Positions 1 to 64,000 of a DNA stretch of 64,000 nt are shown piece by piece. A program made the position numbers and the translations under genes. Position 1 is the stretch's first letter; each line of letters opens with the position of its first letter. The notes beneath the pieces are model-generated. The model worked only from the letters and a program-made list of their open reading frames with translations, did not search any database and had not been told where the DNA came from. The DNA is from Candidatus Kaiserbacteria bacterium RIFCSPHIGHO2_02_FULL_55_25 (GTDB lineage: Bacteria > Patescibacteriota > Minisyncoccia > Phycocordibacterales > UBA2100). Location of the stretch: positions 25,626 through 89,625 of the forward strand of contig MFLL01000001.1 in NCBI GenBank assembly GCA_001781335.1, read 5' to 3'.

Positions 1-786
1 GTATTTGATGACGAAGATGTTCATCACGTGGCGGGGACTGTAGACCCGCGGCACGATATCGAAATTATCGATATGGAGCTCATCCTCGCGGACATGCAGT
101 CGGCCGAAAAACGCCTTGACCGCGTTGAGCGTGATTCAAAAGGCGGCGACAAAGCGGTCGTTGCCGAACGTGATGTATTGAGAAAAATTGTCCCCGCCTT
201 GCAGCAGGGGAAAGCGGCGCGCACCGTGGAGCTCGATGAAAAAGAGAAAGCGGCGGCAAAGGCACTGCACCTGCTCACCATGAAGCCGGTTTTGTATGTT
301 CTGAACAGGAAAAGTGGGACGGTGAATGTGGACGCCGAGAACGGTGAGCGCTGGCGTGAGCTCAAAGACTTTTTTGAAACAGCCAATGCGAGCTACGTGG
401 TGGTAGACGCCGGAGTCGAGCGCGAACTCTCGGATGTACACGATGACGAACGCGCAGATTTCCGCCGCGAGCTCGGCGTAAACGACGACGGTATCGACGA
501 CCTCATCAAGGCGGGGTATTCACTTCTCGACCTTATTTCATTCTTTACGACCGGCGAAGATGAGTCGCGCGCATGGACCATCCGGCGCGGTTCGACAGCA
601 CCGGAGGCCGGTGCGGCAATCCACACCGATTTCCGTGACAAATTCATCCGTGCCGACGTTATCCAATGGGACAAACTTCTGGAAATCGGTTCGTGGTCAA
701 AAGCGCGTGAAAAGGGTCAGGTTCGCTCCGAGGGCAAAGAGTATGTCGTCGAAGACGGAGACGTGATGGAATTTAAGCACTCCTAG
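1..786 (+). CDS. ychF: Ribosome-binding ATPase YchF/Ola1, C-terminal part. The 5' end is truncated by the window edge and the frame is open from nt 1.
   Basis: The translation shows the YchF alpha-helical insertion and C-terminal TGS domain, for example the LYVLN, DLISFFTTGEDESRAWTIRRGSTAPEAGAAIHTDF and EYVVEDGDVMEFK stretches. Confidence 0.85.
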   Translation, partial: VFDDEDVHHVAGTVDPRHDIEIIDMELILADMQSAEKRLDRVERDSKGGDKAVVAERDVLRKIVPALQQGKAARTVELDEKEKAAAKALHLLTMKPVLYVLNRKSGTVNVDAENGERWRELKDFFETANASYVVVDAGVERELSDVHDDERADFRRELGVNDDGIDDLIKAGYSLLDLISFFTTGEDESRAWTIRRGSTAPEAGAAIHTDFRDKFIRADVIQWDKLLEIGSWSKAREKGQVRSEGKEYVVEDGDVMEFKHS

Positions 787-809
787 TCGTCACTCGACAG
801 AAGGGGGTC

Positions 810-1781
810 TTGTGTCATACTTTACCCTATATGGACAAACCTAAGGTAACTCCCAAAGATTTCGTGCTTTGGCTCGGTGCGATGGCCGCCCTCTACGGAG
901 GCGTGGTCTCATTTATCACGCTCGTGTTTGACTACATTAATCACGCGTTTCCTAATCCGGTCACAAATTACTACGTAGACCAGTCTTCAAGCATCAGCTA
1001 CGAGTCGGCTTCGCTCATTGTGCTCACGCCGGTCTTCCTCGTCTTGATGCGCGTCATCCGCCGCTCCATTGCGGCCGACCCGTCGCGCAACGAAATATGG
1101 GTGCGTCGCTGGGCACTGTTCCTGACGCTTTTTCTGGCGGGTGCGGCGATGGTCATCGACCTCATCGTCCTCCTCAACACCTTCCTCCAAGGCGAAGACT
1201 TGACCACCAGTTTCCTTCTCAAAGTTCTCACCGTGCTTCTCGTGACAGGGCTCGGGTTTATGCACTTCATGGCCGACCTTTGGGGGTACTGGGACCGTGA
1301 GAAAGCGCGGGCGCGAATGGTGAATTACGCGGTCGGAGTGCTTGTGCTCGTCACCATCATCGCCGGATTCTTCATCATCGGCACACCGCAACAGATGCGC
1401 GCACTAAAACAAGACGCTATCCGCGTGCAGGACCTGCAGAACATTCAGTGGCAGATTGTCAATTACTGGCAGCAAAAAGAGAAACTTCCGGCGGTTCTCG
1501 AGAATGTGAACGACCCGATAAGCAACAATCCCATTCCGAACGACCCGCAGACCGGTGAAGCGTACACGTACAAGATGACGGGTAAAATGTCTTTCCAGCT
1601 TTGCGCTACTTTCGCGACAGCGGGAGGAGGTCTGCAATATGGTTACGTCGAGCGCGCCGTTGAACCCATGGCCATAGACGGCAAACCTACACAAGACAAC
1701 TGGCAGCATGATGCCGGCGAGGTTTGCTTTGACCGCGCCATAGATCCTGAAAGATACCCCCCTTATTCGAAGACGCGGTAA
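810..1781 (+). CDS. Hypothetical integral membrane protein with about 5 TM helices and a soluble C-terminal domain.
   Basis: A 323-aa ORF with several hydrophobic helices. A good SD (AAGGGGG) ends 2 nt upstream of a TTG at 810; an alternative ATG is at 831. I did not recognise a family. Confidence 0.5.
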   Translation: MCHTLPYMDKPKVTPKDFVLWLGAMAALYGGVVSFITLVFDYINHAFPNPVTNYYVDQSSSISYESASLIVLTPVFLVLMRVIRRSIAADPSRNEIWVRRWALFLTLFLAGAAMVIDLIVLLNTFLQGEDLTTSFLLKVLTVLLVTGLGFMHFMADLWGYWDREKARARMVNYAVGVLVLVTIIAGFFIIGTPQQMRALKQDAIRVQDLQNIQWQIVNYWQQKEKLPAVLENVNDPISNNPIPNDPQTGEAYTYKMTGKMSFQLCATFATAGGGLQYGYVERAVEPMAIDGKPTQDNWQHDAGEVCFDRAIDPERYPPYSKTR

Positions 1782-1791
1782 GGCATATAAA

Positions 1792-1823
1792 GAACCGCCG
1801 GCTCCCGCCGGCGGTTCTTTTAT
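1792..1823 (+). terminator. Rho-independent terminator downstream of the membrane-protein gene.
   Basis: A GC stem gaaccgccgg/ccggcggttc with a short loop is followed by TTTTAT. Confidence 0.6.
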
Positions 1824-1858
1824 AGCCCGATGGTGCGTGGTAATCTGGTACCAACCTC

Positions 1859-4800
1859 ATGAAAAACTACGACCATAAAGGCATAGAGAAGAAATGGCAG
1901 GATTTCTGGACCAAGAACAAGATTTACACGACCCCTGACTCCGCGCCAAAGAAAGATAATTTCTATCTCCTCGTCGAGTTCCCGTACCCCTCTGGCAACC
2001 TCCATGTCGGCCATTGGTACGCCTTTGCGGTGCCGGACATTTTGGCCCGTTATCACCGCATGCAGGGCAAAAATGTCCTCTATCCGATAGGGTTTGATGC
2101 ATTCGGACTCCCTGCGGAAAACGCCGCCATCAAGAACAAGCTCAACCCACGCAAATGGACGGAAGGGAACATCGCGTACATGAAGAAGCAGATTCAGTCG
2201 ATGGGCACATCGTTCGACTGGTCGCGCGAGGTCGTCACGTGCGACCCGTCGTACTACAAATGGACACAGTGGCTCTTCTTACAGCTCTACAAGAGAGGGC
2301 TCGTCTATCAGAAGGAGACGGCGGTCAATTGGTGCCCCAAGGATAAGACGGTGCTCGCCAATGAGCAGGTCGTCGACGGCAAGTGCGAGCGTTGTGATAC
2401 GGAAGTCGAGCAGCGGCAGATGCTCCAGTGGAATATCAAGATTACCGATTATGCCGACCGTCTCATAGAAGACCTCGAGCCGCTCAACTGGCCGGAGCAG
2501 ATAAAAGAATCGCAAAGGAATTGGATAGGCCGCTCAGAGGGTGCGGAGATTGATTTTCCGCTTGAAATGGGCAAAAAATACAAGTTCGTCTACCTGCACG
2601 GGTATAAGAGTAAGGCTGACAGACCCCGCAATCATTGGTACAGGGCAGGTTTGGAGGCGCTTGGACATGAGGTGATAATACCGGACTTGCCGAATTCAAA
2701 TAATCCAGTCGAAGAGGAGCAAGTAAAAATTGCGATTGAGGCTACGGATTACGACGAAAACACTGTTCTTATTGGGCACAGCTTGGGTGCTGTTGTTGCG
2801 ATGAAGGCGCTTCAAAAAATGAACAAAAAGATAGCACGGCTCGTGCTTATTGCGCCTACGATTGACCCTGCGTTTCCGGGCGCTGAAGAGAGACCGTTCC
2901 ACAAAACCTTTAAATGGGACATTGACTATGAATTGCTGAAGAAACTGGCGCCCAATCGGCTTCTTCTTTCTGATCTGAAAGAGCCTGAAGTCAGAATCAA
3001 TTACATTCGCCACCTCGCGCCGAAACTGGATGCGCAACTCGTTGAAACTCACGCAACTCAAGAACACTTTACGGGTGACAAAGAACCAGACGTTCTAATG
3101 TGGTTGCGACCGACAATACGCGTGTTCACGACCCGCTCCGACACGCTCTTCGGTGCAACATACCTCGTGCTTGCGCCCGAACACCAATTTATCAGGCAGT
3201 TCTACACAAGTCAGACTTCCTTGAATAAGGCAGAGGTCCAGCAATATGTCAATACTGCATTGAAGAGGAGCGACCTTGAACGCCAGACTGACCAGAAAAA
3301 TAAAACCGGGGTGAGGCTCGAAGGGGTAAGCGCAATGAATCCTGCTACGGGGGAGAAGGTACCGCTTTATGTGGCGGATTACGTACTCGGGCACTATGGC
3401 ACCGGTGCCATCATGGCCGTGCCCGCGCACGATGAACGCGACCACGAATTCGCGGAGAAGTTCGGGCTTCCCATCAGGGAAGTTGTCGAGCCCCTCGTCG
3501 TTGCCACGAGTGGCTTTGATGCTATTCATCAGGACGAACCGTTCCAGGAGCGCAACAGCATCATTGCCATCGTGAAGCACTGGTCGGAAGACAAATACAT
3601 TTGTCTCGCGTGGAAGCCGGCAGAATGGAAAGGCTTTGTCGTTGGTGGTATCGAAAAGGGTGAAGATGCCATCGCGGCCGGTGTACGCGAGATCGTCGAA
3701 GAGACCGGGTATCAAAAGCCCACGTTCATACGTCAGCTCGGCGGCACCATTCACGACAAGTTCTATCACACGATAAAAAGGGTCAACACGTTCGCTCACT
3801 TCACGCCGCTCTTGTTCCAGTTGGAAGACGGAACACATGTCGACATCGCAGATACCGAGAAAGATTTGCATGACGTACATTGGGTCGATGCCGATAAGGT
3901 CGCGAATTTTGTGAACAGTCGCGACATCAAGGTCGCTTGGGCGCGAGTGAGCGGTAAGAATATATATACAGGGGAGGGGATACTCAGCAATTCAGGAACA
4001 TTCAGCGGATTGATGACGGAAGAAGGCCGTAAGCAGATGGCCGAGAAATTCGGACGCACGAAGAAAATGTACAAGCTGCGTGATTGGATAGTCAGCCGTC
4101 AGCGGTATTGGGGCGTGCCGATTCCGATGATTCACTGCGAGAAATGCGGCATCGTACCGGTGCCCGACAAGGACTTGCCGGTGGAATTGCCGGAGGTAAA
4201 AGATTATTTGCCGGAGGGAAGCGGGAAGTCGCCGCTCGCAAAGGTCAAAAAATTTGTGGACACGGCGTGTCCTAAATGTGGGGGGAAGGCGAAACGGGAA
4301 ACTGACACGCTCGATACATTTGTAGATTCTTCGTGGTACTTCCTGCGCTATACCGACCCCAAGAATCCCAAGGCCTTTGCATCAAAAGCCAAGCAGGCAA
4401 AATGGATGCCTATCAATCTCTACAGCGGGGGAGCGGAGCACACGACGATGCACTTGCTCTACAGCCGCTTCTGGCACAAGGCGCTCTACGACATGGGGCT
4501 TGTTGCCGACGCGGAGCCATACACCCGCCGCATGAACAGAAGCATTATTCTCGGTCCCGACGGACAAAAGATGAGTAAGTCGCACGGCAACGTAATCGAC
4601 CCCGACGAGGTGGTGGCGCGACTCGGTGCCGACACGGTACGCATGTATTTGGCCTTCGTAGGGCCGTATAACGAGGTTTCCAGCTTCCCATGGAATCCCG
4701 ACGGTGTGGTGGGTGTGAGGCGTTTTCTGGAGCGCGTATGGCGCCTGCAGGAGAAAGTCGGCACAGAGGATGCCGGCGCACTCTCCTCGGCTCTGCATAA

Positions 4801-5236
4801 GGCAATAAAGAAAGTGGGCGAGGATATTGCGGCGCAAAAGTTCAACACCGCGATAAGTCAGCTCATGATTTTGCTCAATGACATGGAGAAGCGGGAATCA
4901 CTATCGCGTAACGAGTGGACAACATTTCTGCGGTTGCTCGCGCCGTTCGCGCCGCACATGGCGGAAGAATTGTGGAGTAGTGCAGGCAACAAAAAATCCA
5001 TCCACGTCCAGAAGTGGCCGCAGTACGATGAAAAATATCTTGTCGACGAAGAAGTTACGTACGGCATTCAAATCGACGGCAAAACACGCGACGAAGTTCG
5101 CGTACCGACCGATGCCGACAAAGAGACTGTTGAAAAAGCTGCACGCGACGTCGTTGCCGCCCGACTGGAAGGAAAGACTATAAAGCGGACTATTGTCGTG
5201 CCAAAGAGGTTGGTGAATTTTGTACTCGAGACATAA
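1859..5236 (+). CDS. leuS: Leucyl-tRNA synthetase (1125 aa) carrying two inserted foreign domains: an alpha/beta serine hydrolase (nt about 2558-3106) and a NUDIX hydrolase (nt about 3542-3958).
   Basis: Class I HIGH motif (HVGH), the CP1 editing start TTRSDTLFGATY, KMSKS, and the C-terminal anticodon-binding region are all present. The insert between NWIGRSEGAEIDF and IRVFTTR has the YdeN/RBBP9 pattern (xxxHGY..NHW, GHSLG nucleophile elbow). The insert after VPAHDERDHEF..GLPI has a Nudix box GGIEKGEDAIAAGVREIVEETGY. The frame is continuous with no stops. Confidence 0.93.
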   Translation: MKNYDHKGIEKKWQDFWTKNKIYTTPDSAPKKDNFYLLVEFPYPSGNLHVGHWYAFAVPDILARYHRMQGKNVLYPIGFDAFGLPAENAAIKNKLNPRKWTEGNIAYMKKQIQSMGTSFDWSREVVTCDPSYYKWTQWLFLQLYKRGLVYQKETAVNWCPKDKTVLANEQVVDGKCERCDTEVEQRQMLQWNIKITDYADRLIEDLEPLNWPEQIKESQRNWIGRSEGAEIDFPLEMGKKYKFVYLHGYKSKADRPRNHWYRAGLEALGHEVIIPDLPNSNNPVEEEQVKIAIEATDYDENTVLIGHSLGAVVAMKALQKMNKKIARLVLIAPTIDPAFPGAEERPFHKTFKWDIDYELLKKLAPNRLLLSDLKEPEVRINYIRHLAPKLDAQLVETHATQEHFTGDKEPDVLMWLRPTIRVFTTRSDTLFGATYLVLAPEHQFIRQFYTSQTSLNKAEVQQYVNTALKRSDLERQTDQKNKTGVRLEGVSAMNPATGEKVPLYVADYVLGHYGTGAIMAVPAHDERDHEFAEKFGLPIREVVEPLVVATSGFDAIHQDEPFQERNSIIAIVKHWSEDKYICLAWKPAEWKGFVVGGIEKGEDAIAAGVREIVEETGYQKPTFIRQLGGTIHDKFYHTIKRVNTFAHFTPLLFQLEDGTHVDIADTEKDLHDVHWVDADKVANFVNSRDIKVAWARVSGKNIYTGEGILSNSGTFSGLMTEEGRKQMAEKFGRTKKMYKLRDWIVSRQRYWGVPIPMIHCEKCGIVPVPDKDLPVELPEVKDYLPEGSGKSPLAKVKKFVDTACPKCGGKAKRETDTLDTFVDSSWYFLRYTDPKNPKAFASKAKQAKWMPINLYSGGAEHTTMHLLYSRFWHKALYDMGLVADAEPYTRRMNRSIILGPDGQKMSKSHGNVIDPDEVVARLGADTVRMYLAFVGPYNEVSSFPWNPDGVVGVRRFLERVWRLQEKVGTEDAGALSSALHKAIKKVGEDIAAQKFNTAISQLMILLNDMEKRESLSRNEWTTFLRLLAPFAPHMAEELWSSAGNKKSIHVQKWPQYDEKYLVDEEVTYGIQIDGKTRDEVRVPTDADKETVEKAARDVVAARLEGKTIKRTIVVPKRLVNFVLET

Positions 5237-5301
5237 ATAGTTGTCGATATGTATATCCTTACGTCTGGTCAATGGTGCGGTTGTAGGGACACGCCGCAAG
5301 T

Positions 5302-6771
5302 TCAGCGCATGCGGATTTCGGGACCTTCCGATGTGTCTTTGATATCGTAGCCCGCTTCGGCTATTGCCACGCGAAGCTCATCGGCGCGCGTCCAGTCTTT
5401 GCCGGTACGCGCTTCCTCCCGTTGCGCTACAAGTAGTGCGACTTCGGCCGGTAAATCATCAACACTGACGGTATCGGCGACGGGAACGTTGAGCGCTTCT
5501 ACACTGCCCAATCCGAGCCCAAGCACGCGGTCTGCGTAGCGCACCGTAGCGGAAATATCCGCGGCGGAAAGTGAACCGTCTTTTGTCGCGTCCCACAGCA
5601 CAGCAAGCGCGCCCGGCGTGTCGAGGTCGTCGTTGAGCCTCTCATGAAAACGGGCACGATATGTTTCCGCCACTACGCCGCCGTCTTCTTGTGCATATTG
5701 CGCGAGACGGGAGAGCGCTGTCGAAGAAGCTTGCAATGCTTCCCAGCTGAAATTGGCGTTCGTCCGGTAGTGCGCGCCGAGGAACAAATAGCGAAGCGCG
5801 AGCGGATGGAAGCCGCGCTCTATGACATCGGAAAGGTAGACGACATTGCCGGCTGATTTGGCGAGTTTGCCGCCCTGAAATTGGATGTGTGCGCGGTGTA
5901 GCCAGAAGCGGGAGAGCGGGCGCTTGCCTATGGCTCCTTCCGACTGCGCTATCTCGTTGTTGTGATGCACCGGTATGTGCTCAATGCCGCCGGTGTGGAT
6001 GTCTATTTGCTCGCCGAGTGTTTTTCGTATCATCGCGGAGCATTCGATATGCCAGCCGGGGAAACCTTGTCCCCACGGGCTCTCCCATCCGATTTTTTCA
6101 TCAAATTTCCACAGCACAAAATCGGTCGGACTGCGTTTACCGGCAACCGCCGCGACACGCGCGCCCTCGCGCAGTCCTTTGATATCAATGCCGCCCAGCT
6201 CGCCGTAGCGGGGGAAATGTGCGGTGTCGAAATAGACGCCGCCTTCGGCTGTGTAGGCATAGCTTTTGTCCATCAGCGCGTGAATCATTGCGATTTGCGC
6301 CGGTATGTAATCACTTGCACGCGGAAATTCTATGCGCGCCGTATCTATGTTGAGCGAGCGGAGGTCGTCGAGAAACATGGCGGTGTACTTTTCTCCGAGC
6401 GCGCGCATGTTCTCGAGCGTAAAATTCATCTTTTCGCTCTTGAGCCCCTTGGACATTTTGTCCTCGCCCTCATCGGCATCCGACGTCAGATGGCCGACGT
6501 CGGTGATGTTGATGACCTGCTTCACTTTGAAACCGTTGTATTCCAGTGCTCTCTTCAGCACGTCGGTAAACACGAACATGCTGAGATTACCGATGTGCTG
6601 GCGGCCGTAGACAGTGGGGCCGCAGTTGTACATGCGTACGGTGTGCGCCTGCGGCGGCATGATAAACGGCTCGTCTTTGCCCGACAGAGTGTTGTGGAGA
6701 TACAGCGGCAATTTTGCAGTCGAGACCGGAGCCGGAGCGAACAGCGTTCGCCATTTTGAGAAAGGCCACAT
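5302..6771 (-). CDS. cysS: Cysteinyl-tRNA synthetase.
   Basis: HIGN (HIGH) and KMSKS motifs are present with the CysRS Zn-binding cysteines. The longest ORF reaches 6783, but that overlaps the corA-like stop. An ATG at 6771 avoids the overlap. A TTG at 6711 would give the canonical LYLHNTLSG N-terminus. Confidence 0.88.
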   Translation of the reverse strand: MWPFSKWRTLFAPAPVSTAKLPLYLHNTLSGKDEPFIMPPQAHTVRMYNCGPTVYGRQHIGNLSMFVFTDVLKRALEYNGFKVKQVINITDVGHLTSDADEGEDKMSKGLKSEKMNFTLENMRALGEKYTAMFLDDLRSLNIDTARIEFPRASDYIPAQIAMIHALMDKSYAYTAEGGVYFDTAHFPRYGELGGIDIKGLREGARVAAVAGKRSPTDFVLWKFDEKIGWESPWGQGFPGWHIECSAMIRKTLGEQIDIHTGGIEHIPVHHNNEIAQSEGAIGKRPLSRFWLHRAHIQFQGGKLAKSAGNVVYLSDVIERGFHPLALRYLFLGAHYRTNANFSWEALQASSTALSRLAQYAQEDGGVVAETYRARFHERLNDDLDTPGALAVLWDATKDGSLSAADISATVRYADRVLGLGLGSVEALNVPVADTVSVDDLPAEVALLVAQREEARTGKDWTRADELRVAIAEAGYDIKDTSEGPEIRMR

Positions 6772-6773
6772 AC

Positions 6774-7685
6774 TTAGAGCCATTTTTTGTGTTTAAAGAA
6801 GACAAACATGGCAATGCCGACAGACATGACCGCGCCGACGATTATCCAGAAATCATGCGGAGTTCCGATTATAGGATTGTCTCTCGCGGCGACGCCGAGA
6901 ATTGCGACGAGTAGTGCAAGAGGGAATGTGAATAGCGCCATGATGGTCAGCATGCGCATTGTTTCGTTTTGCTTGGTGGTGAGAAGGGAATTGTTGGTTT
7001 CGCGAAGCTCATGGAGAAATTCGGTACTGCGCATGATGTGATTGTGTACGCGGTAGTACTCGTTGGAAAGTGTGCGCAGGAAGGGGCGGAACCCCTCGCC
7101 CCAAAAAACAACACCGCCTTCTTCGAGGTCGCGCAGTACTTCGCGGTGTGGTTCGATGGTCTGGCGCAAATTCAACAGGTCGCGCGAGGTGCGCGAAATA
7201 GCGGCGACCATATGCACCTCGTCTCCCGAAAACACGTGGTCCTCGACAAGCTTGAGGTCGTGACGGACGTATTCGAGCTCATGTTCGACGGCGCGGTACA
7301 ACTTCTTGAGCATGTACAAAAATAGATATCCTGCGTGCTCGCCGATAGTGCTTTTGTCGAGAACTGCGTTGACCTCGAACACCTTGGAAAATTTGTGCAG
7401 CGGGTCGACGGTGTCGTAGCGGGTCGTGATGATGAAATTTTGACCGACAATGAAATCCACCTCCTGCTCACGTGTCTTGTGTGAATGGCGCAGGGCAGGG
7501 AAGTGGAGTACCGCATATACATAATTGCGGCGGAATTCGGCACGTGGCTTGCTGGCGGGCAGGAGGAGCTCTTCGGCGATATGCGGCTCAATGTCAAACT
7601 CTGCGGCGACGCGCACGACCTCGTCGCGCGTGGGCGATTCCATGTCAATCCATGTGATACCCTCGTGCTCGAAACGGGTTTGCAT
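6774..7685 (-). CDS. CorA-family divalent cation transporter. The conserved YGMNF motif reads LGVAA (GMN replaced by GVA).
   Basis: A cytoplasmic N-domain is followed by two C-terminal TM helices and a basic KHKKWL tail that aligns to the T. maritima CorA C-terminus. The ORF runs to 7766, but a minus-strand TATAAT at 7698-7693 sits 7 nt upstream of the ATG at 7685, which suggests a leaderless start. Confidence 0.72.
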   Translation of the reverse strand: MQTRFEHEGITWIDMESPTRDEVVRVAAEFDIEPHIAEELLLPASKPRAEFRRNYVYAVLHFPALRHSHKTREQEVDFIVGQNFIITTRYDTVDPLHKFSKVFEVNAVLDKSTIGEHAGYLFLYMLKKLYRAVEHELEYVRHDLKLVEDHVFSGDEVHMVAAISRTSRDLLNLRQTIEPHREVLRDLEEGGVVFWGEGFRPFLRTLSNEYYRVHNHIMRSTEFLHELRETNNSLLTTKQNETMRMLTIMALFTFPLALLVAILGVAARDNPIIGTPHDFWIIVGAVMSVGIAMFVFFKHKKWL

Positions 7686-7692
7686 TGCAAGC

Positions 7693-7719
7693 ATTATATC
7701 AGTTTCGGAGTGATATAAT
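7693..7719. promoter_or_regulatory. Divergent pair of -10 boxes. TATAAT on the minus strand (7698-7693) serves corA, and TATAAT on the plus strand (7714-7719) sits 9 nt before the ctpA ATG. Both starts look leaderless.
   Basis: Consensus TATAAT hexamers lie 7-9 nt upstream of the start codons with no SD. The same geometry recurs at at least seven other genes in the window. Confidence 0.35.
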
Positions 7720-7728
7720 CCTCTGGAT

Positions 7729-8973
7729 ATGGAAAACGGTCGTGGCATATCGCTTCTCAATGCCATCGGTATCGCGATTGCTGTTGCGGTCCTCGCTTTT
7801 GCAGGCGGGTCCGCATACGGAAGTTACCGTGCCGTCGCGTCGGGAATTGCGGGCGGTGATATACCTGCGAATGTGGATTTTTCGCCCGTCTGGCGGGCAT
7901 GGCATGTTCTCGATGAGAAGTTTGTGCCGGCAGCCGTCTCGACCTCGACTCCTATCGCCACCAGCACGGCACAGGCCGAACAGGACCGTGTCTGGGGCAT
8001 GATAAGCGGCCTCGCGGCGTCGCTGAACGACCCGTACACATTCTTTTTGCCGCCGGTAGAGAACAAGCAATTCGGGGATGATATGAGCGGGCAGTTTGAG
8101 GGCGTGGGTATGGAAATCGCGGTGAAGAGCGAGGTACTCACCGTAGTCACGCCGCTCAAAGGCACGCCTGCCGAAAAGGCCGGTATTAAGAGCGGAGACC
8201 ATATTCTGAAGATTGACGGTGTCGGTACACAGGGTATGGACGTGGATGCTGCTATCAAAAAAATCCGCGGACCCAAGGGTACGCAGGTCACTCTTACCAT
8301 GCTTCGCCAAGGTTGGGCGGAAACGCGGGAGGTAAAAGTGACGCGCGACGTCATCAATGTCCCCATAATCACAACAACCGCTCGCAAAGACGGCATCTAT
8401 GTCATCGCGCTCTCAAGTTTTACCGCAAATTCGCCCAATCTTTTTCGAGACGCCTTGCGGGATTTTGTAGAATCCGGGAATACCAAGCTCGTGCTCGACT
8501 TGCGCGGTAATCCGGGAGGATACTTGGACGCGGCTGTGGACATGGCGAGCTGGTTTTTGCCTAGCGGCAGTGTCGTCACGACGGAAGATTATGCCGGGCA
8601 CGAGAGCAATATCGTTCATCGCTCGAGCGGCTACGATATATTCAACGAGAATCTGAAAATGGTCGTCCTTGTCAATCAGGGGTCCGCCTCGGCTTCTGAA
8701 ATCCTTGCCGACGCCTTGCGCCATTACAAGGTCGCGAAAATCGTGGGTACCAATACCTTCGGCAAAGGCGTCGTGCAGGAACTCGTGTCCATCACTCCGG
8801 AAACCTCGCTCAAGGTCACGGTGGCCCGCTGGCTCGGCCCCGACGGCACCCAAATACCACTCACCGGCCTGATTCCCGACGTGATGGCCACGACAAGCGA
8901 CGAGGCCATCAAAGCCGAAAAAGACCCGCAGCTGGACAAGGCGGTCGAGCTACTGTTGTTGAAAGCGCAATAA
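7729..8973 (+). CDS. ctpA: Carboxyl-terminal processing protease of the S41 family, with an N-terminal membrane anchor and a PDZ domain.
   Basis: Diagnostic motifs include FEGVGMEI, a PDZ region, LDLRGNPGGYL and GSASASEILA. Confidence 0.88.
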   Translation: MENGRGISLLNAIGIAIAVAVLAFAGGSAYGSYRAVASGIAGGDIPANVDFSPVWRAWHVLDEKFVPAAVSTSTPIATSTAQAEQDRVWGMISGLAASLNDPYTFFLPPVENKQFGDDMSGQFEGVGMEIAVKSEVLTVVTPLKGTPAEKAGIKSGDHILKIDGVGTQGMDVDAAIKKIRGPKGTQVTLTMLRQGWAETREVKVTRDVINVPIITTTARKDGIYVIALSSFTANSPNLFRDALRDFVESGNTKLVLDLRGNPGGYLDAAVDMASWFLPSGSVVTTEDYAGHESNIVHRSSGYDIFNENLKMVVLVNQGSASASEILADALRHYKVAKIVGTNTFGKGVVQELVSITPETSLKVTVARWLGPDGTQIPLTGLIPDVMATTSDEAIKAEKDPQLDKAVELLLLKAQ

Positions 8974-8985
8974 AAACCAACCCCC

Positions 8986-9492
8986 ATGGATCTTCCTGAG
9001 GAATTACGGCCGACAGATAAAATAGAAATTCAGCTTCCGGATAACACGACAGTAAGCCTCTCCACGTCACGTCCAAAATTTCTTGTTTGGAAAGGACGCC
9101 CTGTCGATTTCGATTATGGAAAGAAACCCATACTCAATTACAGAGGGGAAGCGTGTTTTGCCGAACTCGTGATTCTCCGTATCTTGCTTGATTACGGGTG
9201 GGACGGTGTATGGGTTGAAACCTACGGCGGCACTCATTATTTACGAAGCATGCCCCATGCTTGGACTTTAAAATCGGAACATGTATCAATTCCACAAGAC
9301 AAAGAAGATTTGTTGCAAAAGATATGGAAAACAGCCAAGACAACAACGTGTTTTGATGTTCTCGCATGGCACGGTGACCAGTTGATGTTTTTTGAGGCAA
9401 AGAGGAGAGGAAAAGACAAACCTACTTCTGCTCAAATACGATTTATCGAAGGAGCTTTGGCCTGCGGAGTGCCAGCAACATCATTACTATAA
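8986..9492 (+). CDS. VRR-NUC-like PD-(D/E)xK nuclease domain protein carried on a low-GC gene.
   Basis: The motif FDVLAW...FFEAKRRG gives the D...ExK signature, and the C-terminal SAQIRFIEGALACGVP resembles the VRR-NUC tail. The nucleotide composition is visibly more AT-rich than the flanking genes. Confidence 0.5.
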   Translation: MDLPEELRPTDKIEIQLPDNTTVSLSTSRPKFLVWKGRPVDFDYGKKPILNYRGEACFAELVILRILLDYGWDGVWVETYGGTHYLRSMPHAWTLKSEHVSIPQDKEDLLQKIWKTAKTTTCFDVLAWHGDQLMFFEAKRRGKDKPTSAQIRFIEGALACGVPATSLL

Positions 9493-9542
9493 TTGTCGAA
9501 TGGACTCCGATGGATTCTGGAGGTTAAACTTCCGCGAAAACC

Positions 9543-10289
9543 TATAGAGGCGACGCCTCGATATACGTGAATTTTACAGCGGAAGGTCGGCATAATATTC
9601 GGCGGCCCCGATAAGTGTGTCCCGTAGCGCAGGGCGTTTTTCGAACATGGACATGGCATCAGCGTCGAGGATCGAGTTCTCCGGCCTCTTTGCCCCTTCG
9701 TAATCCGGCAGGCTACTGTATCGATATGTTTTGAGCTTTTGTTCCAATGATCCTATGTTCCTTACATATCCCGATTTCCATTCTCGCTCGAATAGTTCAG
9801 CAGGATTGAGATGAATGTATTGCACGACATACTGCAGGTACGCATCGTCATCGATGCGTTTGGAACGAAATGGTTTGATAAATACGTTTCCAACATGCTG
9901 TCGCTTCACATTGAAGTACATACTGAAGCTCGTTCCAAGTTTTTGCATGAATGTACTGATTCCTCCGTCGGTAATCTCTTGCAGTAGCAGATGAAAGTGG
10001 TTGGGCATGAGGCAGTACGCACCAATGGAGACCAATGGATTGCCACGCGGCAGGGAAAGAAGGCGTTCGTGCGACGGGCTGTACATAGCTCCACGGCGAA
10101 TTGTACGATTGCCATTGCAAATGTAGAGCGCCTGCAAAAAACGTTCGTAATCCTGCTCGGTCTCGAACACCACATTTTTGTCGATACTGCGGGTATAGCA
10201 GTGGTACCACTCATTGAAAGCGAATTCTTCTCTGCGATATGCCATTTGGGTATAGTATCACCCAATATATAGAGGCGTCGCCTTGATAT
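9543..10289. mobile_element. IS200/IS605-like or RAYT-like element 1, bounded by inverted GC-stem hairpins at 9543-9564 and 10268-10289.
   Basis: The hairpins tatagaggcgacgcctcgatat and tatagaggcgtcgccttgatat are mutual reverse complements and each is near-palindromic. They enclose a single HUH Y1 gene. Confidence 0.7.
9574..10245 (-). CDS. tnpA: HUH-superfamily Y1 transposase-like protein (IS200/IS605 TnpA or RAYT-like), paralog 1.
   Basis: It carries the YCLMPNHFHLLL (HuH) motif and a downstream catalytic-Tyr region YVVQYIHLNP. It is paralogous to the ORFs at 36615-37319 and 56689-57381. Confidence 0.8.
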   Translation of the reverse strand: MAYRREEFAFNEWYHCYTRSIDKNVVFETEQDYERFLQALYICNGNRTIRRGAMYSPSHERLLSLPRGNPLVSIGAYCLMPNHFHLLLQEITDGGISTFMQKLGTSFSMYFNVKRQHVGNVFIKPFRSKRIDDDAYLQYVVQYIHLNPAELFEREWKSGYVRNIGSLEQKLKTYRYSSLPDYEGAKRPENSILDADAMSMFEKRPALRDTLIGAAEYYADLPL

Positions 10290-10325
10290 GTGAGGATTTC
10301 CTGTGTTTTGATACAATGCTCAATG

Positions 10326-10769
10326 ATGAAAGTAATACTGTTGAAAGATGTGAAGGGGGTGGGGCAGAGGGGAAAGATTGTCGAGGTCAAGGACGGATAC
10401 GCGTATAATTTCCTGATTCCGCACAAAGCGGCCGAGCAGGCGACGCCCGAGAAAATTGCGGCTCACGACGCCAAAGAGAAACAGGAAGCCACTCTCCATG
10501 AACAGCAAAATACGGCACTCAAAATGGCGGTACAAAGTCTCAACGGGAAGACACTCACCGTGTTTGCACGCGCAACCGAGAAAGGCGGGCTTTTTAAGTC
10601 ATTAACGACATCCGATGTCGTTAAGGCAATTCTAGATCAGCTCAATATTCAGATACCAGAGACTACCGTCGAGCTCGAGAAGCCCATCAAGCAGACAGGC
10701 GAACACGCTATAAAGATAAAAACCGCGGATGTCGCGGCCTCTATCGTACTTTCTGTACAATCGGTTTAG
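10326..10769 (+). CDS. rplI: 50S ribosomal protein L9.
   Basis: The product begins MKVILLKDVKGVGQRGKIVEVKDGYAYNFLIP. A -10 box TACAAT at 10312-10317 sits immediately upstream. ATGs are present at 10323 and 10326. Confidence 0.9.
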   Translation: MKVILLKDVKGVGQRGKIVEVKDGYAYNFLIPHKAAEQATPEKIAAHDAKEKQEATLHEQQNTALKMAVQSLNGKTLTVFARATEKGGLFKSLTTSDVVKAILDQLNIQIPETTVELEKPIKQTGEHAIKIKTADVAASIVLSVQSV

Positions 10770-10776
10770 TTCCTGT

Positions 10777-11049
10777 TTAAACGATGTCGACAATGCGGCG
10801 TACCACCGTGCGGCCATCGAAATTGGTCTTGCGCTTTGAGCGAAACTTCACGGCGCCGGTCGTCATCGAGAAAAGAGTGTGGTCCTTGCCGATACCGACG
10901 TTTTTGCCGGCCATAATGGCTGTGCCGCGCTGGCGAACGATGATGTCGCCCGTTGCGACCTTTTGGCCGTCCGCGCGCTTAACGCCGAGGTACTTCGGAT
11001 TTGAGTCGCGTAGGTTTTTGGCTGAGCCGCCTGCTTTTGTATGTGCCAT
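10777..11049 (-). CDS. rpmA: 50S ribosomal protein L27.
   Basis: The product begins [24 protein letters not shown]. Confidence 0.93.
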
Positions 11050-11108
11050 AAAGATTAGGGACTAGGGAATAGGTGCTAGGGACTAGGAAATACAGTAAAA
11101 TTCGATGC

Positions 11109-11474
11109 ATGAGGAATATACAGGAATACTGGCAGAAAATCAAGGGTTTTCTGGACGCCGGAATAGGGGATTGGGGGCTCGTAGCCATTATATTCCTCAC
11201 AGCCCTCGGTTCCTTCGGTCTGGGGCGCCTTTCGGCCCTTGTAGAGGCTCGTCCGCCTGTACCGCTGACGATGAGTCCGGAGAAAAGCTCTCCTGCCGCC
11301 CTTGCGATGGGTGGGCTCGTGGTGGCGGCGTGGTCGGGGACGGTCTACTACTATCCATGGTGCAGTGGGGCAGGGAATATCGCCCTGCAGAATCAGCGCT
11401 GGTTTACCGACGAAAAAAGCGCTCAAGCCGCCGGCTACCGGCCCGCAAAGAACTGCAAAGGACTTGCGCAGTAA
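11109..11474 (+). CDS. Small membrane-anchored hypothetical protein with a Cys-containing C-terminal motif.
   Basis: It has one N-terminal TM helix. The C-terminus YYYPWCSGAGNIALQNQRWF...AGYRPAKNCKG resembles small metal-binding extracytoplasmic domains, but I did not recognise the family with confidence. Confidence 0.45.
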   Translation: MRNIQEYWQKIKGFLDAGIGDWGLVAIIFLTALGSFGLGRLSALVEARPPVPLTMSPEKSSPAALAMGGLVVAAWSGTVYYYPWCSGAGNIALQNQRWFTDEKSAQAAGYRPAKNCKGLAQ

Positions 11475-11478
11475 TCGT

Positions 11479-12087
11479 ATGATACTCACACAAAGCAATG
11501 AAGAGGTTCTCGAGGAAATGAAGCGTATACGGAAGTTGTATGCGCTCAAGAGCGTGATGCGTTACAAGACCGACCGGAATCGTACTGTCCACTCGGAGTC
11601 GGTTGCCGAGCATTTGTACGGCATGCAAATCATCTCGACGTACTTTCTGCCCCTCGAAGACGCAAATCGCCGGCTCAACTGGCCGCATGTTGCGGAGCTG
11701 ATACTTTTTCACGAAATAGGGGAGATAGAGACAGGCGATATTCTGTTTTTCCAGAAGCGCGACGCAGACAAAGAAGAGGAGCGTAGGGCCGCAAGGCGTG
11801 TCGCTGACGAATTGCCGCAATCCTTGCAAGCGCTGGCGTATGAGCGATTTATTGAATTCGACGCATGCGATACCCCCGAAGCGAAATTTGCCGATGCTGT
11901 GGACAAGATAGAGCCTATCTTTGAGTTACTCGACGACGTCAATGTGCAATCGTTCAAACGCTTGGGGTTGAGGAAAGACATTGCGACAAACGGTAAGAGA
12001 CTTGCGACCAAGCCGTATCCCTACATGCGGCGCTTCCTAGATGCGTGGACGGAGCACATGGTTTCAATTGAAGGGTTTGCCGTGTAA
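11479..12087 (+). CDS. HD-domain phosphohydrolase (YfbR-like 5'-deoxynucleotidase family).
   Basis: The H...HD...E.E.GD arrangement is present (SVAEHLYGMQ, LFHEIGEIETGD). The ATG at 11479 lies 4 nt after the upstream stop. Confidence 0.78.
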   Translation: MILTQSNEEVLEEMKRIRKLYALKSVMRYKTDRNRTVHSESVAEHLYGMQIISTYFLPLEDANRRLNWPHVAELILFHEIGEIETGDILFFQKRDADKEEERRAARRVADELPQSLQALAYERFIEFDACDTPEAKFADAVDKIEPIFELLDDVNVQSFKRLGLRKDIATNGKRLATKPYPYMRRFLDAWTEHMVSIEGFAV

Positions 12088-12184
12088 GCACTATAAAGTG
12101 CTTTCGGGCTCCTCGGCTCGGCAATCCCAAAGCTAACTGTCCTTTGGCATTGCGCTCGCCCTACGTCGCCCGTAAAATAGCCCA

Positions 12185-12778
12185 ATGATAGTACTAGACG
12201 TTGAAGCAACGGGGACAGAGCCGGCCAAACACTCCATAGTGAGTATCGGCGCACTCGACTTGGCGAACCCCGCCAACCGTTTCTATATGGAATGCCGCGC
12301 GTGGGACGGTGCGCACATTATGGACGAGGCGCTCGAGGTCAACGGCTTCAGCAGGGAACAGGTGACAGACCAGTCAAAGCCAACCGAGGCCGACCTTACG
12401 CACGCATTCAAAGCTTGGAGCGAAGGTGTGGAAGAGCGGACATTTGCCGGACAGAATGTTTCGTTCGACCGCGATTTCCTCCGCGCAGCCGCCGAGCGGG
12501 CAGGGCACACAGACTGGCCGTTTGCTCACCGCACGCTCGATACGCATACGATGTGTTTTATGCACATGGTAGAGCGGGGGATTCAGCCGCCTGTTGTTCA
12601 CAAACGCTCTGCCCTGAATCTCGACGCCGTTCTCAACTACTGCGGCATTCCCGAAGAACCGTCTCCGCACAACGCGCTTACCGGCGCGCTCTGTCACGCA
12701 GAGGTGATTGCGCGCCTCTTGTACGGACGCAAACTTTTGCCTGAATTTGCGCAATTCGAGATTCCTTGGAAAAAGTGA
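12185..12778 (+). CDS. DEDDh-family 3'-5' exonuclease (DnaQ-like, standalone).
   Basis: Exo I is VLDVEATG, Exo II is FDRDFL, and Exo III is HNALTGALCHAEV. A TAAAAT box at 12173-12178 sits 6 nt before the ATG. Confidence 0.75.
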   Translation: MIVLDVEATGTEPAKHSIVSIGALDLANPANRFYMECRAWDGAHIMDEALEVNGFSREQVTDQSKPTEADLTHAFKAWSEGVEERTFAGQNVSFDRDFLRAAAERAGHTDWPFAHRTLDTHTMCFMHMVERGIQPPVVHKRSALNLDAVLNYCGIPEEPSPHNALTGALCHAEVIARLLYGRKLLPEFAQFEIPWKK

Positions 12779-13217
12779 GTCCCCCATCAAAAATAGGGAA
12801 GAGGGCGCTCCGATAATGTGGTGCATTTTTTGCATATTAAAAAGACGCTACGCGCAGCCGGAAAATATCTGCGAGACCGGAAGCGGAGGGGAGAGCGAGA
12901 TTCTGCATCCGGCGCCTCTTCATGGTATTGACCGGCTCGTGGTCTAATCTAGGTTATCCTAACGTCGCACAATATATCTTTTCCGACGTAAAACCCTAGA
13001 TAAAGCCACAGCAAATAAGGCGCCGTGCTCCGGCTCTGCATCAACCTGCGTCTTCCTCTGCTCCCATGTCTCCTGCAGGCGCATAGAGGCTCAAAATGCC
13101 CTCGGTAGGCATTTCTGCGAATCGGGCTTCCCCGGAACAATAAATGAAGCATGTTTTGGCATTTGACCCAAATACAAAGAAAATTGAATTCTGTGAAAAG
13201 GGGCATATACTGCATAA

Positions 13218-13625
13218 ATGCGCAATCCCTCAGAAATACAGGCCTTTGATGGCAATGATGAAATAATTCATACTCAAGAATATTTGATTTTTGGTAACGC
13301 GCTGACCATTAGGTTTTTTAACTGGAAATTTGAATTTGAGTTTATAAATGACCCGAATAACACGGTGCGCTACGATTCTTCGAAAATTGAAGAAAATGGA
13401 GTGGTTATCGGTGCACATTTTCGCGTATTTAATTTTTTAAAGAACGTTGGCGCTGCGACGCTCAGTAAGGGTCGTATTGTCGAGGACATCGTCTATCACG
13501 GAGAGCGACGTGATCCGAATGCTGTCAAAGACATTTACTTTGCTCTCAAGACAACGGGGAGATATGGGGAGAACGGTCCCGCAGCAATTACTGTCACGTT
13601 TTATTCTAGGGTGCGCGCTACATAA
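13218..13625 (+). CDS. Hypothetical protein in the AT-rich islet.
   Basis: A 135-aa ORF in a visibly lower-GC stretch. No family recognised. Confidence 0.3.
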   Translation: MRNPSEIQAFDGNDEIIHTQEYLIFGNALTIRFFNWKFEFEFINDPNNTVRYDSSKIEENGVVIGAHFRVFNFLKNVGAATLSKGRIVEDIVYHGERRDPNAVKDIYFALKTTGRYGENGPAAITVTFYSRVRAT

Positions 13626-13670
13626 TCTATGCCTGGTCAAAGCGCACAACCATCGGGCCCCGGCGACTCA

Positions 13671-13958
13671 ATGCACGAGACGGTTAAGCAGCATTCCGCG
13701 CATTTGGAGAAACTAGATCAAGTTATGCTAGCCGTTGTCGTTGTGCTTTTGGTAATGGTGGGAACACTCGTAATAACCGTTTTTATCGATTGGAAGAATT
13801 CTTATGAGAGATTGTCAGATAAAATTGACTCTATACAGAATCAAGGCAATTCTTTGAAAACACAGATTACGAACACAGAAAAGCCAATATCTTTAGTGCC
13901 GGTTGAAGGCTGGGAGGTTTGGGGCTCTGATCAATATTTCATAGTCCAGAGAAATTGA
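13671..13958 (+). CDS. Hypothetical single-pass membrane protein in the AT-rich islet.
   Basis: A TM helix MLAVVVVLLVMVGTLVITVF is present. The ORF could start at 13629 or at an internal Met at 13671. Confidence 0.3.
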   Translation: MHETVKQHSAHLEKLDQVMLAVVVVLLVMVGTLVITVFIDWKNSYERLSDKIDSIQNQGNSLKTQITNTEKPISLVPVEGWEVWGSDQYFIVQRN

Positions 13959-14125
13959 AGTCAGAGCTTTTTCTTTGGTATACTTAGTTTTTAGCCGGCA
14001 CTGAACACGCCGTTCTGTGCCGGACCCCAGTTCGACAACCTGTTTGCCCCGATACCTAACTTCGACAATTTTATTGTCGCAGAATGGTCTTCGGGGCTGT
14101 TCTTTTGAGGGTCTATAATCCACTT

Positions 14126-14782
14126 ATGTACCGAGAACGTCTCAAGGCGCTACTCACTCCCGCTGAGAGGAAGATTTTTGTGCGGCTGACTTCCCCGCAG
14201 AAAATTCAAAATTTTCTCGATACCCTTCCCATCAACTTCGAACTAAAGGGCGAGACGTACATGTCGCCGCGACGAGTGTTGCGCGCAAAAACTGCGCACT
14301 GTTTCGAAGGTGCGCTCTTTGCTGCGGCGGTGCTCGCGTATCACGCCCATATGCCGCTCCTGATGGACATTCAAACGATTCCAGCCGATGAGGACCACGT
14401 TATAGCGCTGTTCCGGCAAAACGGCCGCTGGGGTTCGATAAGCAAGACGAATCACACAATATTGCGGTATCGCGACCCCGTGTATGCCTCGCCGCGCGAA
14501 CTTGCGATGTCGTATTTCCACGAGTACATCATGAATAGCGGGCGACGCTCCATGCTCGCCTTCTCCGCCCCGTTTGATTTGAGTCGATATGCACCCGAGC
14601 GTTGGGTCACTGCGCCGGAAGAGCTTGACTGGCTTGTCGAAGCGCTCGACAACTCCCGCCACTTCCCTATCGCGCCGAAGAAAAATCTGCGGCTGATCCG
14701 CAAGGCTACGCCGGTTGAACGACAGGCGCTCAACATTACCGAATGGCATCCGCGCGGCACAAAAACACGTCACGGAAAGTAG
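14126..14782 (+). CDS. Hypothetical protein, possibly a transglutaminase-like cysteine peptidase-fold protein.
   Basis: The order Cys (TAHCFEGALF) ... His (DEDHVIALF) ... Asp matches the transglutaminase-like core. TATAAT at 14114-14119 sits 6 nt before the ATG, which suggests a leaderless start. Confidence 0.45.
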   Translation: MYRERLKALLTPAERKIFVRLTSPQKIQNFLDTLPINFELKGETYMSPRRVLRAKTAHCFEGALFAAAVLAYHAHMPLLMDIQTIPADEDHVIALFRQNGRWGSISKTNHTILRYRDPVYASPRELAMSYFHEYIMNSGRRSMLAFSAPFDLSRYAPERWVTAPEELDWLVEALDNSRHFPIAPKKNLRLIRKATPVERQALNITEWHPRGTKTRHGK

Positions 14783-14842
14783 CGAGGGACAAAATTACCG
14801 CACGCGGTGATTTTACCCGAGCGACCTTTTCGAAAGCTTCGC

Positions 14843-16099
14843 TTACGGCAAATAATTCACCGGATTGACATAGCCGTTGAACGGCGACACAGGCACTTTG
14901 ACGCTCTTGCCATTGTTGCATTTGTAATTAATGAAGCTCACCGCGGAGGAGACGTATACGGTGAAGTGAAGGTGCGGGCCGGTCGCATAGCCGGTATTGC
15001 CGCTGTATCCGATTAACTGACCGGTGGACACGCTTTGACCTTGGACTACATTGACTCCGGAGAGATGTGCGTACAGTGTCGTGAGTCCGTTGTTGTGCCT
15101 GATGAGAACCCATTTTCCATATTGACAGTTTGGTGCGGTTCCCAGGTTGGTTTCCTGTACCACACCATCAAGCGCGGCATACGTGGGAGTGCCGATGCTC
15201 GCCCGCATATCAATGCCGTTGTGACCCTTGCCTTTGTATGCTGCCGTCCGCGCAAACGCCGTGTCGCCGAAATATTGCGTTACGTGCACAGAGGTCAGTG
15301 GCCATCGCAGGACACCTTTCCCCTGCGACGGTATGGAGGAAATGTCGGCCGACTGCAGCTTGGCCTGCAGTTCCCGCAACGTGTCTTCAAAATCCTGTTT
15401 TGCGGCAACTTTCTCCGCGATAATCTTCTGATAGTTGCTTTCCTGATTTTTGGTCTGCGCAAGGAGGTCGCTTTGCGCTTTTTTTGTCGCATTGAGCGAA
15501 CCCTGCTGGGTGGTGAGTGTGCGCTGTTGGGCAAGTAATTGCGCGCGTTTCGCTTCCGCAGTGGTTTTATTGCTCGTCAGTGTCTGCTTATCCGCGGCGA
15601 GCCGGACGATGGTCGCCTGCATGGCGCCTTGCAGCGCTGCAATCGAGTCGATGTCCTGCCACAGATCCGAAATCGTCCCGGCCGCAAGAAGAGTGATGGA
15701 GAGCGGCGTTTGTTCGATGGCGTCAAGACTGCGGAGCGATTCGGCAAGCCCCGCCCGTTCATCGTCTATGGTGGCTTGCTTCGTGGCGATGCCTTGCGAA
15801 AGTTGCTGAATCTGGAGTTGCGTCGTGTTTATCTGGCTTTTTGTAACAGTAATCTTTGCGGTCAACTGTTTGTTTTGGAGGGTTAATTGGTTAACCGTGT
15901 TTTGCAAGGTGCTTTTTTGCTTCGTGGTGGAGTCGAGCTGTGCCTGATAATTGGCAATCTCGTTATCGAGTTGCTGTATCTGTGCGTTGTTGTCGTCTAT
16001 CTGTTTTTGCAGCTCGTCGGCGGTTTGTGCCGCGGCGGGCGCCGGAAGAATGGTAAAAACACAAACTAGCGCGAGTACTGACAACTTCCCCGTTCTCAT
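14843..16099 (-). CDS. M23 family metallopeptidase with an N-terminal signal peptide and a long coiled coil (EnvC-like murein hydrolase activator or endopeptidase).
   Basis: A signal peptide MRTGKLSVLALVCVF is followed by Q/L-rich heptad repeats. The C-terminus has HNGIDMRA and GNTGYATGPHLHFTVY. The start overlaps the gltX stop in an ATGA arrangement. Confidence 0.85.
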   Translation of the reverse strand: MRTGKLSVLALVCVFTILPAPAAAQTADELQKQIDDNNAQIQQLDNEIANYQAQLDSTTKQKSTLQNTVNQLTLQNKQLTAKITVTKSQINTTQLQIQQLSQGIATKQATIDDERAGLAESLRSLDAIEQTPLSITLLAAGTISDLWQDIDSIAALQGAMQATIVRLAADKQTLTSNKTTAEAKRAQLLAQQRTLTTQQGSLNATKKAQSDLLAQTKNQESNYQKIIAEKVAAKQDFEDTLRELQAKLQSADISSIPSQGKGVLRWPLTSVHVTQYFGDTAFARTAAYKGKGHNGIDMRASIGTPTYAALDGVVQETNLGTAPNCQYGKWVLIRHNNGLTTLYAHLSGVNVVQGQSVSTGQLIGYSGNTGYATGPHLHFTVYVSSAVSFINYKCNNGKSVKVPVSPFNGYVNPVNYLP

Positions 16100-17403
16100 A
16101 GAAGTCCTGCAGCCTTGGTGATGCGTTGAAGCGTGCGCTCTTTGCCGATGAGAGACGCAATGACGAACGGGTCGGGGGATTTCTCGCGGCCGGAAAGCGC
16201 GACACGCAGGGGCCAAAGCACAGCCCCTCTTCCCTCTTCTGTGGCATACGGGAAAATTACGTTTTTTATTTCTTCAGACGTGAACTGTTCGCCGGACAAT
16301 CCTTCCAGCAATTTTGCGACAGCCGTCAAATGCTGCTTCGCGGCAGGCGCATCAGTTTTTGCCCCCTTGATGAGTAATGCGGGTTCATACGAGATATCCT
16401 GCGACATAAATTGAAACTCACCGTTTTTAATGAGTTCGGCGGCTTCTCCGAATGTCCGTGCACGCTCTTTGATGAGAGCGACCGGGAGTTCACCCAAGTC
16501 GGTACCGGCGAACTCTTGATACCGGCGCGCGTATTCATCGTCGGAAAGTGTCCGCAAGTGCTCGTGATTTATCCAAAGCATTTTTTCCAGATCAAACACC
16601 GCGCCGTGTTTGTGAACACGCTCGATGGTAAATGCTTTGATGAGCTCTTTGAACGTAAAAATCTCCTGCTCGGTCCCCGGATTCCAGCCGAGAAGCGCCA
16701 AATAGTTCACGAACGCCTCCGGCAGGAAACCCTGCAAGCGGTATTCGTTGACTGACACGGCCCCGTGCCTCTTGGAAAGTTTCGAGCGGTCGGGCGCGAG
16801 GATGAGTGGTATGTGGGCGTAAATAGGTCTCCCGTAACCGAGCGCTTCGAGAATGAGGATTTGCCGCGGCGTATTGGAAATGTGGTCCTCGCCGCGAATG
16901 ACGTGCGTAACGCCCATTTCATGGTCATCTACGACGACCGCGAGATGGTAGAGCGGAGCGTCGACTGATTTTGCTATGACAAAATCTTTCAAATCGGTAG
17001 TATCGAACGAAACTTCACCGCGTATGAGGTCGGTAAACGTCACACGCGTATTCGGATTCTTGAATCGTATGACCTTTTTGTCCGGATTGTCCGTCGTTGC
17101 CTCCGCTTCGTATGCGTGGCCGCTCTTCAGCAGTGTCTGTATGCAGTCGCTGTACACATCCGTACGCTCCGATTGTTTTGTGATTGCTTTTGCGTCGTAC
17201 GGAATTCCGAGCCACGTGAGGCCGTCCAAAATATCCTGCTCAAATTCGTCCTTGTTGCGTTCCTTGTCGGTGTCTTCGAAACGCAGGCGCATCTCGCCGC
17301 CCGCATGTGCGGCAAACAGGTAGTTGAACAATGCGGTGCGCGCACTCCCGATGTGGAAGTATCCTGTAGGTGATGGCGGAAATCTCGTAACTACTTTCGT
17401 CAT
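16096..17403 (-). CDS. gltX: Glutamyl-tRNA synthetase (short, 435 aa).
   Basis: HIGS, TGYFHIGSARTA and KLSKRHG motifs are present. Confidence 0.92.
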   Translation of the reverse strand: MTKVVTRFPPSPTGYFHIGSARTALFNYLFAAHAGGEMRLRFEDTDKERNKDEFEQDILDGLTWLGIPYDAKAITKQSERTDVYSDCIQTLLKSGHAYEAEATTDNPDKKVIRFKNPNTRVTFTDLIRGEVSFDTTDLKDFVIAKSVDAPLYHLAVVVDDHEMGVTHVIRGEDHISNTPRQILILEALGYGRPIYAHIPLILAPDRSKLSKRHGAVSVNEYRLQGFLPEAFVNYLALLGWNPGTEQEIFTFKELIKAFTIERVHKHGAVFDLEKMLWINHEHLRTLSDDEYARRYQEFAGTDLGELPVALIKERARTFGEAAELIKNGEFQFMSQDISYEPALLIKGAKTDAPAAKQHLTAVAKLLEGLSGEQFTSEEIKNVIFPYATEEGRGAVLWPLRVALSGREKSPDPFVIASLIGKERTLQRITKAAGLL

Positions 17404-18542
17404 ACGGGTTCGTGTTGGAGCGCGACGTCGAGCAGAACGGTGGCAATTTTGCGTGCAGATTGCGGACGCGCGAACTTCTTCGCAGCTTGCGACATTTCCG
17501 CGACTCGCGCGGGATCTTTGATGATTCTCTCTATTTCCGCAAAAAGGACGTGTGGCGTGAGGTTGTGCTGCTCAATGACCACCGCTCCTCCCGCGCGCGC
17601 ATAGGAAAACGCGTTGGAGGTCTGGTCGTGAGAAATGTCTTCGGGAATCGGTACAAGTATCGCGGGAGTACCCCACGTGGCGAGCTCAAATATAGTGCCG
17701 CTCCCGGCGCGGGCAACCACCAGATTAGCGACACCAGCGGCCATGCGCAAAGCAAGCGCGTTCAGAAGCCCGAACGGCCGGTACCGCTCTTCGTGTGAAG
17801 TGTCGCGTAGCACGAGCTTGGCGAGCTTATCGACTTCATCAATATTCGCATTCCCCGCCTGATGAATTACGTTGTATGAGGAAACGAGTTGCGGAAGCGC
17901 GTCGATGATGGCGTTGTTGATAACCTGTGCGCCCTGCGAACCGCCCATGACGAGTACTGTCGGGACACTCGTATCAAGATGCAAAAACTCGTGACCGCCC
18001 TCTTTTGCGGGAGTCTCTATCTCCTTGCGTATAGGATGGCCGATGTGCGCGATGCGGTCGCGAATGGCGGCAGGAAAACGCGCGGCCGCTTCCGGATGCG
18101 CGACACCTATCCAACGGGCAAATTTTGACGACCACAGCGACACCCTGCCCGGAGTCGCGTCTGCGTCATAAATAACAACCGGAATACGCAGCAGTTTCGC
18201 CGCATACAGGCTGGGGAAAGCTGCAAATCCGCCCGTGGAGAATATTACGTCGGGATACAGGCGGTACAGCTGGACAATGGAAGTGCAGATGCCCCAAGCC
18301 GTCGCAAAGAGCCCCAGAACGTTGAAAATGCTGGAGTAGCGGCGAAGGCGCCCGGCCGCACCCGGAATGTAGGCTATTTCGTGCTCAAGAAGCGCGGTGC
18401 GCTCAAACGGCTCGGGGCCGATGTAATAGAGCTCCGGTTCGATAAGTGTGCGTTCCCGCGTAAGCTCTTCGAGTGCCTCGGCTACGGCAATAAGAGGATA
18501 GAAATGTCCTCCGGTTCCCCCGCCAAGCAAAACGATACGCAT
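17400..18542 (-). CDS. murG: Undecaprenyldiphospho-muramoylpentapeptide beta-N-acetylglucosaminyltransferase.
   Basis: The product begins MRIVLLGGGTGGHFYPLIAVAEAL and has a GT28 C-terminal domain. Confidence 0.92.
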   Translation of the reverse strand: MRIVLLGGGTGGHFYPLIAVAEALEELTRERTLIEPELYYIGPEPFERTALLEHEIAYIPGAAGRLRRYSSIFNVLGLFATAWGICTSIVQLYRLYPDVIFSTGGFAAFPSLYAAKLLRIPVVIYDADATPGRVSLWSSKFARWIGVAHPEAAARFPAAIRDRIAHIGHPIRKEIETPAKEGGHEFLHLDTSVPTVLVMGGSQGAQVINNAIIDALPQLVSSYNVIHQAGNANIDEVDKLAKLVLRDTSHEERYRPFGLLNALALRMAAGVANLVVARAGSGTIFELATWGTPAILVPIPEDISHDQTSNAFSYARAGGAVVIEQHNLTPHVLFAEIERIIKDPARVAEMSQAAKKFARPQSARKIATVLLDVALQHEPV

Positions 18543-18894
18543 TGCGCCATTTTATCACATCGGGTAGCCGTCGTTGACTGGAGCGTATAAAAATCAAAGG
18601 TTGACCTTGGGGTTATCGTTGGTCGACCCATTGTCAGCAGGATAGGGGCTTCACTATCCGTGAAGAATTTTTGCGCCGTCCCGCATTTCCCAATACCAAT
18701 CCTTGGTATCGCCATGACGGACGAATTTCACGACTTCGCCGCGGCGGCGCGCTTCGGTCACTTTGTGCGGGATGTGACTTGCGCCAGCACCAAAGTCTGC
18801 AACGTCGGACTCGGGCATCATAGCCCCCCTGTCACCGCCACCACCGATTGCGCTGGCCAAAGCAGCAAAAGCTACAAGGCTTACCCCTCGGGAT

Positions 18895-18934
18895 TACACA
18901 AGTCTGACTTCCGTACGGAAGTCAGACTTGTGTA
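18895..18934. repeat. Perfect 40-nt palindrome tacacaagtctgacttccgtacggaagtcagacttgtgta.
   Basis: I checked exact reverse-complement symmetry base by base. It lies in a roughly 490-bp non-coding stretch upstream of murG, and no T-run follows it. Confidence 0.9.
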
Positions 18935-18960
18935 GACTCAGTGCTCTGAATTTATAAGTC

Positions 18961-18999
18961 CTATAAAACAAAAGCTCCGCACGCGGGGTGAGGAGCTTG
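18961..18999 (-). terminator. Rho-independent terminator for the 19032-19721 gene.
   Basis: On the minus strand the stem aagctcc/ggagctt is followed by TTTGTTTTAT. Confidence 0.55.
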
Positions 19000-19031
19000 G
19001 TCGCACAGTGCGACAGGAACTTCTTGACACT

Positions 19032-19721
19032 TCAGCCCCTCTTAAGCACCTTGTCGAGCTTCGGGGCGAGTTGCGGTGCCATGTCGGCAAGACCGAGTTT
19101 GAGCGAACGCTTGCCGAACTTGGTCTCATCGCCAAGCATGGCTTTGGTTCGCATAGCCTCGGTGATGGTGTGCTCGCTATGCGTGCTTGCGATAACCTTG
19201 TTGTTCGGGTCGCCGGACGCGCGCAAGGTGTCGATAACCCTTTTCGCCATTCCGTTGCCGTTGTCGCGGTCATAGCACCACGGAGCAATTTCGTCTCCGC
19301 TCAGGTCTATTTTCATCACGCGACCTTTGAGGTAGTCGAAGTCCGTCTTCTTGGCAAGAATCGTTCTCGCCTCGTCGGCTGTCATGGGCTTGGGGTCGTA
19401 CTGTATGAATCCCATGCCCTGCGCTTGTGCTGCATTGTAGAGCGCGGCGAGCACTGTGGCTTTGTCGAGACCGCGAATTGAGATGGCGTCCATCGGTAGT
19501 CCTCCGGTTGAAGGGCATGATGCCTGTAATATAGTAGCATCTAGAACGATATTCGTCAAGGCACCTGCGAGAACACAATCGGACTTCTGAGGGAATTCTT
19601 TCCAAAAGGCACGCGGTTCGATATCATACGAGACAGCGAAGTTGCGAAGGCCGTATGGAATTTGAACCACCGACCGCGCAAACGCCTCTTCTGGCAGACT
19701 CCGTGCAGTGTATTCGGTCAC
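19032..19721 (-). CDS. Hypothetical protein (229 aa).
   Basis: A clean ORF between ftsW and a terminator. No family recognised. Confidence 0.5.
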   Translation of the reverse strand: MTEYTARSLPEEAFARSVVQIPYGLRNFAVSYDIEPRAFWKEFPQKSDCVLAGALTNIVLDATILQASCPSTGGLPMDAISIRGLDKATVLAALYNAAQAQGMGFIQYDPKPMTADEARTILAKKTDFDYLKGRVMKIDLSGDEIAPWCYDRDNGNGMAKRVIDTLRASGDPNNKVIASTHSEHTITEAMRTKAMLGDETKFGKRSLKLGLADMAPQLAPKLDKVLKRG

Positions 19722-19821
19722 TGTTGCACTTGAAGCTTTAATTCAAGTCCCAGACACTTTCCTTGATGGTCCGCTACCATGTGATTTGGACTTAAGTTGT
19801 AGGGTCTCACCGTCAAATTAT

Positions 19822-20919
19822 TCAGCTACGCCGGCGCGAAATACTGAGAAGCAGGCCGGCGCTGCCGAGCGAGGCGAGCATCGCGCTCCCGCCCTGACTG
19901 ATAAATGTGAGCGGTATACCGGTGACAGGTGCGACGCCGAGCATTGAAGCGATGTTTATAAACGCCTCTATAACAAGATAGGTCGATATTCCCACGGCAA
20001 GGAGCGAGCCGAACAAATCCGGCGCGCGGGCCGCGATGCTGTACCCGCGCAATGCGAACGCAAGGAAAAGCGCCACAATAAAGACCGAGCCGACAAAACC
20101 AAGCTCCTCTGCGGCGACCGCGAAAATGGAGTCACCCATCGGCTCCGGAAGATACGTAAACTTCTGTATCCCCTGCCCGAATCCGCGTCCGAACACTCCG
20201 CCCGAACCCACTGCAATAAGCGATTGCTTGATTTGATACGACTGATCGTGCTGGCCCTGCGAGGGATAGATGAATGTGACAAGCCGCTCGCGTACGTAGT
20301 CTTTTTTGTAAGCGACAAGCGCGAGCGCGACAACACCGACGCATATCACTGCCCCGATTTGTTTCCACGATGCGCCGGCGGCAAAAAATATCGCCAAGAC
20401 CGATATGCAGATGATACCGAGTGTTCCGATGTCGGGCTGCAGAACGAGCGCGAGCGCCGGCAATGCAAGCAGAGCCGCAAAGCCACCGAATCCGTACATG
20501 AACGAAGAGACTTTTGTTTTTATTGCGGCGAAATACGAAGCGGCAAGCAGAATGCTCGCGATTTTAAGAAGTTCCGACGGTTGGAACGAAAATCCGGCTA
20601 GGAGAATCCAGCGGCGGGCACCTCCGTGCCCAAACCCGATTTGTGGTATAAAAACGGCAAGAGTGGCGATAATCGCCAATGCATATATGTACGGCGCAAA
20701 GCGGCGCCACCGATGGTAATCCACCGCGGCACCAGTCATGAGCGCAATCGCACCCAAACCCACGCCAAGAACAAGATGGCTGAAGACCACCGACGACATA
20801 TTGGTCGCGCCGCGTGCCAAAAGTCCGAAAGCGGCGGAGGCGAATATCATGCAACCGCCGACAAGCAATACTAGTATCAAAAGCGCCAACGGTTTGTCGA
20901 CGGCGGCGCGTTTCTTCAT
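19822..20919 (-). CDS. ftsW: SEDS-family peptidoglycan glycosyltransferase (FtsW/RodA).
   Basis: A polytopic membrane protein with the FtsW/RodA signature, positioned between murG and mraY. Confidence 0.88.
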   Translation of the reverse strand: MKKRAAVDKPLALLILVLLVGGCMIFASAAFGLLARGATNMSSVVFSHLVLGVGLGAIALMTGAAVDYHRWRRFAPYIYALAIIATLAVFIPQIGFGHGGARRWILLAGFSFQPSELLKIASILLAASYFAAIKTKVSSFMYGFGGFAALLALPALALVLQPDIGTLGIICISVLAIFFAAGASWKQIGAVICVGVVALALVAYKKDYVRERLVTFIYPSQGQHDQSYQIKQSLIAVGSGGVFGRGFGQGIQKFTYLPEPMGDSIFAVAAEELGFVGSVFIVALFLAFALRGYSIAARAPDLFGSLLAVGISTYLVIEAFINIASMLGVAPVTGIPLTFISQGGSAMLASLGSAGLLLSISRRRS

Positions 20920-20923
20920 GGGT

Positions 20924-22054
20924 CTATGGTATCACTGTCGCGGGAGCCTCGTAGAGCATGGTTTGCTGGGGACTCACCGCGTACGGTGTTACGGGCAGGG
21001 CGGCGAGCGCGATAATCACCCCGACAAAGGCGAACACAACGGAAAGCACCCAGTAACGCATGACCACCTTGGGGCCCGGCCACCCGATGGCCTCAAAATG
21101 ATGATGCAGAGGCGCGACTTGCAGAACCTTCCTGCCGAAAAAACGTTTGGAAATGACCTGAACTACATTTGAGAGTACCGTAGCGACCAGCAACATGCCG
21201 ATGACCGGCAGTACCGCGACACCCACGCCGCCGCCGATGCTGTCGGTCATAAAGGCGACTGCAGCAAGGCTCAAGGTGAGCCCCATGGTGCCGGTGTCCG
21301 ACATGTAGAAACGCGCGGGAGGAATGTTGAACCAGAGGAATGCCAGCAATCCACCGACGATGGCCGCGCAAAATGCCGCGAGGTCGAGCTGTTGTTGAAC
21401 GAACGCAATGATGGTGTATGAGGCGAAAATGGACGCAAAGACGCCTCCGGAGAGCCCGTCTATCCCGTCGATAACGCCGGATGCGTAGAGCGCCAACGAA
21501 AGAAGAACAAAGCACGGGACAATCAGGATGCCGAGATACAACGGGGAGGCAAATGGGATGCTCAAGCTCACCACGCCGAGTTTCGCCCAAAACCACCAGC
21601 CGGTAAGGCCTGAAAGTGCGATGACGATAAGAATGCGGTGACGCAGCAAGAGGCCGCCGCCGCGCGGTTGAATCGCAAGGATGTCGTCGACGAGACCGAC
21701 CAAAGAGCCGGCCAAAAGGGCCCCGAGCGGTATCCATGTTTGGCTACGGCTCAGGAAGTCGAGCTGGAGCGAGGCGGTATTCGGCATCAGCCGTGCGAGC
21801 GCGGCGATGCCAAAAACGGTGAGCAGGGTACTTCCCCACACCACAATGCCGCCCATGCGCGGCGCGCGAACTTCGTGCTCTTTGTGAAGGTCGTTGAAAA
21901 TGTGCGCCGCTTCGCCGTCAAGAGCTATTTTCCCCGGAGCCTTTTTCCATGCTTTGTGTTTGTATAAATAATGCGTGAGGACCGGTGTCGCTGCCATACC
22001 GAAAATGAACGACACGGTGGCAGGAATAAGGATACGGATAATTTCGTAGAGCAT
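20924..22054 (-). CDS. mraY: Phospho-N-acetylmuramoyl-pentapeptide transferase.
   Basis: A polytopic membrane protein with MraY D/N-rich loops and the expected context. Confidence 0.92.
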   Translation of the reverse strand: MLYEIIRILIPATVSFIFGMAATPVLTHYLYKHKAWKKAPGKIALDGEAAHIFNDLHKEHEVRAPRMGGIVVWGSTLLTVFGIAALARLMPNTASLQLDFLSRSQTWIPLGALLAGSLVGLVDDILAIQPRGGGLLLRHRILIVIALSGLTGWWFWAKLGVVSLSIPFASPLYLGILIVPCFVLLSLALYASGVIDGIDGLSGGVFASIFASYTIIAFVQQQLDLAAFCAAIVGGLLAFLWFNIPPARFYMSDTGTMGLTLSLAAVAFMTDSIGGGVGVAVLPVIGMLLVATVLSNVVQVISKRFFGRKVLQVAPLHHHFEAIGWPGPKVVMRYWVLSVVFAFVGVIIALAALPVTPYAVSPQQTMLYEAPATVIP

Positions 22055-22056
22055 AT

Positions 22057-23040
22057 TTATTGCTGGGCAATCGCCGCACGAGCCGCCATTACAAGCATCT
22101 TCATGTCGGCAAATCTTCCGCTGTGCGTGGAGCCGAGGACGACGGCTACGACCGGGCGCGCGAGTCCGACATCAAAGACAACGGCGAGGTTACCGCCCGC
22201 GAGGTCGGTGTAGCCGGTTTTTCCCATGATGAGGCCCGGAATCGCTCCGAGCGCTTCGTTGGTGTTGAACGCGGAGGTCGTATTGCCGTCTTCGTCGGTA
22301 AGCAAGAGACCGTCTCTGGTCGTTCCCGAGAAACTCTCCGGCGAGGTTGATGCGGCGTACGCAAAGAGCGCCGCGACATCCTCCGCCGAACCGTACGCCC
22401 CCGACTGGGATATGCTCGAGTCGAGGCCGTTCACGTTGAGAAAATAGGTGTGCGTAAGACCGAGCGATTGCGCCAGATTGTTCATACGCCACAGTGCCGC
22501 GCCCCCCAACGGTGCCTGCGGATAGCGCGCCTTGACGGCGGCGTCGGCGACCTGTGCGAGAATGTTCGCGCCTTCGTTGGAAGAAGCGACGAGCGTGAAA
22601 TTGATGACGTCACCCAGTTTCCATTTCTCACCTTTCCCGAGACGCATCGCGGCGCCCTTCGGCGCGGTGTCGTAGGGTATGGTGACGAGCGATTCCGGCG
22701 GCATGGCGTCACGCACAGCAAGCACGAGTGCGACTTTGGCAAGTGAAGCGAGCGGTAATTGTGTGCCGGAATTGAGCCGGTAGAGGACTTTTCCTGTGCG
22801 CAGGTCAACAACAACCGCGCTCTTTGCCTGAAGCGAAATACCCGCAAAGGCGTCTGTCACCGCCGCCGCGGAAGCTGTTTCTGCGGACGGTACCTGTGTA
22901 ATATTGCCCATGTAGGCATACACAAATACGAACGCCGCTATAGCAAGCAACAGGAGCGTGGCGGGCCCTGCAAGGCCCGACAGGCGTGAAAGTACCTCCT
23001 GCGGTGCGTCATTGCTGTGCGATATCTCCTGTGGCGGCAT
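22057..23040 (-). CDS. D-alanyl-D-alanine carboxypeptidase (S11, PBP5/6-like) with an N-terminal membrane anchor.
   Basis: The S11 motifs SxxK (ASLAKV), SxN (ASSNEG) and KTG are present. The 5' end overlaps scpB by about 30-50 nt, depending on which Met is used. Confidence 0.85.
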   Translation of the reverse strand: MPPQEISHSNDAPQEVLSRLSGLAGPATLLLLAIAAFVFVYAYMGNITQVPSAETASAAAVTDAFAGISLQAKSAVVVDLRTGKVLYRLNSGTQLPLASLAKVALVLAVRDAMPPESLVTIPYDTAPKGAAMRLGKGEKWKLGDVINFTLVASSNEGANILAQVADAAVKARYPQAPLGGAALWRMNNLAQSLGLTHTYFLNVNGLDSSISQSGAYGSAEDVAALFAYAASTSPESFSGTTRDGLLLTDEDGNTTSAFNTNEALGAIPGLIMGKTGYTDLAGGNLAVVFDVGLARPVVAVVLGSTHSGRFADMKMLVMAARAAIAQQ

Positions 23041-23596
23041 GGTTTTCAAACGGCTCACTCGATTTTTTCTGGGACTCCTCGAATGCGGCCAATTCGCTGG
23101 CTATTTTAGCATATTCCGGCAATTCGTGCGCGTCGCGGATACCAAGGTGCGAAAGGAGCTCTACCGTGGGCCGGTAGAGGTATTCACGCGCATCGTTGGG
23201 GTTTGCGGCACGTTCAAGCAGTCCGCGCGAGGCAAGTGTGCGGATAGTTGACGATGTGTTGACTCCGCGGATGTAATCTATCTGTGTACGGGTCGAAGGT
23301 CCGCGATAGAGAATGATTGAGATGACTTCGAGCCCCGCGTCCCCTATCTCGCGACCTAATTCCCGTTCAAATGCTTTTTGTACGACGGGCGCGACAGGCG
23401 CGGCTACCACGAGTGCGGCTTCAGTGTCGCTCACCACGAGAGTAAGGCCGCCGTTTTCGAGTCTCGCGCGAAGTTTTGGGAGTGCCTCATCGACGTGCGC
23501 CAATGAAACATCGAGCAATTGCGCAATTTTCTTTTTGGGAAGCGAGCCGCCTTCGCTAAAAAGCAGTGCTTCGATTTTTGCGGAAAGGTCATCCAT
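23009..23596 (-). CDS. scpB: Segregation and condensation protein B.
   Basis: Tandem winged-helix ScpB pattern (IEALLF...GLTLVV). Confidence 0.85.
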   Translation of the reverse strand: MDDLSAKIEALLFSEGGSLPKKKIAQLLDVSLAHVDEALPKLRARLENGGLTLVVSDTEAALVVAAPVAPVVQKAFERELGREIGDAGLEVISIILYRGPSTRTQIDYIRGVNTSSTIRTLASRGLLERAANPNDAREYLYRPTVELLSHLGIRDAHELPEYAKIASELAAFEESQKKSSEPFENHAATGDIAQQ

Positions 23597-23602
23597 ATTA
23601 TG

Positions 23603-24328
23603 TTATGTGCCGTAGCGGGGTGCCGCGAGCGAGTCGTTCTCGATGGTGATGTCTTCGAATAGCCGTTCCTGCGTCACACTCGCGGAGCCTGCGCGCACTA
23701 GCTCCAGCATGGCGAGAAAATACACAATAACCTCGTGGCGGTCTTTACTCTTCGTCAACTCGCTGAAGCGTGCCTTGAAAGCATTGGCAAGCCTTTCTTT
23801 AAGACGCACAATGACGTCCTCGAGCGCCAGCACCGGCGCTACGGCCGCCTGCATCATTGCTTCCGGCTTGGGCAAAATGTTCATCAGGCGTATCGCCGCT
23901 TCCGCAATAGTCTGAATCGTCGCTTCGGCTGGAGAGAAGACGGCCGCGCGCGCCGGAGCGCGGTACGGGAACAGGAGTGGCGCTCTCCCCCACTCTTTGC
24001 GCAAAAGCCGCGATGCCTTGCGGATGATTTGCAGGCGCGCAAGCCGGCGCTCGAGCTCCAACACTGAATCGCGCTCGTCTTCGGAAAGGTCCATGGTGGG
24101 GAGAAGCGCGCGCGACTTGATAAGCAGGAGAGTGGAGGCGACGAGTATGAATTGTGCGGTCTCCCCGAGAGGAAGTTCGGGTAATTTTTCCACATACGCG
24201 AGATATGCGTCCGCCACATCCGCAAGCGAGATGTCCGAAATGGACATTCTGCGCTCCTCAATGAGGTTCAGCAGTGTCTCGAGAGGGCCCTGAAACGTGC
24301 CCGTAGCGATGTTAAATTTGCCCGTCAT
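23603..24328 (-). CDS. scpA: Segregation and condensation protein A.
   Basis: ScpA/kleisin-like sequence placed immediately upstream of scpB. Confidence 0.85.
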   Translation of the reverse strand: MTGKFNIATGTFQGPLETLLNLIEERRMSISDISLADVADAYLAYVEKLPELPLGETAQFILVASTLLLIKSRALLPTMDLSEDERDSVLELERRLARLQIIRKASRLLRKEWGRAPLLFPYRAPARAAVFSPAEATIQTIAEAAIRLMNILPKPEAMMQAAVAPVLALEDVIVRLKERLANAFKARFSELTKSKDRHEVIVYFLAMLELVRAGSASVTQERLFEDITIENDSLAAPRYGT

Positions 24329-25656
24329 GACTCGAATTCCGGAGCTTCCGAAAGGCGTGAATCAATGCGCGTCATGTCGCGCGGGAATGCGGTCGCCTCC
24401 TTAACGTTCGGTATTTCAAGCATGCGTGCAGTAAATCGTTCAAGTCCTGTTGAGGAACCGCCGTGCGGCGGCATGCCGTACCTGAAGGCTTGAAGATAAA
24501 AAACAAATTTCGCGGGATCGAATCCTCTTTCCTTCATTCGTGCGACGAGAGTGTCGTGATCATGTATGCGTTGTGCGCCACTGTTGATTTCAAGACCGCG
24601 GAAAAGCAAATCAAAACCCCTTGAATACGGTGATTCGGACGGGTCCTCATAGGTGTAGAACGCCCGCTTTTTCGTGGGATAGCGAGTAATAAAAATAAAG
24701 TCGGAACCCTTTTCCTTCTTAGACCACTCGCAAATCTGCCGCTCATTCTCCGGCTCCATATCCGGTTCGTGAGGAACACCCAGTATGTCTTGTGCCTCAC
24801 GCAATGTAAGTATCGGGATTTCATCGGGCACGAGCGGAACGGACGTATGGAATCGTTCGAATATGTCTGCGTGTTTTTCTGCAACAAATTTGACAGTGTC
24901 TTTGATGGTTTTCTCAAGCACGCGCATCGGTTCTTTTTCGTTCTCAATGAAACCCATCTCGAAATCCATGCACGTGGCTTCGCTCAAGTGTCTTGTGGTA
25001 GCGCTCCTCTCCGCGCGAAATATCTTTGCCACAGTGAACGCTCTTTCGAACGGGCCAACCATGATTTGTTTGTAAAATTGAGGACTCGTTGCAAGATAGG
25101 CCGTCTTGTCGTTGAAGTAATCGACCTTGAATACGGCCGAGCCGCCTTCTGCATCGCCACCGACAAGCGCTGGGGCCACGAATTCCGTAAACCCCTGCAA
25201 TTTCAAGGATGTCCGGTATGCATCAAGTATTGAAGATTGCATATGAAAGATGTCTCGGCTTCGCTGTGTTTTAAGCGTCAGTGGCAAATTGTCCAGATGT
25301 GTCTCAAGATGTAGGTCGGCACCAAGTTCAAAGGGCAGTGTCGCGGCCGCTCCGAGCACCTCTACCCTCTCTATCTGCAATTCTATGTCGCCGTTCTGCT
25401 TCCCCTCTTGGACGTTCTTTTCAGGTCGCTTGTTCACCAGCCCTGTAACTGCAACGGCCGACTCGACGCGCACGTCTTTGGCCGTCTCGATTGCCGCACT
25501 TTTAGGTAATACGACACCCTGCACGCTTCCCGTCATATCGCGGAAATCAAAAAATACCATCTTGCCTTGGTCGCGACGCACTGATACCCATCCCATAATC
25601 GTAACGCTCTCGCCGACATGCTGACTCAAATCTCCGATGTATGTGCGTTTTTCCAT
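24325..25656 (-). CDS. aspS: Archaeal-type aspartyl-tRNA synthetase (Asx type, probably non-discriminating).
   Basis: An N-terminal OB fold is followed by class II motifs, including the flipping-loop TSPQFYKQ and FRAERSATTRHLSE. The 443-aa length fits the archaeal-type AspRS/AsnRS clade. Confidence 0.8.
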   Translation of the reverse strand: MEKRTYIGDLSQHVGESVTIMGWVSVRRDQGKMVFFDFRDMTGSVQGVVLPKSAAIETAKDVRVESAVAVTGLVNKRPEKNVQEGKQNGDIELQIERVEVLGAAATLPFELGADLHLETHLDNLPLTLKTQRSRDIFHMQSSILDAYRTSLKLQGFTEFVAPALVGGDAEGGSAVFKVDYFNDKTAYLATSPQFYKQIMVGPFERAFTVAKIFRAERSATTRHLSEATCMDFEMGFIENEKEPMRVLEKTIKDTVKFVAEKHADIFERFHTSVPLVPDEIPILTLREAQDILGVPHEPDMEPENERQICEWSKKEKGSDFIFITRYPTKKRAFYTYEDPSESPYSRGFDLLFRGLEINSGAQRIHDHDTLVARMKERGFDPAKFVFYLQAFRYGMPPHGGSSTGLERFTARMLEIPNVKEATAFPRDMTRIDSRLSEAPEFES

Positions 25657-25658
25657 AG

Positions 25659-26591
25659 TTAGAGTGCCACGCCGATTTTTTGTCGCACGTCGGCCATCTT
25701 TGCAGACGCGCGGGCGCGGGCACGCTCGGCTCCGTGCGTCAGTATTTGTTTGACCTCTTCGTCGGTAATGACATCGCGTCGTTCACGCATCGGCGCGACA
25801 ACGGCCTCAATATCCTCGATGAGCGCTTCTTTTAATACTTTGTATTTACCTTTGTTTGTTTTGTACAGTTCTCCCAAGTAGTCGCCATCGCGGAACAACG
25901 CGTGTATCGCATATACATTCGTCGGACTCTCGGCATTGGAATCCGTGACGATAGACATAACGGCCTTCGCAATCTCGTCTTTGGTGCCGAACAGCGGAAT
26001 AGTGTTGCCGTAGCTCTTACTCATCTTCTTTCCGTCCGTACCCGGCACGATCGCGATTGCGTCGAGTATCCGCTCCTTGGGCTCTTTGAACGTGTCACCG
26101 AATGCTTTGTTGAACTTGGCCGCCGCTTCGCGCGCATACTCGACGTGTTGGCGCTGGTCCGCGCCCACAGGCACGATGTCGGTGTTGTAAAGCAAAATGT
26201 CGGCCGCCATAAGCATCGGATATGCAAAAAGGCCGGCGTTGGCCTCGAGCCCTTTCCCTACTTTGTCTTTGTATGCGTGCGACAGCTCGAGGAACGGCAC
26301 GGTGACGAGGCACTGGAATATCCACGCGAGCTCGGTGTGCTCCGGCACATCCGACTGTTTGAACACGACCGTCTTATCGGGGTCGATGCCTGCGGCGAGA
26401 TAATCGCGAGTCGCGTTGATGATATTGGCACGTAGCTCCGCGGGCTCGCGCAGTGTCGTGAGCGCATGGTAGTCCGCGACCATGAGCATACCCTCATGCT
26501 CCTTGCACATCTCAACAGCCGGCTTGAGCGCACCGATGTAGTTGCCGATATGAAGTGCCCCTGATGGCTGTAATCCCGTGAATAGTTTCAT
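25659..26591 (-). CDS. trpS: Tryptophanyl-tRNA synthetase.
   Basis: It has GLQPSGALHIGNYIG and KMSKS. Confidence 0.92.
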   Translation of the reverse strand: MKLFTGLQPSGALHIGNYIGALKPAVEMCKEHEGMLMVADYHALTTLREPAELRANIINATRDYLAAGIDPDKTVVFKQSDVPEHTELAWIFQCLVTVPFLELSHAYKDKVGKGLEANAGLFAYPMLMAADILLYNTDIVPVGADQRQHVEYAREAAAKFNKAFGDTFKEPKERILDAIAIVPGTDGKKMSKSYGNTIPLFGTKDEIAKAVMSIVTDSNAESPTNVYAIHALFRDGDYLGELYKTNKGKYKVLKEALIEDIEAVVAPMRERRDVITDEEVKQILTHGAERARARASAKMADVRQKIGVAL

Positions 26592-26726
26592 AGTGACGAT
26601 AGAGCGGCGTAAGAGGTAAACAGTTTACCCCGTACTAACTTGACCCAGTCAAGTTTAGCGCTGAGGCCGCATAGGCTCAAATATATCAGATTTCTCGGCG
26701 TCCCTGTAGGGTTCAGTATATAAGAA

Positions 26727-26754
26727 AACCCCGCGTGACAATGCGCGCGGGGTT
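26727..26754 (-). terminator. Rho-independent terminator after the nucleotidyltransferase gene.
   Basis: On the minus strand the stem ccccgcg/cgcgggg is followed by TTTTCTT. Confidence 0.55.
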
Positions 26755-27538
26755 ACTCTGACTGAGAGTCAGGATACAAACCATAGAACAGTTCTATAGC
26801 TTGTTCAGTAATTTCCATCGCCTTGCGTGGTTCCGATTCGGCACCGTTAACGATTGCGAGCGCTTGCCTGGCAAGTGGTGTTGCCTCCGGCGCATACGTT
26901 GCAATCATCGTGACCGTTTGCTCTGGCGAGATGTAGAATGTCGCACCGCGGAGAATCGTAATGCCGGAGAGCACGCGAATCGCGGCTTTTGCGCTGGAGC
27001 GAGCAAGCAGTCTGGGATTACTCCGAAACGGCTCATTGATGACCCCAGACCGATACCTTTTCATTAGTATCTTGGCGCGAGCGGCACGTCCGTAGGCCAT
27101 CGTCTCGACTGAGGGGACGTGTGCCCGAAAGTCGATCCCGTCGCCCCACAGATGCAGTCCTGTCACTGCGATGATTCGTGCCCGGCCCAATACCATCGCA
27201 TCAGGATTCTCCACATGGAGCGCCGCAAGACTGAGTATCGAGTTATTGATGAATGATACTTGTGGCCAAGATGCACCGAGCGTCGACAGCTCTCGCCGTC
27301 TCGCAGCTTCATTGTCAGGGTGTACTTCTCGCTCGACCACCCCAACGACATCAAGGTCGCTAACGCCAGGCATCCATTCTCCTACCGCCACGCTTCCGAT
27401 GACGTAGACTGACCGTAAATCAGAATGATGTCGTCGGTAGCATGCCACAGTATCATCCGCAAGCGGGCGGAGAATTGATGGAATCTCTTCAAGAACTTTG
27501 AAACCAAGCGTGAGACGCTTGGGTGATTGATCTGACAT
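26753..27538 (-). CDS. Pol-beta-superfamily nucleotidyltransferase (ANT/KNTase-like two-domain architecture).
   Basis: The motif GS-x10-DLD (VIGSVAVGEWMPGVSDLDVVGVV) is followed by a helical C-terminal domain. Confidence 0.7.
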   Translation of the reverse strand: MSDQSPKRLTLGFKVLEEIPSILRPLADDTVACYRRHHSDLRSVYVIGSVAVGEWMPGVSDLDVVGVVEREVHPDNEAARRRELSTLGASWPQVSFINNSILSLAALHVENPDAMVLGRARIIAVTGLHLWGDGIDFRAHVPSVETMAYGRAARAKILMKRYRSGVINEPFRSNPRLLARSSAKAAIRVLSGITILRGATFYISPEQTVTMIATYAPEATPLARQALAIVNGAESEPRKAMEITEQAIELFYGLYPDSQSE

Positions 27539-27556
27539 GTACTCCTCCTGTTTGCA

Positions 27557-28252
27557 TCATCGGTTGATATGCCGATCGGCAACTTCACGCATGTACTGCA
27601 AGCGATCAGGGATAGGCATTCCCATGAAGTGTATAGCGAACGGATCGGACGCCATCGTCGGGCCAGCATATCTTTCGTGATACGGCTGGTTCCAACCGAT
27701 GGGCAACCACGCTGTACCTTTCATAAGCTCGGTTGGTGTATCGGGTATTCGCGCACCACGATAGTGCTCGTCGCCCAAAATCCATCCGAGTGCCCTGAGC
27801 ACCGCGCCCTGGTCAGCCCAGCGCCCTTCCGGCATCCCAATTTCCAAGACCCGATCTAAAAAGCGAAATGCTTTTTCGGTGTTACGGAGCACCCACACCC
27901 CCGTATTTGGATTCGTCCGGCCTTCTAACGGAACTGAGTGGAGTACCAAACCTTGGTAGTCGGTTGCGTCGAGTGAGTCCAGGATGTCCACATCGGTTCG
28001 ACAGATCAGCACATCCGCGTCAAACCATACGATAACGTCACTCTGTTCAAGAGCCGACCGGATGAGACGCAACTTTTGCCAGCGGACGCTCTTGGCAGTG
28101 GCACTCCACCTATCCGCATCGTCTTCCGTCACATATGTTACTTGCATCCTGTAGCCATGACGCTCCGCGAACGAAGCGAATGGCGCCAGCGAAATGGTAG
28201 TGAGAACTGGTGCCATGCTCGGCCCAGCCGCCGTCACGATTGTTTTGCGCAC
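27557..28252 (-). CDS. Putative nucleotide-diphospho-sugar transferase (GMA12/MNN10-like glycosyltransferase fold).
   Basis: It has a DxD-type WFDADV motif and the family-like spacing W..K......L...L.....DV.W.DAD. Confidence 0.45.
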   Translation of the reverse strand: MRKTIVTAAGPSMAPVLTTISLAPFASFAERHGYRMQVTYVTEDDADRWSATAKSVRWQKLRLIRSALEQSDVIVWFDADVLICRTDVDILDSLDATDYQGLVLHSVPLEGRTNPNTGVWVLRNTEKAFRFLDRVLEIGMPEGRWADQGAVLRALGWILGDEHYRGARIPDTPTELMKGTAWLPIGWNQPYHERYAGPTMASDPFAIHFMGMPIPDRLQYMREVADRHINR

Positions 28253-28854
28253 TATTTACTCCCTTCTGAAAGAGCAGTTGGTTTGTTGCTCATAGCGATT
28301 AGCTTCCGCAACACTACAGCATATCCAACCGCATCGTCAAGTGCATTGTGCGTATGCTCGGGCATATCTTTCGTTAGCTCCTTTGGCCAGTGTATGCGCC
28401 TGGAGTTGTCAAAAGTAAAGCCGAATTTGCCTGCAACATAGGATTTAATGTCGAGCGATCGAATACTGTTCTTTTCGTTTTTGAACGGGTTAGCAGACGC
28501 AAATCGGGACAAATACCAACTGACGAACGTGTAGTCGAGACTGACAGGATTTGAAACAAAGATGGCCTCGCGCCCAAGTTCGGTAACCCAGTTATAGAAT
28601 TCCGTCATCACGTGCTTCGGTGGCTGTGAATCGGTGGTTGCTTCTTTCCATGCTTCTTGATGTCTCTTCCACCATTCAGTCACAGTGGGGTCAGCTGATG
28701 CATTCGGGAGTGTGGCGAGCTTACGATAAAAACGCGACACTTCTTCTTTTTCAGTTGTTGCTACTGCCGCGAGACTGAGCATTGAATTGAGCCCCACCGA
28801 CGGGCCATCAGCTTCAATATCGATTACTATAAAAATTTGGGAATCAGAAATCAT
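28252..28854 (-). CDS. DEDDh-family 3'-5' exonuclease, paralog 2.
   Basis: It has VIDIEADGP, FDNS and HNALDDAVGYAVVL. Confidence 0.7.
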   Translation of the reverse strand: MISDSQIFIVIDIEADGPSVGLNSMLSLAAVATTEKEEVSRFYRKLATLPNASADPTVTEWWKRHQEAWKEATTDSQPPKHVMTEFYNWVTELGREAIFVSNPVSLDYTFVSWYLSRFASANPFKNEKNSIRSLDIKSYVAGKFGFTFDNSRRIHWPKELTKDMPEHTHNALDDAVGYAVVLRKLIAMSNKPTALSEGSK

Positions 28855-28911
28855 AGAGACTTGCAGTACAGTTTCATGATATCTGCGTTCGTCAACATAT
28901 CAACAAATATA

Positions 28912-30492
28912 TCACTGTGTCGGGAATTCCAGTATAAAGCGGGAGCCCTTGTCTTTGCCGTCTGATTCGGCCCAAATGCGGCCGCCCATCGCCTCTATAA
29001 ATGTCTTCGCGAGATATAGGCCGACGCCTGTGCCGAGGAGGTTCACTTTTTGCGCATCGGCACGCGAGAATTTCTTGAAGAGATGCGGGAGTGTCTCGGG
29101 CGCAATGCCGACGCCGGTGTCTGAAATCGTCAAGCGGACCGCAACCCCATGCCGCTCGACGGCGACGGTGACGCCCCCGTGCACGGTGTATTTGAGAGAG
29201 TTATCAATCAAGTTGCCTATTACCTCTTTCACCTTGCCCTCGTCCGCCTTGATGGTGTACTGATGAGATTCGTCGATTTTCTTTTCGAGAGTCAGGCCAC
29301 GCAGCTGCGCGTGCGGAACGTAGCCGTCCGCAATAGACGAAGCGGCTGCGGCGAGGTCGAAAGGAGCGCTGTTGTACGATATCTGCCCGAGCTCCATCTT
29401 GGACTTGCTCAAAAATTGGGCGATGAGATTCAACACGTCGTTCCCCCCGATGAGAATCTTCTGCGCGACCGCTTTTACCTCGGGCGAAGCATGGTCGACA
29501 GTGCCGTCGACGATAAGCGATGCATACCCGCGCATGGCGGTAATCGGATTGCGGATTTCATGCGACGCAAACGTCATAAATTCCGATTTTTCCTCACTCA
29601 GCCGCTGAATTTCCTCCCGTGATCTGACCTCTGTACGAACACTGCGCACCAAGAGTGACCCGATCGCCAAGCTAAGAACAAAAAGCAAACCGTTGAACAT
29701 CTGCTCCGTTTGATTTGCAGCAAGTATCGTGCGAAGGAAAGTAGTAATCCAAAGCAGACCGATAAGAAGTTCGGTGATCATCACTTTTGCATTGAATAGC
29801 TGAAGCCTGAATACTGAATACATGACCGCGATTGCAATGCACGTCGTAAAAAGCGGTCCCGTCCAAATGTACTTTGCATTATTGAGAAACGGCGATGGCA
29901 GAATGAGGTTGTAAAAGATTCCGGCCGCTCCAGCGATGGTGACACTTCCGACGATGACGAGGAGTTGAGTGCGCTCAATACCGGATGCTACAAGATATTT
30001 TGCCCACAGTCGCGCGATTCCACCAACAAAAAGCGCGCCAAAAAGCAAGGCGAATGTGAGGTATCCCTGCAGGTCGAGTTGTACGCCACGGCCCCACTCA
30101 TATTGAACGATTGCCTGAGTTAAGAAAGATGGATCGACTAAAAGAACCACCGAAAAGAGGAGTACCGCGAGGGTTGGTATCCATACTGCAGACCGCGGAA
30201 ACGCCTCCGAACGAGGAAACGAGTATGAGAACAAATAGTACGTGACCCCAATTACGAGCGCTGCGATGTACGATGCTTTTGTACTGTAGAGCGATGCGAT
30301 GTACGAATTCGTTACTTGGGATCCTATAAGCGCTAAAGCCCAGATGGAGAGCGCCGCAAGAAATATCGCGAACAGCGCATTCTCGCGACGCCGAACATTT
30401 CCGCGAAGTAGCACAATCATTGAGCCGGCGTTGAATAGCGCGGTCATGAGTAGGATGCTGTTTGTTATGTTCAACATGATGAGGTAGCGCAA
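28912..30492 (-). CDS. Sensor histidine kinase with a polytopic (about 8 TM) N-terminal domain. No response regulator lies adjacent.
   Basis: The H-box is FASHEIRNPITAM and there is a C-terminal HATPase_c domain (DTGVGIAPE...GLGLYL). Confidence 0.85.
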   Translation of the reverse strand: MRYLIMLNITNSILLMTALFNAGSMIVLLRGNVRRRENALFAIFLAALSIWALALIGSQVTNSYIASLYSTKASYIAALVIGVTYYLFSYSFPRSEAFPRSAVWIPTLAVLLFSVVLLVDPSFLTQAIVQYEWGRGVQLDLQGYLTFALLFGALFVGGIARLWAKYLVASGIERTQLLVIVGSVTIAGAAGIFYNLILPSPFLNNAKYIWTGPLFTTCIAIAVMYSVFRLQLFNAKVMITELLIGLLWITTFLRTILAANQTEQMFNGLLFVLSLAIGSLLVRSVRTEVRSREEIQRLSEEKSEFMTFASHEIRNPITAMRGYASLIVDGTVDHASPEVKAVAQKILIGGNDVLNLIAQFLSKSKMELGQISYNSAPFDLAAAASSIADGYVPHAQLRGLTLEKKIDESHQYTIKADEGKVKEVIGNLIDNSLKYTVHGGVTVAVERHGVAVRLTISDTGVGIAPETLPHLFKKFSRADAQKVNLLGTGVGLYLAKTFIEAMGGRIWAESDGKDKGSRFILEFPTQ

Positions 30493-30624
30493 TTATACCC
30501 CGCACTATTAGGGCAATTTTGACCTTATCGGCACTGTAGAATTGACAGACGGCGGGTTTAGTTACAATATGCTGATAGGCTACTTGACAATGAACCATTG
30601 CGGGGAATCCGCAGGAGGACACAA

Positions 30625-31656
30625 ATGAAGATCGAGAGCATCGGCTTGGCCCTTCCTGCGAGGAAGGTCACCAACGACGACATTCTCAGCGAAATCGCGG
30701 AGCGGAGCACCGGGTTTAAGGGCGACCTGACCCAAGCGCTTCGCACTGTCGACATTATGCTGCGCCACAGCGGATCGTCTACCCGCTACTGGAAGGACGA
30801 TACGCAAAATTCTCTGGATCTGGCTGTGGCGGCCGGACGCGACGCGCTTGCGCGCCTCGACGGCGACGATCATAGCGTGGATCTTATTCTTTACGCGAGC
30901 GTCTACTCCGAACTGAAGGAGCCATCGAGCTCCGGTCCCATCGCGCATGAGCTTGGGATGGACGCCGTCGAGACGTGGGACGTCAAGATGGCGTGCGACG
31001 GATGGATGAAAGCAGTAAAGACGGCGTATGCACTCATCGAAACCGGGCTGTATCGCCGGATAATGGTGGTGACTTCCGAGTTTTCTATGGCGCACAACTA
31101 CGCCATCTATCCGAAACTGTTCGAGCTGGACTCCATTGATCAGCTCGAGTGGCGCTTCCCTGCCTATACGATTGGCGAGGCGGCATCGGCGACGATCCTC
31201 GGTCCGGATCCCGCGAACGGCTGGGCGTTTTTCAACCGGACGAGGAACGATCTGTACGACCTGTGCACCGTTCCGAATCCCTGGTCGAATCCGCGCTCGG
31301 CGCGCGTTGCAAAAGACGGCCTTTCGCACTTCACTTCCTATGGTATAGATCTGCGAAAGCATGGCTTTCCCGGTGCGGTCGAGACATTTCGCGAATCGGG
31401 CATCGACACAAGCAAGGTCGATGTTCTGTTCACGCACTCGTCCTCAAAGGCCGATTGGTCGGCGGGAGCGAAACTCCTCGGGATGCACAACAAGATGTAC
31501 GACATCTACTCAAAGTTCGGCAACGTCGTATCGGGTGCAATCCCGGTCGCGATGGCAAGTGCCGAGCGGGAAGGTACGCTCAAGCGCGGCATGAACGTCG
31601 CCGCGTGGGTCGCATCCGCCGGAATGTCGTTCTCAACCGCCGAGTTCGTATACTAA
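30625..31656 (+). CDS. FabH-like (KAS III / thiolase-fold) enzyme.
   Basis: It aligns to FabH blocks. The active-site Cys is in DVKMACDGW, a His is in FTHSSSK, and there is a GNVVSGAIP C-terminal block. No other fatty-acid synthesis genes are nearby. Confidence 0.7.
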   Translation: MKIESIGLALPARKVTNDDILSEIAERSTGFKGDLTQALRTVDIMLRHSGSSTRYWKDDTQNSLDLAVAAGRDALARLDGDDHSVDLILYASVYSELKEPSSSGPIAHELGMDAVETWDVKMACDGWMKAVKTAYALIETGLYRRIMVVTSEFSMAHNYAIYPKLFELDSIDQLEWRFPAYTIGEAASATILGPDPANGWAFFNRTRNDLYDLCTVPNPWSNPRSARVAKDGLSHFTSYGIDLRKHGFPGAVETFRESGIDTSKVDVLFTHSSSKADWSAGAKLLGMHNKMYDIYSKFGNVVSGAIPVAMASAEREGTLKRGMNVAAWVASAGMSFSTAEFVY

Positions 31657-31680
31657 TATCAAGTAGAAGAGCACTCTGAA

Positions 31681-31709
31681 GGGGCCGCCACTCGCGGCCC
31701 CTTTTTCTA
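31681..31709 (+). terminator. Rho-independent terminator after the FabH-like gene.
   Basis: The stem ggggccgc..gcggcccc is followed by TTTTTCT. Confidence 0.65.
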
Positions 31710-32198
31710 TCCCCTTGCGAACGCGAGGGCGATGAAGCTGATGAGAAGCCACCAGAAGCGATACGCATCGCCGAACACTGCTTGAATCTGGGGTCCGAAG
31801 TGCCACACGCTCTCAAGCGCGGGGATTTGAAGCCACACAACGACGGCAATCACCGCGACGGCGACACCGCTGAAAACCGCCTGAATAGGATGCGAGGAGT
31901 CCGCACCGTAGGTGTCGGTAATGCGGTACATACAAATGAAAATAATCACCAGCAAAATACCGTGAAGCAGGGCGGCAATGAGCGGCGTACTAAGCTGAGA
32001 CGCGATACTGCCCATCAGACGCGCATCAGGCAGAGCACTCGCGACGAGGAGCGTGAGCGGGAGCGCAAGTGCGAGAGCCGTAGCACGCGAAGGACCTCCG
32101 CGAAGCGCGTCCGCCGACATGATGAGCGCAAACACCGCAAGCACAACCCAATCAAGCGGTATGTTGGAAAAGACCGACACGAGTGCGTGCCAATCCAT
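31707..32198 (-). CDS. Hypothetical integral membrane protein (163 aa).
   Basis: It has four predicted TM helices. No family recognised. Confidence 0.5.
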   Translation of the reverse strand: MDWHALVSVFSNIPLDWVVLAVFALIMSADALRGGPSRATALALALPLTLLVASALPDARLMGSIASQLSTPLIAALLHGILLVIIFICMYRITDTYGADSSHPIQAVFSGVAVAVIAVVVWLQIPALESVWHFGPQIQAVFGDAYRFWWLLISFIALAFARG

Positions 32199-32201
32199 AG
32201 A

Positions 32202-33281
32202 TTAGAGTCCTTCCCCGCGAAGCTTTTCAATAAGCTCGCGTGCCTTTGCGGAAAGTTTTTTCGGAAACTGAATGTCTATCCGCACCATAAGGTCGCCGCG
32301 GGTATTTCTTCCATGAGGAACACCCTTGCCGCGTATGCGAACGACTTCCCCGTGTGTGACTCCCGCCGGAACATCAATTGTTTCGTCACCATCGAGCGTA
32401 CGTACGTGGTATTCCCCGCCAAGAAGCGCATCCGAGAGCTTGATGGGCAGTGAAATCGTGAGATTGTTGCCGTCACGTGTGAAATCGGAATCCTTCTTGA
32501 CGTGCAATTTGACGTACAAATCCCCCGCCGAGCCGCCCGCAGCCGCTTCGCCACGCCCGGGCATGCGTATCATCTCGCCGTCGGATACTCCGGCCGGAAC
32601 GACTATCTGAATTTCCTCCTGTCTCCGCGCGACACCTTCGCCGCGGCATGTCTCGCACGGACTCTCCGGCACTTGGCCGCGGCCATGGCACTTCGGGCAC
32701 TGTCGCGTGGTGGTAAACGAGCCGAACAAAGAATTGCGCGTCTCTCGCATCTCACCCTTGCCGTTGCAGCCGGTGCAGGCCGTCATCTTGGTCCCCTTCT
32801 TGGCACCGGAACCGCCGCAGGTATCGCACATACCCACTTTGGCGATAAGAACGTTGCGTTCGGTGCCAAAAATCGACTCGCGAAACGCGAGCTCAATATC
32901 TATTGAAATGTCCCGCCCTCTGCGTTGACCGGCCGAAAAGCCGCCACCGCCGAAAAATTCACCGAAGATATCGCCGAGGTCAAACTCCTGAAAATTGCCC
33001 TGAAACCCCTGAAAATTAGAGAAATCGAACCCGCCGAAGCCCTGTCCGTGCGGAGAGCCGCCTGCAAATGTCTTGCCGTAGGTGTCGTACTCCGCGCGCT
33101 TCTTTTTGTCGGACAATACCGAATAGGCCTCGCTCACTTCTTTGAATTTCGTCTCGTCCCCGCCCTTCTTGTCGGGATGGTATTTGTGCGCTAATTTTCT
33201 GAACGCGGATTTTATCTCATCTTCATTGGCGCCCTTCTTCACACCCAAAATATCGTAGTAGTTTTTCATGGTCGGAATCAT
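32202..33281 (-). CDS. dnaJ: Chaperone DnaJ.
   Basis: A J-domain (YYDILGV...HPDK), a G/F region, and four CxxCxGxG zinc-finger repeats. Confidence 0.93.
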
Positions 33282-33307
33282 TATATGTGCAGAAAAATTA
33301 TCCGCAA

Positions 33308-34150
33308 TTACAAATATTCATTAATCATTTTCTGGTATCGCCATTCCTGAATTTTGGGTGTCTTGTGCATCCGGACAACCATCCAGATAATACGGCAAAA
33401 CTCAAAGGGCTTGTAATTTGCTCTGAAACCGGAATACCCAAGCCGTCCAAGCCGATCGTCGAGGGTCACAATATAGGCGCTCTTTTGCGCATCAGTGATT
33501 TTCCATTTCGCCTGATATTCGTAGTCGCCCGACTCCGGAAACCACTCGTTCGTCGAAAGTACACTTGCGATGTCAAATCCAAGCGGCGCGGGAAATGAAT
33601 CCTCTAGGTCTAGAACGCCTTGCGCACTTATATTCGACGGGTTGAGGTCTCCGTGCGAAATGACGTACGGGAAATCACTGATGCTACGCAATGACTCTTC
33701 GAATTTCGCCTGTATCCGCGAAGCATACTCGGGAAGTTCCTGTTTGAGAATTTCCAGATGGATGCCCTTTGCGAATTGCTCGGGGTCTGAGACGACGATG
33801 GCCTTGCTCTGCGGTTCGAGATACTTGCCGACTGCCTCTACCAGCTCGTCGAACGTCGCGTCGGATACAGCACCTGATGTTTCGTATTCTTTAGTAAAAC
33901 GCATTCGAAACGTCTCCCCCAACGACTCCTCGATGAAATACGAATGTCCTTCGTACGTACCTTCCGACAATATTTTTGCGACAGGGTACCCCGCACGCTC
34001 CATGGCGCGGTGCATCTCCAGATCTTTTGCAATTTGTGCAGGCGGACCGATGCGCAGATATTCGTCTGTCGCACGATAAACGCCCGCGGCCGACCTCTGG
34101 AGGCTTACCAAATCGAACGATTTGCCCTCAATGATCAGATGCTCCTCCAT
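33308..34150 (-). CDS. Aminoglycoside/choline kinase-fold phosphotransferase (APH family), inserted between dnaK and dnaJ.
   Basis: It has the Brenner motif HGDLNPSNI and a DxE-type downstream motif. Confidence 0.72.
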
Positions 34151-34622
34151 TCACGCACTTTATCATGTACTTATCGCCGTTGATTTTGCGAAAGAAAAGA
34201 GAGATAAATCGAAGCCGTCATATTGATCGCTTCTGGCAAAATCAAAAGAGCGCCCGAATACGAGCGCCCTCTTTCCGACAGAGATCCGGGTTGATTACTT
34301 GGTCGGTGCAGTCACCGATGTTGGGAACAGAAATTTTACTAGCAACAACGCCACCAGCATCGTACCCGAACTGATCAAGGCGTCGTCGGGACCGCGCCAC
34401 AGGATTGGGGCCGAACCGAACAATGCGACCGTCTAAATCATCGCGGCAGGGATCGCGCAGTAGGTGTGCGGATATTTTGCTTTCGTCCGCATAGCCCAGA
34501 TCGTGAACAACGCCGCGAATGGAATCAGTAATCCGCGGGGAATTGCATCAAGCAGAACCTGCGTCCACATTTTGTGGCCCTCCGTTGAGCGACCTACATT
34601 GTAGCCTCAATCTATACTTATG

Positions 34623-36491
34623 TCAAGAGGTAGATTCTGGCGGTTTCTGATCTCCTGCAGGCGGTGTCTGTTGCTGATTCATTGCCTGACCGATCGAGCT
34701 CATTGCCGTTGAGAGCGCTTCTGAATCCGACTTGATAGCACTCGCATCAGTGCCGCCACGCGCCGTTTTGAGTGCGTCGATTTTCTCCTGCACATTCTTC
34801 TTGATGTCTTCGCTGACCTTGTCGCCATGCTCTTTGAGGGCCTTCTCGGCGGCGTATACGAGCTGGTCGGCGGCATTTTGCGCTTCTACGAGTTCTTTCT
34901 TTTTGAGGTCGCTATCAGCGTTCGCCTCCGCATCTTTGCGCATCTTTTCGACTTCTGCGTCAGAAAGTCCCGAGGCACCCTCAATGCGAATCGATTGCTC
35001 TTTGTTGGTTGTTTTGTCCTTGGCCTTGACCGTGAGAATGCCGTTGGCGTCGATGTCGAAGGTAACTTCCACCTGCGGCATGCCGCGCGGCGCCGGCGGA
35101 ATACCGTCGAGATTGAAGCGACCGAGCGACTTGTTGTCGCCTGCCATCGGGCGCTCGCCCTGCACCACGTGGATTTCCACCGACGGCTGGTTGTCGGAAG
35201 CTGTAGAAAATGTCTGTGAACGGGATGTCGGTATGGTCGTGTTGCGGTCGATGAGTTTTGTCGCGACCCCGCCCATCGTCTCGATACCGAGCGAAAGCGG
35301 AATCACATCGAGCAGAAGCACGTCTTTCACGTCGCCCTGCATGATGCCGCCCTGCAGTGCCGCACCGAGTGCCACCACTTCGTCGGGATTGACGCTCAAG
35401 TTCGGCTTTTTGCCGAAAAATTCCTCCACGGCACGCTGAATCGCCGGCATGCGGGTCTGTCCGCCCACCAAAATGACTTCATGTATCTGGTCCTTTTTGA
35501 AGGGCGACGCTTCCATCGCGCGTTTGGTGATAGCCATAGCCCGCTCCACAAATTCGGCGGTGAGTTGCTCAAGTGTGGCACGGCTCAATTTCACCAGCAG
35601 GTGCTGTGGTCCGGCATCGGTAGATGTGATGAATGGAATGTTGATTTCGGATTCCGTGGCGGTGGAAAGCTCGATTTTCGCCTTCTCGGCCGCTTCGTCC
35701 AAGCGCTGTCTCGCGAGCGGGTCTTTGAGCACGTCCACACCGCTTTCCTTCTTGAATTCAGCCGCAATCCAATTCATTATTTTCTGGTCCAAATCTTTGC
35801 CGCCGAGGTGCGAGTCGCCGTCGGTCGAGCGCACTTCAATCACGTCATCGCCGACTTCGAGCACCGAAATATCGAAAGTGCCGCCGCCGAAATCGAACAC
35901 GACGATTTTCTCGTTCTTCTTTTTGTTGAAACCATAGGCGAGAGCGGCCGCCGTCGGCTCGTTGATGATGCGCTTCACATCGAGTCCGGCGATTTTCCCG
36001 GCATCGCGCGTCGCGGCACGTTGCGCGTCGTTGAAGTATGCCGGCACCGTGATGACCGCCTCCGTAATTTTCCCTCCAAGGCGCGCTTCCGCATCGGCTT
36101 TCAGCTTCTGCAAAATCATCGCCGAAATTTCCTCCGGACGGTACCATTGTCCCGCCTTGCCGTCGGGCAGGTCACCCATCTTCACCTCAATACCGCCGTT
36201 TGACGCTTTGCGCATCTCAAACGGGATGGCCTCGCGGTCCTTAGCGACATTCGCCTCGTCAAAGTTGTGTCCGATGAAGCGCTTTATCTGAAATACCGTG
36301 TTTTTAGGATTTGTGACACCCTGCCGCTTGGCTATCTGGCCGACGAGCCGCTCGCCCGTCTTGGAGAGCGCGACGATGGAAGGTGTGGTGCGCGCACCCT
36401 CCGAGTTCTCGAGTATCACCGGTTCGCCGCCCGAAACCACCGCCATCGCGGAATTTGTCGTGCCCAAATCTATGCCGAGTATTTTTGCCAT
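34623..36491 (-). CDS. dnaK: Chaperone DnaK (Hsp70).
   Basis: It has [18 protein letters not shown] and the remaining Hsp70 signatures. Confidence 0.95.
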
Positions 36492-36573
36492 ATGTTTAAT
36501 TTTAATCGACTAATGAAGCCTCATTATGAGTGATTATATGTATCACATTGCGCCATTATATTCTTCATCAAAA

Positions 36574-37370
36574 GTTGTGCAAGTTAAACCTGCACAACCA
36601 TGCAATATATGTGTTCATTCGTCAATCGCTAAGATGTGCCAATCGCTTGGTGCTCTCCTACCGAGTAAGACGTCACGCGAAAACTCTTTAAACTCCCTCC
36701 CTTTCAGCAAAACCTCATCCGCGTTTTTCTGATCGAGAAGCGCTGAAAATAATCCAGACGACGTACCGATCAATCCCGCGAACTCATAGTGTCTCGCCCA
36801 CTCAAAAGCATCTTCAAATTCTTCAGTGGCTCGCGAAAGTCCGCCCGGATATTTTTCGAGAGGATTTTTAACATGAATATAGGCATTGAGATACTGCAGC
36901 TGTCTGTCGGAATCAACGGTACGGGCCTGAAATGATCCTTGAAACAAGGTACCGGCCTCAGCATACTGTGCATTGAAATAGGCGGACATACTTGTGCAAA
37001 GTCTCTGCATGAATCGACTAATTCCACCTTCTTCAATCTCCTGAAAAAGAAAGTGGAAATGATTGTCCAGCAGGCAGTACCCCAATATCGAGACATACGG
37101 CTTTGGGTGCGGCCAATGTTCTGGCCGTGCGAAACCCCGACGTACGTGTTCCGGTCCTATATCACGTTCCCAATTACGCGGAACATTCGCATCATTCAAA
37201 TAGCGTACCAGTTTCAGAAATCTCCAGCGATCATTGTCGCTCCTGACGATGTCCATCCGACGGGTGCCTCTGTTATATACATGGACGTATGAACCTACCG
37301 AGTATGGTTCTTTCCGCATTGACACAATGTCGCATACGTCATTACGTTGTGCAAGTTTAACTTTCACAAC
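36574..37370. mobile_element. IS200/IS605-like or RAYT-like element 2, inserted between grpE and dnaK and bounded by hairpins in direct orientation.
   Basis: The hairpins gttgtgcaagttaaacctgcacaac (36574-36598) and gttgtgcaagtttaactttcacaac (37346-37370) flank an HUH gene. The element ends 6 nt from the grpE stop. Confidence 0.7.
36615..37319 (-). CDS. tnpA: HUH Y1 transposase-like protein, paralog 2.
   Basis: It has YCLLDNHFHFLF and YLNAYIHVKNP. The ORF extends to a GTG at 37367 through the hairpin. By alignment to the two paralogs, the ATG at 37319 is the more likely start. Confidence 0.78.
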   Translation of the reverse strand: MRKEPYSVGSYVHVYNRGTRRMDIVRSDNDRWRFLKLVRYLNDANVPRNWERDIGPEHVRRGFARPEHWPHPKPYVSILGYCLLDNHFHFLFQEIEEGGISRFMQRLCTSMSAYFNAQYAEAGTLFQGSFQARTVDSDRQLQYLNAYIHVKNPLEKYPGGLSRATEEFEDAFEWARHYEFAGLIGTSSGLFSALLDQKNADEVLLKGREFKEFSRDVLLGRRAPSDWHILAIDE

Positions 37371-37376
37371 TAAATA

Positions 37377-37919
37377 TCATTTCTTGACGATGACCTGAGC
37401 GGGCCTAAGTATTCGTTCGCCCGCTTTGTAGCCGTACCGTAAAATCTTGATGATTTCGTGCGATTTGCCGGCTACATCTTCGACCTCCTGTACGGCATCG
37501 TGCAAGTGCGGACTGTACGTCTCGCCCACTTTGCCGTAGTGTTCGATGCCGTTGCGCTTCAGCGCGTCGATGAGTTGGTCCCGCACGCGCTCCATACCGC
37601 TTTTCCACCCGTCGCTCACCTCGGCCCACGCCTCACTTCCTGCCGCCATATCGAAGCTATCGAGCGCGGGAATGATGTCATGCACCAATTCTTCCCGCAG
37701 AAGCTCGCCGCTGCGCGCAGCTCGGGCCTCGGATTCGCGCTTGCTGTTCACCGCATCAGCCTTGGCTCTCTGCCAGCCGTCTAGGTACTCCTGCCTCTCT
37801 TTCTTTACTTTCTCCAGTTCGTCTTTGAGTTTCCTGATTTTTGCCTGTGCCGCGCCGATATCCCCGAGTTCTTCCTCGGGTTCAAAGTTCACTTCTTCGT
37901 CTTCGGCGTGTTTCTTCAT
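37377..37919 (-). CDS. grpE: Nucleotide exchange factor GrpE.
   Basis: A coiled-coil N-terminus is followed by the GrpE C-terminal domain. A minus-strand TATACT sits 6 nt upstream of the ATG. Confidence 0.9.
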   Translation of the reverse strand: MKKHAEDEEVNFEPEEELGDIGAAQAKIRKLKDELEKVKKERQEYLDGWQRAKADAVNSKRESEARAARSGELLREELVHDIIPALDSFDMAAGSEAWAEVSDGWKSGMERVRDQLIDALKRNGIEHYGKVGETYSPHLHDAVQEVEDVAGKSHEIIKILRYGYKAGERILRPAQVIVKK

Positions 37920-38083
37920 TGGGCGAGTATATCAAAATCAAACAAAATGTGCCTCTACACCGGATTATTGATCTATCGCTTGCATCACGGATACGTTGCT
38001 CGCCGTCGCTCGCAACGTTCCGCGACCCCGCCTCGCGGCCTCGCCTGCTGGCTCGGCATCGCTCCGGCCGAGCAAACGTCAAG

Positions 38084-38110
38084 AAAAAAGGAGGCGAAGG
38101 CCTCCTTTTT
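38084..38110 (-). terminator. Rho-independent terminator immediately after the rpsI stop. It is symmetric, with an A-run on one side and a T-run on the other.
   Basis: The sequence aaaaaa-ggaggc-gaag-gcctcc-ttttt was verified by complementarity. Confidence 0.6.
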
Positions 38111-38503
38111 CTAGCGTTTGCTCCATTGCGGCGCACGGCGGGCGCCCTTGAGACCGAACTTTTTGCGTTCACGGGCACGCGGGTCGCGCTTGAGGAAGCC
38201 TTTGACCTTGAGGTCTTTGCGCTGTTCGGGATTGATTTCTATCATTGCGCGGGAGATTCCCAGCCGGATGGATTCGGCTTGCGCCTTTTTGCCGCCGCCG
38301 GAGACGCGCGCGGTCACCAAATACGTCGCGCCGAGAAGCGTAAGCGGCTCGTAGGCGGTCTTCATCATGATATTGAGCGGGAAATAGTCCTTGGCGTCCA
38401 TGCCGTTGACCTCCATCGTCGTATTCTTGGCGGGAGTGATGCGCACGCGCGCTGTCGCGGTCTTTCTGCGTCCCACTGCCTCTGTGTATCGTGCGGTTGC
38501 CAT
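38111..38503 (-). CDS. rpsI: 30S ribosomal protein S9.
   Basis: The C-terminus reads ...ARERKKFGLKGARRAPQWSKR. Confidence 0.93.
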   Translation of the reverse strand: MATARYTEAVGRRKTATARVRITPAKNTTMEVNGMDAKDYFPLNIMMKTAYEPLTLLGATYLVTARVSGGGKKAQAESIRLGISRAMIEINPEQRKDLKVKGFLKRDPRARERKKFGLKGARRAPQWSKR

Positions 38504-38552
38504 AGAAATAGTTGATAGTTATTAGTACGTAGTTCGTATAGAATGCAAAACG

Positions 38553-38915
38553 CTAATCGGTGACGATAAGATTTTTAAGACGTGCGGTAAGCATGGTATT
38601 GCGCGGAAGCATTTTGCGGACGGCGCGACGAATCGCTTCGCCGTGACCCTTGCGCTCGTTGAGATGTGCGAGTGACTCCTTCTTGAGTCCGCCCGGATAC
38701 CCCGAATATGTCGTGTAGATTTTGCCCGTGCGCTTTTTCTCGGGAGCAAACATCTTCGAAGCGTTCTTCACCGTGACCTTGACGTCACTACGGATATTCG
38801 GCGTGTAGCTTGCGTGCAGTTTGCCCATAAGCGCTTTTGCGGCCTGCGAAGCCACGCGGCCGATAGGCAGACCTGCAGCGTCTATTGTATGAGCCTGTGA
38901 GGTGGTGGTTGTCAT
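38553..38915 (-). CDS. rplM: 50S ribosomal protein L13.
   Basis: L13 signature. The internal Met start MTTTTSQ is preferred over the upstream ORF extension. Confidence 0.88.
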   Translation of the reverse strand: MTTTTSQAHTIDAAGLPIGRVASQAAKALMGKLHASYTPNIRSDVKVTVKNASKMFAPEKKRTGKIYTTYSGYPGGLKKESLAHLNERKGHGEAIRRAVRKMLPRNTMLTARLKNLIVTD

Positions 38916-38916
38916 A

Positions 38917-39273
38917 TTATTGTACGAATTCAATGCGTGCCGCATCCCCTACGCGCTTACCGACGCGGCCAAGCAGTGTGATGCGGGTGTATCCGCCGGC
39001 GCGCTTGGCGTAGCGGGGTGCGAGCGTGTCATGGAGTTTCCTCACCGTCTCAGGTGCACCACCGAGGCGTTCCGCGACCTTGCGGCGGGAGAGAAGCGAA
39101 TTCTGCTTGCTGGTCGACACGAGCTTCTCGACAAACGGACGCAGTTCTTTTGCCTTGGCTACCGTGGTCGTGATCCCCTCGTGAAGAACGAGTGAGCGTG
39201 CCAAAGAGCGCAAGAGCGCGGTGCGCTGGCGCTTCGGGCGGTTCAATGTTCGATTCTTCACGTGGTGACGCAT
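38917..39273 (-). CDS. rplQ: 50S ribosomal protein L17.
   Basis: The product begins MRHHVKNRTLNRPKRQRTALLRSLA. Confidence 0.92.
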   Translation of the reverse strand: MRHHVKNRTLNRPKRQRTALLRSLARSLVLHEGITTTVAKAKELRPFVEKLVSTSKQNSLLSRRKVAERLGGAPETVRKLHDTLAPRYAKRAGGYTRITLLGRVGKRVGDAARIEFVQ

Positions 39274-39320
39274 AAGCAGTGTTTAGTAAGTAGAACGTAG
39301 ATAGTAGTAAATGCAACAAG

Positions 39321-40289
39321 TTACTGAGAGCGGAGCGTCAATCCGAGGTTCGAAAGTGAGCGCTTGATGTCCTGTAATCCTTTTTGGCCGAGACCTTCGA
39401 TGGCAAGCAGGTCGTCTTCGCGCTTGCGTACAAGACCGCCGACGGTGCGGATGGAGGCATTGTCGAGCGCCATCTCCACACGCTGTGGAAGTTTGAGCTC
39501 GGTGATGCGGGTCTTGAGCATTTCAGAATCCACCGGCATGCCTTTGTCCTCGCGGGTCGAACGGTGCTCTGATGCAACCGGCATTTCCTGTGCCTCTTCC
39601 TCTTTGAAGCCGACGACCGCCTTGAGCTGGTGAATCATCGTCTCGATGGAGCGCTCGAGCGCTTCGCGCGGAGCGATGGTGCCGTCGGTCTCAATGAGAA
39701 TACGGAGGCGGTTGAAATCGGTGCGGTCACCGACGCGCATGTTTTCCACTTCGTAGTTTGCGCGGCGAATCGGGCTGAAAATCGCATCGAGTGCGATAGT
39801 GCCGATGTCAACGCGCTCTTTCTGATGTTCCTCTTTCGGAATATAGCCCAAGCCGCGCTCCGCGCGGACTTCGAGTTCGAAATTCACCTTTCCGGTGACA
39901 TCGGCGATGCGCTGTTCCGGATTGAGAATTTCGACTTGGCCCGGCAATTTGAGGTCGGCGGCGGTCACTTCCTTGGGACCCTTCACCGAGAGTGTGATGG
40001 TCTGCGGCTCGTCGGAGAGCAGCTTGAAGCGGATTTTGCGGAGATTGAGTAGTATCGTCACGACGTCTTCTTTGACGCCCTCGATGGTCGAGAACTCATG
40101 GGCAACACCCGGAATTTTGACATGGGTAACGGCCGCGCCCGGAAGCGAGGAGAGGATGATGCGGCGTAGAGAGTTGCCGAGGGTAAAACCGTAGCCGGGG
40201 TAGAGTCCGTCTATTTCGTACGTACCACTGCGCTCCGATTCGGAGACGACGCGGGGCTTACTGGGCAATGCAATGTGATAATCAGACAT
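39321..40289 (-). CDS. rpoA: DNA-directed RNA polymerase alpha subunit.
   Basis: An N-terminal dimerisation domain (LGNSLRRILLSSLPG) and an alpha-CTD. Confidence 0.93.
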   Translation of the reverse strand: MSDYHIALPSKPRVVSESERSGTYEIDGLYPGYGFTLGNSLRRIILSSLPGAAVTHVKIPGVAHEFSTIEGVKEDVVTILLNLRKIRFKLLSDEPQTITLSVKGPKEVTAADLKLPGQVEILNPEQRIADVTGKVNFELEVRAERGLGYIPKEEHQKERVDIGTIALDAIFSPIRRANYEVENMRVGDRTDFNRLRILIETDGTIAPREALERSIETMIHQLKAVVGFKEEEAQEMPVASEHRSTREDKGMPVDSEMLKTRITELKLPQRVEMALDNASIRTVGGLVRKREDDLLAIEGLGQKGLQDIKRSLSNLGLTLRSQ

Positions 40290-40481
40290 ATAGGATGATG
40301 GACCTGTTAGGAAATCCTACTAATTGCTAATAAATAATGACACCTGGGTTAGAAAATAAGACTGCTGTCTTTTTCCGTCTTCGCTCGGACGAAGTGTAAG
40401 CAAGCTTCCGCTTCGCTCCTCGCTAGACGTAATAAAACGCCCGCCAGTATACCTCATAATTGCGGTCATAGCAAATATTAT

Positions 40482-41090
40482 TTACCTACTATAGAACTCA
40501 AACAGCGTCGGGTAATTAAGGCCTGTTTCGACTGCGTTGTACTGTGGCTCCCCGACAATTTCGATTTTCATGGCGCTCATGTCTACGGCGAGCCACTGCG
40601 GAGCCGGACGCTTGTCTTCCTTTTCGGCGAGACTTGCGTACAGCGGGCTCGAGCGGTTGCCTTCGCGGACAGCCACGATATCACCTTTACTCACGCGATA
40701 TGAAGGTGTCGTGATACGCTTTCCGTTGACCGTGAAGTGGCCGTGAGAAATAGCCTGACGTCCGGCGCGGCGCGTAGGAGCAAATCCCGCACGGTAGACG
40801 ACGGAATCGGCGCGCATCTCGAGTGCGCGGTGGAGCGATGCGGAAGGGTCGACCTCGACATACGCTTTCTCGGCGTAATTGGAGAGCTGGCGCTCCGAAA
40901 GACCGTAGGTGAAGCGGACGCGCTGCTTCTCGAGAAGCTGCAGGCCGTAGTCCGAACCGCCCCTGCCTCCGCGACCGCGCTTCTCCTTTTTGCGTGCGGC
41001 CGAGAGCGCAAACTTCTGTGTCTGCAGTTGTTCGAAAATGCCGGGACCGAGGCGCTTTCCTATTTTGTATTTTGATTTGATTGGCAACAT
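40482..41090 (-). CDS. rpsD: 30S ribosomal protein S4.
   Basis: S4 N-terminal motif and S4 domain. The start is placed at MLPIKSKYK, just after the rpsK stop. Confidence 0.9.
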   Translation of the reverse strand: MLPIKSKYKIGKRLGPGIFEQLQTQKFALSAARKKEKRGRGGRGGSDYGLQLLEKQRVRFTYGLSERQLSNYAEKAYVEVDPSASLHRALEMRADSVVYRAGFAPTRRAGRQAISHGHFTVNGKRITTPSYRVSKGDIVAVREGNRSSPLYASLAEKEDKRPAPQWLAVDMSAMKIEIVGEPQYNAVETGLNYPTLFEFYSR

Positions 41091-41100
41091 ATAGTGTGTA

Positions 41101-41535
41101 TTAGACTCGGCGGGGTTTCGGCGGACGCGGGCCGTTGTGCGCGACCGGCGTGTCGTCGGCAATTTTTGTTATATCAATGCCCTTCCCGGCAAAGCCGCGC
41201 AATGCACTCTCGCGACCTGCGCCGACACCGCGGATGACCACGTCGACTTCTTTGACACCGATGATGGCGGCTTTGTCGCCGACGAGCTCACCCACCTTGG
41301 CTGCGGCAAACGGTGTTCCCTTCTTGGCGCCGGAAAAGCCCAAACTGCCGGAGGAAGACCATGCCATGGCATTCCCCGTCTTGTCGGTGAGGAGGACCTT
41401 TGTGTTGTTGTAGGTCGCGTGAATATGGAGCGTACCCTGCGTAATGTTCTTCTTGGCGGTGCGCGCCAAAGAGCGGGACTTGAGCCCCTGATCCACAGTT
41501 CCTCCTGATTTTCTAATGATGCGTTTCTTTCCCAT
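41101..41535 (-). CDS. rpsK: 30S ribosomal protein S11.
   Basis: S11 signature. Confidence 0.93.
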   Translation of the reverse strand: MGKKRIIRKSGGTVDQGLKSRSLARTAKKNITQGTLHIHATYNNTKVLLTDKTGNAMAWSSSGSLGFSGAKKGTPFAAAKVGELVGDKAAIIGVKEVDVVIRGVGAGRESALRGFAGKGIDITKIADDTPVAHNGPRPPKPRRV

Positions 41536-41660
41536 AATTGATTACAAAAGTAACAAGTAACAAGTATCAGGTATCAAACGAGTGTCGAGAAAACAAGTAT
41601 CAAATTGATACTTGCTACCTGATACTTGATACCTACTAGAAAAAATCATGTTTTTTCTAG
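41536..41660. repeat. Repeat-dense rpsM-rpsK spacer. It holds four copies, in both orientations, of the caagtatc / gatacttg motif, and a 10-bp-stem palindrome ctagaaaaaa-tcatg-ttttttctag centred on the rpsM stop codon.
   Basis: Read directly from the sequence. The palindrome caagtatcaa-a-ttgatacttg (41594-41614) and the stems at 41636-41660 were verified as reverse complements. Confidence 0.8.
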
Positions 41661-42026
41661 TTTACGGCGGCCTGAAGTCATCGTCTTACGGACGTTGCCG
41701 CGGACCGTGCGAGAGTTGGTCTTGCTACGCTGACCGCGCGCCGGAAGGCGCTTGGCATGACGCGAACCGCGGTATGATTTGATGTCTTTGAGGCGGCGGA
41801 TGTTGCCGCTTATCGAGCGACGCAATTCTCCCTCGACGGTGAACCTCTCGAGTGCCTCACGAAGTGCGGTCTCTTCTTTTGCAGTGAGCTCCTTCGGATG
41901 CTTGCCCGCGTCAATCTTGAGTGCCTCGAGCGCCGAGAGAGCGCGCGGACGACCCACGCCGTAAATGGCGGTCAGCCCGATTTCGAGCCGTTTCTCCTCC
42001 GGTATGGTTACTCCTGCGATACGCAT
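41646..42026 (-). CDS. rpsM: 30S ribosomal protein S13.
   Basis: The product begins MRIAGVTIPEEKRLEIGLTAIYGVG. Confidence 0.93.
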   Translation of the reverse strand: MRIAGVTIPEEKRLEIGLTAIYGVGRPRALSALEALKIDAGKHPKELTAKEETALREALERFTVEGELRRSISGNIRRLKDIKSYRGSRHAKRLPARGQRSKTNSRTVRGNVRKTMTSGRRKLEKT

Positions 42027-42030
42027 AAAA

Positions 42031-42123
42031 TATGTTGTAAATGTTGTATGTGTTGTAATCGTTTTAAATGTTTTGGCCCGTTTGCATATACAACATCTAC
42101 AACAATTTCAACATGTATAACAC
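42031..42123. repeat. AT-rich imperfect inverted repeat in the rpmJ-rpsM spacer. It has three tgttgta units on the left and three tacaaca units on the right, separated by a spacer of about 30 nt.
   Basis: The left arm tatgttgtaaatgttgtatgtgttgta pairs with the right arm tacaacatctacaacaatttcaacatgta, with a few mismatches. Confidence 0.7.
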
Positions 42124-42127
42124 TTAT

Positions 42128-42241
42128 CTAGCCTTGCCTTTGCTTATGGCGAGGGTTTGTGCAGATAACCCACAGTCGCCCGCGTCGTTTGACGTGGCGA
42201 CAATGCATGCAAATTTTCTTAACGGAAGCTTTCACCTTCAT
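42128..42241 (-). CDS. rpmJ: 50S ribosomal protein L36.
   Basis: The product [37 protein letters not shown] (37 aa) lies inside a longer listed ORF. Confidence 0.9.
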
Positions 42242-42251
42242 GGGTCTGAAG

Positions 42252-42458
42252 TTAGACGCGTCGGGTAATGCGGGCGCGACCCCCATACGGATCGAGCTGT
42301 ACGAGCACACGGTCGCCGACGAGCACTTTTATTCTATGCAGACGCATTTTACCTGCGAGGTATGCGAGAACGATGTCCCCACTAGCGAGCTTTACGCGAA
42401 AGAGAGTATTAGGAAGCGCCTCGTCGACGACTCCTTCCACAACCTCTGCATCAGCCAT
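42252..42458 (-). CDS. infA: Translation initiation factor IF-1.
   Basis: S1-like OB fold with ...[29 protein letters not shown]... Confidence 0.93.
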
Positions 42459-42503
42459 ATCTGCGCGACGAAATATAGCAGTGCGTGCCTATATAGTCAA
42501 GGA

Positions 42504-43913
42504 TTATTTGGCTTCGGGGGCCACTACGTCAATCTTGATGGCGGCAGGGTCGGTCGGGAACGTGCTTTTCCAGAATGGTTCGATGCGTGCGTGCGCCTCT
42601 TGCACGCCGGAGAACTGGGTGACTATAGTCTGAAACGCGCCTTGGTCCTTGCCTGCAAGAGCCTGCTGTAGAGCCGCGGAATCGATATTCCACACGAGCT
42701 GCGCCGAGCCGGCAAGCGCGAACTGCAATGGGTCGACACCGAAAGTCGACGAAGCGTTCGCTGCGCGTGCGACGAAGCCGCTTCCCGGAGTGAATGTTAT
42801 AGAAGCACCGTTCGCATCGGCATACACCGTTTGTGCAAGCGCATCAGCCGGAAAAACCGGGGCGACAACATGGGCACTTTGATGTATGCGTACGCCGCCG
42901 CCGGCCTCGGGAGTGGAAGGTTCGTCCTTGTATGTAATCTGCACGAGGTCGGGGAACACTACCGTGCCGGCGGCGGCGGCAACAGAGCCACGCGCCTTGC
43001 TTTCAAGTCGGGTGCGTACCGCGCTCACGGCGGTCTGCATTGCAGCAGGCGCGACACCCGGCTTATCTCCGACGAATCCCCCGCTCATGGCGGACGTTGA
43101 CTTCCCGTAGATATGCGGATAAATGGCGGCCGACGTCTTGAGGCCGGGCACGGTGAATTTGCCTGCGGCCACATTATATTGCTCGCCTGGTTGATCGGCG
43201 ATAACCGTCACGCTCACCTGACCCGGCGTCGTGCCCTTCTTTCCCGGAATGACGATATCCGCAGGTGTACGGAATATCAGCCCGCTCTCCGATTGGAAGC
43301 GCGTGTTCTTGATGAGTTTGAACGAGGTCGTCTGATAGTCGTTGTATACCGTGATGATGCCACTCGCCTTGTCTTCGGAATGGACCGTGCCCTGACTCTC
43401 GACGACTTCAGAGTCAGCGAGGTCTACGGTCTGCACAGTGTACGAGAGTGTGCCGCTGGCGGCCGTCGCCGCCGGATACGCCGTAAACCGCGAAGACTCA
43501 TCAAAAGTCGCCGTGTGAGAGCGCGGCGTGACCGTAATCGTGGTCGAGCGCATCGCGACAAGCAACAAAATACCGAGCACGATGACGCATACACCGGCCA
43601 GAGCCCAAATCCACCAACCCGCCAATGCGCTTTTGCGGGGCGGCACTCCGGAAGTCTCTTGATACTCGCGCATGTCGTTCATTGCAGGACGTGAGCGGGG
43701 GCGTTGCGGCATTGAAATGTTGCGGATGGAGCGCTCACCCTCGGCCGGAGGAGGCGGTATTGGGCGGACCGGATTTGCATTAATCGGGACAGGGCGGGAG
43801 TCATCGGACTCGGGCATTTCCGCCGGAGCAGGAGAGGCAGAGGGAGCGCTCTTGCGCGGCTCATTTCCATCCGGAGGCAAGATATCCTGAAAATAATCTT
43901 TGGCCATGTTCAA
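42504..43913 (-). CDS. Hypothetical membrane-anchored protein with a Pro-rich N-terminal tail (469 aa).
   Basis: A Pro/Ser-rich cytoplasmic N-terminus, one TM helix (WWIWALAGVCVIVLGILLLV), and a large extracytoplasmic domain. No family recognised. Confidence 0.5.
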   Translation of the reverse strand: MNMAKDYFQDILPPDGNEPRKSAPSASPAPAEMPESDDSRPVPINANPVRPIPPPPAEGERSIRNISMPQRPRSRPAMNDMREYQETSGVPPRKSALAGWWIWALAGVCVIVLGILLLVAMRSTTITVTPRSHTATFDESSRFTAYPAATAASGTLSYTVQTVDLADSEVVESQGTVHSEDKASGIITVYNDYQTTSFKLIKNTRFQSESGLIFRTPADIVIPGKKGTTPGQVSVTVIADQPGEQYNVAAGKFTVPGLKTSAAIYPHIYGKSTSAMSGGFVGDKPGVAPAAMQTAVSAVRTRLESKARGSVAAAAGTVVFPDLVQITYKDEPSTPEAGGGVRIHQSAHVVAPVFPADALAQTVYADANGASITFTPGSGFVARAANASSTFGVDPLQFALAGSAQLVWNIDSAALQQALAGKDQGAFQTIVTQFSGVQEAHARIEPFWKSTFPTDPAAIKIDVVAPEAK

Positions 43914-43945
43914 AAAAGTATATCACGCAGATATCCCGCCTTTAT

Positions 43946-45091
43946 TTACTCCTGTGACTCGATGTTGACAAGTGCGGAGGCGACGGCAAGCGAATCGTCC
44001 GCGACCTCTCCCGATATCCAGCGGTCCATGTGAATCGAGGACGGGGTGCACACGATGAACGGGAGCGTCGTCACGGTGAATTGCGAGAAATCGATACGGG
44101 AAAAAAGCCGCCCGAGCCACGGCTCAAGGTCCGGATGCGTCACCAGGAGCATGTCGTTTGCCGCACGGCGGGTCGCGGCCATTTGTCCGATGGGGCCGGC
44201 AAATATCCGGACGAGTTCCGGTTCGACAAGCGCAAGCGCTTTTTGTACCGCTTCGCACGCTTCCGTCGAACATGCGTCGCGCTCTAGCATCCGCAGTGAA
44301 GTGAGTACGTCCTCGGGTAATTTCCCGCCGGCAATGCGCGAAAGTATCGTGCGCACTCCCTCCGGCACAACACGCTGCTCGAATGCCGCACCGCGTACCG
44401 AGACGATGTGAGTAGTATCAACACCCATGTCGACAATGAGGTAGTGCTTGCCGGGAATCGCACTCTCACGCGCAAGCATCATCAGCGCGCGGATGCCGGA
44501 ACGCCACGCCGGTTTCGCGACCGGAAATACTTGGGCAACACCCTCTGCGATAGCGCTACGAACGGCCGGTTCGCATTCGCTCACCAGAGACACGGCGTTT
44601 ATCTCGTGCGCGCGCTTGCCCGCCGGTTGTCCGGTCGAATAGCCGTTGAGCTGTACGCGCAGAACAGTTGCTTCGAGAAGTTTGGCTCTATCGAGGTCCG
44701 GCGCGCCCGCAAGCGCTCCCTGTGCCAGTTTCGACACCATTGAATCGTGAATGACTTCGTCGCGACCGTACTCTTCGCCGGAACGGATGCTCCGTGTCGT
44801 CGCCCAAGGGGCATGAACCGTGACGTAAACCTCCGTTATCGGAGAACGGTGCCCGTCTTTCGCATATGCATCGAGCGCTTCTTTGCCGGCTTCTTGTATC
44901 TGCCCGCCAATCTGCGCGGTTGCTTGCTTGAATGTCCGTTCTTCGAGCGTGAGCTTGGAGTGACCAGTCGCAATGACATTCGCCGGCGAATGCCCGGACA
45001 CAGAGAGCACCGCTACCGACGCACTGCCGGGGCTTACATCGACAACCGCGACCGCACGCTCGCGGCCGCCTGTAAGGTGCATGTTGACCAT
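43946..45091 (-). CDS. Actin-like ATPase-fold protein (FtsA/PilM/ASKHA-like) of unknown function.
   Basis: It has phosphate-1-like VAVVDVSPGS and adenosine/phosphate-2-like IVDMGVDTTHI motifs. The start is placed at the MVNMHL Met. Confidence 0.5.
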   Translation of the reverse strand: MVNMHLTGGRERAVAVVDVSPGSASVAVLSVSGHSPANVIATGHSKLTLEERTFKQATAQIGGQIQEAGKEALDAYAKDGHRSPITEVYVTVHAPWATTRSIRSGEEYGRDEVIHDSMVSKLAQGALAGAPDLDRAKLLEATVLRVQLNGYSTGQPAGKRAHEINAVSLVSECEPAVRSAIAEGVAQVFPVAKPAWRSGIRALMMLARESAIPGKHYLIVDMGVDTTHIVSVRGAAFEQRVVPEGVRTILSRIAGGKLPEDVLTSLRMLERDACSTEACEAVQKALALVEPELVRIFAGPIGQMAATRRAANDMLLVTHPDLEPWLGRLFSRIDFSQFTVTTLPFIVCTPSSIHMDRWISGEVADDSLAVASALVNIESQE

Positions 45092-45156
45092 TGTGTTCAG
45101 TATATCGCGCCGTGAGACGACGCTGCGGGTTTTGCCCGCGCACATGTGCAAAAGAA

Positions 45157-47094
45157 TTATACGAGAACCGCTTTGATGCGCCTGATGCCCGCCGCCACCG
45201 CCTCTTCTTTTTGGACTTTAAATGTCCCAAGTTCGCTCGTGTTGCCAACATGCGGACCGCCGCAAAATTCTATAGAAAATGCGCGCTCATATTGAGGTTT
45301 AACCTCATTCCCACCACGCGGGCCAATAGAGTAGACGGAGACCATGTCGGGATACTTGGCGCCGAATTCATGTTCCGCGCCGAGCACCTCCGCCTCGTCT
45401 CTCGGAAGCGTCGAACGCATCACGGGGAGCGCCTCCGCAATTTTCTCGTTGACGACTTTCTCCACCGCGGCAATTTGCTCTTTCGTCATTTTGGCGCCAT
45501 ACGAGAAGTCTATGCGAAGGCGCTCGGAGGTGATATTGCTTCCGCGTTGCTTCACCTGCGGGCCGAGGACCATCTGGAGTGCCTTGAGCAGTAAGTGGTG
45601 AGCGGTGTGCAGCTGCGTCGTCTTTTCGGAATGGTCGGCAAGACCGCCTTTGAATTTCTGCTCACTGCCCGCGCGGCTAAGCTCCTGATGCTTTTTCATT
45701 TCGAGCTTGAACCCGTCTTCGTCAACGTCTATATTTCTCTCTTTCGCGATTTCCAATGTCATTTCAAACGGAAAACCGTAGGTCGTGAAGAGCACATATG
45801 CCTGCTCGCCGCTGATGTGGCCGCCGGCGGCGGTTTTCTCAAATTCCTTCATACCTTTGACGAGCGCGTGACCGAATTGCACTTCCTCTTTCCACACCTC
45901 ATCCGCCACCATGTCGTACACCTCGTCGGCCGCGAGCTCGGGATATGCCTCGTCGTACTTTTCCAAAATAATCGTTGCGGAGCGCACGAGCATGCTGTCA
46001 TCCGCCTTCTCCGCGCTGATGCCGATTTTTTGCGCATGAAGCGAGGCGCGACGCAAAAGTCGGCGCAAGATGTAGCCGCGGTCGGTGTTTGACGGTCGCA
46101 CGCCGTCGCCGAGCATGAAAACGGCCGCCCTCATGTGGTCGGCGACGATACGGAAACTGCGCTTGTACCTACTATCATCGTATTGCTTGCCGGAGAAATG
46201 TTCGAGCAGAGTGATAACGTCCCAGAACACATCCGTTCGAAACACATCGGGGTCGCCTTGCGCTGCGGCCGCGATGCGCTCAAGTCCGCCGCCGAAATCC
46301 ACGTTCTGTTTCGGCAAGAGCGCAAATCCTGCCTGCCCTGAGCCTGTCGAATGGGTCTTTATGTATTGCATGAAAACGGAGTTACCTATTTCCATGAAGC
46401 GTCCGCAATCGCAATTCGGATGGCACTCCGCACCGAACGCGGGGTCGTGCGGCGTACCGAAATCGTAAAAAACTTCGGAGTCGGGTCCGCCCGGCTCACC
46501 CGCGGGCATATTCTCGGGCACGCCCGCGCGGCTCCACCAATTCTTCTTGGCGTCGTAGTAGAAAATGTGACCGCCCTGCATGCCGAGGCGGTAGCCGTCG
46601 GCTTCGCTCCCTATCTCCACCACCTTGGCCTCTATCCCCTTCTTTGCAAAAAGTTCTTTCCAGATATCGGCGGATTCCGTGTCGCGCGGCACGTTATTTT
46701 TCTCGTCGCCAATAAATACCGTCACGTACAGGCGCGATGCATCAATGCCTACTTCGTCCGTAAGAAATTCAAAGAACCACGGTAATTGCTCTTTCTTGAA
46801 ATAGTCGCCGAGCGACCAGTTGCCGAGCATTTCGAAAAAGGTCGTATGCCTGTTGTCGCCGACCTCCTCTATATCTTCAGCGCGGAAACTCTTCTGACTG
46901 TTGACCAATCTGTTTCCTTCCGGATGCGGCGCACCGAGCAGATACGTGATAAGCGGCTGCATGCCGGAGCCGGTAAAAAGCGTCGTCGGGTCGTTCAATG
47001 GCACGAGTGATGCGCTCGGAATAACGGTATGCCCGCGCGCTTTGAAAAACTCAAAATACTTTGTCCGTATTTCGTTGACCGTCAGCATACCCAT
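45157..47094 (-). CDS. alaS: Alanyl-tRNA synthetase (short form, 645 aa, lacking the C-terminal C-Ala domain).
   Basis: A class II catalytic core (FTGSGMQP, FRAEDIEEVGD...HTTFFEMLGNWS) plus editing-domain HxxxH-like motifs. Confidence 0.9.
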   Translation of the reverse strand: MGMLTVNEIRTKYFEFFKARGHTVIPSASLVPLNDPTTLFTGSGMQPLITYLLGAPHPEGNRLVNSQKSFRAEDIEEVGDNRHTTFFEMLGNWSLGDYFKKEQLPWFFEFLTDEVGIDASRLYVTVFIGDEKNNVPRDTESADIWKELFAKKGIEAKVVEIGSEADGYRLGMQGGHIFYYDAKKNWWSRAGVPENMPAGEPGGPDSEVFYDFGTPHDPAFGAECHPNCDCGRFMEIGNSVFMQYIKTHSTGSGQAGFALLPKQNVDFGGGLERIAAAAQGDPDVFRTDVFWDVITLLEHFSGKQYDDSRYKRSFRIVADHMRAAVFMLGDGVRPSNTDRGYILRRLLRRASLHAQKIGISAEKADDSMLVRSATIILEKYDEAYPELAADEVYDMVADEVWKEEVQFGHALVKGMKEFEKTAAGGHISGEQAYVLFTTYGFPFEMTLEIAKERNIDVDEDGFKLEMKKHQELSRAGSEQKFKGGLADHSEKTTQLHTAHHLLLKALQMVLGPQVKQRGSNITSERLRIDFSYGAKMTKEQIAAVEKVVNEKIAEALPVMRSTLPRDEAEVLGAEHEFGAKYPDMVSVYSIGPRGGNEVKPQYERAFSIEFCGGPHVGNTSELGTFKVQKEEAVAAGIRRIKAVLV

Positions 47095-47589
47095 CTATAT
47101 ACCACGACCATCGGCTGCCATGCGAATCAGGAGCGGAGAATCAACTTGATTGTAAAACTTGAGTGTCGAGACGTGCTCCAGCGGTATCCACTGCGCCTCG
47201 CGCATATACGCCTTCTCGCCCTCGTTCAATCCCTGCGTCTTGAGTTCGCCTTCAACGCCTTTGCAGGTGAAATACATAAGGACGGAGTGGAAATGCCGAT
47301 CGCCGTTGGGGTGAGTGAAAAAGTGGTCCGCCACATGCAAAAGTTTGCCGCGTTGTACGGTGAGTCCTGTTTCCTGCTTGACCTCCCGCGCAAAAGTTTC
47401 GTCCATCGTCTCACCCATGTGGATGCCGCCGCCGGGGAAATCCCATCCGTCCCACTGACTGGAGAGCAGTACTTCACTGTCTTTGATTATCACGGCGAAA
47501 ACGGACGGGCGGAATGTGAGCTGCTCCACGGGCACTTCCGTCTTTTCGCCGTTGATACCGGTGCAGGTGACTGTCTTTTTCTCGGTCAT
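47095..47589 (-). CDS. NUDIX hydrolase.
   Basis: Nudix box GGGIHMGETMDETFAREVKQETGL. Confidence 0.8.
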   Translation of the reverse strand: MTEKKTVTCTGINGEKTEVPVEQLTFRPSVFAVIIKDSEVLLSSQWDGWDFPGGGIHMGETMDETFAREVKQETGLTVQRGKLLHVADHFFTHPNGDRHFHSVLMYFTCKGVEGELKTQGLNEGEKAYMREAQWIPLEHVSTLKFYNQVDSPLLIRMAADGRGI

Positions 47590-47657
47590 AGTCCGTAAAG
47601 TGTAGCACCCCCGTTTCCTTTGCTCCACGTGGCGAGAGGATATACTATGGCTCCACC

Positions 47658-48929
47658 ATGAAATACAACATCCACACTCTCAAGAACTGCCTGCGCGTGA
47701 TTCTCGCGCCGATGCCCGATACCCAGACGGCGACCGTCATTGTGATGACGGGCACGGGCTCGCGCTACGAGACCGCGAAGGAAAACGGACTCGCCCATTT
47801 CCTCGAACACATGTTTTTCAAGGGCACCAAGAAGCGCCCCAGTGCCAAGAAAATCAGCGAGGAGCTCGACGGGCTCGGTAGTCACTACAACGCATTTACC
47901 GCCAAAGACCGCACCGCCTACTATGCCAAGGTCAGCAGCCGCTACATTGATACCGCGCTCGATGTGATAAGCGACATTTTTCTCAATTCGACGCTGCCTG
48001 AAAAAGAAATCACCAAAGAGCGCGGGGCAATCATTCAAGAGATTGATATGTACGAAGACATGCCGATGCGCACGGTAGACAATGTATTCGATGCTCTCAT
48101 CTTCGGCACCGACCACCCGCTCGGCCGCACGATTCTCGGCCCAAAAGAAAACATCAGGCGCTTCAAGCGCAAGGACTTCGACAGCTACCTCAAGCGCCAC
48201 TATACGCCTGCCAATGTCGTCGTTTGTATCGCGGGCAGTTTCAGCGAAAAGAAAGTACTCGCGAAGATAACGAAAGAATTCGGCGCCCTCAAGCAAGGCG
48301 AACATATCAAGCCGCTCCCCTATTGGGCCGCACAAAAAGAGCCGCGCGTCGCTATCAAAGAGAAGAAGACCGACCAGACCCAGCTCATGCTCGGTGTCCC
48401 CGCGTATCCCTACAAGCACAAAGACGAGTACGCTCTCGCGGTCTTGGCCACCATTCTCGGCGGCGGGATGAGCAGTCGCCTCTTCCTCGAAGTGCGCGAG
48501 AAGCGCGGGCTCGCCTACTCGGTACACGCGTGGGTGGACAAATACCCCGATACCGGCTATTTCGTCGTGCAGGCGGGTGTGGAACATGCGAAGCTCGAAA
48601 AGACCGTCGAGACGATTCTCGCGGAGTTCAAAAAGATAAAACGCACCAAAGTCTCGGCCGCCGAGCTCAAGAAGGCCAAGGCATACATCAAAGGCACCAA
48701 GACGCTTTCACTGGAGACGAGTGACGAGGTCGCTGGCAATGCCGCCTCGACACTGCTCAACCTCGGCAAAGTGCGCACGCTCGAAGACGTCTTGCGGGGC
48801 ATAGACAAAGTAACCGCCGCCGACATTCAGCGCGTTGCCCGCGACATACTCCGCACGGAGGGCCTCAACCTCGCCATCATCGGCCCTCATTTGCATAAAG
48901 ACCATTTTTTCTCCCTCTTGCGAGTGTAA
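47658..48929 (+). CDS. M16 family (pitrilysin/insulinase-like) zinc peptidase.
   Basis: The inverted zinc motif HxxEH (HFLEHMFFKGT) with a downstream Glu. Confidence 0.88.
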   Translation: MKYNIHTLKNCLRVILAPMPDTQTATVIVMTGTGSRYETAKENGLAHFLEHMFFKGTKKRPSAKKISEELDGLGSHYNAFTAKDRTAYYAKVSSRYIDTALDVISDIFLNSTLPEKEITKERGAIIQEIDMYEDMPMRTVDNVFDALIFGTDHPLGRTILGPKENIRRFKRKDFDSYLKRHYTPANVVVCIAGSFSEKKVLAKITKEFGALKQGEHIKPLPYWAAQKEPRVAIKEKKTDQTQLMLGVPAYPYKHKDEYALAVLATILGGGMSSRLFLEVREKRGLAYSVHAWVDKYPDTGYFVVQAGVEHAKLEKTVETILAEFKKIKRTKVSAAELKKAKAYIKGTKTLSLETSDEVAGNAASTLLNLGKVRTLEDVLRGIDKVTAADIQRVARDILRTEGLNLAIIGPHLHKDHFFSLLRV

Positions 48930-48944
48930 AGAGATCTAAAACAG

Positions 48945-48973
48945 AACCGCGTCGGAGAACGTCCGACGCGGTT
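48945..48973. terminator. Bidirectional stem-loop between the convergent M16 peptidase gene and the hypothetical gene at 49004.
   Basis: A 12-bp stem aaccgcgtcgga/tccgacgcggtt. A T-rich run follows on the minus-strand side. Confidence 0.5.
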
Positions 48974-49003
48974 ATTGTGCAAAGATAAGCGACCAAGCAC
49001 TTT

Positions 49004-50167
49004 CTACGATTGGACCGGCTTACAGTACGCCGCCTGCACCCGCTGATACAAGAGCCGAGGCGTATAGCCGACGGGTCTGAGCCCTTGGATTGGAGCTACG
49101 CTACATTGCAACTGCTCCAGTCTGTCGGGTGTCCGCCACGCCATGAACGCGTCAAGTGCTTTCCGCCACCAATCACCGACATTTTCGAAGAAGGTGGCAA
49201 CGTCAGCAACCACAGCAACGATCGCCACGATGAACACCACCGTAGTGAAGTAGGCGACGACATAGTTCAGGAAGTTGAAGTCGTAGTCATTCTTCGCCAG
49301 GACGATTGTTGCAATGCCGAGCAGAATGACGTGAGGAAGCGGAGCAAGTAGTACAGCTCCGTTTTCGCCCACGGCGCGCTCCGTGCCGTCAGTCCTTCGC
49401 CCAATCCACGAGGTTTTGTTCTTCTTATGGTGCCACACTTCCACGAAGCTTTGAGTGAATGGGTGGACGATTGCCCCCCAGTCACACCGTAGCCCGCACA
49501 ACACGCCGTAAAACATCGCGGTGCCGAACCGGAACAGTGTCATCAGCACGAGCCATATTGCAACCGCCGTTGGTTGCAATAGAGGGAAGTACGCTATGAA
49601 CCGGCGCCGACGGATGGAGCAGGAGTTCTTCGCGTACGTCGGGAACAGCAAGTTGATCCACCATTCTTCGCGGGACGAGAGCACAGGAGCGAAAAAGTCT
49701 GCGGATACATTGATGGTCCGCTCGGCGAGGCCGAAACGCCTCAGTCCCATTGCGTGGCGACGTTTGTCGGTATGCCCGCCAACGAGGTCGTTCAGCGAGT
49801 AACGATATTGCCCGTATTGTCCGTCGAGCAACCACGATCGAATTTTCTTCGCTCGATGTTGTTTGCTCCAGACGACGCTGGCGCAGATCGTGTGCGTACC
49901 GCTCGCGTGGAACTGAATGAGCTCACGCTGGCTCGTAAGGTCGAAGACGTATCGCACTTCGTGCCCTTCAGGATTTTTAATCGACACCAACACGAGCGCA
50001 TTCTTGATGTCGTTGTCGCGCACAAAATCCAAGAAAGGCTTCGCCACGCACCACTGAAGGTACATGGTAGCGCTTGACGTCGTTTGCGTGTAGTCGTAAA
50101 GGAGCTGGAGCCCGATATTGGGCAATTTCATCTCTCTTCTCACGCGCTTCGATAGAGTCGCTGACAT
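49004..50167 (-). CDS. Hypothetical protein with a cytoplasmic N-domain and C-terminal TM helices (387 aa).
   Basis: Clean ORF. No family recognised. Confidence 0.5.
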   Translation of the reverse strand: MSATLSKRVRREMKLPNIGLQLLYDYTQTTSSATMYLQWCVAKPFLDFVRDNDIKNALVLVSIKNPEGHEVRYVFDLTSQRELIQFHASGTHTICASVVWSKQHRAKKIRSWLLDGQYGQYRYSLNDLVGGHTDKRRHAMGLRRFGLAERTINVSADFFAPVLSSREEWWINLLFPTYAKNSCSIRRRRFIAYFPLLQPTAVAIWLVLMTLFRFGTAMFYGVLCGLRCDWGAIVHPFTQSFVEVWHHKKNKTSWIGRRTDGTERAVGENGAVLLAPLPHVILLGIATIVLAKNDYDFNFLNYVVAYFTTVVFIVAIVAVVADVATFFENVGDWWRKALDAFMAWRTPDRLEQLQCSVAPIQGLRPVGYTPRLLYQRVQAAYCKPVQS

Positions 50168-50247
50168 CTTGCAGTCCTTTCATGCTTATTGAACCACGGA
50201 CTTTATACAACATCTCGCTCGCAATGTCTAGTTATTTCCCGAGACAG

Positions 50248-50335
50248 CTTTACAGCCAATCAATGGGTTTTTTGTTGTGGGCCGCAAGATACTCGTTCGT
50301 TTTGCTGAATGGCTTGGAGCCGAAGAAGCCGCTAC
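50248..50335 (-). pseudogene. Diverged duplicate of the ung 3' end. It encodes ...[27 protein letters not shown] against authentic ...[27 protein letters not shown].
   Basis: The nucleotide alignment to 50887-50985 is about 85% identical and the reading frame is conserved. The fragment lies on the far side of the mazF-like gene from ung. Confidence 0.75.
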
Positions 50336-50481
50336 TATTTGCTTATTCAATTGAATTAGCAAGTAAGCCTACCTCGTCGCCTTATCCTCGCCTTTCACTT
50401 GCTTTTCATACAGATAAGCGTAGAATGCACGGACAGTTGGCTTCGGCCTCGCCCCCGCAAGGGGGAAAGAGTAGAAAACCG

Positions 50482-50868
50482 CTAGAGCATCGCTTTGGCG
50501 GCTTTCTTTCTTAATGCATCGAAAGGTGCCTTGTCGAGAAAGCCAATGCGGTTCTGTAACCGACGTGTATCAACGACTCGCAATTGCGAAAGATTTGCTC
50601 GAGCCTCCTGGTCTTCAATTAATCCAACAGGTACGCGTAGCGCGTGTTTACGCAGAGACGTCGTGAGCGGCACTATCAAGCATGCATCGGGGCCGAATCC
50701 TCGCATGATTACACACGGGCGAACGTGCCACTCGCCTTTCCCATCTTGTTCTGTGCCAATGTTTACACCAAGTCGACACCACCAGACTTCGCGCACGGTA
50801 TACAAACGCGGTTGTTCGGCATTTGTTTTCTTCTTTACCTCGTTCCACCCATCAAAATCTTTTTCCAT
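50482..50868 (-). CDS. MazF/PemK-family toxin-like protein (mRNA interferase fold). No antitoxin gene is adjacent.
   Basis: PemK/MazF pattern ...RPCVIM...ACLIVPLTT...VPV...LSQLRVVDTRRL..RIG.L. A minus-strand TACAAT sits 7 nt upstream of the ATG. Confidence 0.65.
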   Translation of the reverse strand: MEKDFDGWNEVKKKTNAEQPRLYTVREVWWCRLGVNIGTEQDGKGEWHVRPCVIMRGFGPDACLIVPLTTSLRKHALRVPVGLIEDQEARANLSQLRVVDTRRLQNRIGFLDKAPFDALRKKAAKAML

Positions 50869-50886
50869 TCGTGAGATTGTAACATC

Positions 50887-51567
50887 CTACAACCAATCAA
50901 TCGGTTTTTTGGAGTGGGCCGATAGATAGTCGTTGGTTTTGCTGAATGGCTTTGAGCCGAAGAAGCCGTTGTATGCTGAAAACGGCGACGGATGCGGCGA
51001 TTCAATGACGAAATGCTTTGCGCGGTCGATGTGCGCGCCTTTTGCTTTGGCGTAGTTGCCCCACAGGATAAAAACGAGATTCTCGCGCTCTTCGGAGAGT
51101 TTGCGAATGACCGCATCGGTGAATTGCTCCCACCCCTGCCCCTGATGCGAACCCGCTTTGCGCGCGCTCACCGTCAGAGTCGCATTGAGAAGAAGAACTC
51201 CTTGCTTGGACCAATGTTCGAGATTACCCTTCTTCGCCAAGGCTTCGAAGGGCAAAGAACAATCTGCTGAAAGTTCTTTGAATATATTCTGAAGCGACGG
51301 CGGCAAGCGCTGGCCTTCGCTCACCGCGAAACACAGACCGTTGGCCTGATTGGGACCGTGGTACGGGTCTTGGCCAAGTATTACCACTTGGATTTTGTCG
51401 AACGGGCATAGGTCGAACGCGCGGAAAATATTCTTGGGCGGCGGGTACACAATCCCATGCAAGTATTCGCTTTTTACAAATTCCCGCAGCATCTTGAAGT
51501 AATCCTTGCCGAATTCATCCTTCAGCACCGCTTTCCACGACGCCTCTATCTGTACCTCCTTTTCCAT
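50887..51567 (-). CDS. ung: Uracil-DNA glycosylase (family 1).
   Basis: It has GQDPYHGPNQANGLCFAV and HPSPFSAYNGFFG. Confidence 0.93.
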   Translation of the reverse strand: MEKEVQIEASWKAVLKDEFGKDYFKMLREFVKSEYLHGIVYPPPKNIFRAFDLCPFDKIQVVILGQDPYHGPNQANGLCFAVSEGQRLPPSLQNIFKELSADCSLPFEALAKKGNLEHWSKQGVLLLNATLTVSARKAGSHQGQGWEQFTDAVIRKLSEERENLVFILWGNYAKAKGAHIDRAKHFVIESPHPSPFSAYNGFFGSKPFSKTNDYLSAHSKKPIDWL

Positions 51568-51576
51568 ACCCCCACT

Positions 51577-52431
51577 TTAGCCCGCGGTGAACGCAAGCGC
51601 GATAGCGGTGAGGACGGCAAGCGAGAGGCCGAATTTTTGATGCACCACAAGTCGTTCTTTATTAAAAAAGAGACCGAGTATCGCGGCGAGCGCAATGTAG
51701 CTCTCGGTGAGACCCGTCGCGAGACCGATGGGCATAAAAAGAGTCGCTGACGAATAGGCTACCCACGCAGTATTGTCGCTCACACTCACCGCAAGAATGA
51801 GTCCTTTATTTTTTCTCCAATTCGATAAGACCAAATGTCCCTGCCTCGTGTACAGGAGGTATGCGAGCGTCGAAACGGCCATAAAGGCGCTCGTAAACCA
51901 GTTTATCATCAGGGGGTCTGTCGCGCGCGACGCAAAGCCGAAGAGAAAGTTGCTGGCACCCATGCCGATGGTTGCGAGCACTGCAACGAGTACCCCCTTT
52001 TCCAGTGTCCGTATCCGCATACGACCGAAATGCTTATTAGAAACGAGAAAGATGCCGACGAGAAGCCCGACGATGAGCATCAGCTGTGTGCCCGTCATGA
52101 CTTCGCCGATGATAAACGTAGAGAGTGCGATGGTGATAGGAACTTCCATTGCATAGATGGGCTCCACGACCGAAATTTTGCCGACGCGCAGCGCATCAAA
52201 GTCGAGCAGACCGGCGGCAAGAATGACAACGCTCGTTCCAGTAAGTACCAGCCAGTCAAATGCGCTTAACCCCTCGAGTGCCTGATATACGAACGGGAAC
52301 AGTACGATGGCCGCAAAGGCGGTGATAAAGAAAAGAGCTTCCCAGTCGCCGAGCTTGCGGGCACTGCGCTGAATGAGAAAATCGCCGAATCCCCAACCCA
52401 CGATGGCGAGCCCCGCGAAGAGAATTCCCAT
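51577..52431 (-). CDS. EamA/DMT-superfamily transporter (10 TM).
   Basis: Two EamA-like repeats. Confidence 0.78.
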   Translation of the reverse strand: MGILFAGLAIVGWGFGDFLIQRSARKLGDWEALFFITAFAAIVLFPFVYQALEGLSAFDWLVLTGTSVVILAAGLLDFDALRVGKISVVEPIYAMEVPITIALSTFIIGEVMTGTQLMLIVGLLVGIFLVSNKHFGRMRIRTLEKGVLVAVLATIGMGASNFLFGFASRATDPLMINWFTSAFMAVSTLAYLLYTRQGHLVLSNWRKNKGLILAVSVSDNTAWVAYSSATLFMPIGLATGLTESYIALAAILGLFFNKERLVVHQKFGLSLAVLTAIALAFTAG

Positions 52432-52437
52432 GAGTGA

Positions 52438-52695
52438 TTACGCGAGCGCGCCCTCGCGCCGCAAAATCTCTTGTTTGCGCAGGGTGCCACCGCGGTTGTA
52501 ATCACCGAATCCCCCATCCGTGCGCACCACGCGGTGACACGGAATAGTATCGTCGTAATTCGTGCGCATAATCGCTCCCACGGCACGCGCCGCGAGCGGA
52601 TTCCCCGCATTGGTTGCAACCTCTTTGTACGTCATCGTCTTCCCTTCCGGAATCTTGCGGACAATATCGCGCACATTATCTGCAAACGTCTTCAT
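52438..52695 (-). CDS. MGMT-family DNA-binding domain protein (standalone O6-alkylguanine-DNA alkyltransferase C-domain or Atl-like, 85 aa).
   Basis: The active-site motif IPCHRVV and a downstream GG..KL.LL..EG-like tail. Confidence 0.78.
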   Translation of the reverse strand: MKTFADNVRDIVRKIPEGKTMTYKEVATNAGNPLAARAVGAIMRTNYDDTIPCHRVVRTDGGFGDYNRGGTLRKQEILRREGALA

Positions 52696-52796
52696 TCACG
52701 TATTATACCTCGTTATGTTTCGTGCCTCAGAGGTATCTGCATGAATTCGATGCGTACATTATAAGCGGCCGGTCGGCCGCTTATAATGTACCGGCT

Positions 52797-53621
52797 CTAC
52801 AAGCCGAGAGACTTGGTTTCTTTGCCTTTCTTCGCGAGCGCCAGCAGTTTCTTGCCGGCGAATTCACGATATCTGCAATAGTCACAATCCTCCGACGGCG
52901 CGGGAATCTCGTCGCTATCGAGACACTTCTTGATATCCATCAGCGTTCCCTCCACCCACGAATCGTCACCTTTGTGTGCGATAAGCGTCACCTCAAACTC
53001 AAGTCGTCCGTCAAATGATTTATTGTCTTTGCTCGCGTTGGCGTAGACGAAGTAGCCGGTATCCGAGACCTTGAAGCCGTTTTGGCGGAAGAGCCACTGA
53101 TACACCTCCATCTGATGCTTGTAGCCGTCGTGCCATTCCTGGTCCAGCGCTTCGATTTTTTCGTCTTTGCTCGTCGATTTGTAGTCCACAATCATCAATT
53201 CCCCCTTGGGGTTCACCCACACGTCATCTATCGCACCGGAGACAGTGAATCCCGTCGGCTCGTGTTTGAAATCAATGCCTTTGAAATTCTCGCGCCAGAT
53301 ATGCATCTTGGCGTGCTGAAATGGTACTGCGTCTACCCCATACTGCTCCATCAGCGGATGTGATGTTTTCCCCGCGCGATGAATATCAAATTCTTTTTTG
53401 AGGAGCGCATCGACGGCGGAGTTGAGGTTGAACGGATATCCTGGCGGACGTGCGGTGCCGAGCTTGTTGTCTACATAAAAACAGCGCGGGCAGTCCTGAA
53501 ACAGACCGATTTTTGACCTCGAAAGACGCCACTTATTGCCGCCGTAATTCCAGTCCGGCTTTCTGTCGGGTTTGTAGTACTGAGACATGGGGGAAGTATA
53601 CCCCATTAGATAGCTACGCAT
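52797..53621 (-). CDS. Cas4-like / RecB-family PD-(D/E)xK nuclease with four Fe-S-type cysteines.
   Basis: An N-terminal CPRC, a nuclease core GAIDDVWVNPKGELMIVDYKS (D..D/ExK), and a C-terminal CLDSD...CDYCRY. The Cys1 and Cys3 spacing is typical of Cas4/AddB Fe-S nucleases. No CRISPR repeats or other cas genes are nearby. Confidence 0.65.
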   Translation of the reverse strand: MRSYLMGYTSPMSQYYKPDRKPDWNYGGNKWRLSRSKIGLFQDCPRCFYVDNKLGTARPPGYPFNLNSAVDALLKKEFDIHRAGKTSHPLMEQYGVDAVPFQHAKMHIWRENFKGIDFKHEPTGFTVSGAIDDVWVNPKGELMIVDYKSTSKDEKIEALDQEWHDGYKHQMEVYQWLFRQNGFKVSDTGYFVYANASKDNKSFDGRLEFEVTLIAHKGDDSWVEGTLMDIKKCLDSDEIPAPSEDCDYCRYREFAGKKLLALAKKGKETKSLGL

Positions 53622-53634
53622 CTAACGGGACAGG

Positions 53635-54150
53635 TCACTGCGCCGTTGGAGTTACCGGAGGCGGAGTGCCGTTGGTATCGGGGTGATGCTCGACGAACCA
53701 GTGTTTAAACTTGTTCTCCACATACCACATGCCGGTGAACATAATGAGGGACAGGAGCGCCGCAAAGATGGATACCGAGTACATGCCGAAGCCCACTGCC
53801 ATACCGATGGCCGCGGTAATCCAAAGGCCGGCCGCCGTCGTTATGCCGTGCAATGATTCGCCGCGGAAAATGATGAGACCGCCGCCGAGGAATCCGATAC
53901 CCGTGATGATGGCCGCGGCGATAAAAGTCGGCTGAACGTCCGCAAGCCCCAAGAACGCGATATTTACATAGTTGCCTATGACCACGAAAAGACACGCGCC
54001 CAGCGCGACGAGACCGAAGGTGCGCGTGCCGGCGGGTTGGCGCGCAAGTATCGCGCGTTCGGTACCGATGACGCCGCCGAGGACTATTGCAAGCACGAGT
54101 TTGAAAAACATGATGCTCGTCGGGTCGATAAATTGCGCTGTAGTCTGCAT
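53635..54150 (-). CDS. MgtC/SapB-family membrane protein.
   Basis: MgtC signature (VLGGVIGTERAILARQPAGTRTFGLVALGAC). Confidence 0.82.
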   Translation of the reverse strand: MQTTAQFIDPTSIMFFKLVLAIVLGGVIGTERAILARQPAGTRTFGLVALGACLFVVIGNYVNIAFLGLADVQPTFIAAAIITGIGFLGGGLIIFRGESLHGITTAAGLWITAAIGMAVGFGMYSVSIFAALLSLIMFTGMWYVENKFKHWFVEHHPDTNGTPPPVTPTAQ

Positions 54151-54165
54151 ACGGGGATTATACGC

Positions 54166-54990
54166 TCAAATTGAGCACAATCGTTGAGCTTCTTCGAGTA
54201 CCTGTGGAATCTTGCCCGGCGCGACGCCATACTCGCGCAGTGTGTGCGGGTCCCGCACGCTTTTACACAACACGACCTTGTTCTCCAAAAGCCGCCGTTT
54301 CTCTCCTTCGGAAAGTGTGGTCAAGGCCGTGAGCGGATGCACTTTGCCCTCCTCTATCATCTGCATCAGCCCGCGCGTGCGCGGATAATCCCAGCCGATG
54401 ACGGTGAGATTGGAACAGCGGGCGTAGCGGATGGCGTTGCGCGTCAGTACCGTATTGGTAACGAGCCAGCCCTCGTCCACCCGCGAAGAAGCAAGCGGCG
54501 CCTGTCGAAGGTCGTCGTAACGGGCTTTCACATAGAGCGCGTCTTTGATGTCGGTCTTTCCGCCCGGCTCGTTGTGGAATTTGGCCTCGATGCCAACGCG
54601 CCTGCCGTCTTTCTCGGCTAGTACATCCACCTCGTGTGGAGCGCAACGGCCCATGAGCATCAAGTCGGTACGGACGCGCCAGCCGTGCGCACGCAACACC
54701 TCGGCAAGGAATTGTTCAAACGGAAATCCGGACGGCCCGAGCGCAAAAACCGCGCGCTTGACCGAATACCGCGCCGCGATAGGCGTGGCCTCGTTTTTCT
54801 TAAGCAACGCAAACGCTCGGCGGTAAATATCCTCGGTCGTCATGAGCGGCCGAAGTTCCTTGATGACCTCCGAGAGAATGTGTGCGCGCATGGTCGATGA
54901 GGCGCCGGCATGCGAAAGCGAGCGCTCGAGCTTCACCGGGTCAAACGGCTCCTGTTCTCCATCAGCTTTTGTTATGAAAATGTGCGGCAT
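54166..54990 (-). CDS. ATP-cone domain fused to an Mrr-like PD-(D/E)xK restriction endonuclease domain.
   Basis: An N-terminal ATP-cone (ITKADGEQEPFDPVKLERSL) and a central HEVDVLAEKDGRRVGIEAKF motif (D...ExK). Confidence 0.68.
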   Translation of the reverse strand: MPHIFITKADGEQEPFDPVKLERSLSHAGASSTMRAHILSEVIKELRPLMTTEDIYRRAFALLKKNEATPIAARYSVKRAVFALGPSGFPFEQFLAEVLRAHGWRVRTDLMLMGRCAPHEVDVLAEKDGRRVGIEAKFHNEPGGKTDIKDALYVKARYDDLRQAPLASSRVDEGWLVTNTVLTRNAIRYARCSNLTVIGWDYPRTRGLMQMIEEGKVHPLTALTTLSEGEKRRLLENKVVLCKSVRDPHTLREYGVAPGKIPQVLEEAQRLCSI

Positions 54991-54992
54991 GT

Positions 54993-55400
54993 TTAATTGC
55001 GCTGGATGACGGGAATCACCGCGAGCCGGAGCGGCTCACCGTCGAGCGAGCCGATGAATTGTATACCCGCGGCGGGCGCGAACACGACGACGCGAAACGA
55101 CCGCGGGGTATCTTCCCGTACACAAGCCACCGACGGCTCCTCCCAGCTCGTAAAAATAAGCTGGTATGTCGTGGTCGAAATTTGCACGGAGCGCTCGGAT
55201 ATCTGCGCGCAGGTGGACGGCGCCATGATGATACCCGATAGATAGTGCACACCCGGCTTCAGAGAATCGCGGATGAGGACGATGCGACTTTCATCAATCG
55301 CCTCTGCACGGATTGCACTCCCTGCCACGAGAAATACGGTGTAAGAAACCGCGCACGCGATAATAAAGAACCACACGAGGCGCACGAGCGCTTCTTTCAT
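54993..55400 (-). CDS. Hypothetical membrane-anchored protein (135 aa).
   Basis: An N-terminal TM helix LVWFFIIACAVSYTVFLV. No family recognised. Confidence 0.4.
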   Translation of the reverse strand: MKEALVRLVWFFIIACAVSYTVFLVAGSAIRAEAIDESRIVLIRDSLKPGVHYLSGIIMAPSTCAQISERSVQISTTTYQLIFTSWEEPSVACVREDTPRSFRVVVFAPAAGIQFIGSLDGEPLRLAVIPVIQRN

Positions 55401-55459
55401 TAAGACTATTGTATCTCTTTTTTGAGCGCGACGACCAAACGCTATGCACATCCGCGGTA

Positions 55460-56590
55460 TCACTTCTCCGCAAAAGGCATCACTTTTTGTTTTTTGTCCT
55501 CTTTCGGCTTCGCCGCTGCGGGCACGGGAGCTGTGTTTTTTGCCAGTATGCCACCACCGAGACAGCGACCGCCGTCATACACAACGGCTGATTGCCCCGG
55601 AGAGATTACGTGCGGCTCGCCGAAGTCGACATACGCGCGCTTGCCTTCGCTGCGTAGCTTGATGGGAAGCGGCGTCTCCCGGTAGCGCATTTGTGCGGCA
55701 AGGCCGGTAAGGAACGACGGAGCGACTCCCGATATCCAATGCATGTCCAGCACAACGGTGCCCGCGCGCGCCGCGTCGGAACGGTTTGCCGACACTATCA
55801 CGATGTTGTTCTTGGTGTCGATACCGGTGACATAGTGCGGCGTCTTCGCCAACTGCTTCTTGGTGACGGTGAATCCGTGCCGCTGCCCGATAGTGTAGAG
55901 CGCGGCACCTTCGTGGACGCCGAGGATATGGCCCTTTTTGTCGGTCACGCGCCCCTCGGCAACAGTGATAAAGCGCTTCAGAAAATCGCGCATACTGACG
56001 TCGCCGACAAAACACAGGCCCTGACTGTCGGGCTTCTGCGCGACGGGAAGGGAGTGCGCTTTTGCATATGCGCGTACCTGTTTTTTTGTCATTGCGCCGA
56101 CGGGGAACGCGGAGCGCGAGAGGTCGCCCTGATTGAGTTGGTACAAAAAGTACGACTGGTCTTTGTCTTTGTCGACACCGCGCCACAGCTCGGGACCATG
56201 CTCGCCCTGTTTTATCTGCGCATAATGACCGGTCGCAACCACATCGGCACCCTCGGCGCGCGCCCATTTAGAGAACGCGCCGAACTTGATACTGCGATTG
56301 CACAGCACGTCGGGATTCGGTGTCTCGCCCGCGCTGTACGACGAAATCATTTTTGTGACGACCTCATTTTTGTACTCTTCGGACAAATCAATCTCTTTGA
56401 ACGGTATGCCGAGCGCTGCGGCAACGCGCATCGCATCGAGCCGGTCGCGCTGCCACGTGCACTCGATAAATTCCGGCTGCCAAATCTTTATGAAAACGCC
56501 CACAACCTTGTGCCCCTGTTCTTTGAGGAGCGCGGCACTCACCGCGCTATCCACTCCTCCCGAAAGCCCGACAAAAACCGTATGCGCCAT
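55460..56590 (-). CDS. mnmA: tRNA-specific 2-thiouridylase MnmA.
   Basis: PP-loop SGGVDSAV, catalytic cysteines, and the remaining MnmA signatures. Confidence 0.93.
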   Translation of the reverse strand: MAHTVFVGLSGGVDSAVSAALLKEQGHKVVGVFIKIWQPEFIECTWQRDRLDAMRVAAALGIPFKEIDLSEEYKNEVVTKMISSYSAGETPNPDVLCNRSIKFGAFSKWARAEGADVVATGHYAQIKQGEHGPELWRGVDKDKDQSYFLYQLNQGDLSRSAFPVGAMTKKQVRAYAKAHSLPVAQKPDSQGLCFVGDVSMRDFLKRFITVAEGRVTDKKGHILGVHEGAALYTIGQRHGFTVTKKQLAKTPHYVTGIDTKNNIVIVSANRSDAARAGTVVLDMHWISGVAPSFLTGLAAQMRYRETPLPIKLRSEGKRAYVDFGEPHVISPGQSAVVYDGGRCLGGGILAKNTAPVPAAAKPKEDKKQKVMPFAEK

Positions 56591-56644
56591 CGCACTACTA
56601 TATCAAAATTTACCAACGTACCGAGGTTTAATCTCATCATCTCG

Positions 56645-57415
56645 TGGCAAGGTAAGACCTTGCCATTTTTGTGTTATGCTTTTTGCCTATGGGCGATCGC
56701 ATCGTTTATTTCCAACCCGGAGAATGGTTCCACTGCTACAGTCGCGGTGTCGATAAAAGACGTGTATTTATATCAGCAAGCGATTATCAGCGTTTTCAGG
56801 CGCTGCTGTATGCATGTAACAATACTGATATGATTCACGTCAGTAATTACGGTCAAGGCTTTCGAAGTAAAAATCTTACTAATGTACTGAGTATTCCTCG
56901 GAGCGAATCGCTTGTTGACATCGGGGCATATAATCTGATGCCAAACCATTATCACCTTTTGTTGCGGGAACAGGTTGATGGTGGGGTGACTTCGTTCATG
57001 CGCAAAATCGGAACTGCGTACACCATGTACTTTAATATCAAGAACAAGCGCTCGGGTGCACTGTTCGAGGGTGCATTCAAAGCGAAACACGTTAAAACGG
57101 ATGCGTACTTCCGCAGAGTGTTCAATTACATTCAAGGCAATCATGCAGAACTTTCGGAGCCGCGATGGAAAGAAGGTGTCATCCAAAACGACCGGGCACT
57201 TATAGAGTCACTTCTCGCCTATCCATACTCGAGCCTTAAAGACTTCAACGGACCATCGAGACCAGAGCGCGCAATAGTTAACCGCAACTCGATACTCGAC
57301 ATCATTGACGAAATTCCGAACCCTAGAAAAATCCTTGAGGACGCTCGCATATTCGCTCGACTACACGAGGACGGCCTGTAACGCATCTACCTTATGGCAA
57401 GGTCTTACCTTGCCA
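56645..57415. mobile_element. RAYT/IS200-like element 3, flanked by inverted REP-like hairpins tggcaagg-taaga-ccttgcca (56645-56665) and tggcaagg-tctta-ccttgcca (57395-57415).
   Basis: The stems are identical and the loops are reverse complements, so the two hairpins are in inverted orientation. A third related hairpin tcatgagcaagg-aagac-ccttgctcatga lies at 57549-57577. Confidence 0.72.
56689..57381 (+). CDS. tnpA: HUH Y1 transposase-like protein, paralog 3.
   Basis: It has YNLMPNHYHLLL and VFNYIQGNHAEL. By alignment to the paralogs the start is the MGDRIVYFQ Met. Confidence 0.8.
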   Translation: MGDRIVYFQPGEWFHCYSRGVDKRRVFISASDYQRFQALLYACNNTDMIHVSNYGQGFRSKNLTNVLSIPRSESLVDIGAYNLMPNHYHLLLREQVDGGVTSFMRKIGTAYTMYFNIKNKRSGALFEGAFKAKHVKTDAYFRRVFNYIQGNHAELSEPRWKEGVIQNDRALIESLLAYPYSSLKDFNGPSRPERAIVNRNSILDIIDEIPNPRKILEDARIFARLHEDGL

Positions 57416-57487
57416 TTTACTGAGAAGCGCGGCTGACACCGCGCTGTCCACGCCACCGGAAAGTCCGACAAAAACCGTGTGTGCCAT
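57392..57487 (-). pseudogene. Duplicated mnmA 5' fragment. It encodes MAHTVFVGLSGGVDSAVSAALL, identical to authentic MnmA residues 1-22, then reads into the REP hairpin and stops.
   Basis: I compared it codon by codon with 56525-56590. There are about 10 nucleotide differences in 66 nt and all are synonymous. Confidence 0.72.
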
Positions 57488-57548
57488 TGCGTAAGGATAC
57501 TACAGTGGACAAAAGAATGAACCCCCGCGAGAGGCGAGGGTGTGTTGC

Positions 57549-57577
57549 TCATGAGCAAGGAAGACCCTTGCTCATGA
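57549..57577. repeat. Third REP-like hairpin of the element-3 family.
   Basis: The 12-bp stem tcatgagcaagg/ccttgctcatga has loop aagac, and it shares the gcaagg...ccttgc core with the element-3 terminal hairpins. Confidence 0.6.
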
Positions 57578-57588
57578 TTTTGCGGAAA

Positions 57589-57996
57589 TCAGTTGTACGC
57601 CGCCGGCCTCACCTGCCCGCCGTCTTCTACTGGCAAATGTCGCGGATTGTCGAATCTTTTCGCTTGACCCTCGCCCCATGTCCCACAATAACCGGCGGCG
57701 TCGCCACAGTAACCCGCGTGCGTGTACGGAAACTGTCCGTCACCGTCACAGCAAATGCCGTGACCAGGGAAGATCGGGCGTCGGCAACAAGCGCATAATG
57801 TGCTGAATGTATTGAGATATTCGCTCGCACACACGGCACATTTTGTCGACTCTTCGAAAGTGCACTGAGTGCCGAGCACCGCTATTTCGAATGGCGACTG
57901 CCCATTGTGCCCGCACTCGAAGCGTTTCGTGTTCGGAACAACCGGCACAGGTGCCGCGGTTCCTCTAAACAGACGGACCAATCTTTGCAAAGCCAT
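57589..57996 (-). CDS. Cysteine-rich hypothetical protein (135 aa, at least 14 Cys and several His).
   Basis: A strong SD (GGGGAGG) lies 7 nt upstream of the ATG at 57996. Cys and His residues are clustered (C.V.C, CACC, CC) and there is no signal peptide. Confidence 0.5.
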   Translation of the reverse strand: MALQRLVRLFRGTAAPVPVVPNTKRFECGHNGQSPFEIAVLGTQCTFEESTKCAVCASEYLNTFSTLCACCRRPIFPGHGICCDGDGQFPYTHAGYCGDAAGYCGTWGEGQAKRFDNPRHLPVEDGGQVRPAAYN

Positions 57997-58053
57997 GACT
58001 GCCTCCCCTTTGGCGCTGGCTACATGGTTACACGACCATGTCGGCAAAGCAAC

Positions 58054-59082
58054 TTAAAAGTATCTTGCCTTGTTGGCGAGCTGACATGAGTACGTCTTGC
58101 AGAAATGGGTCACGCCGCGCCGGTCGGCGAGAAAATACAGGTAATCGTTCTTCGTCGGAACGGCCGCCGCCAGTAGCGAATCGAGCGAGGGATTCCCTAT
58201 CGGCGTCGGCGGGAGACCTTTGTTGATGTATGTATTGTACGGCGAGGGCGTGACAAGGTCCTTCATGGTGATTTGGAATGTTCCTTTCCCGTGCGTGTAG
58301 GCGAAGGTTACGTCCACCTGCAAGGGCATTCCGCGTTTGATGCGATTCCACAGCACGCCGGAAATCATTTTGCGGTCGGCGGTGTTGTACGCTTCGCGCT
58401 CGAGAATGGATGCCATCACGACGATGTCGCTGACACTGCGGGTCGAGCTCGCGATTTGCGGCATGATAGTCTCGATTTTTGAATCGAAATTCTGGCGGAG
58501 TGTCTGTATCACCGTGCCTTCATTTGCATTGGGAAGGAAAAAATATGTGTCGGGGAAGAGGTATCCCTCCTGCGATTGCGCCTGCGCAAGAAAATTCTCC
58601 TTGTTGAAGCGCTCCAAGTGAACGCTGAAAATCGCCGCCATCTCTTTCACGGTCGCTCCCTCGGGGACGCGAATCCTCGCCGGCTCGAGCCCGAACGCGC
58701 CGACCGACATCGCGCGCGCGATGGTAAACAGGTCGCGCGGCTCCTTAAACAGGTAATCGCCCGCCTGCGCGGTACGCGTGGTGCCAAAAAGCGTCATCAA
58801 CACCCTGAATGCAAACGGCGAACGTATCACACCGTCGTCGTACAGGGTCTCTGCAATTTGGCTAAGTGTTTCCCCTTGCGGCACGGAGACAAGCTCGTTC
58901 ACGGGAAAATTGTCCGGCGCCTGTATCAGAGCGAGCCATGAGTACGTCGACAGCGCCCCGAGGATTACGAGAATGACAATAGTGCGGCGGTTGGCATGCA
59001 GACGCCAGCGCTCCGAAAGTTGTGCCTGCAGACCGTCAAGTACGGAAAAGAACTTCTCCAATGCGGCCTTGAGAGAATCCAT
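58054..59082 (-). CDS. mltG: Endolytic murein transglycosylase MltG (YceG-like).
   Basis: An N-terminal TM helix and a YceG domain. Confidence 0.82.
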   Translation of the reverse strand: MDSLKAALEKFFSVLDGLQAQLSERWRLHANRRTIVILVILGALSTYSWLALIQAPDNFPVNELVSVPQGETLSQIAETLYDDGVIRSPFAFRVLMTLFGTTRTAQAGDYLFKEPRDLFTIARAMSVGAFGLEPARIRVPEGATVKEMAAIFSVHLERFNKENFLAQAQSQEGYLFPDTYFFLPNANEGTVIQTLRQNFDSKIETIMPQIASSTRSVSDIVVMASILEREAYNTADRKMISGVLWNRIKRGMPLQVDVTFAYTHGKGTFQITMKDLVTPSPYNTYINKGLPPTPIGNPSLDSLLAAAVPTKNDYLYFLADRRGVTHFCKTYSCQLANKARYF

Positions 59083-59085
59083 GAA

Positions 59086-60504
59086 CTATTTCGGAAGGTT
59101 CGCAGGCGGTTCGGCCTTGGTCGCGGCCATCCGCTGGATACCCGGCACGGCGACAGCGCGGCTCGGCGGATGCCACAGAGAGGCAATCGTCTCGTTGGTG
59201 AGCACGTTGGTCGGCAAAATCCACGGCGAATTGAAGAACGAGCGACGGCGGAACGCATCATGCACGCGGTACCCCTGATTGATCCACCGGTAATCATGAA
59301 AGTCCTGCCACGGATAATCGAAATCGCAGTGCCATTTTTTTGGACGCAGGTGCGTACCGTATTGCGGGTTGCCGAACGGGCGCCATATCCAACGGAACCC
59401 CGTGAAGATGGGTCCGCGCAAGTCGCCTTCGACCCAGTAGATACCGCGCATGCCGACCTCAAAGGGGTATTTGCCGAGGTGGCGCTCCATTGCCTTCATC
59501 ATCTCGTTCTGTTTCCAAGACGGTCTCGGCGAGACGTGCTTGTCTTCTTCTTCGCCGTGCTCCGCAAGGACCTCTTTGAGCGTTTCCGCGGGAATGATGG
59601 CGGCCTCGGCGCGAAGCTTGTTGACTTCGTTTTCAACCATGTCCTTCCACAGATTGTCTTCGTCGGGCTTGCCAAACGGGTTGAGAATGTACCGCTTGCC
59701 CAATTTACGCAGAACGATTTGTATCCACAATTGTTCGTTGGGCTTGATACTGGACATGAATTCCAGCACGTTGGCGAGCGGGTCTATTTTGAATTCCTCT
59801 TTCGGGTCCTTGTCCAATTCAAAATCCACGTACGTGCGCGGTTGGTATGCGTTAATCCTGAAATCCGTTTGACCGATGCCCATATACGTCATAAGCGGCC
59901 ACTCGACGCCCCACACGTTGTGCTTTTCGGGGTCATACTGGAACTTCGTCGCATAATCTTCCACCTCGACAAGCTCTATTTCGGGATAGTGTGCATAAAG
60001 CATCCCCTCGATAATGTCTTTGTAATTCTTCCAGCACCAAATATAGAAATGTATCTCTCCGCCGAAACTCGCAATCTCAAAGGAGAAGAACGGACGAACC
60101 TGCCCCCTCCACGCACGGTGGAGAAAGGTCGTCTCGCCGGAGGAAAGATTGAGACTGGTGAGCGCGAGCTCCATGGCACGCGGCGAGCGAGCGACTTCGC
60201 GCGGGATTTTCATCTCGAGCAGTACCGGCTGACGGCCGGAAATATAGAGCGACTGAATGTAGGTTACCCAAGCCTTCCATGCTCCGATGATGAGCCCGAT
60301 GGGCACCCATATCGGAGCGGTGGCGACGAGCCAGTTGAACGTGAAGAGTGGGAGGTTGGGAATGAAGTTGCCTAATATGAGGTACAGGCCGAAAAAAACG
60401 ATGCCGAGCATGAACGCGCGCGATATACCCCACTCACCCCAGTAGCCGATGTCGAACAGTTCTTTAATCCAATGCGGGATTGGTCCGTGACTGCCATGCG
60501 CCAT
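59086..60504 (-). CDS. Large hypothetical membrane protein (472 aa, Trp-rich).
   Basis: Four or five N-terminal TM helices and a large soluble domain. No family recognised. Confidence 0.55.
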   Translation of the reverse strand: MAHGSHGPIPHWIKELFDIGYWGEWGISRAFMLGIVFFGLYLILGNFIPNLPLFTFNWLVATAPIWVPIGLIIGAWKAWVTYIQSLYISGRQPVLLEMKIPREVARSPRAMELALTSLNLSSGETTFLHRAWRGQVRPFFSFEIASFGGEIHFYIWCWKNYKDIIEGMLYAHYPEIELVEVEDYATKFQYDPEKHNVWGVEWPLMTYMGIGQTDFRINAYQPRTYVDFELDKDPKEEFKIDPLANVLEFMSSIKPNEQLWIQIVLRKLGKRYILNPFGKPDEDNLWKDMVENEVNKLRAEAAIIPAETLKEVLAEHGEEEDKHVSPRPSWKQNEMMKAMERHLGKYPFEVGMRGIYWVEGDLRGPIFTGFRWIWRPFGNPQYGTHLRPKKWHCDFDYPWQDFHDYRWINQGYRVHDAFRRRSFFNSPWILPTNVLTNETIASLWHPPSRAVAVPGIQRMAATKAEPPANLPK

Positions 60505-60621
60505 GGCGGTATTTTAACACGAACGCCGCGCATAGCGCGGCGTTCGTACGTATCCTGTTGGTGAACGTTATTGCGGCTAGCGAGGAGCGAGGTGTGAGCA
60601 AGCTCATACCTCGTCCGAGCG

Positions 60622-60656
60622 AAGACGCAAAAAGGATTTTGTAGAAATCCTTATTT
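60622..60656 (-). terminator. Rho-independent terminator overlapping the stop of the HTH-protein gene.
   Basis: On the minus strand the stem aaggattt/aaatcctt is followed by TTTTTGC. Confidence 0.5.
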
Positions 60657-61673
60657 GGCGAGCGAGTAGCGGCCGTCGGAAAGGCGCGTAAACATGTTGT
60701 TCTGAAGATTGACCGAAATGGTCGCGTCTTTGACATAACGCTCGCGCTTCACACGCTCGATGATGTCCTCGCGAGAGAGCGGTCCTTCGCGCTCGATAAT
60801 TCCTTTGATGACCTCGCGAACGACGCCCGGCTCGTAACCCCATTCCTTGAGCGCGTACAGACCGCGTCCGACGAGGACGAAGCGGTTGTCCTTGATGAGC
60901 TCGTTGTGAGTCGTTGCGGGATGCGTCTCGCGGCCGAAAAGCTTTTCGATACCTTTGGCGACTTCGGTGAAATGCATCGGCGAGCCGTGGCGCTTGAGCG
61001 TGAGGTAGGCGAAATCGCGCGTATTCTTGATACGCACATGCGGAGACTCCTGCCGGCCCCATTCGCCGAGCGGATTTTTGCCGACACGTTTCGAAATGAG
61101 AAGCCAGCGCGTCATGACATCGTCGGGGCGGTTCTTCACTCCCTGCTGTTTGAGATGCTTTGCGAACAACTGCAAAAATTCATCCTCCGGCGTGAGGCGG
61201 TTTGTTTCGAGCGATTCGTAAAGTGCGGTAAGCGCCTGTTCCACCTGTTCGGCAAGCTGTTCATCAATGTGCCAGCGCGTTTTGAAATCCGCATCTTCGC
61301 GGCGGAAATCGAAATGATGCCCGACAGTGAGAAGGAATACGATGTGATTGTGGTCGGCCTCGTTCTTGGCGGTTTCGCGGAGTACCGTCTCTTCGGCGAG
61401 AACACCGCCGAGTGAGGCAAGCGCGCGCTTGAGGTCTTCGAGTGTCGGTGCGTGCGTCTCGTACGCATCGGAGTCGCGCACGGTCGAAAGACCGTGATTT
61501 TCTATCTGGCGGATGCGCTCGCGTGTGATGCCGTACTCCTGTCCGATGGCATCGAGGGTGCGGGACTCGCCTTTGCCGGAAAGACCGAAACGGTCAATAA
61601 GCACGCGGCGGGAGCGCTCGGGAAGCTCCGAAAGGAGCTCTTTTGTGACGTTTTTGACCGAAAATGAAAGCAT
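60651..61673 (-). CDS. Sigma-70 region-4-like HTH domain protein (hypothetical DNA-binding protein).
   Basis: The N-terminal segment ELLSELPERSRRVLIDRFGL...TLDAIGQEYGITRERIRQIENHGL matches the sigma region 4 pattern. The rest is unrecognised. Confidence 0.5.
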   Translation of the reverse strand: MLSFSVKNVTKELLSELPERSRRVLIDRFGLSGKGESRTLDAIGQEYGITRERIRQIENHGLSTVRDSDAYETHAPTLEDLKRALASLGGVLAEETVLRETAKNEADHNHIVFLLTVGHHFDFRREDADFKTRWHIDEQLAEQVEQALTALYESLETNRLTPEDEFLQLFAKHLKQQGVKNRPDDVMTRWLLISKRVGKNPLGEWGRQESPHVRIKNTRDFAYLTLKRHGSPMHFTEVAKGIEKLFGRETHPATTHNELIKDNRFVLVGRGLYALKEWGYEPGVVREVIKGIIEREGPLSREDIIERVKRERYVKDATISVNLQNNMFTRLSDGRYSLAK

Positions 61674-61860
61674 GGTATATGGGCGATTTCTATAGCCAAT
61701 TTGACTATTTGGAATGCCGTGGCTTTGTTGTAACAAATACCACGCCCCGCGTCAAGTGTGCAATTCGGGATTGCACAATCCACCCCTTCTCCACAGGCAA
61801 GTCCCACATCGCGGGATTTTGCCGTGAATCCAAAAAATCTCACCGTGCTAGAATCGCCAG

Positions 61861-63255
61861 ATGATTGCCCAGCCGACACGCGTCCCCCCGCAAGATATTG
61901 AAATGGAACGTGCGCTTCTCGGTGCGCTCCTGCTCTCCCCCGGTGCAATGTACGAAATCGTAGATGTCGTCGGCATTGACTCTTTTTATGCGGGCAAACA
62001 CCGCACCATATTCGATGCGATGCTCAGCCTGCATACCAAGGGCGAACCCATCGACGTTGTTACCGTTTCGGGCAAACTCAAAGAGCGTAAAGAACTGACC
62101 GCAATCGGAGGCGCTGCATATCTCTCCGAGGTCGCGGGCGCCGCCGCCTCTCCCGGCTCGGCGCGCCACTACGCACAGAGTGTCCAGACAAAATTCGTAC
62201 TCCGTAGTCTCATAGAGGCGGCGGCGAAAATCGGAGAACTCGGTTTCGAGGAAGACCGCGACATCGAGCAGGTGCTCGACGATGCGCAGTCCGCCGTTTT
62301 CCAAGTCACCAACTCACCGATGCTTCAGAGTTTCAGCGCCATCAAAGAGGAGCTCGCTGGCGCGTGGGAACGGCTCGAATTACTGCAAAAGCACAAAGGC
62401 GCACTCCGCGGAGTACCGACCGGCTTCCCCCAGCTCGACAACATGCTCTCCGGTCTGCAAAAATCCGACCTCATTATCCTCGCGGCGCGTCCCTCGATGG
62501 GTAAGACCGCGCTCGCTCTCGACATCGCCCGTCAAACTGCGGTCAAACACAAAACCGCTGTCGGTATTTTCTCGCTCGAAATGGCGTCTGAACAACTTGT
62601 CGACCGTATGCTTGCGGCGCAGGCGGGTGTGGATTCATGGCGCCTGCGTACCGGCAAAATCTCCAAAGACGACGAGTACGACCGTCTGCAGGAGGGCATC
62701 GCGCAATTGAGCGAGGCGCCTATCTATATCGACGACAAACCGGGAACCACCGTGCTCGCCATGCGCTCCGTCGCGCGGCGTCTCAAAATGGAAAAGGACC
62801 TCGGACTCCTCATTGTGGACTACCTCCAACTCATCACGCCGGGCACGAGCCGTGGCAACGACAACCTCGTTCAGCAAATCACGGAGATATCGCGCTCGCT
62901 CAAATCGATGGCGCGCGAGCTCAAGGTACCGGTCCTCGCACTCTCACAGCTCTCCCGTGCCGTGGAACAGCGCCGCGGCCGGCCTCGCCTGTCCGACCTG
63001 CGCGATTCCGGCTCCATCGAGCAGGACGCCGACGTCGTGATGTTTATCCATCGCGAAGACAAAATGAACGCCGACACCGGCGCCGAGAAGACCAACGTCG
63101 CCGAGATTCTTATCGAAAAACACCGCAACGGCCCCATCGGCAAAGTTGACCTGCTTTTCGATGAGTCGAAGACAACCTTCCGCTCCGTGGACAAGAGCGA
63201 CTTCGGCGATATCATGACAGAGGCGCAGGTGGGGGGCGGAGAAACGCCGTTCTAA
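61861..63255 (+). CDS. dnaB: Replicative DNA helicase DnaB.
   Basis: An N-terminal DnaB domain, Walker A GARPSMGKT, and the H1-H4 motifs. An extended -10 box TGCTAGAAT ends 6 nt before the ATG. Confidence 0.93.
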   Translation: MIAQPTRVPPQDIEMERALLGALLLSPGAMYEIVDVVGIDSFYAGKHRTIFDAMLSLHTKGEPIDVVTVSGKLKERKELTAIGGAAYLSEVAGAAASPGSARHYAQSVQTKFVLRSLIEAAAKIGELGFEEDRDIEQVLDDAQSAVFQVTNSPMLQSFSAIKEELAGAWERLELLQKHKGALRGVPTGFPQLDNMLSGLQKSDLIILAARPSMGKTALALDIARQTAVKHKTAVGIFSLEMASEQLVDRMLAAQAGVDSWRLRTGKISKDDEYDRLQEGIAQLSEAPIYIDDKPGTTVLAMRSVARRLKMEKDLGLLIVDYLQLITPGTSRGNDNLVQQITEISRSLKSMARELKVPVLALSQLSRAVEQRRGRPRLSDLRDSGSIEQDADVVMFIHREDKMNADTGAEKTNVAEILIEKHRNGPIGKVDLLFDESKTTFRSVDKSDFGDIMTEAQVGGGETPF

Positions 63256-63332
63256 GTGTTATACATGTTGCATTTGTTATATTTGACGGCAATTTGAACA
63301 GCTAGAACATTTATATCATTTTCAACAATTCT

Positions 63333-63962
63333 ATGGACCCTATCGAGCGACTGGCGAGACTTTTTGAACGCTTCCCCGGCATCGGGCCGAGACAAGCTCA
63401 ACGTTTCGTGCAATTTCTTTTGCGAAGCACGCCGTCGGCACGGCGCGAGTTTGTGGATGCGATACAGAGCCTGGGCGGTGCGGTGCATCAATGCCCCGAG
63501 TGCATGCGCTTCCATGCTTGGCCCGCCGAAGCCTCGGCGAAGGGGGCCGGGGACAAAAAGCTCTGCGGCATCTGTACAAATCCCGAGCGCGACAAGACCC
63601 ATCTCGCTGTCGTTGCGAACGATGCCGACCTGCTCGCACTCGAACGCAGTGGCACGTTCCGCGGACAGTACTTTGTGCTTGGCGGCACCATATCTCTGGC
63701 ATCGGAGAAAACCAACGGCCTGCGTATCAAGCAACTGCTCGAATCAGTCCCCGCCCGCGTGGGAAAAGGCATGAGCGAAATCATTCTCGCCTTCCCCGTG
63801 AACCCCGAAGGCGACGCCACCGCAATCCGCATTCGCGAGGACATCGTCGCGCACAGTCCGGACATCAAGGTCACTGCCCTCGGTCGCGGCCTCTCGACCG
63901 GCAGTGAACTCGAATACGCCGACCCCGAGACCATCAAGAGTGCGTTGGACTCACGGCGCTGA
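63333..63962 (+). CDS. recR: Recombination protein RecR.
   Basis: HhH (RFPGIGPRQAQR), a C4 zinc finger (CPEC...CGIC), and a Toprim domain. Confidence 0.92.
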   Translation: MDPIERLARLFERFPGIGPRQAQRFVQFLLRSTPSARREFVDAIQSLGGAVHQCPECMRFHAWPAEASAKGAGDKKLCGICTNPERDKTHLAVVANDADLLALERSGTFRGQYFVLGGTISLASEKTNGLRIKQLLESVPARVGKGMSEIILAFPVNPEGDATAIRIREDIVAHSPDIKVTALGRGLSTGSELEYADPETIKSALDSRR

Positions 63963-64000
63963 TGGGGTATCGTATAGAAAGCACCTACCGTTTCAACACG

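Follow-up and report, generated by a model that had tools for sequence, protein, structure and literature searches.

A probable sister-lineage mnmA fragment joined to a RAYT-like transposase cassette in a groundwater Kaiserbacteria genome

[quoted passage not shown] Diverged copies of a gene end on both sides of an integrated element are described for icd (PMC6379469). Homology-facilitated illegitimate recombination, and truncated gene remnants in the T6SS effector/immunity arrays of Vibrio cholerae, are treated in two further sources (PMC3240628, PMC5361080). Here we analysed a 64-kb stretch of DNA (the window) from a groundwater Candidatus Kaiserbacteria (Patescibacteria), in which a RAYT-like gene lies between yceG and mnmA and is accompanied by a second start of mnmA. 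In the reading that we consider likely, the start contiguous with the gene (copy A) is native, a hairpin-bounded transposase cassette has been inserted upstream of it, the second start (copy B) is the captured 5′ end of a sister-lineage mnmA, and the arrangement was spread by recombination.

The coordinates of the locus are collected in Table 1. The working MnmA matched NCBIfam NF001138 with 399.5 bits (cut-off 284) and, in Pfam, tRNA_Me_trans with its two further domains, and the identical protein was found on at least 24 contigs. The inserted DNA consists of 38 nt, the palindrome H1, the transposase gene, the palindrome H2, copy B, a terminator-like hairpin, the hairpin H3 and a small ORF, with a G+C content of 41–49% across 56600–57400 versus 54–63% in the flanks. 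The Cys-rich small ORF matched no family and gave a weak zinc-ribbon hint alone; in the lineages S2 and S3 the same slot is filled by ORFs unrelated to it, and the ORF is a lineage-specific cargo of the insert. Searches of the region against Rfam and PHROGs gave no matches.

Table 1. Features of the yceG–mnmA locus (window coordinates)
Feature	Position	Strand	Evidence
mnmA, tRNA 2-thiouridine(34) synthase, 376 aa, working gene	55460..56590	-	NCBIfam, Pfam
Copy A, mnmA codons 1–22 plus 3 nt upstream, native	56524..56593	-	contiguous with gene body and native spacer
Remnant of the native yceG–mnmA spacer	56591..56606	-	16 nt identical to L107 spacer
Inserted DNA, ~1.45 kb	56607..58053	.	absent from sister species L107
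H1, left terminal palindrome TGGCAAGGT-AAG-ACCTTGCCA plus TTT	56645..56668	+	repeat, folding, cassette homology edge
RAYT-like HUH/Y1 single-strand DNA transposase gene, 230 aa	56689..57381	+	Pfam Y1_Tnp, alignment, AlphaFold2
H2, right terminal palindrome (loop CTT) plus conserved flank TTTAC	57395..57420	+	repeat, folding
Copy B, mnmA codons 1–22 plus 1 nt of codon 23 plus 3 nt upstream	57421..57490	-	repeat D1
Terminator-like hairpin with T-rich tail, downstream of small ORF and upstream of copy B	57521..57541	-	
H3, degenerate palindrome of the same family, CATGAGCAAGG-AAGAC-CCTTGCTCATG	57551..57577	.	pattern match, folding
Cys-rich small ORF, 152 aa (135 aa from ATG at 57996)	57589..58047	-	
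yceG (mltG-type), immediately upstream of mnmA at the empty site	58054..59082	-	Pfam YceG 244 bits

The transposase gene occupies a + strand ORF (56671..57381), in which the ATG at 56689 is the likely start, and its product carries YNLMPNHYHLLL. The HUH motif reads PNHYHLLL and the conserved Tyr lies within NYIxxN; H87, H89, Y147 and N151 were invariant in a 24-sequence alignment, and Pfam Y1_Tnp (PF01797) was matched with 29.8 bits (cut-off 23). The AlphaFold2 model (pLDDT 90.7) had as its best PDB match 4ER8, the E. coli RAYT (E 8.5e-6, TM 0.71, rmsd 3.3). A profile search of PDB sequences retrieved ISDra2 TnpA weakly (E 0.0075) and did not retrieve 4ER8, and the score against the NCBIfam RAYT equivalog model NF047646 was 28 bits, under its cut-off of 80. 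Between species, the gene showed a dN/dS of about 0.08–0.1, and between distant relatives its dN was 0.18 versus 0.27 and 0.38 for housekeeping neighbours; two groups with saturated dS keep it between yceG and mnmA. A single copy was found within the window. An apparent second copy at the start of contig L019 is probably a mis-join, as it has an abrupt joint to mgtC and is missing from the otherwise identical L020. A pattern search of a collection with one genome per species placed the gene in a Patescibacteria-wide family, with more than 500 members confirmed by tblastn among the 600 pattern matches listed. A contig look-up for a 147-aa NCBI member of the cluster gave none.

The core of H1 (56645–56665) is TGGCAAGGTAAGACCTTGCCA and that of H2 (57395–57415) is its exact reverse complement, the 22-nt arms being 100% complementary. 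Each is a 21-nt palindrome, TGGCAAGGTNNNACCTTGCCA, with a 9-bp stem, and the sole difference between them is the 3-nt loop, AAG versus CTT; TTT follows next on the + strand in both. Folding of the single strands gave −9.6 kcal/mol (z −5.3) for H1, −10.3 kcal/mol (z −6.4) for H2 and −13.3 kcal/mol (z −5.25) for H3, which lies 135 nt past H2. An earlier note on this DNA had described an HUH gene bracketed by inverted REP-like hairpins, with a third related hairpin further on. The bracketing, the complementarity and the third hairpin were all borne out, but "inverted" is uninformative for palindromes whose asymmetry is confined to the loop, and the REP label in its usual sense did not hold within the DNA surveyed. 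Further members of a gcaagg...ccttgc family were not encountered elsewhere in the window: GCAAGG-N5-CCTTGC occurs three times in its 64 kb, always at this locus (0.01 expected), and neither the flanking 16-mers nor the palindrome were found outside the cassette locus. Around 60 related loci (277 kb surveyed), a further palindrome copy more than 300 nt away was present in four. Within this scope, the palindromes are not dispersed REPs, although a small population may exist elsewhere in the genomes.

Comparison across genomic contexts defined the cassette as a unit bounded by two copies of the palindrome. It resides between yceG and mnmA in the window, between a 63-aa ORF and yceG in L005, and between yebC and ruvC in L001, with no common target sequence apparent among the three, and homology across contexts runs from H1 (L005, L001 and L009 begin exactly there) to H2 plus TTTAC. 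The H2 flank CCATTTAC is common to the window, L005 and the S3 lineage, and cross-context homology stops at it. On the − strand, GTAAA precedes the hairpin here; at the 5′ side of H2, this bottom strand has (G)GTAAA in the window, S3 and L005 and TCTAAA in S2, while H1 has CAAAAA. The loop orientation flips between lineages, the stem shows a compensatory change (GGCAAGG/CCTTGCC versus GGTCAAGG/CCTTGACC), and, of 72 family loci from across the Patescibacteria, 60 had a palindromic 14-mer or longer on both flanks. The palindrome is presumably bound by the transposase as a hairpin. Related degenerate hairpins occupy the position of H3 in the right flanks of S2 and L009. On the left side of L009, the S2 right flank stands in reverse-complement orientation.

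The two mnmA starts form a direct repeat (D1, with copy A as the reference copy) of 70 nt with 83% identity, and both encode MAHTVFVGLSGGVDSAVSAALL on the − strand. The earlier note had counted about 10 changes in 66 nt, all synonymous; careful alignment gave 11 of 66 nt in nine codons, likewise without any amino-acid change, even though one Ser codon changes family, from AGT to TCA. In simulations of random substitution, the peptide stayed unchanged with p = 2.5e-5 for 8 substitutions and in 0 of 200,000 trials for 11. The dS between the copies was 0.78. This 22-residue PP-loop peptide is invariant across the species group: the working alleles of W (the window's own lineage), S2, S3, L018 and L107 all encode it while lying 8–16 of 66 nt apart, and copy B differs from each of them by 9–11 nt. 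Because the differences are synonymous only, copies A and B are current or former working mnmA alleles of different lineages, as the earlier note had proposed. That every difference is synonymous would follow from the invariance of the peptide together with the roughly two substitutions that copy B took since its capture.

The breakpoint is sharp in both copies, at codon 22/23. A candidate IS608-style left end in mnmA, AGCGCGG-N6-CCGCGCT, 4 nt from this breakpoint, was rejected, being unlike H1/H2 and lost in the S3 allele. Upstream of the repeat, global and local alignment of the regions preceding A (upA) and B (upB) scored no better than shuffled sequences, with 1936 of 2000 shuffles scoring at least as well, so the demonstrable duplication is of 70 nt only. 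This weighs against a local duplication, long-target or tandem, produced by insertion of the cassette or by unequal sister-strand exchange, after which a second transposase gene was lost leaving H3 behind and one flank was later replaced by interspecies recombination. H3, 63 nt upstream of B, does mirror H1, 54 nt upstream of A, in position and hairpin family, and crossovers in the transposase gene that replace a flank are observed; against this, the regions from ATG to hairpin share no significant similarity, the native yceG and spacer would be expected at the copy distant from the gene body whereas the reverse was found, and more steps are needed than for capture of a foreign fragment. We regard such a duplication as unlikely.

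The native state of the locus was revealed by an empty site in the sister species L107, where the yceG stop is followed by AC, TTGATATAGTAGTGCG and the mnmA ATG, that is, by an 18-nt spacer. In its divergence from the window lineage, L107 is on a par with S2 and S3, with dS of 0.61 for mnmA and 0.66 for yceG. The 16 nt preceding copy A, which include an extended −10-like TGATATAGT, reproduce this spacer exactly. Because of this identity, copy A with its gene body is the native one, and because yceG and mnmA are just 18 nt apart in L107, the ~1.45 kb between spacer remnant and yceG is inserted DNA, with copy B inside it. The comparison with an empty site, which the earlier note had suggested, thus points to the foreign copy, which that note had left unnamed.

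The same site bears on the opposite polarity, in which an element made up of copy A, a promoter, H1, the transposase gene and H2 entered after codon 22 of mnmA, replaced the 5′ end and so restored the gene, displacing a native copy B. Such an insertion would fit the sharp breakpoint, the chromosomal-looking context upstream of B (a gene, a terminator-like hairpin and a −10-like box) and the precedent of prophage e14 at the 3′ end of icd (PMC6379469). It is largely refuted by L107, as A carries the native spacer and what lies upstream of B (small ORF, H3 and terminator) is missing from the empty site; moreover, the insert has no integrase, and a duplicated gene end was found in none of 72 other family loci. 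We therefore hold this gene-restoring insertion to be very unlikely.

With copy A as the native start, copy B is to be regarded, by comparison with the other lineages, as a dead relic of a sister-lineage working allele joined to the cassette end. Its foreign origin is suggested because its dS to A (0.78) equals the between-species dS of mnmA. Fused to H2, it forms a 31-codon ORF (57392–57487) that ends inside H2, and the fusion falls within a base or two of the conserved cassette end (GTAAA plus hairpin, bottom strand). Orthologues of B, whose start and upstream region carry the B-specific string GTGTGTGCCATTGCGTAAGGATACTACAG in the window, have the same junction, TTTAC[T/C]GAG, in other lineages, where they decay: L021/L025 have the missense changes S10W and G12Y in the SGGxDS motif, L009 has D14G, A16V and A20E and has lost the ATG region, and a recognisable copy B is absent from the S2 lineage. 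The proposal that one copy had been brought in thus holds for B, with the qualification that B is a fragment and has not been maintained.

In the window lineage, copy B still has its ATG, its 22 codons and an upstream −10-like TAGTAT box, which raises the idea that it was kept for a function, either as an outward promoter, whose transcripts would cross H2 and run antisense over the transposase gene, or as a 31-residue peptide. Parsimony places only GGC>GGT and TCC>TCA on the window branch, and intactness after about two substitutions needs no selection. The missense changes in L021/L025 strike the catalytic motif, the start region has been lost in L009, S2 has no recognisable copy, and a consensus promoter scan found none there. 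Retention for function is consequently very unlikely, and we treat the 31-codon ORF as a pseudogene fragment and not as a second mnmA start. Among 80 family loci on contigs of the one-genome-per-species collection, no duplicated gene ends besides the hairpins were found beside the cassette, and none of these loci lies near mnmA or yceG; since these loci show none, the second mnmA start is peculiar to this species group and not a property of the family.

A collapsed or mis-joined assembly of the mnmA starts of two strains around a common transposase gene could in principle mimic such an arrangement, as the samples hold related species with a 92–97% identical transposase gene and L019 carries an obviously mis-joined transposase fragment. 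Yet the arrangement was recovered at 100% identity from five or more samples by three assembly pipelines, one of the contigs being a 192-kb scaffold, and the same B junction recurs in two further lineages with substitutions of their own. Over 1301 nt, the contigs L010, L011, L013 and L015, from four other samples and sources, are 100% identical, and L014 is 99.9% identical. The chance of an artefact is hence negligible, and the collapsed-repeat error named in the earlier note as a possible refutation is ruled out.

Exchange between species was examined through the divergence of neighbouring genes. Among sister species, the dS of the transposase gene was 0.17–0.27 versus 0.48–0.78 for mnmA and 0.57–0.66 for yceG, that is, three to four times below its flanks, and this discordance supports horizontal exchange of the cassette. 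Single-copy, housekeeping-like inheritance, as is characteristic of RAYTs, would be in line with the low dN/dS, yet the flank-discordant dS and the different context in L001 are not. Mosaic contigs, with the left flank from one species and the right flank from another, were also found: the left/right combinations comprised W-W, W-S2, S3-W, S2-W, S2-S2 and S3-S3, W-S2 appeared in two samples, and the switches fell inside the transposase gene, in intervals of 63 and 88 nt. As these contigs are metagenome assemblies of communities with several of these species, some of the mosaics could be assembler chimeras; against this, the switch intervals (63–88 nt) are shorter than the final assembly k-mer of 141, and the W-S2 mosaic recurs between samples. 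Together, the sequence comparisons support DNA exchange with related organisms at this locus, as the earlier note had suspected.

We infer the order of events and the maker of the joint as follows. Ancestrally, yceG and mnmA would have been adjacent with the 18-nt spacer, into which the ~1.45 kb was inserted. One illegitimate joint would have linked the cassette end to position +66/67 of an mnmA 5′ end with its own upstream context. Because this joint coincides with the exact end of the hairpin cassette, an enzyme is suspected: most plausibly, the transposase cut single-stranded DNA beside the hairpin and a free 3′-OH resolved the covalent intermediate; alternatively, the cassette may have hopped into an mnmA allele. 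The product would then have been fixed by homologous recombination in a genome with an intact mnmA, and further homologous recombination, with the conserved transposase gene serving as the crossover region, would have carried cassette and relic from one co-resident sister species to another. The donor arrangement, a working B-type gene in the upB context, is hypothetical because no contig examined shows it. Two observations lie outside the account of this model: the 38 nt that separate H1 from the native spacer, and the reversed S2 right flank at the left of L009.

A bolder proposal, which we consider unlikely, is that the Patescibacteria RAYT-like cassette is an active single-strand DNA strand-transferase that ligates foreign or nascent 3′ ends to its hairpin flank. 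Copy B would then be the direct footprint of a ligation, and the cassette-adjacent slot, which in every lineage holds an unrelated small ORF and then a degenerate hairpin, would have been built likewise. If true, the cassette would be a miniature gene-capture platform and a portable homology patch driving inter-species gene flow in tiny genomes.

Returning to the capture of a sister-lineage fragment, the locus is a scar of inter-species DNA exchange and not a new kind of system. It offers a clean, datable footprint of exchange between sister species in an uncultivated bacterium of the candidate phyla radiation, in which recombination is hard to observe. The large Patescibacteria-wide family, consisting of hairpin-bounded cassettes with no visible REP population, bears on the role of "domesticated" HUH transposases. 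If the enzyme made the joint, copy B would be a rare in vivo trace of a strand transfer that, with E. coli TnpA-REP, has so far been observed in vitro only. In annotation, ORF 57392–57487 should not be called an mnmA start.

Among known systems, RAYT/TnpA-REP (YafM, 4ER8) resembles the window protein in the HUH motif with a single catalytic Tyr, in one gene copy at the locus with hairpin palindromes on both sides, in purifying selection like that of a housekeeping gene (dN/dS ~0.1 in the window gene) and in a family hairpin that co-varies with the protein across the phylum; some homologues have been named RayT by JGI. In contrast to RAYTs, the 230-aa window protein has an extra helical C-terminal region of ~80 residues and scores under the curated-model cut-off (28 versus 80 bits), its palindromes have perfect 9-bp stems and stay within the cassette, no dispersed REP/REPIN population being seen in the 64 kb or in 277 kb around 60 relatives, and its cassette has changed genomic context and been exchanged between species. 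E. coli RAYT uses CT, whereas the dinucleotide at the window joint (T|T or C|G in native mnmA) is a different one. The conserved guide tetranucleotide of RAYTs (GTAG in E. coli) stands at the 5′ foot of the hairpin, where the bottom strand of H2 has (G)GTAAA.

The IS200/IS605 family (IS608, ISDra2 TnpA) shares the Y1 HUH fold, hairpins at both ends with the same TTT flank on one strand, and different genomic contexts with no obvious target duplication. Members of that family have several identical or near-identical copies per genome and imperfect subterminal hairpins, and insert 3′ of a fixed tetra- or pentanucleotide without duplicating it. The structural match is weaker (TM 0.53–0.63, rmsd 7–16); in the window, a second copy was not seen in 64 kb, tnpB is absent, the left hairpin lies at the very edge and is not subterminal with a guide, both stems are without mismatch, and between distant relatives conservation of the gene exceeds that of its housekeeping neighbours.

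Prophage e14 and phage 21 in E. coli icd likewise leave a short diverged second gene end (pseudo-icd′) beyond the inserted DNA. Most differences between the icd copies are at silent sites. There, the copy brought in by the element takes over as the working end, and att sites in the duplicated segment are the substrate of an integrase, whereas in the window the working copy is the native one, the fragment lies inside the insert and decays, and the sole enzyme of the insert is the HUH/Y1 transposase, with no integrase. Homology-facilitated illegitimate recombination also resembles the proposed history, in that homology anchors one side of the incoming DNA while the other side is joined illegitimately, so that truncated remnants of the displaced or imported gene stay behind; unlike it, the joint in the window is the exact end of the hairpin cassette, which may point to the HUH enzyme and not to random microhomology.

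The second mnmA start in the window is the relic of a sister species' mnmA joined to one end of a RAYT-like hairpin cassette that has spread between species by recombination, and relic and cassette sit together in a 1.45-kb insert in the spacer between yceG and mnmA. An ORF with the HUH motif lies on the plus strand upstream of the minus-strand mnmA, bracketed by two palindromes, H1 and H2, each with a 9-bp stem and a 3-nt loop, which differ solely in the loop (AAG versus CTT), are both followed by TTT on the plus strand and form stable single-stranded DNA folds (z of −5.3 and −6.4, respectively). Against an expectation of 0.01, the window has three occurrences of the core pattern GCAAGG-N5-CCTTGC, all at the cassette locus. 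Next to H2, 70 nt of the mnmA start recur as a direct repeat. This copy (copy B) is 83% identical to the start of the working gene (copy A); both encode the peptide MAHTVFVGLSGGVDSAVSAALL, and the 11 nt that differ, in nine codons and including Ser18 (AGT versus TCA), are all synonymous. After 8 random substitutions the peptide stayed unchanged with p = 2.5e-5, and after 11 never in 200,000 trials. Every detail that an earlier note had reported here (the HUH gene, its hairpins, a third hairpin, and two mnmA starts with synonymous changes only) was present, and the dN/dS comparison it had proposed gave a dS of 0.78 and no amino-acid change.

Features of the mnmA locus and their positions in the window
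Feature	Position	Strand	Description
mnmA	55460..56590	−	NCBIfam MnmA, 399 bits
Copy A	56524-56593		codons 1-22 of the working mnmA and 3 nt upstream
H1	56645-56665		left of the HUH-motif ORF; sequence TGGCAAGGTAAGACCTTGCCA
HUH-motif ORF	56671..57381	+	likely start ATG 56689, 230 aa; Pfam Y1_Tnp, 29.8 bits (cut-off 23)
H2	57395-57415		right of the HUH-motif ORF; exact reverse complement of H1 over 22 nt
Copy B	57421-57490		second mnmA start, immediately right of H2
Terminator-like hairpin	57521-57541		upstream of copy B
H3	57551-57577		related hairpin

The MnmA protein was found on at least 24 contigs, and the 1.3-kb stretch with both copies recurs at 100% identity in L010 (a 192-kb scaffold), L011, L013 and L015, and at 99.9% in L014. 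These five contigs come from differing samples and pipelines, which excludes an assembly artefact as the source of the two-copy arrangement. In L019, a 250-nt transposase-gene fragment (2-250), 96% identical to that contig's own copy, is abruptly fused to mgtC; this is probably an assembly mis-join, since the otherwise identical L020 lacks it.

The mnmA genes nearest to the window's come from a small species group with 88-90% amino-acid identity, below which there is a gap down to 70%. One member from a different aquifer, L107, carries yceG and then mnmA directly, with both the transposase gene and the small ORF absent (junction: stop TAA, AC, TTGATATAGTAGTGCG, ATG), and its distance from the window lineage matches that of other group members (dS of 0.61 for mnmA and 0.66 for yceG). 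It provides the empty site that the earlier note had proposed to look for. The 16 nt before copy A in the window (56591-56606) are the same 16 nt as in L107. This comparison shows that copy A and the mnmA gene body are native and that 56607-58053 (~1.45 kb) is inserted DNA, with copy B, whose upstream sequence differs from the native spacer, inside the insert; the two starts are thus not equivalent, contrary to what the earlier note had implied, one belonging to the gene body and the other being a fragment. The similar spacing of H3 from copy B and of H1 from copy A would be accounted for by duplication of a long target, or by tandem duplication with one transposase copy later lost, but the sequences between ATG and hairpin upstream of the two copies are dissimilar and the native upstream sequence sits on the wrong copy. 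The 38 nt between native spacer and H1 (56607-56644) are foreign to the empty site and also to the cassette in other contexts; their first bases, AATTTACC, are similar to the flank at the right end, CCATTTACC.

The TTTAC[T/C]GAG junction with a B-type copy, marked by a TCN codon for Ser18 where most working alleles have AGY, was also found in two other lineages (L021/L025 and L009). Because this copy reads GLWGYVDS in L021/L025, with the catalytic SGGxDS motif destroyed, carries D14G, A16V and A20E and has lost its start by deletion in L009, and is not recognisable at the corresponding place in the sister lineage S2, copy B is a decaying fragment. Parsimony places only ~2 changes (GGC>GGT, TCC>TCA) on the window branch of copy B, so selection is unnecessary for its intact frame; a function in the window lineage, as an antisense promoter or small peptide, is argued against by the decay in other lineages. 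At 8-16 differences in 66 nt, the group's five working alleles all specify an identical 22-residue peptide, and copy B lies 9-11 nt from them. At capture it was one more species-level working allele, in agreement with the earlier claim that both starts were once functional mnmA in different lineages. Among the contigs examined, none carried a B-type allele in a working context and so qualified as a donor.

Relative to its sister lineages S2, S3 and L018, the window lineage has a dS of 0.17-0.27 for the transposase versus 0.48-0.78 for mnmA and 0.57-0.64 for yceG, and the B relic with its first 39 upstream nt is ~10% different between the window and S3, which matches the pace of the cassette, unlike the flanks. 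By these divergences, the lower transposase dS shows that the cassette with its relic moved between species after they had diverged, chimeric contigs or not, and recombination with a related organism, as first proposed, is borne out. Contigs with mixed left and right flanks (window-S2 in L012 and L016, S3-window in L023, S2-window in L024) occur beside unmixed window, S2 and S3 pairs, and the flanks switch inside the transposase gene, within intervals of 88 nt and 63 nt. With the assembler's final k at 141, longer than either interval, and the window-S2 mosaic occurring in two samples, we think that most mosaic contigs are real recombinants, though some may be assembler chimeras. Any given pairing of copies A and B is a product of inter-species reshuffling. 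In the 1086-nt contig L009, the sequence left of H1 (1-131) is the exact reverse complement of post-H2 S2 sequence (L012 2011-2140), and a decayed copy B lies right of H2 (903-1086); the arrangement in this short contig suggests an inversion or other rearrangement at the palindromes.

Beside the cassette is what looks like a variable cargo slot, with minus-strand ORFs that are mutually unrelated and different in every lineage: a Cys-rich ORF of 152 aa in the window (57589-58047), 151 aa in S2 (L026 1156-1611), 152 aa in S3 (L025 1193-1651), and 191 + 63 aa in L005 of a second Kaiserbacteria group (2728-3510). No Pfam family was found for any of these four. After the ORF, the window and S2 have a degenerate hairpin of the family plus a terminator-like stem; in the window, the Cys-rich ORF, H3 and the terminator-like hairpin form the upstream context of copy B. 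Further out, 54166-54990 (−) encodes a 274-aa protein with an N-terminal ATP-cone and an Mrr-type restriction-endonuclease domain, its synteny kept in all relatives, and a 472-aa ORF (59086-60504, −) lies beside yceG in every relative, with no precomputed Pfam family in the relatives' listings.

Copy B starts within 1-2 bases of the end of cassette homology in all contexts (CCATTTAC), a place where illegitimate joining at random is not expected to fall. E. coli TnpA-REP cuts single-stranded DNA next to its hairpin, guided by 5′ GTAG, and stays covalently on the 5′ end, and any 3′-OH resolves the intermediate in principle (PMC3479197). From the bottom strand, which reads ...CTT CTC A/GTAAA-hairpin (slash at the joint), we infer a free mnmA 3′ end linked to the GTAAA-hairpin. 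Because of the position of the joint, this chemistry and the GTAAA-hairpin junction, two routes are favoured by analogy, neither ranked above the other. The enzyme would have joined the cassette end to an mnmA 5′ fragment that still had its own upstream gene and terminator, the other side being anchored by yceG homology, in a homology-facilitated illegitimate event (PMC3240628); or, equivalently, the cassette would have hopped into an mnmA allele, and the half-allele would then have been rescued into a genome with intact mnmA. The S-A-V-S-A-A-L codons of mnmA (56527-56549; 57426-57446) form a 7-bp G+C-rich hairpin, AGCGCGG-N6-CCGCGCT, whose edge lies 4 nt from the breakpoint (z of −4.1 and −2.5 in copies A and B, respectively) and which the S3 allele has lost; it could be an accident of Ala/Ser codon usage, or else serve as a pause site or pseudo-substrate.

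The cassette was found in three contexts, the window locus, 63aa-yceG in L005 and yebC-ruvC in L001, across which homology starts at the left hairpin and stops at the right hairpin plus TTTAC, while the stems show compensatory changes; it is thus a unit. The palindrome loop flips between AAG and CTT independently among lineages with constant flanks (H1/H2 of the window, L018, L005, L009 and L001), which may reflect hairpin or cruciform processing, and loop orientation is therefore unreliable as a marker of repeat orientation. Between the two Kaiserbacteria groups (window 56689-57381 versus L005 3662-4351), dN was 0.18 for the transposase, 0.38 for MnmA and 0.27 for YceG; the "transposase" is better conserved than its housekeeping neighbours, consistent with domestication or with a later transfer.

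Relatives of the protein, ~230 aa long and almost all patescibacterial, number more than 1000 and are named "transposase" or "RayT" in their sources, and the HUH histidines and the Tyr of the NYIHxN motif are invariant in a 24-sequence alignment. The AlphaFold2 model (pLDDT 90.7) is closest in fold to the E. coli REP-associated tyrosine transposase 4ER8 (E 8.5e-6, TM 0.71, rmsd 3.3), with clearly poorer matches to the TnpA of IS608 and ISDra2, whereas the sequence scores below the cut-off of the curated RAYT model (28 bits versus 80). A relative is encoded by 521 of 600 among the pattern matches listed in a one-genome-per-species collection; the best 80 of these 521 loci were taken forward, and 60 of the 72 with both flanks available have a palindrome of at least 14 nt common to both gene sides, whose stem varies from genome to genome around a core of AAGG...CCTT or TAGG...CCTA. 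A further copy more than 300 nt away was found at only 4 of these 60 loci (277 kb surveyed). Since the core RAYT feature is flanking 16-mers at high genome-wide frequency (PMC5581495), the enzyme is RAYT-like and its hairpin-bounded cassette lacks a visible REP population; the core inference of the earlier note stands, while its "REP" label falls, as does the equivalence of the copies. That the element supplied a replacement mnmA 5′ end is rejected on account of the native spacer on copy A and the insert context around copy B, and the insert therefore differs from prophage e14 at icd, which brings a replacement gene end (PMC6379469): new here is a RAYT-like cassette without REPs, together with a gene-end relic.
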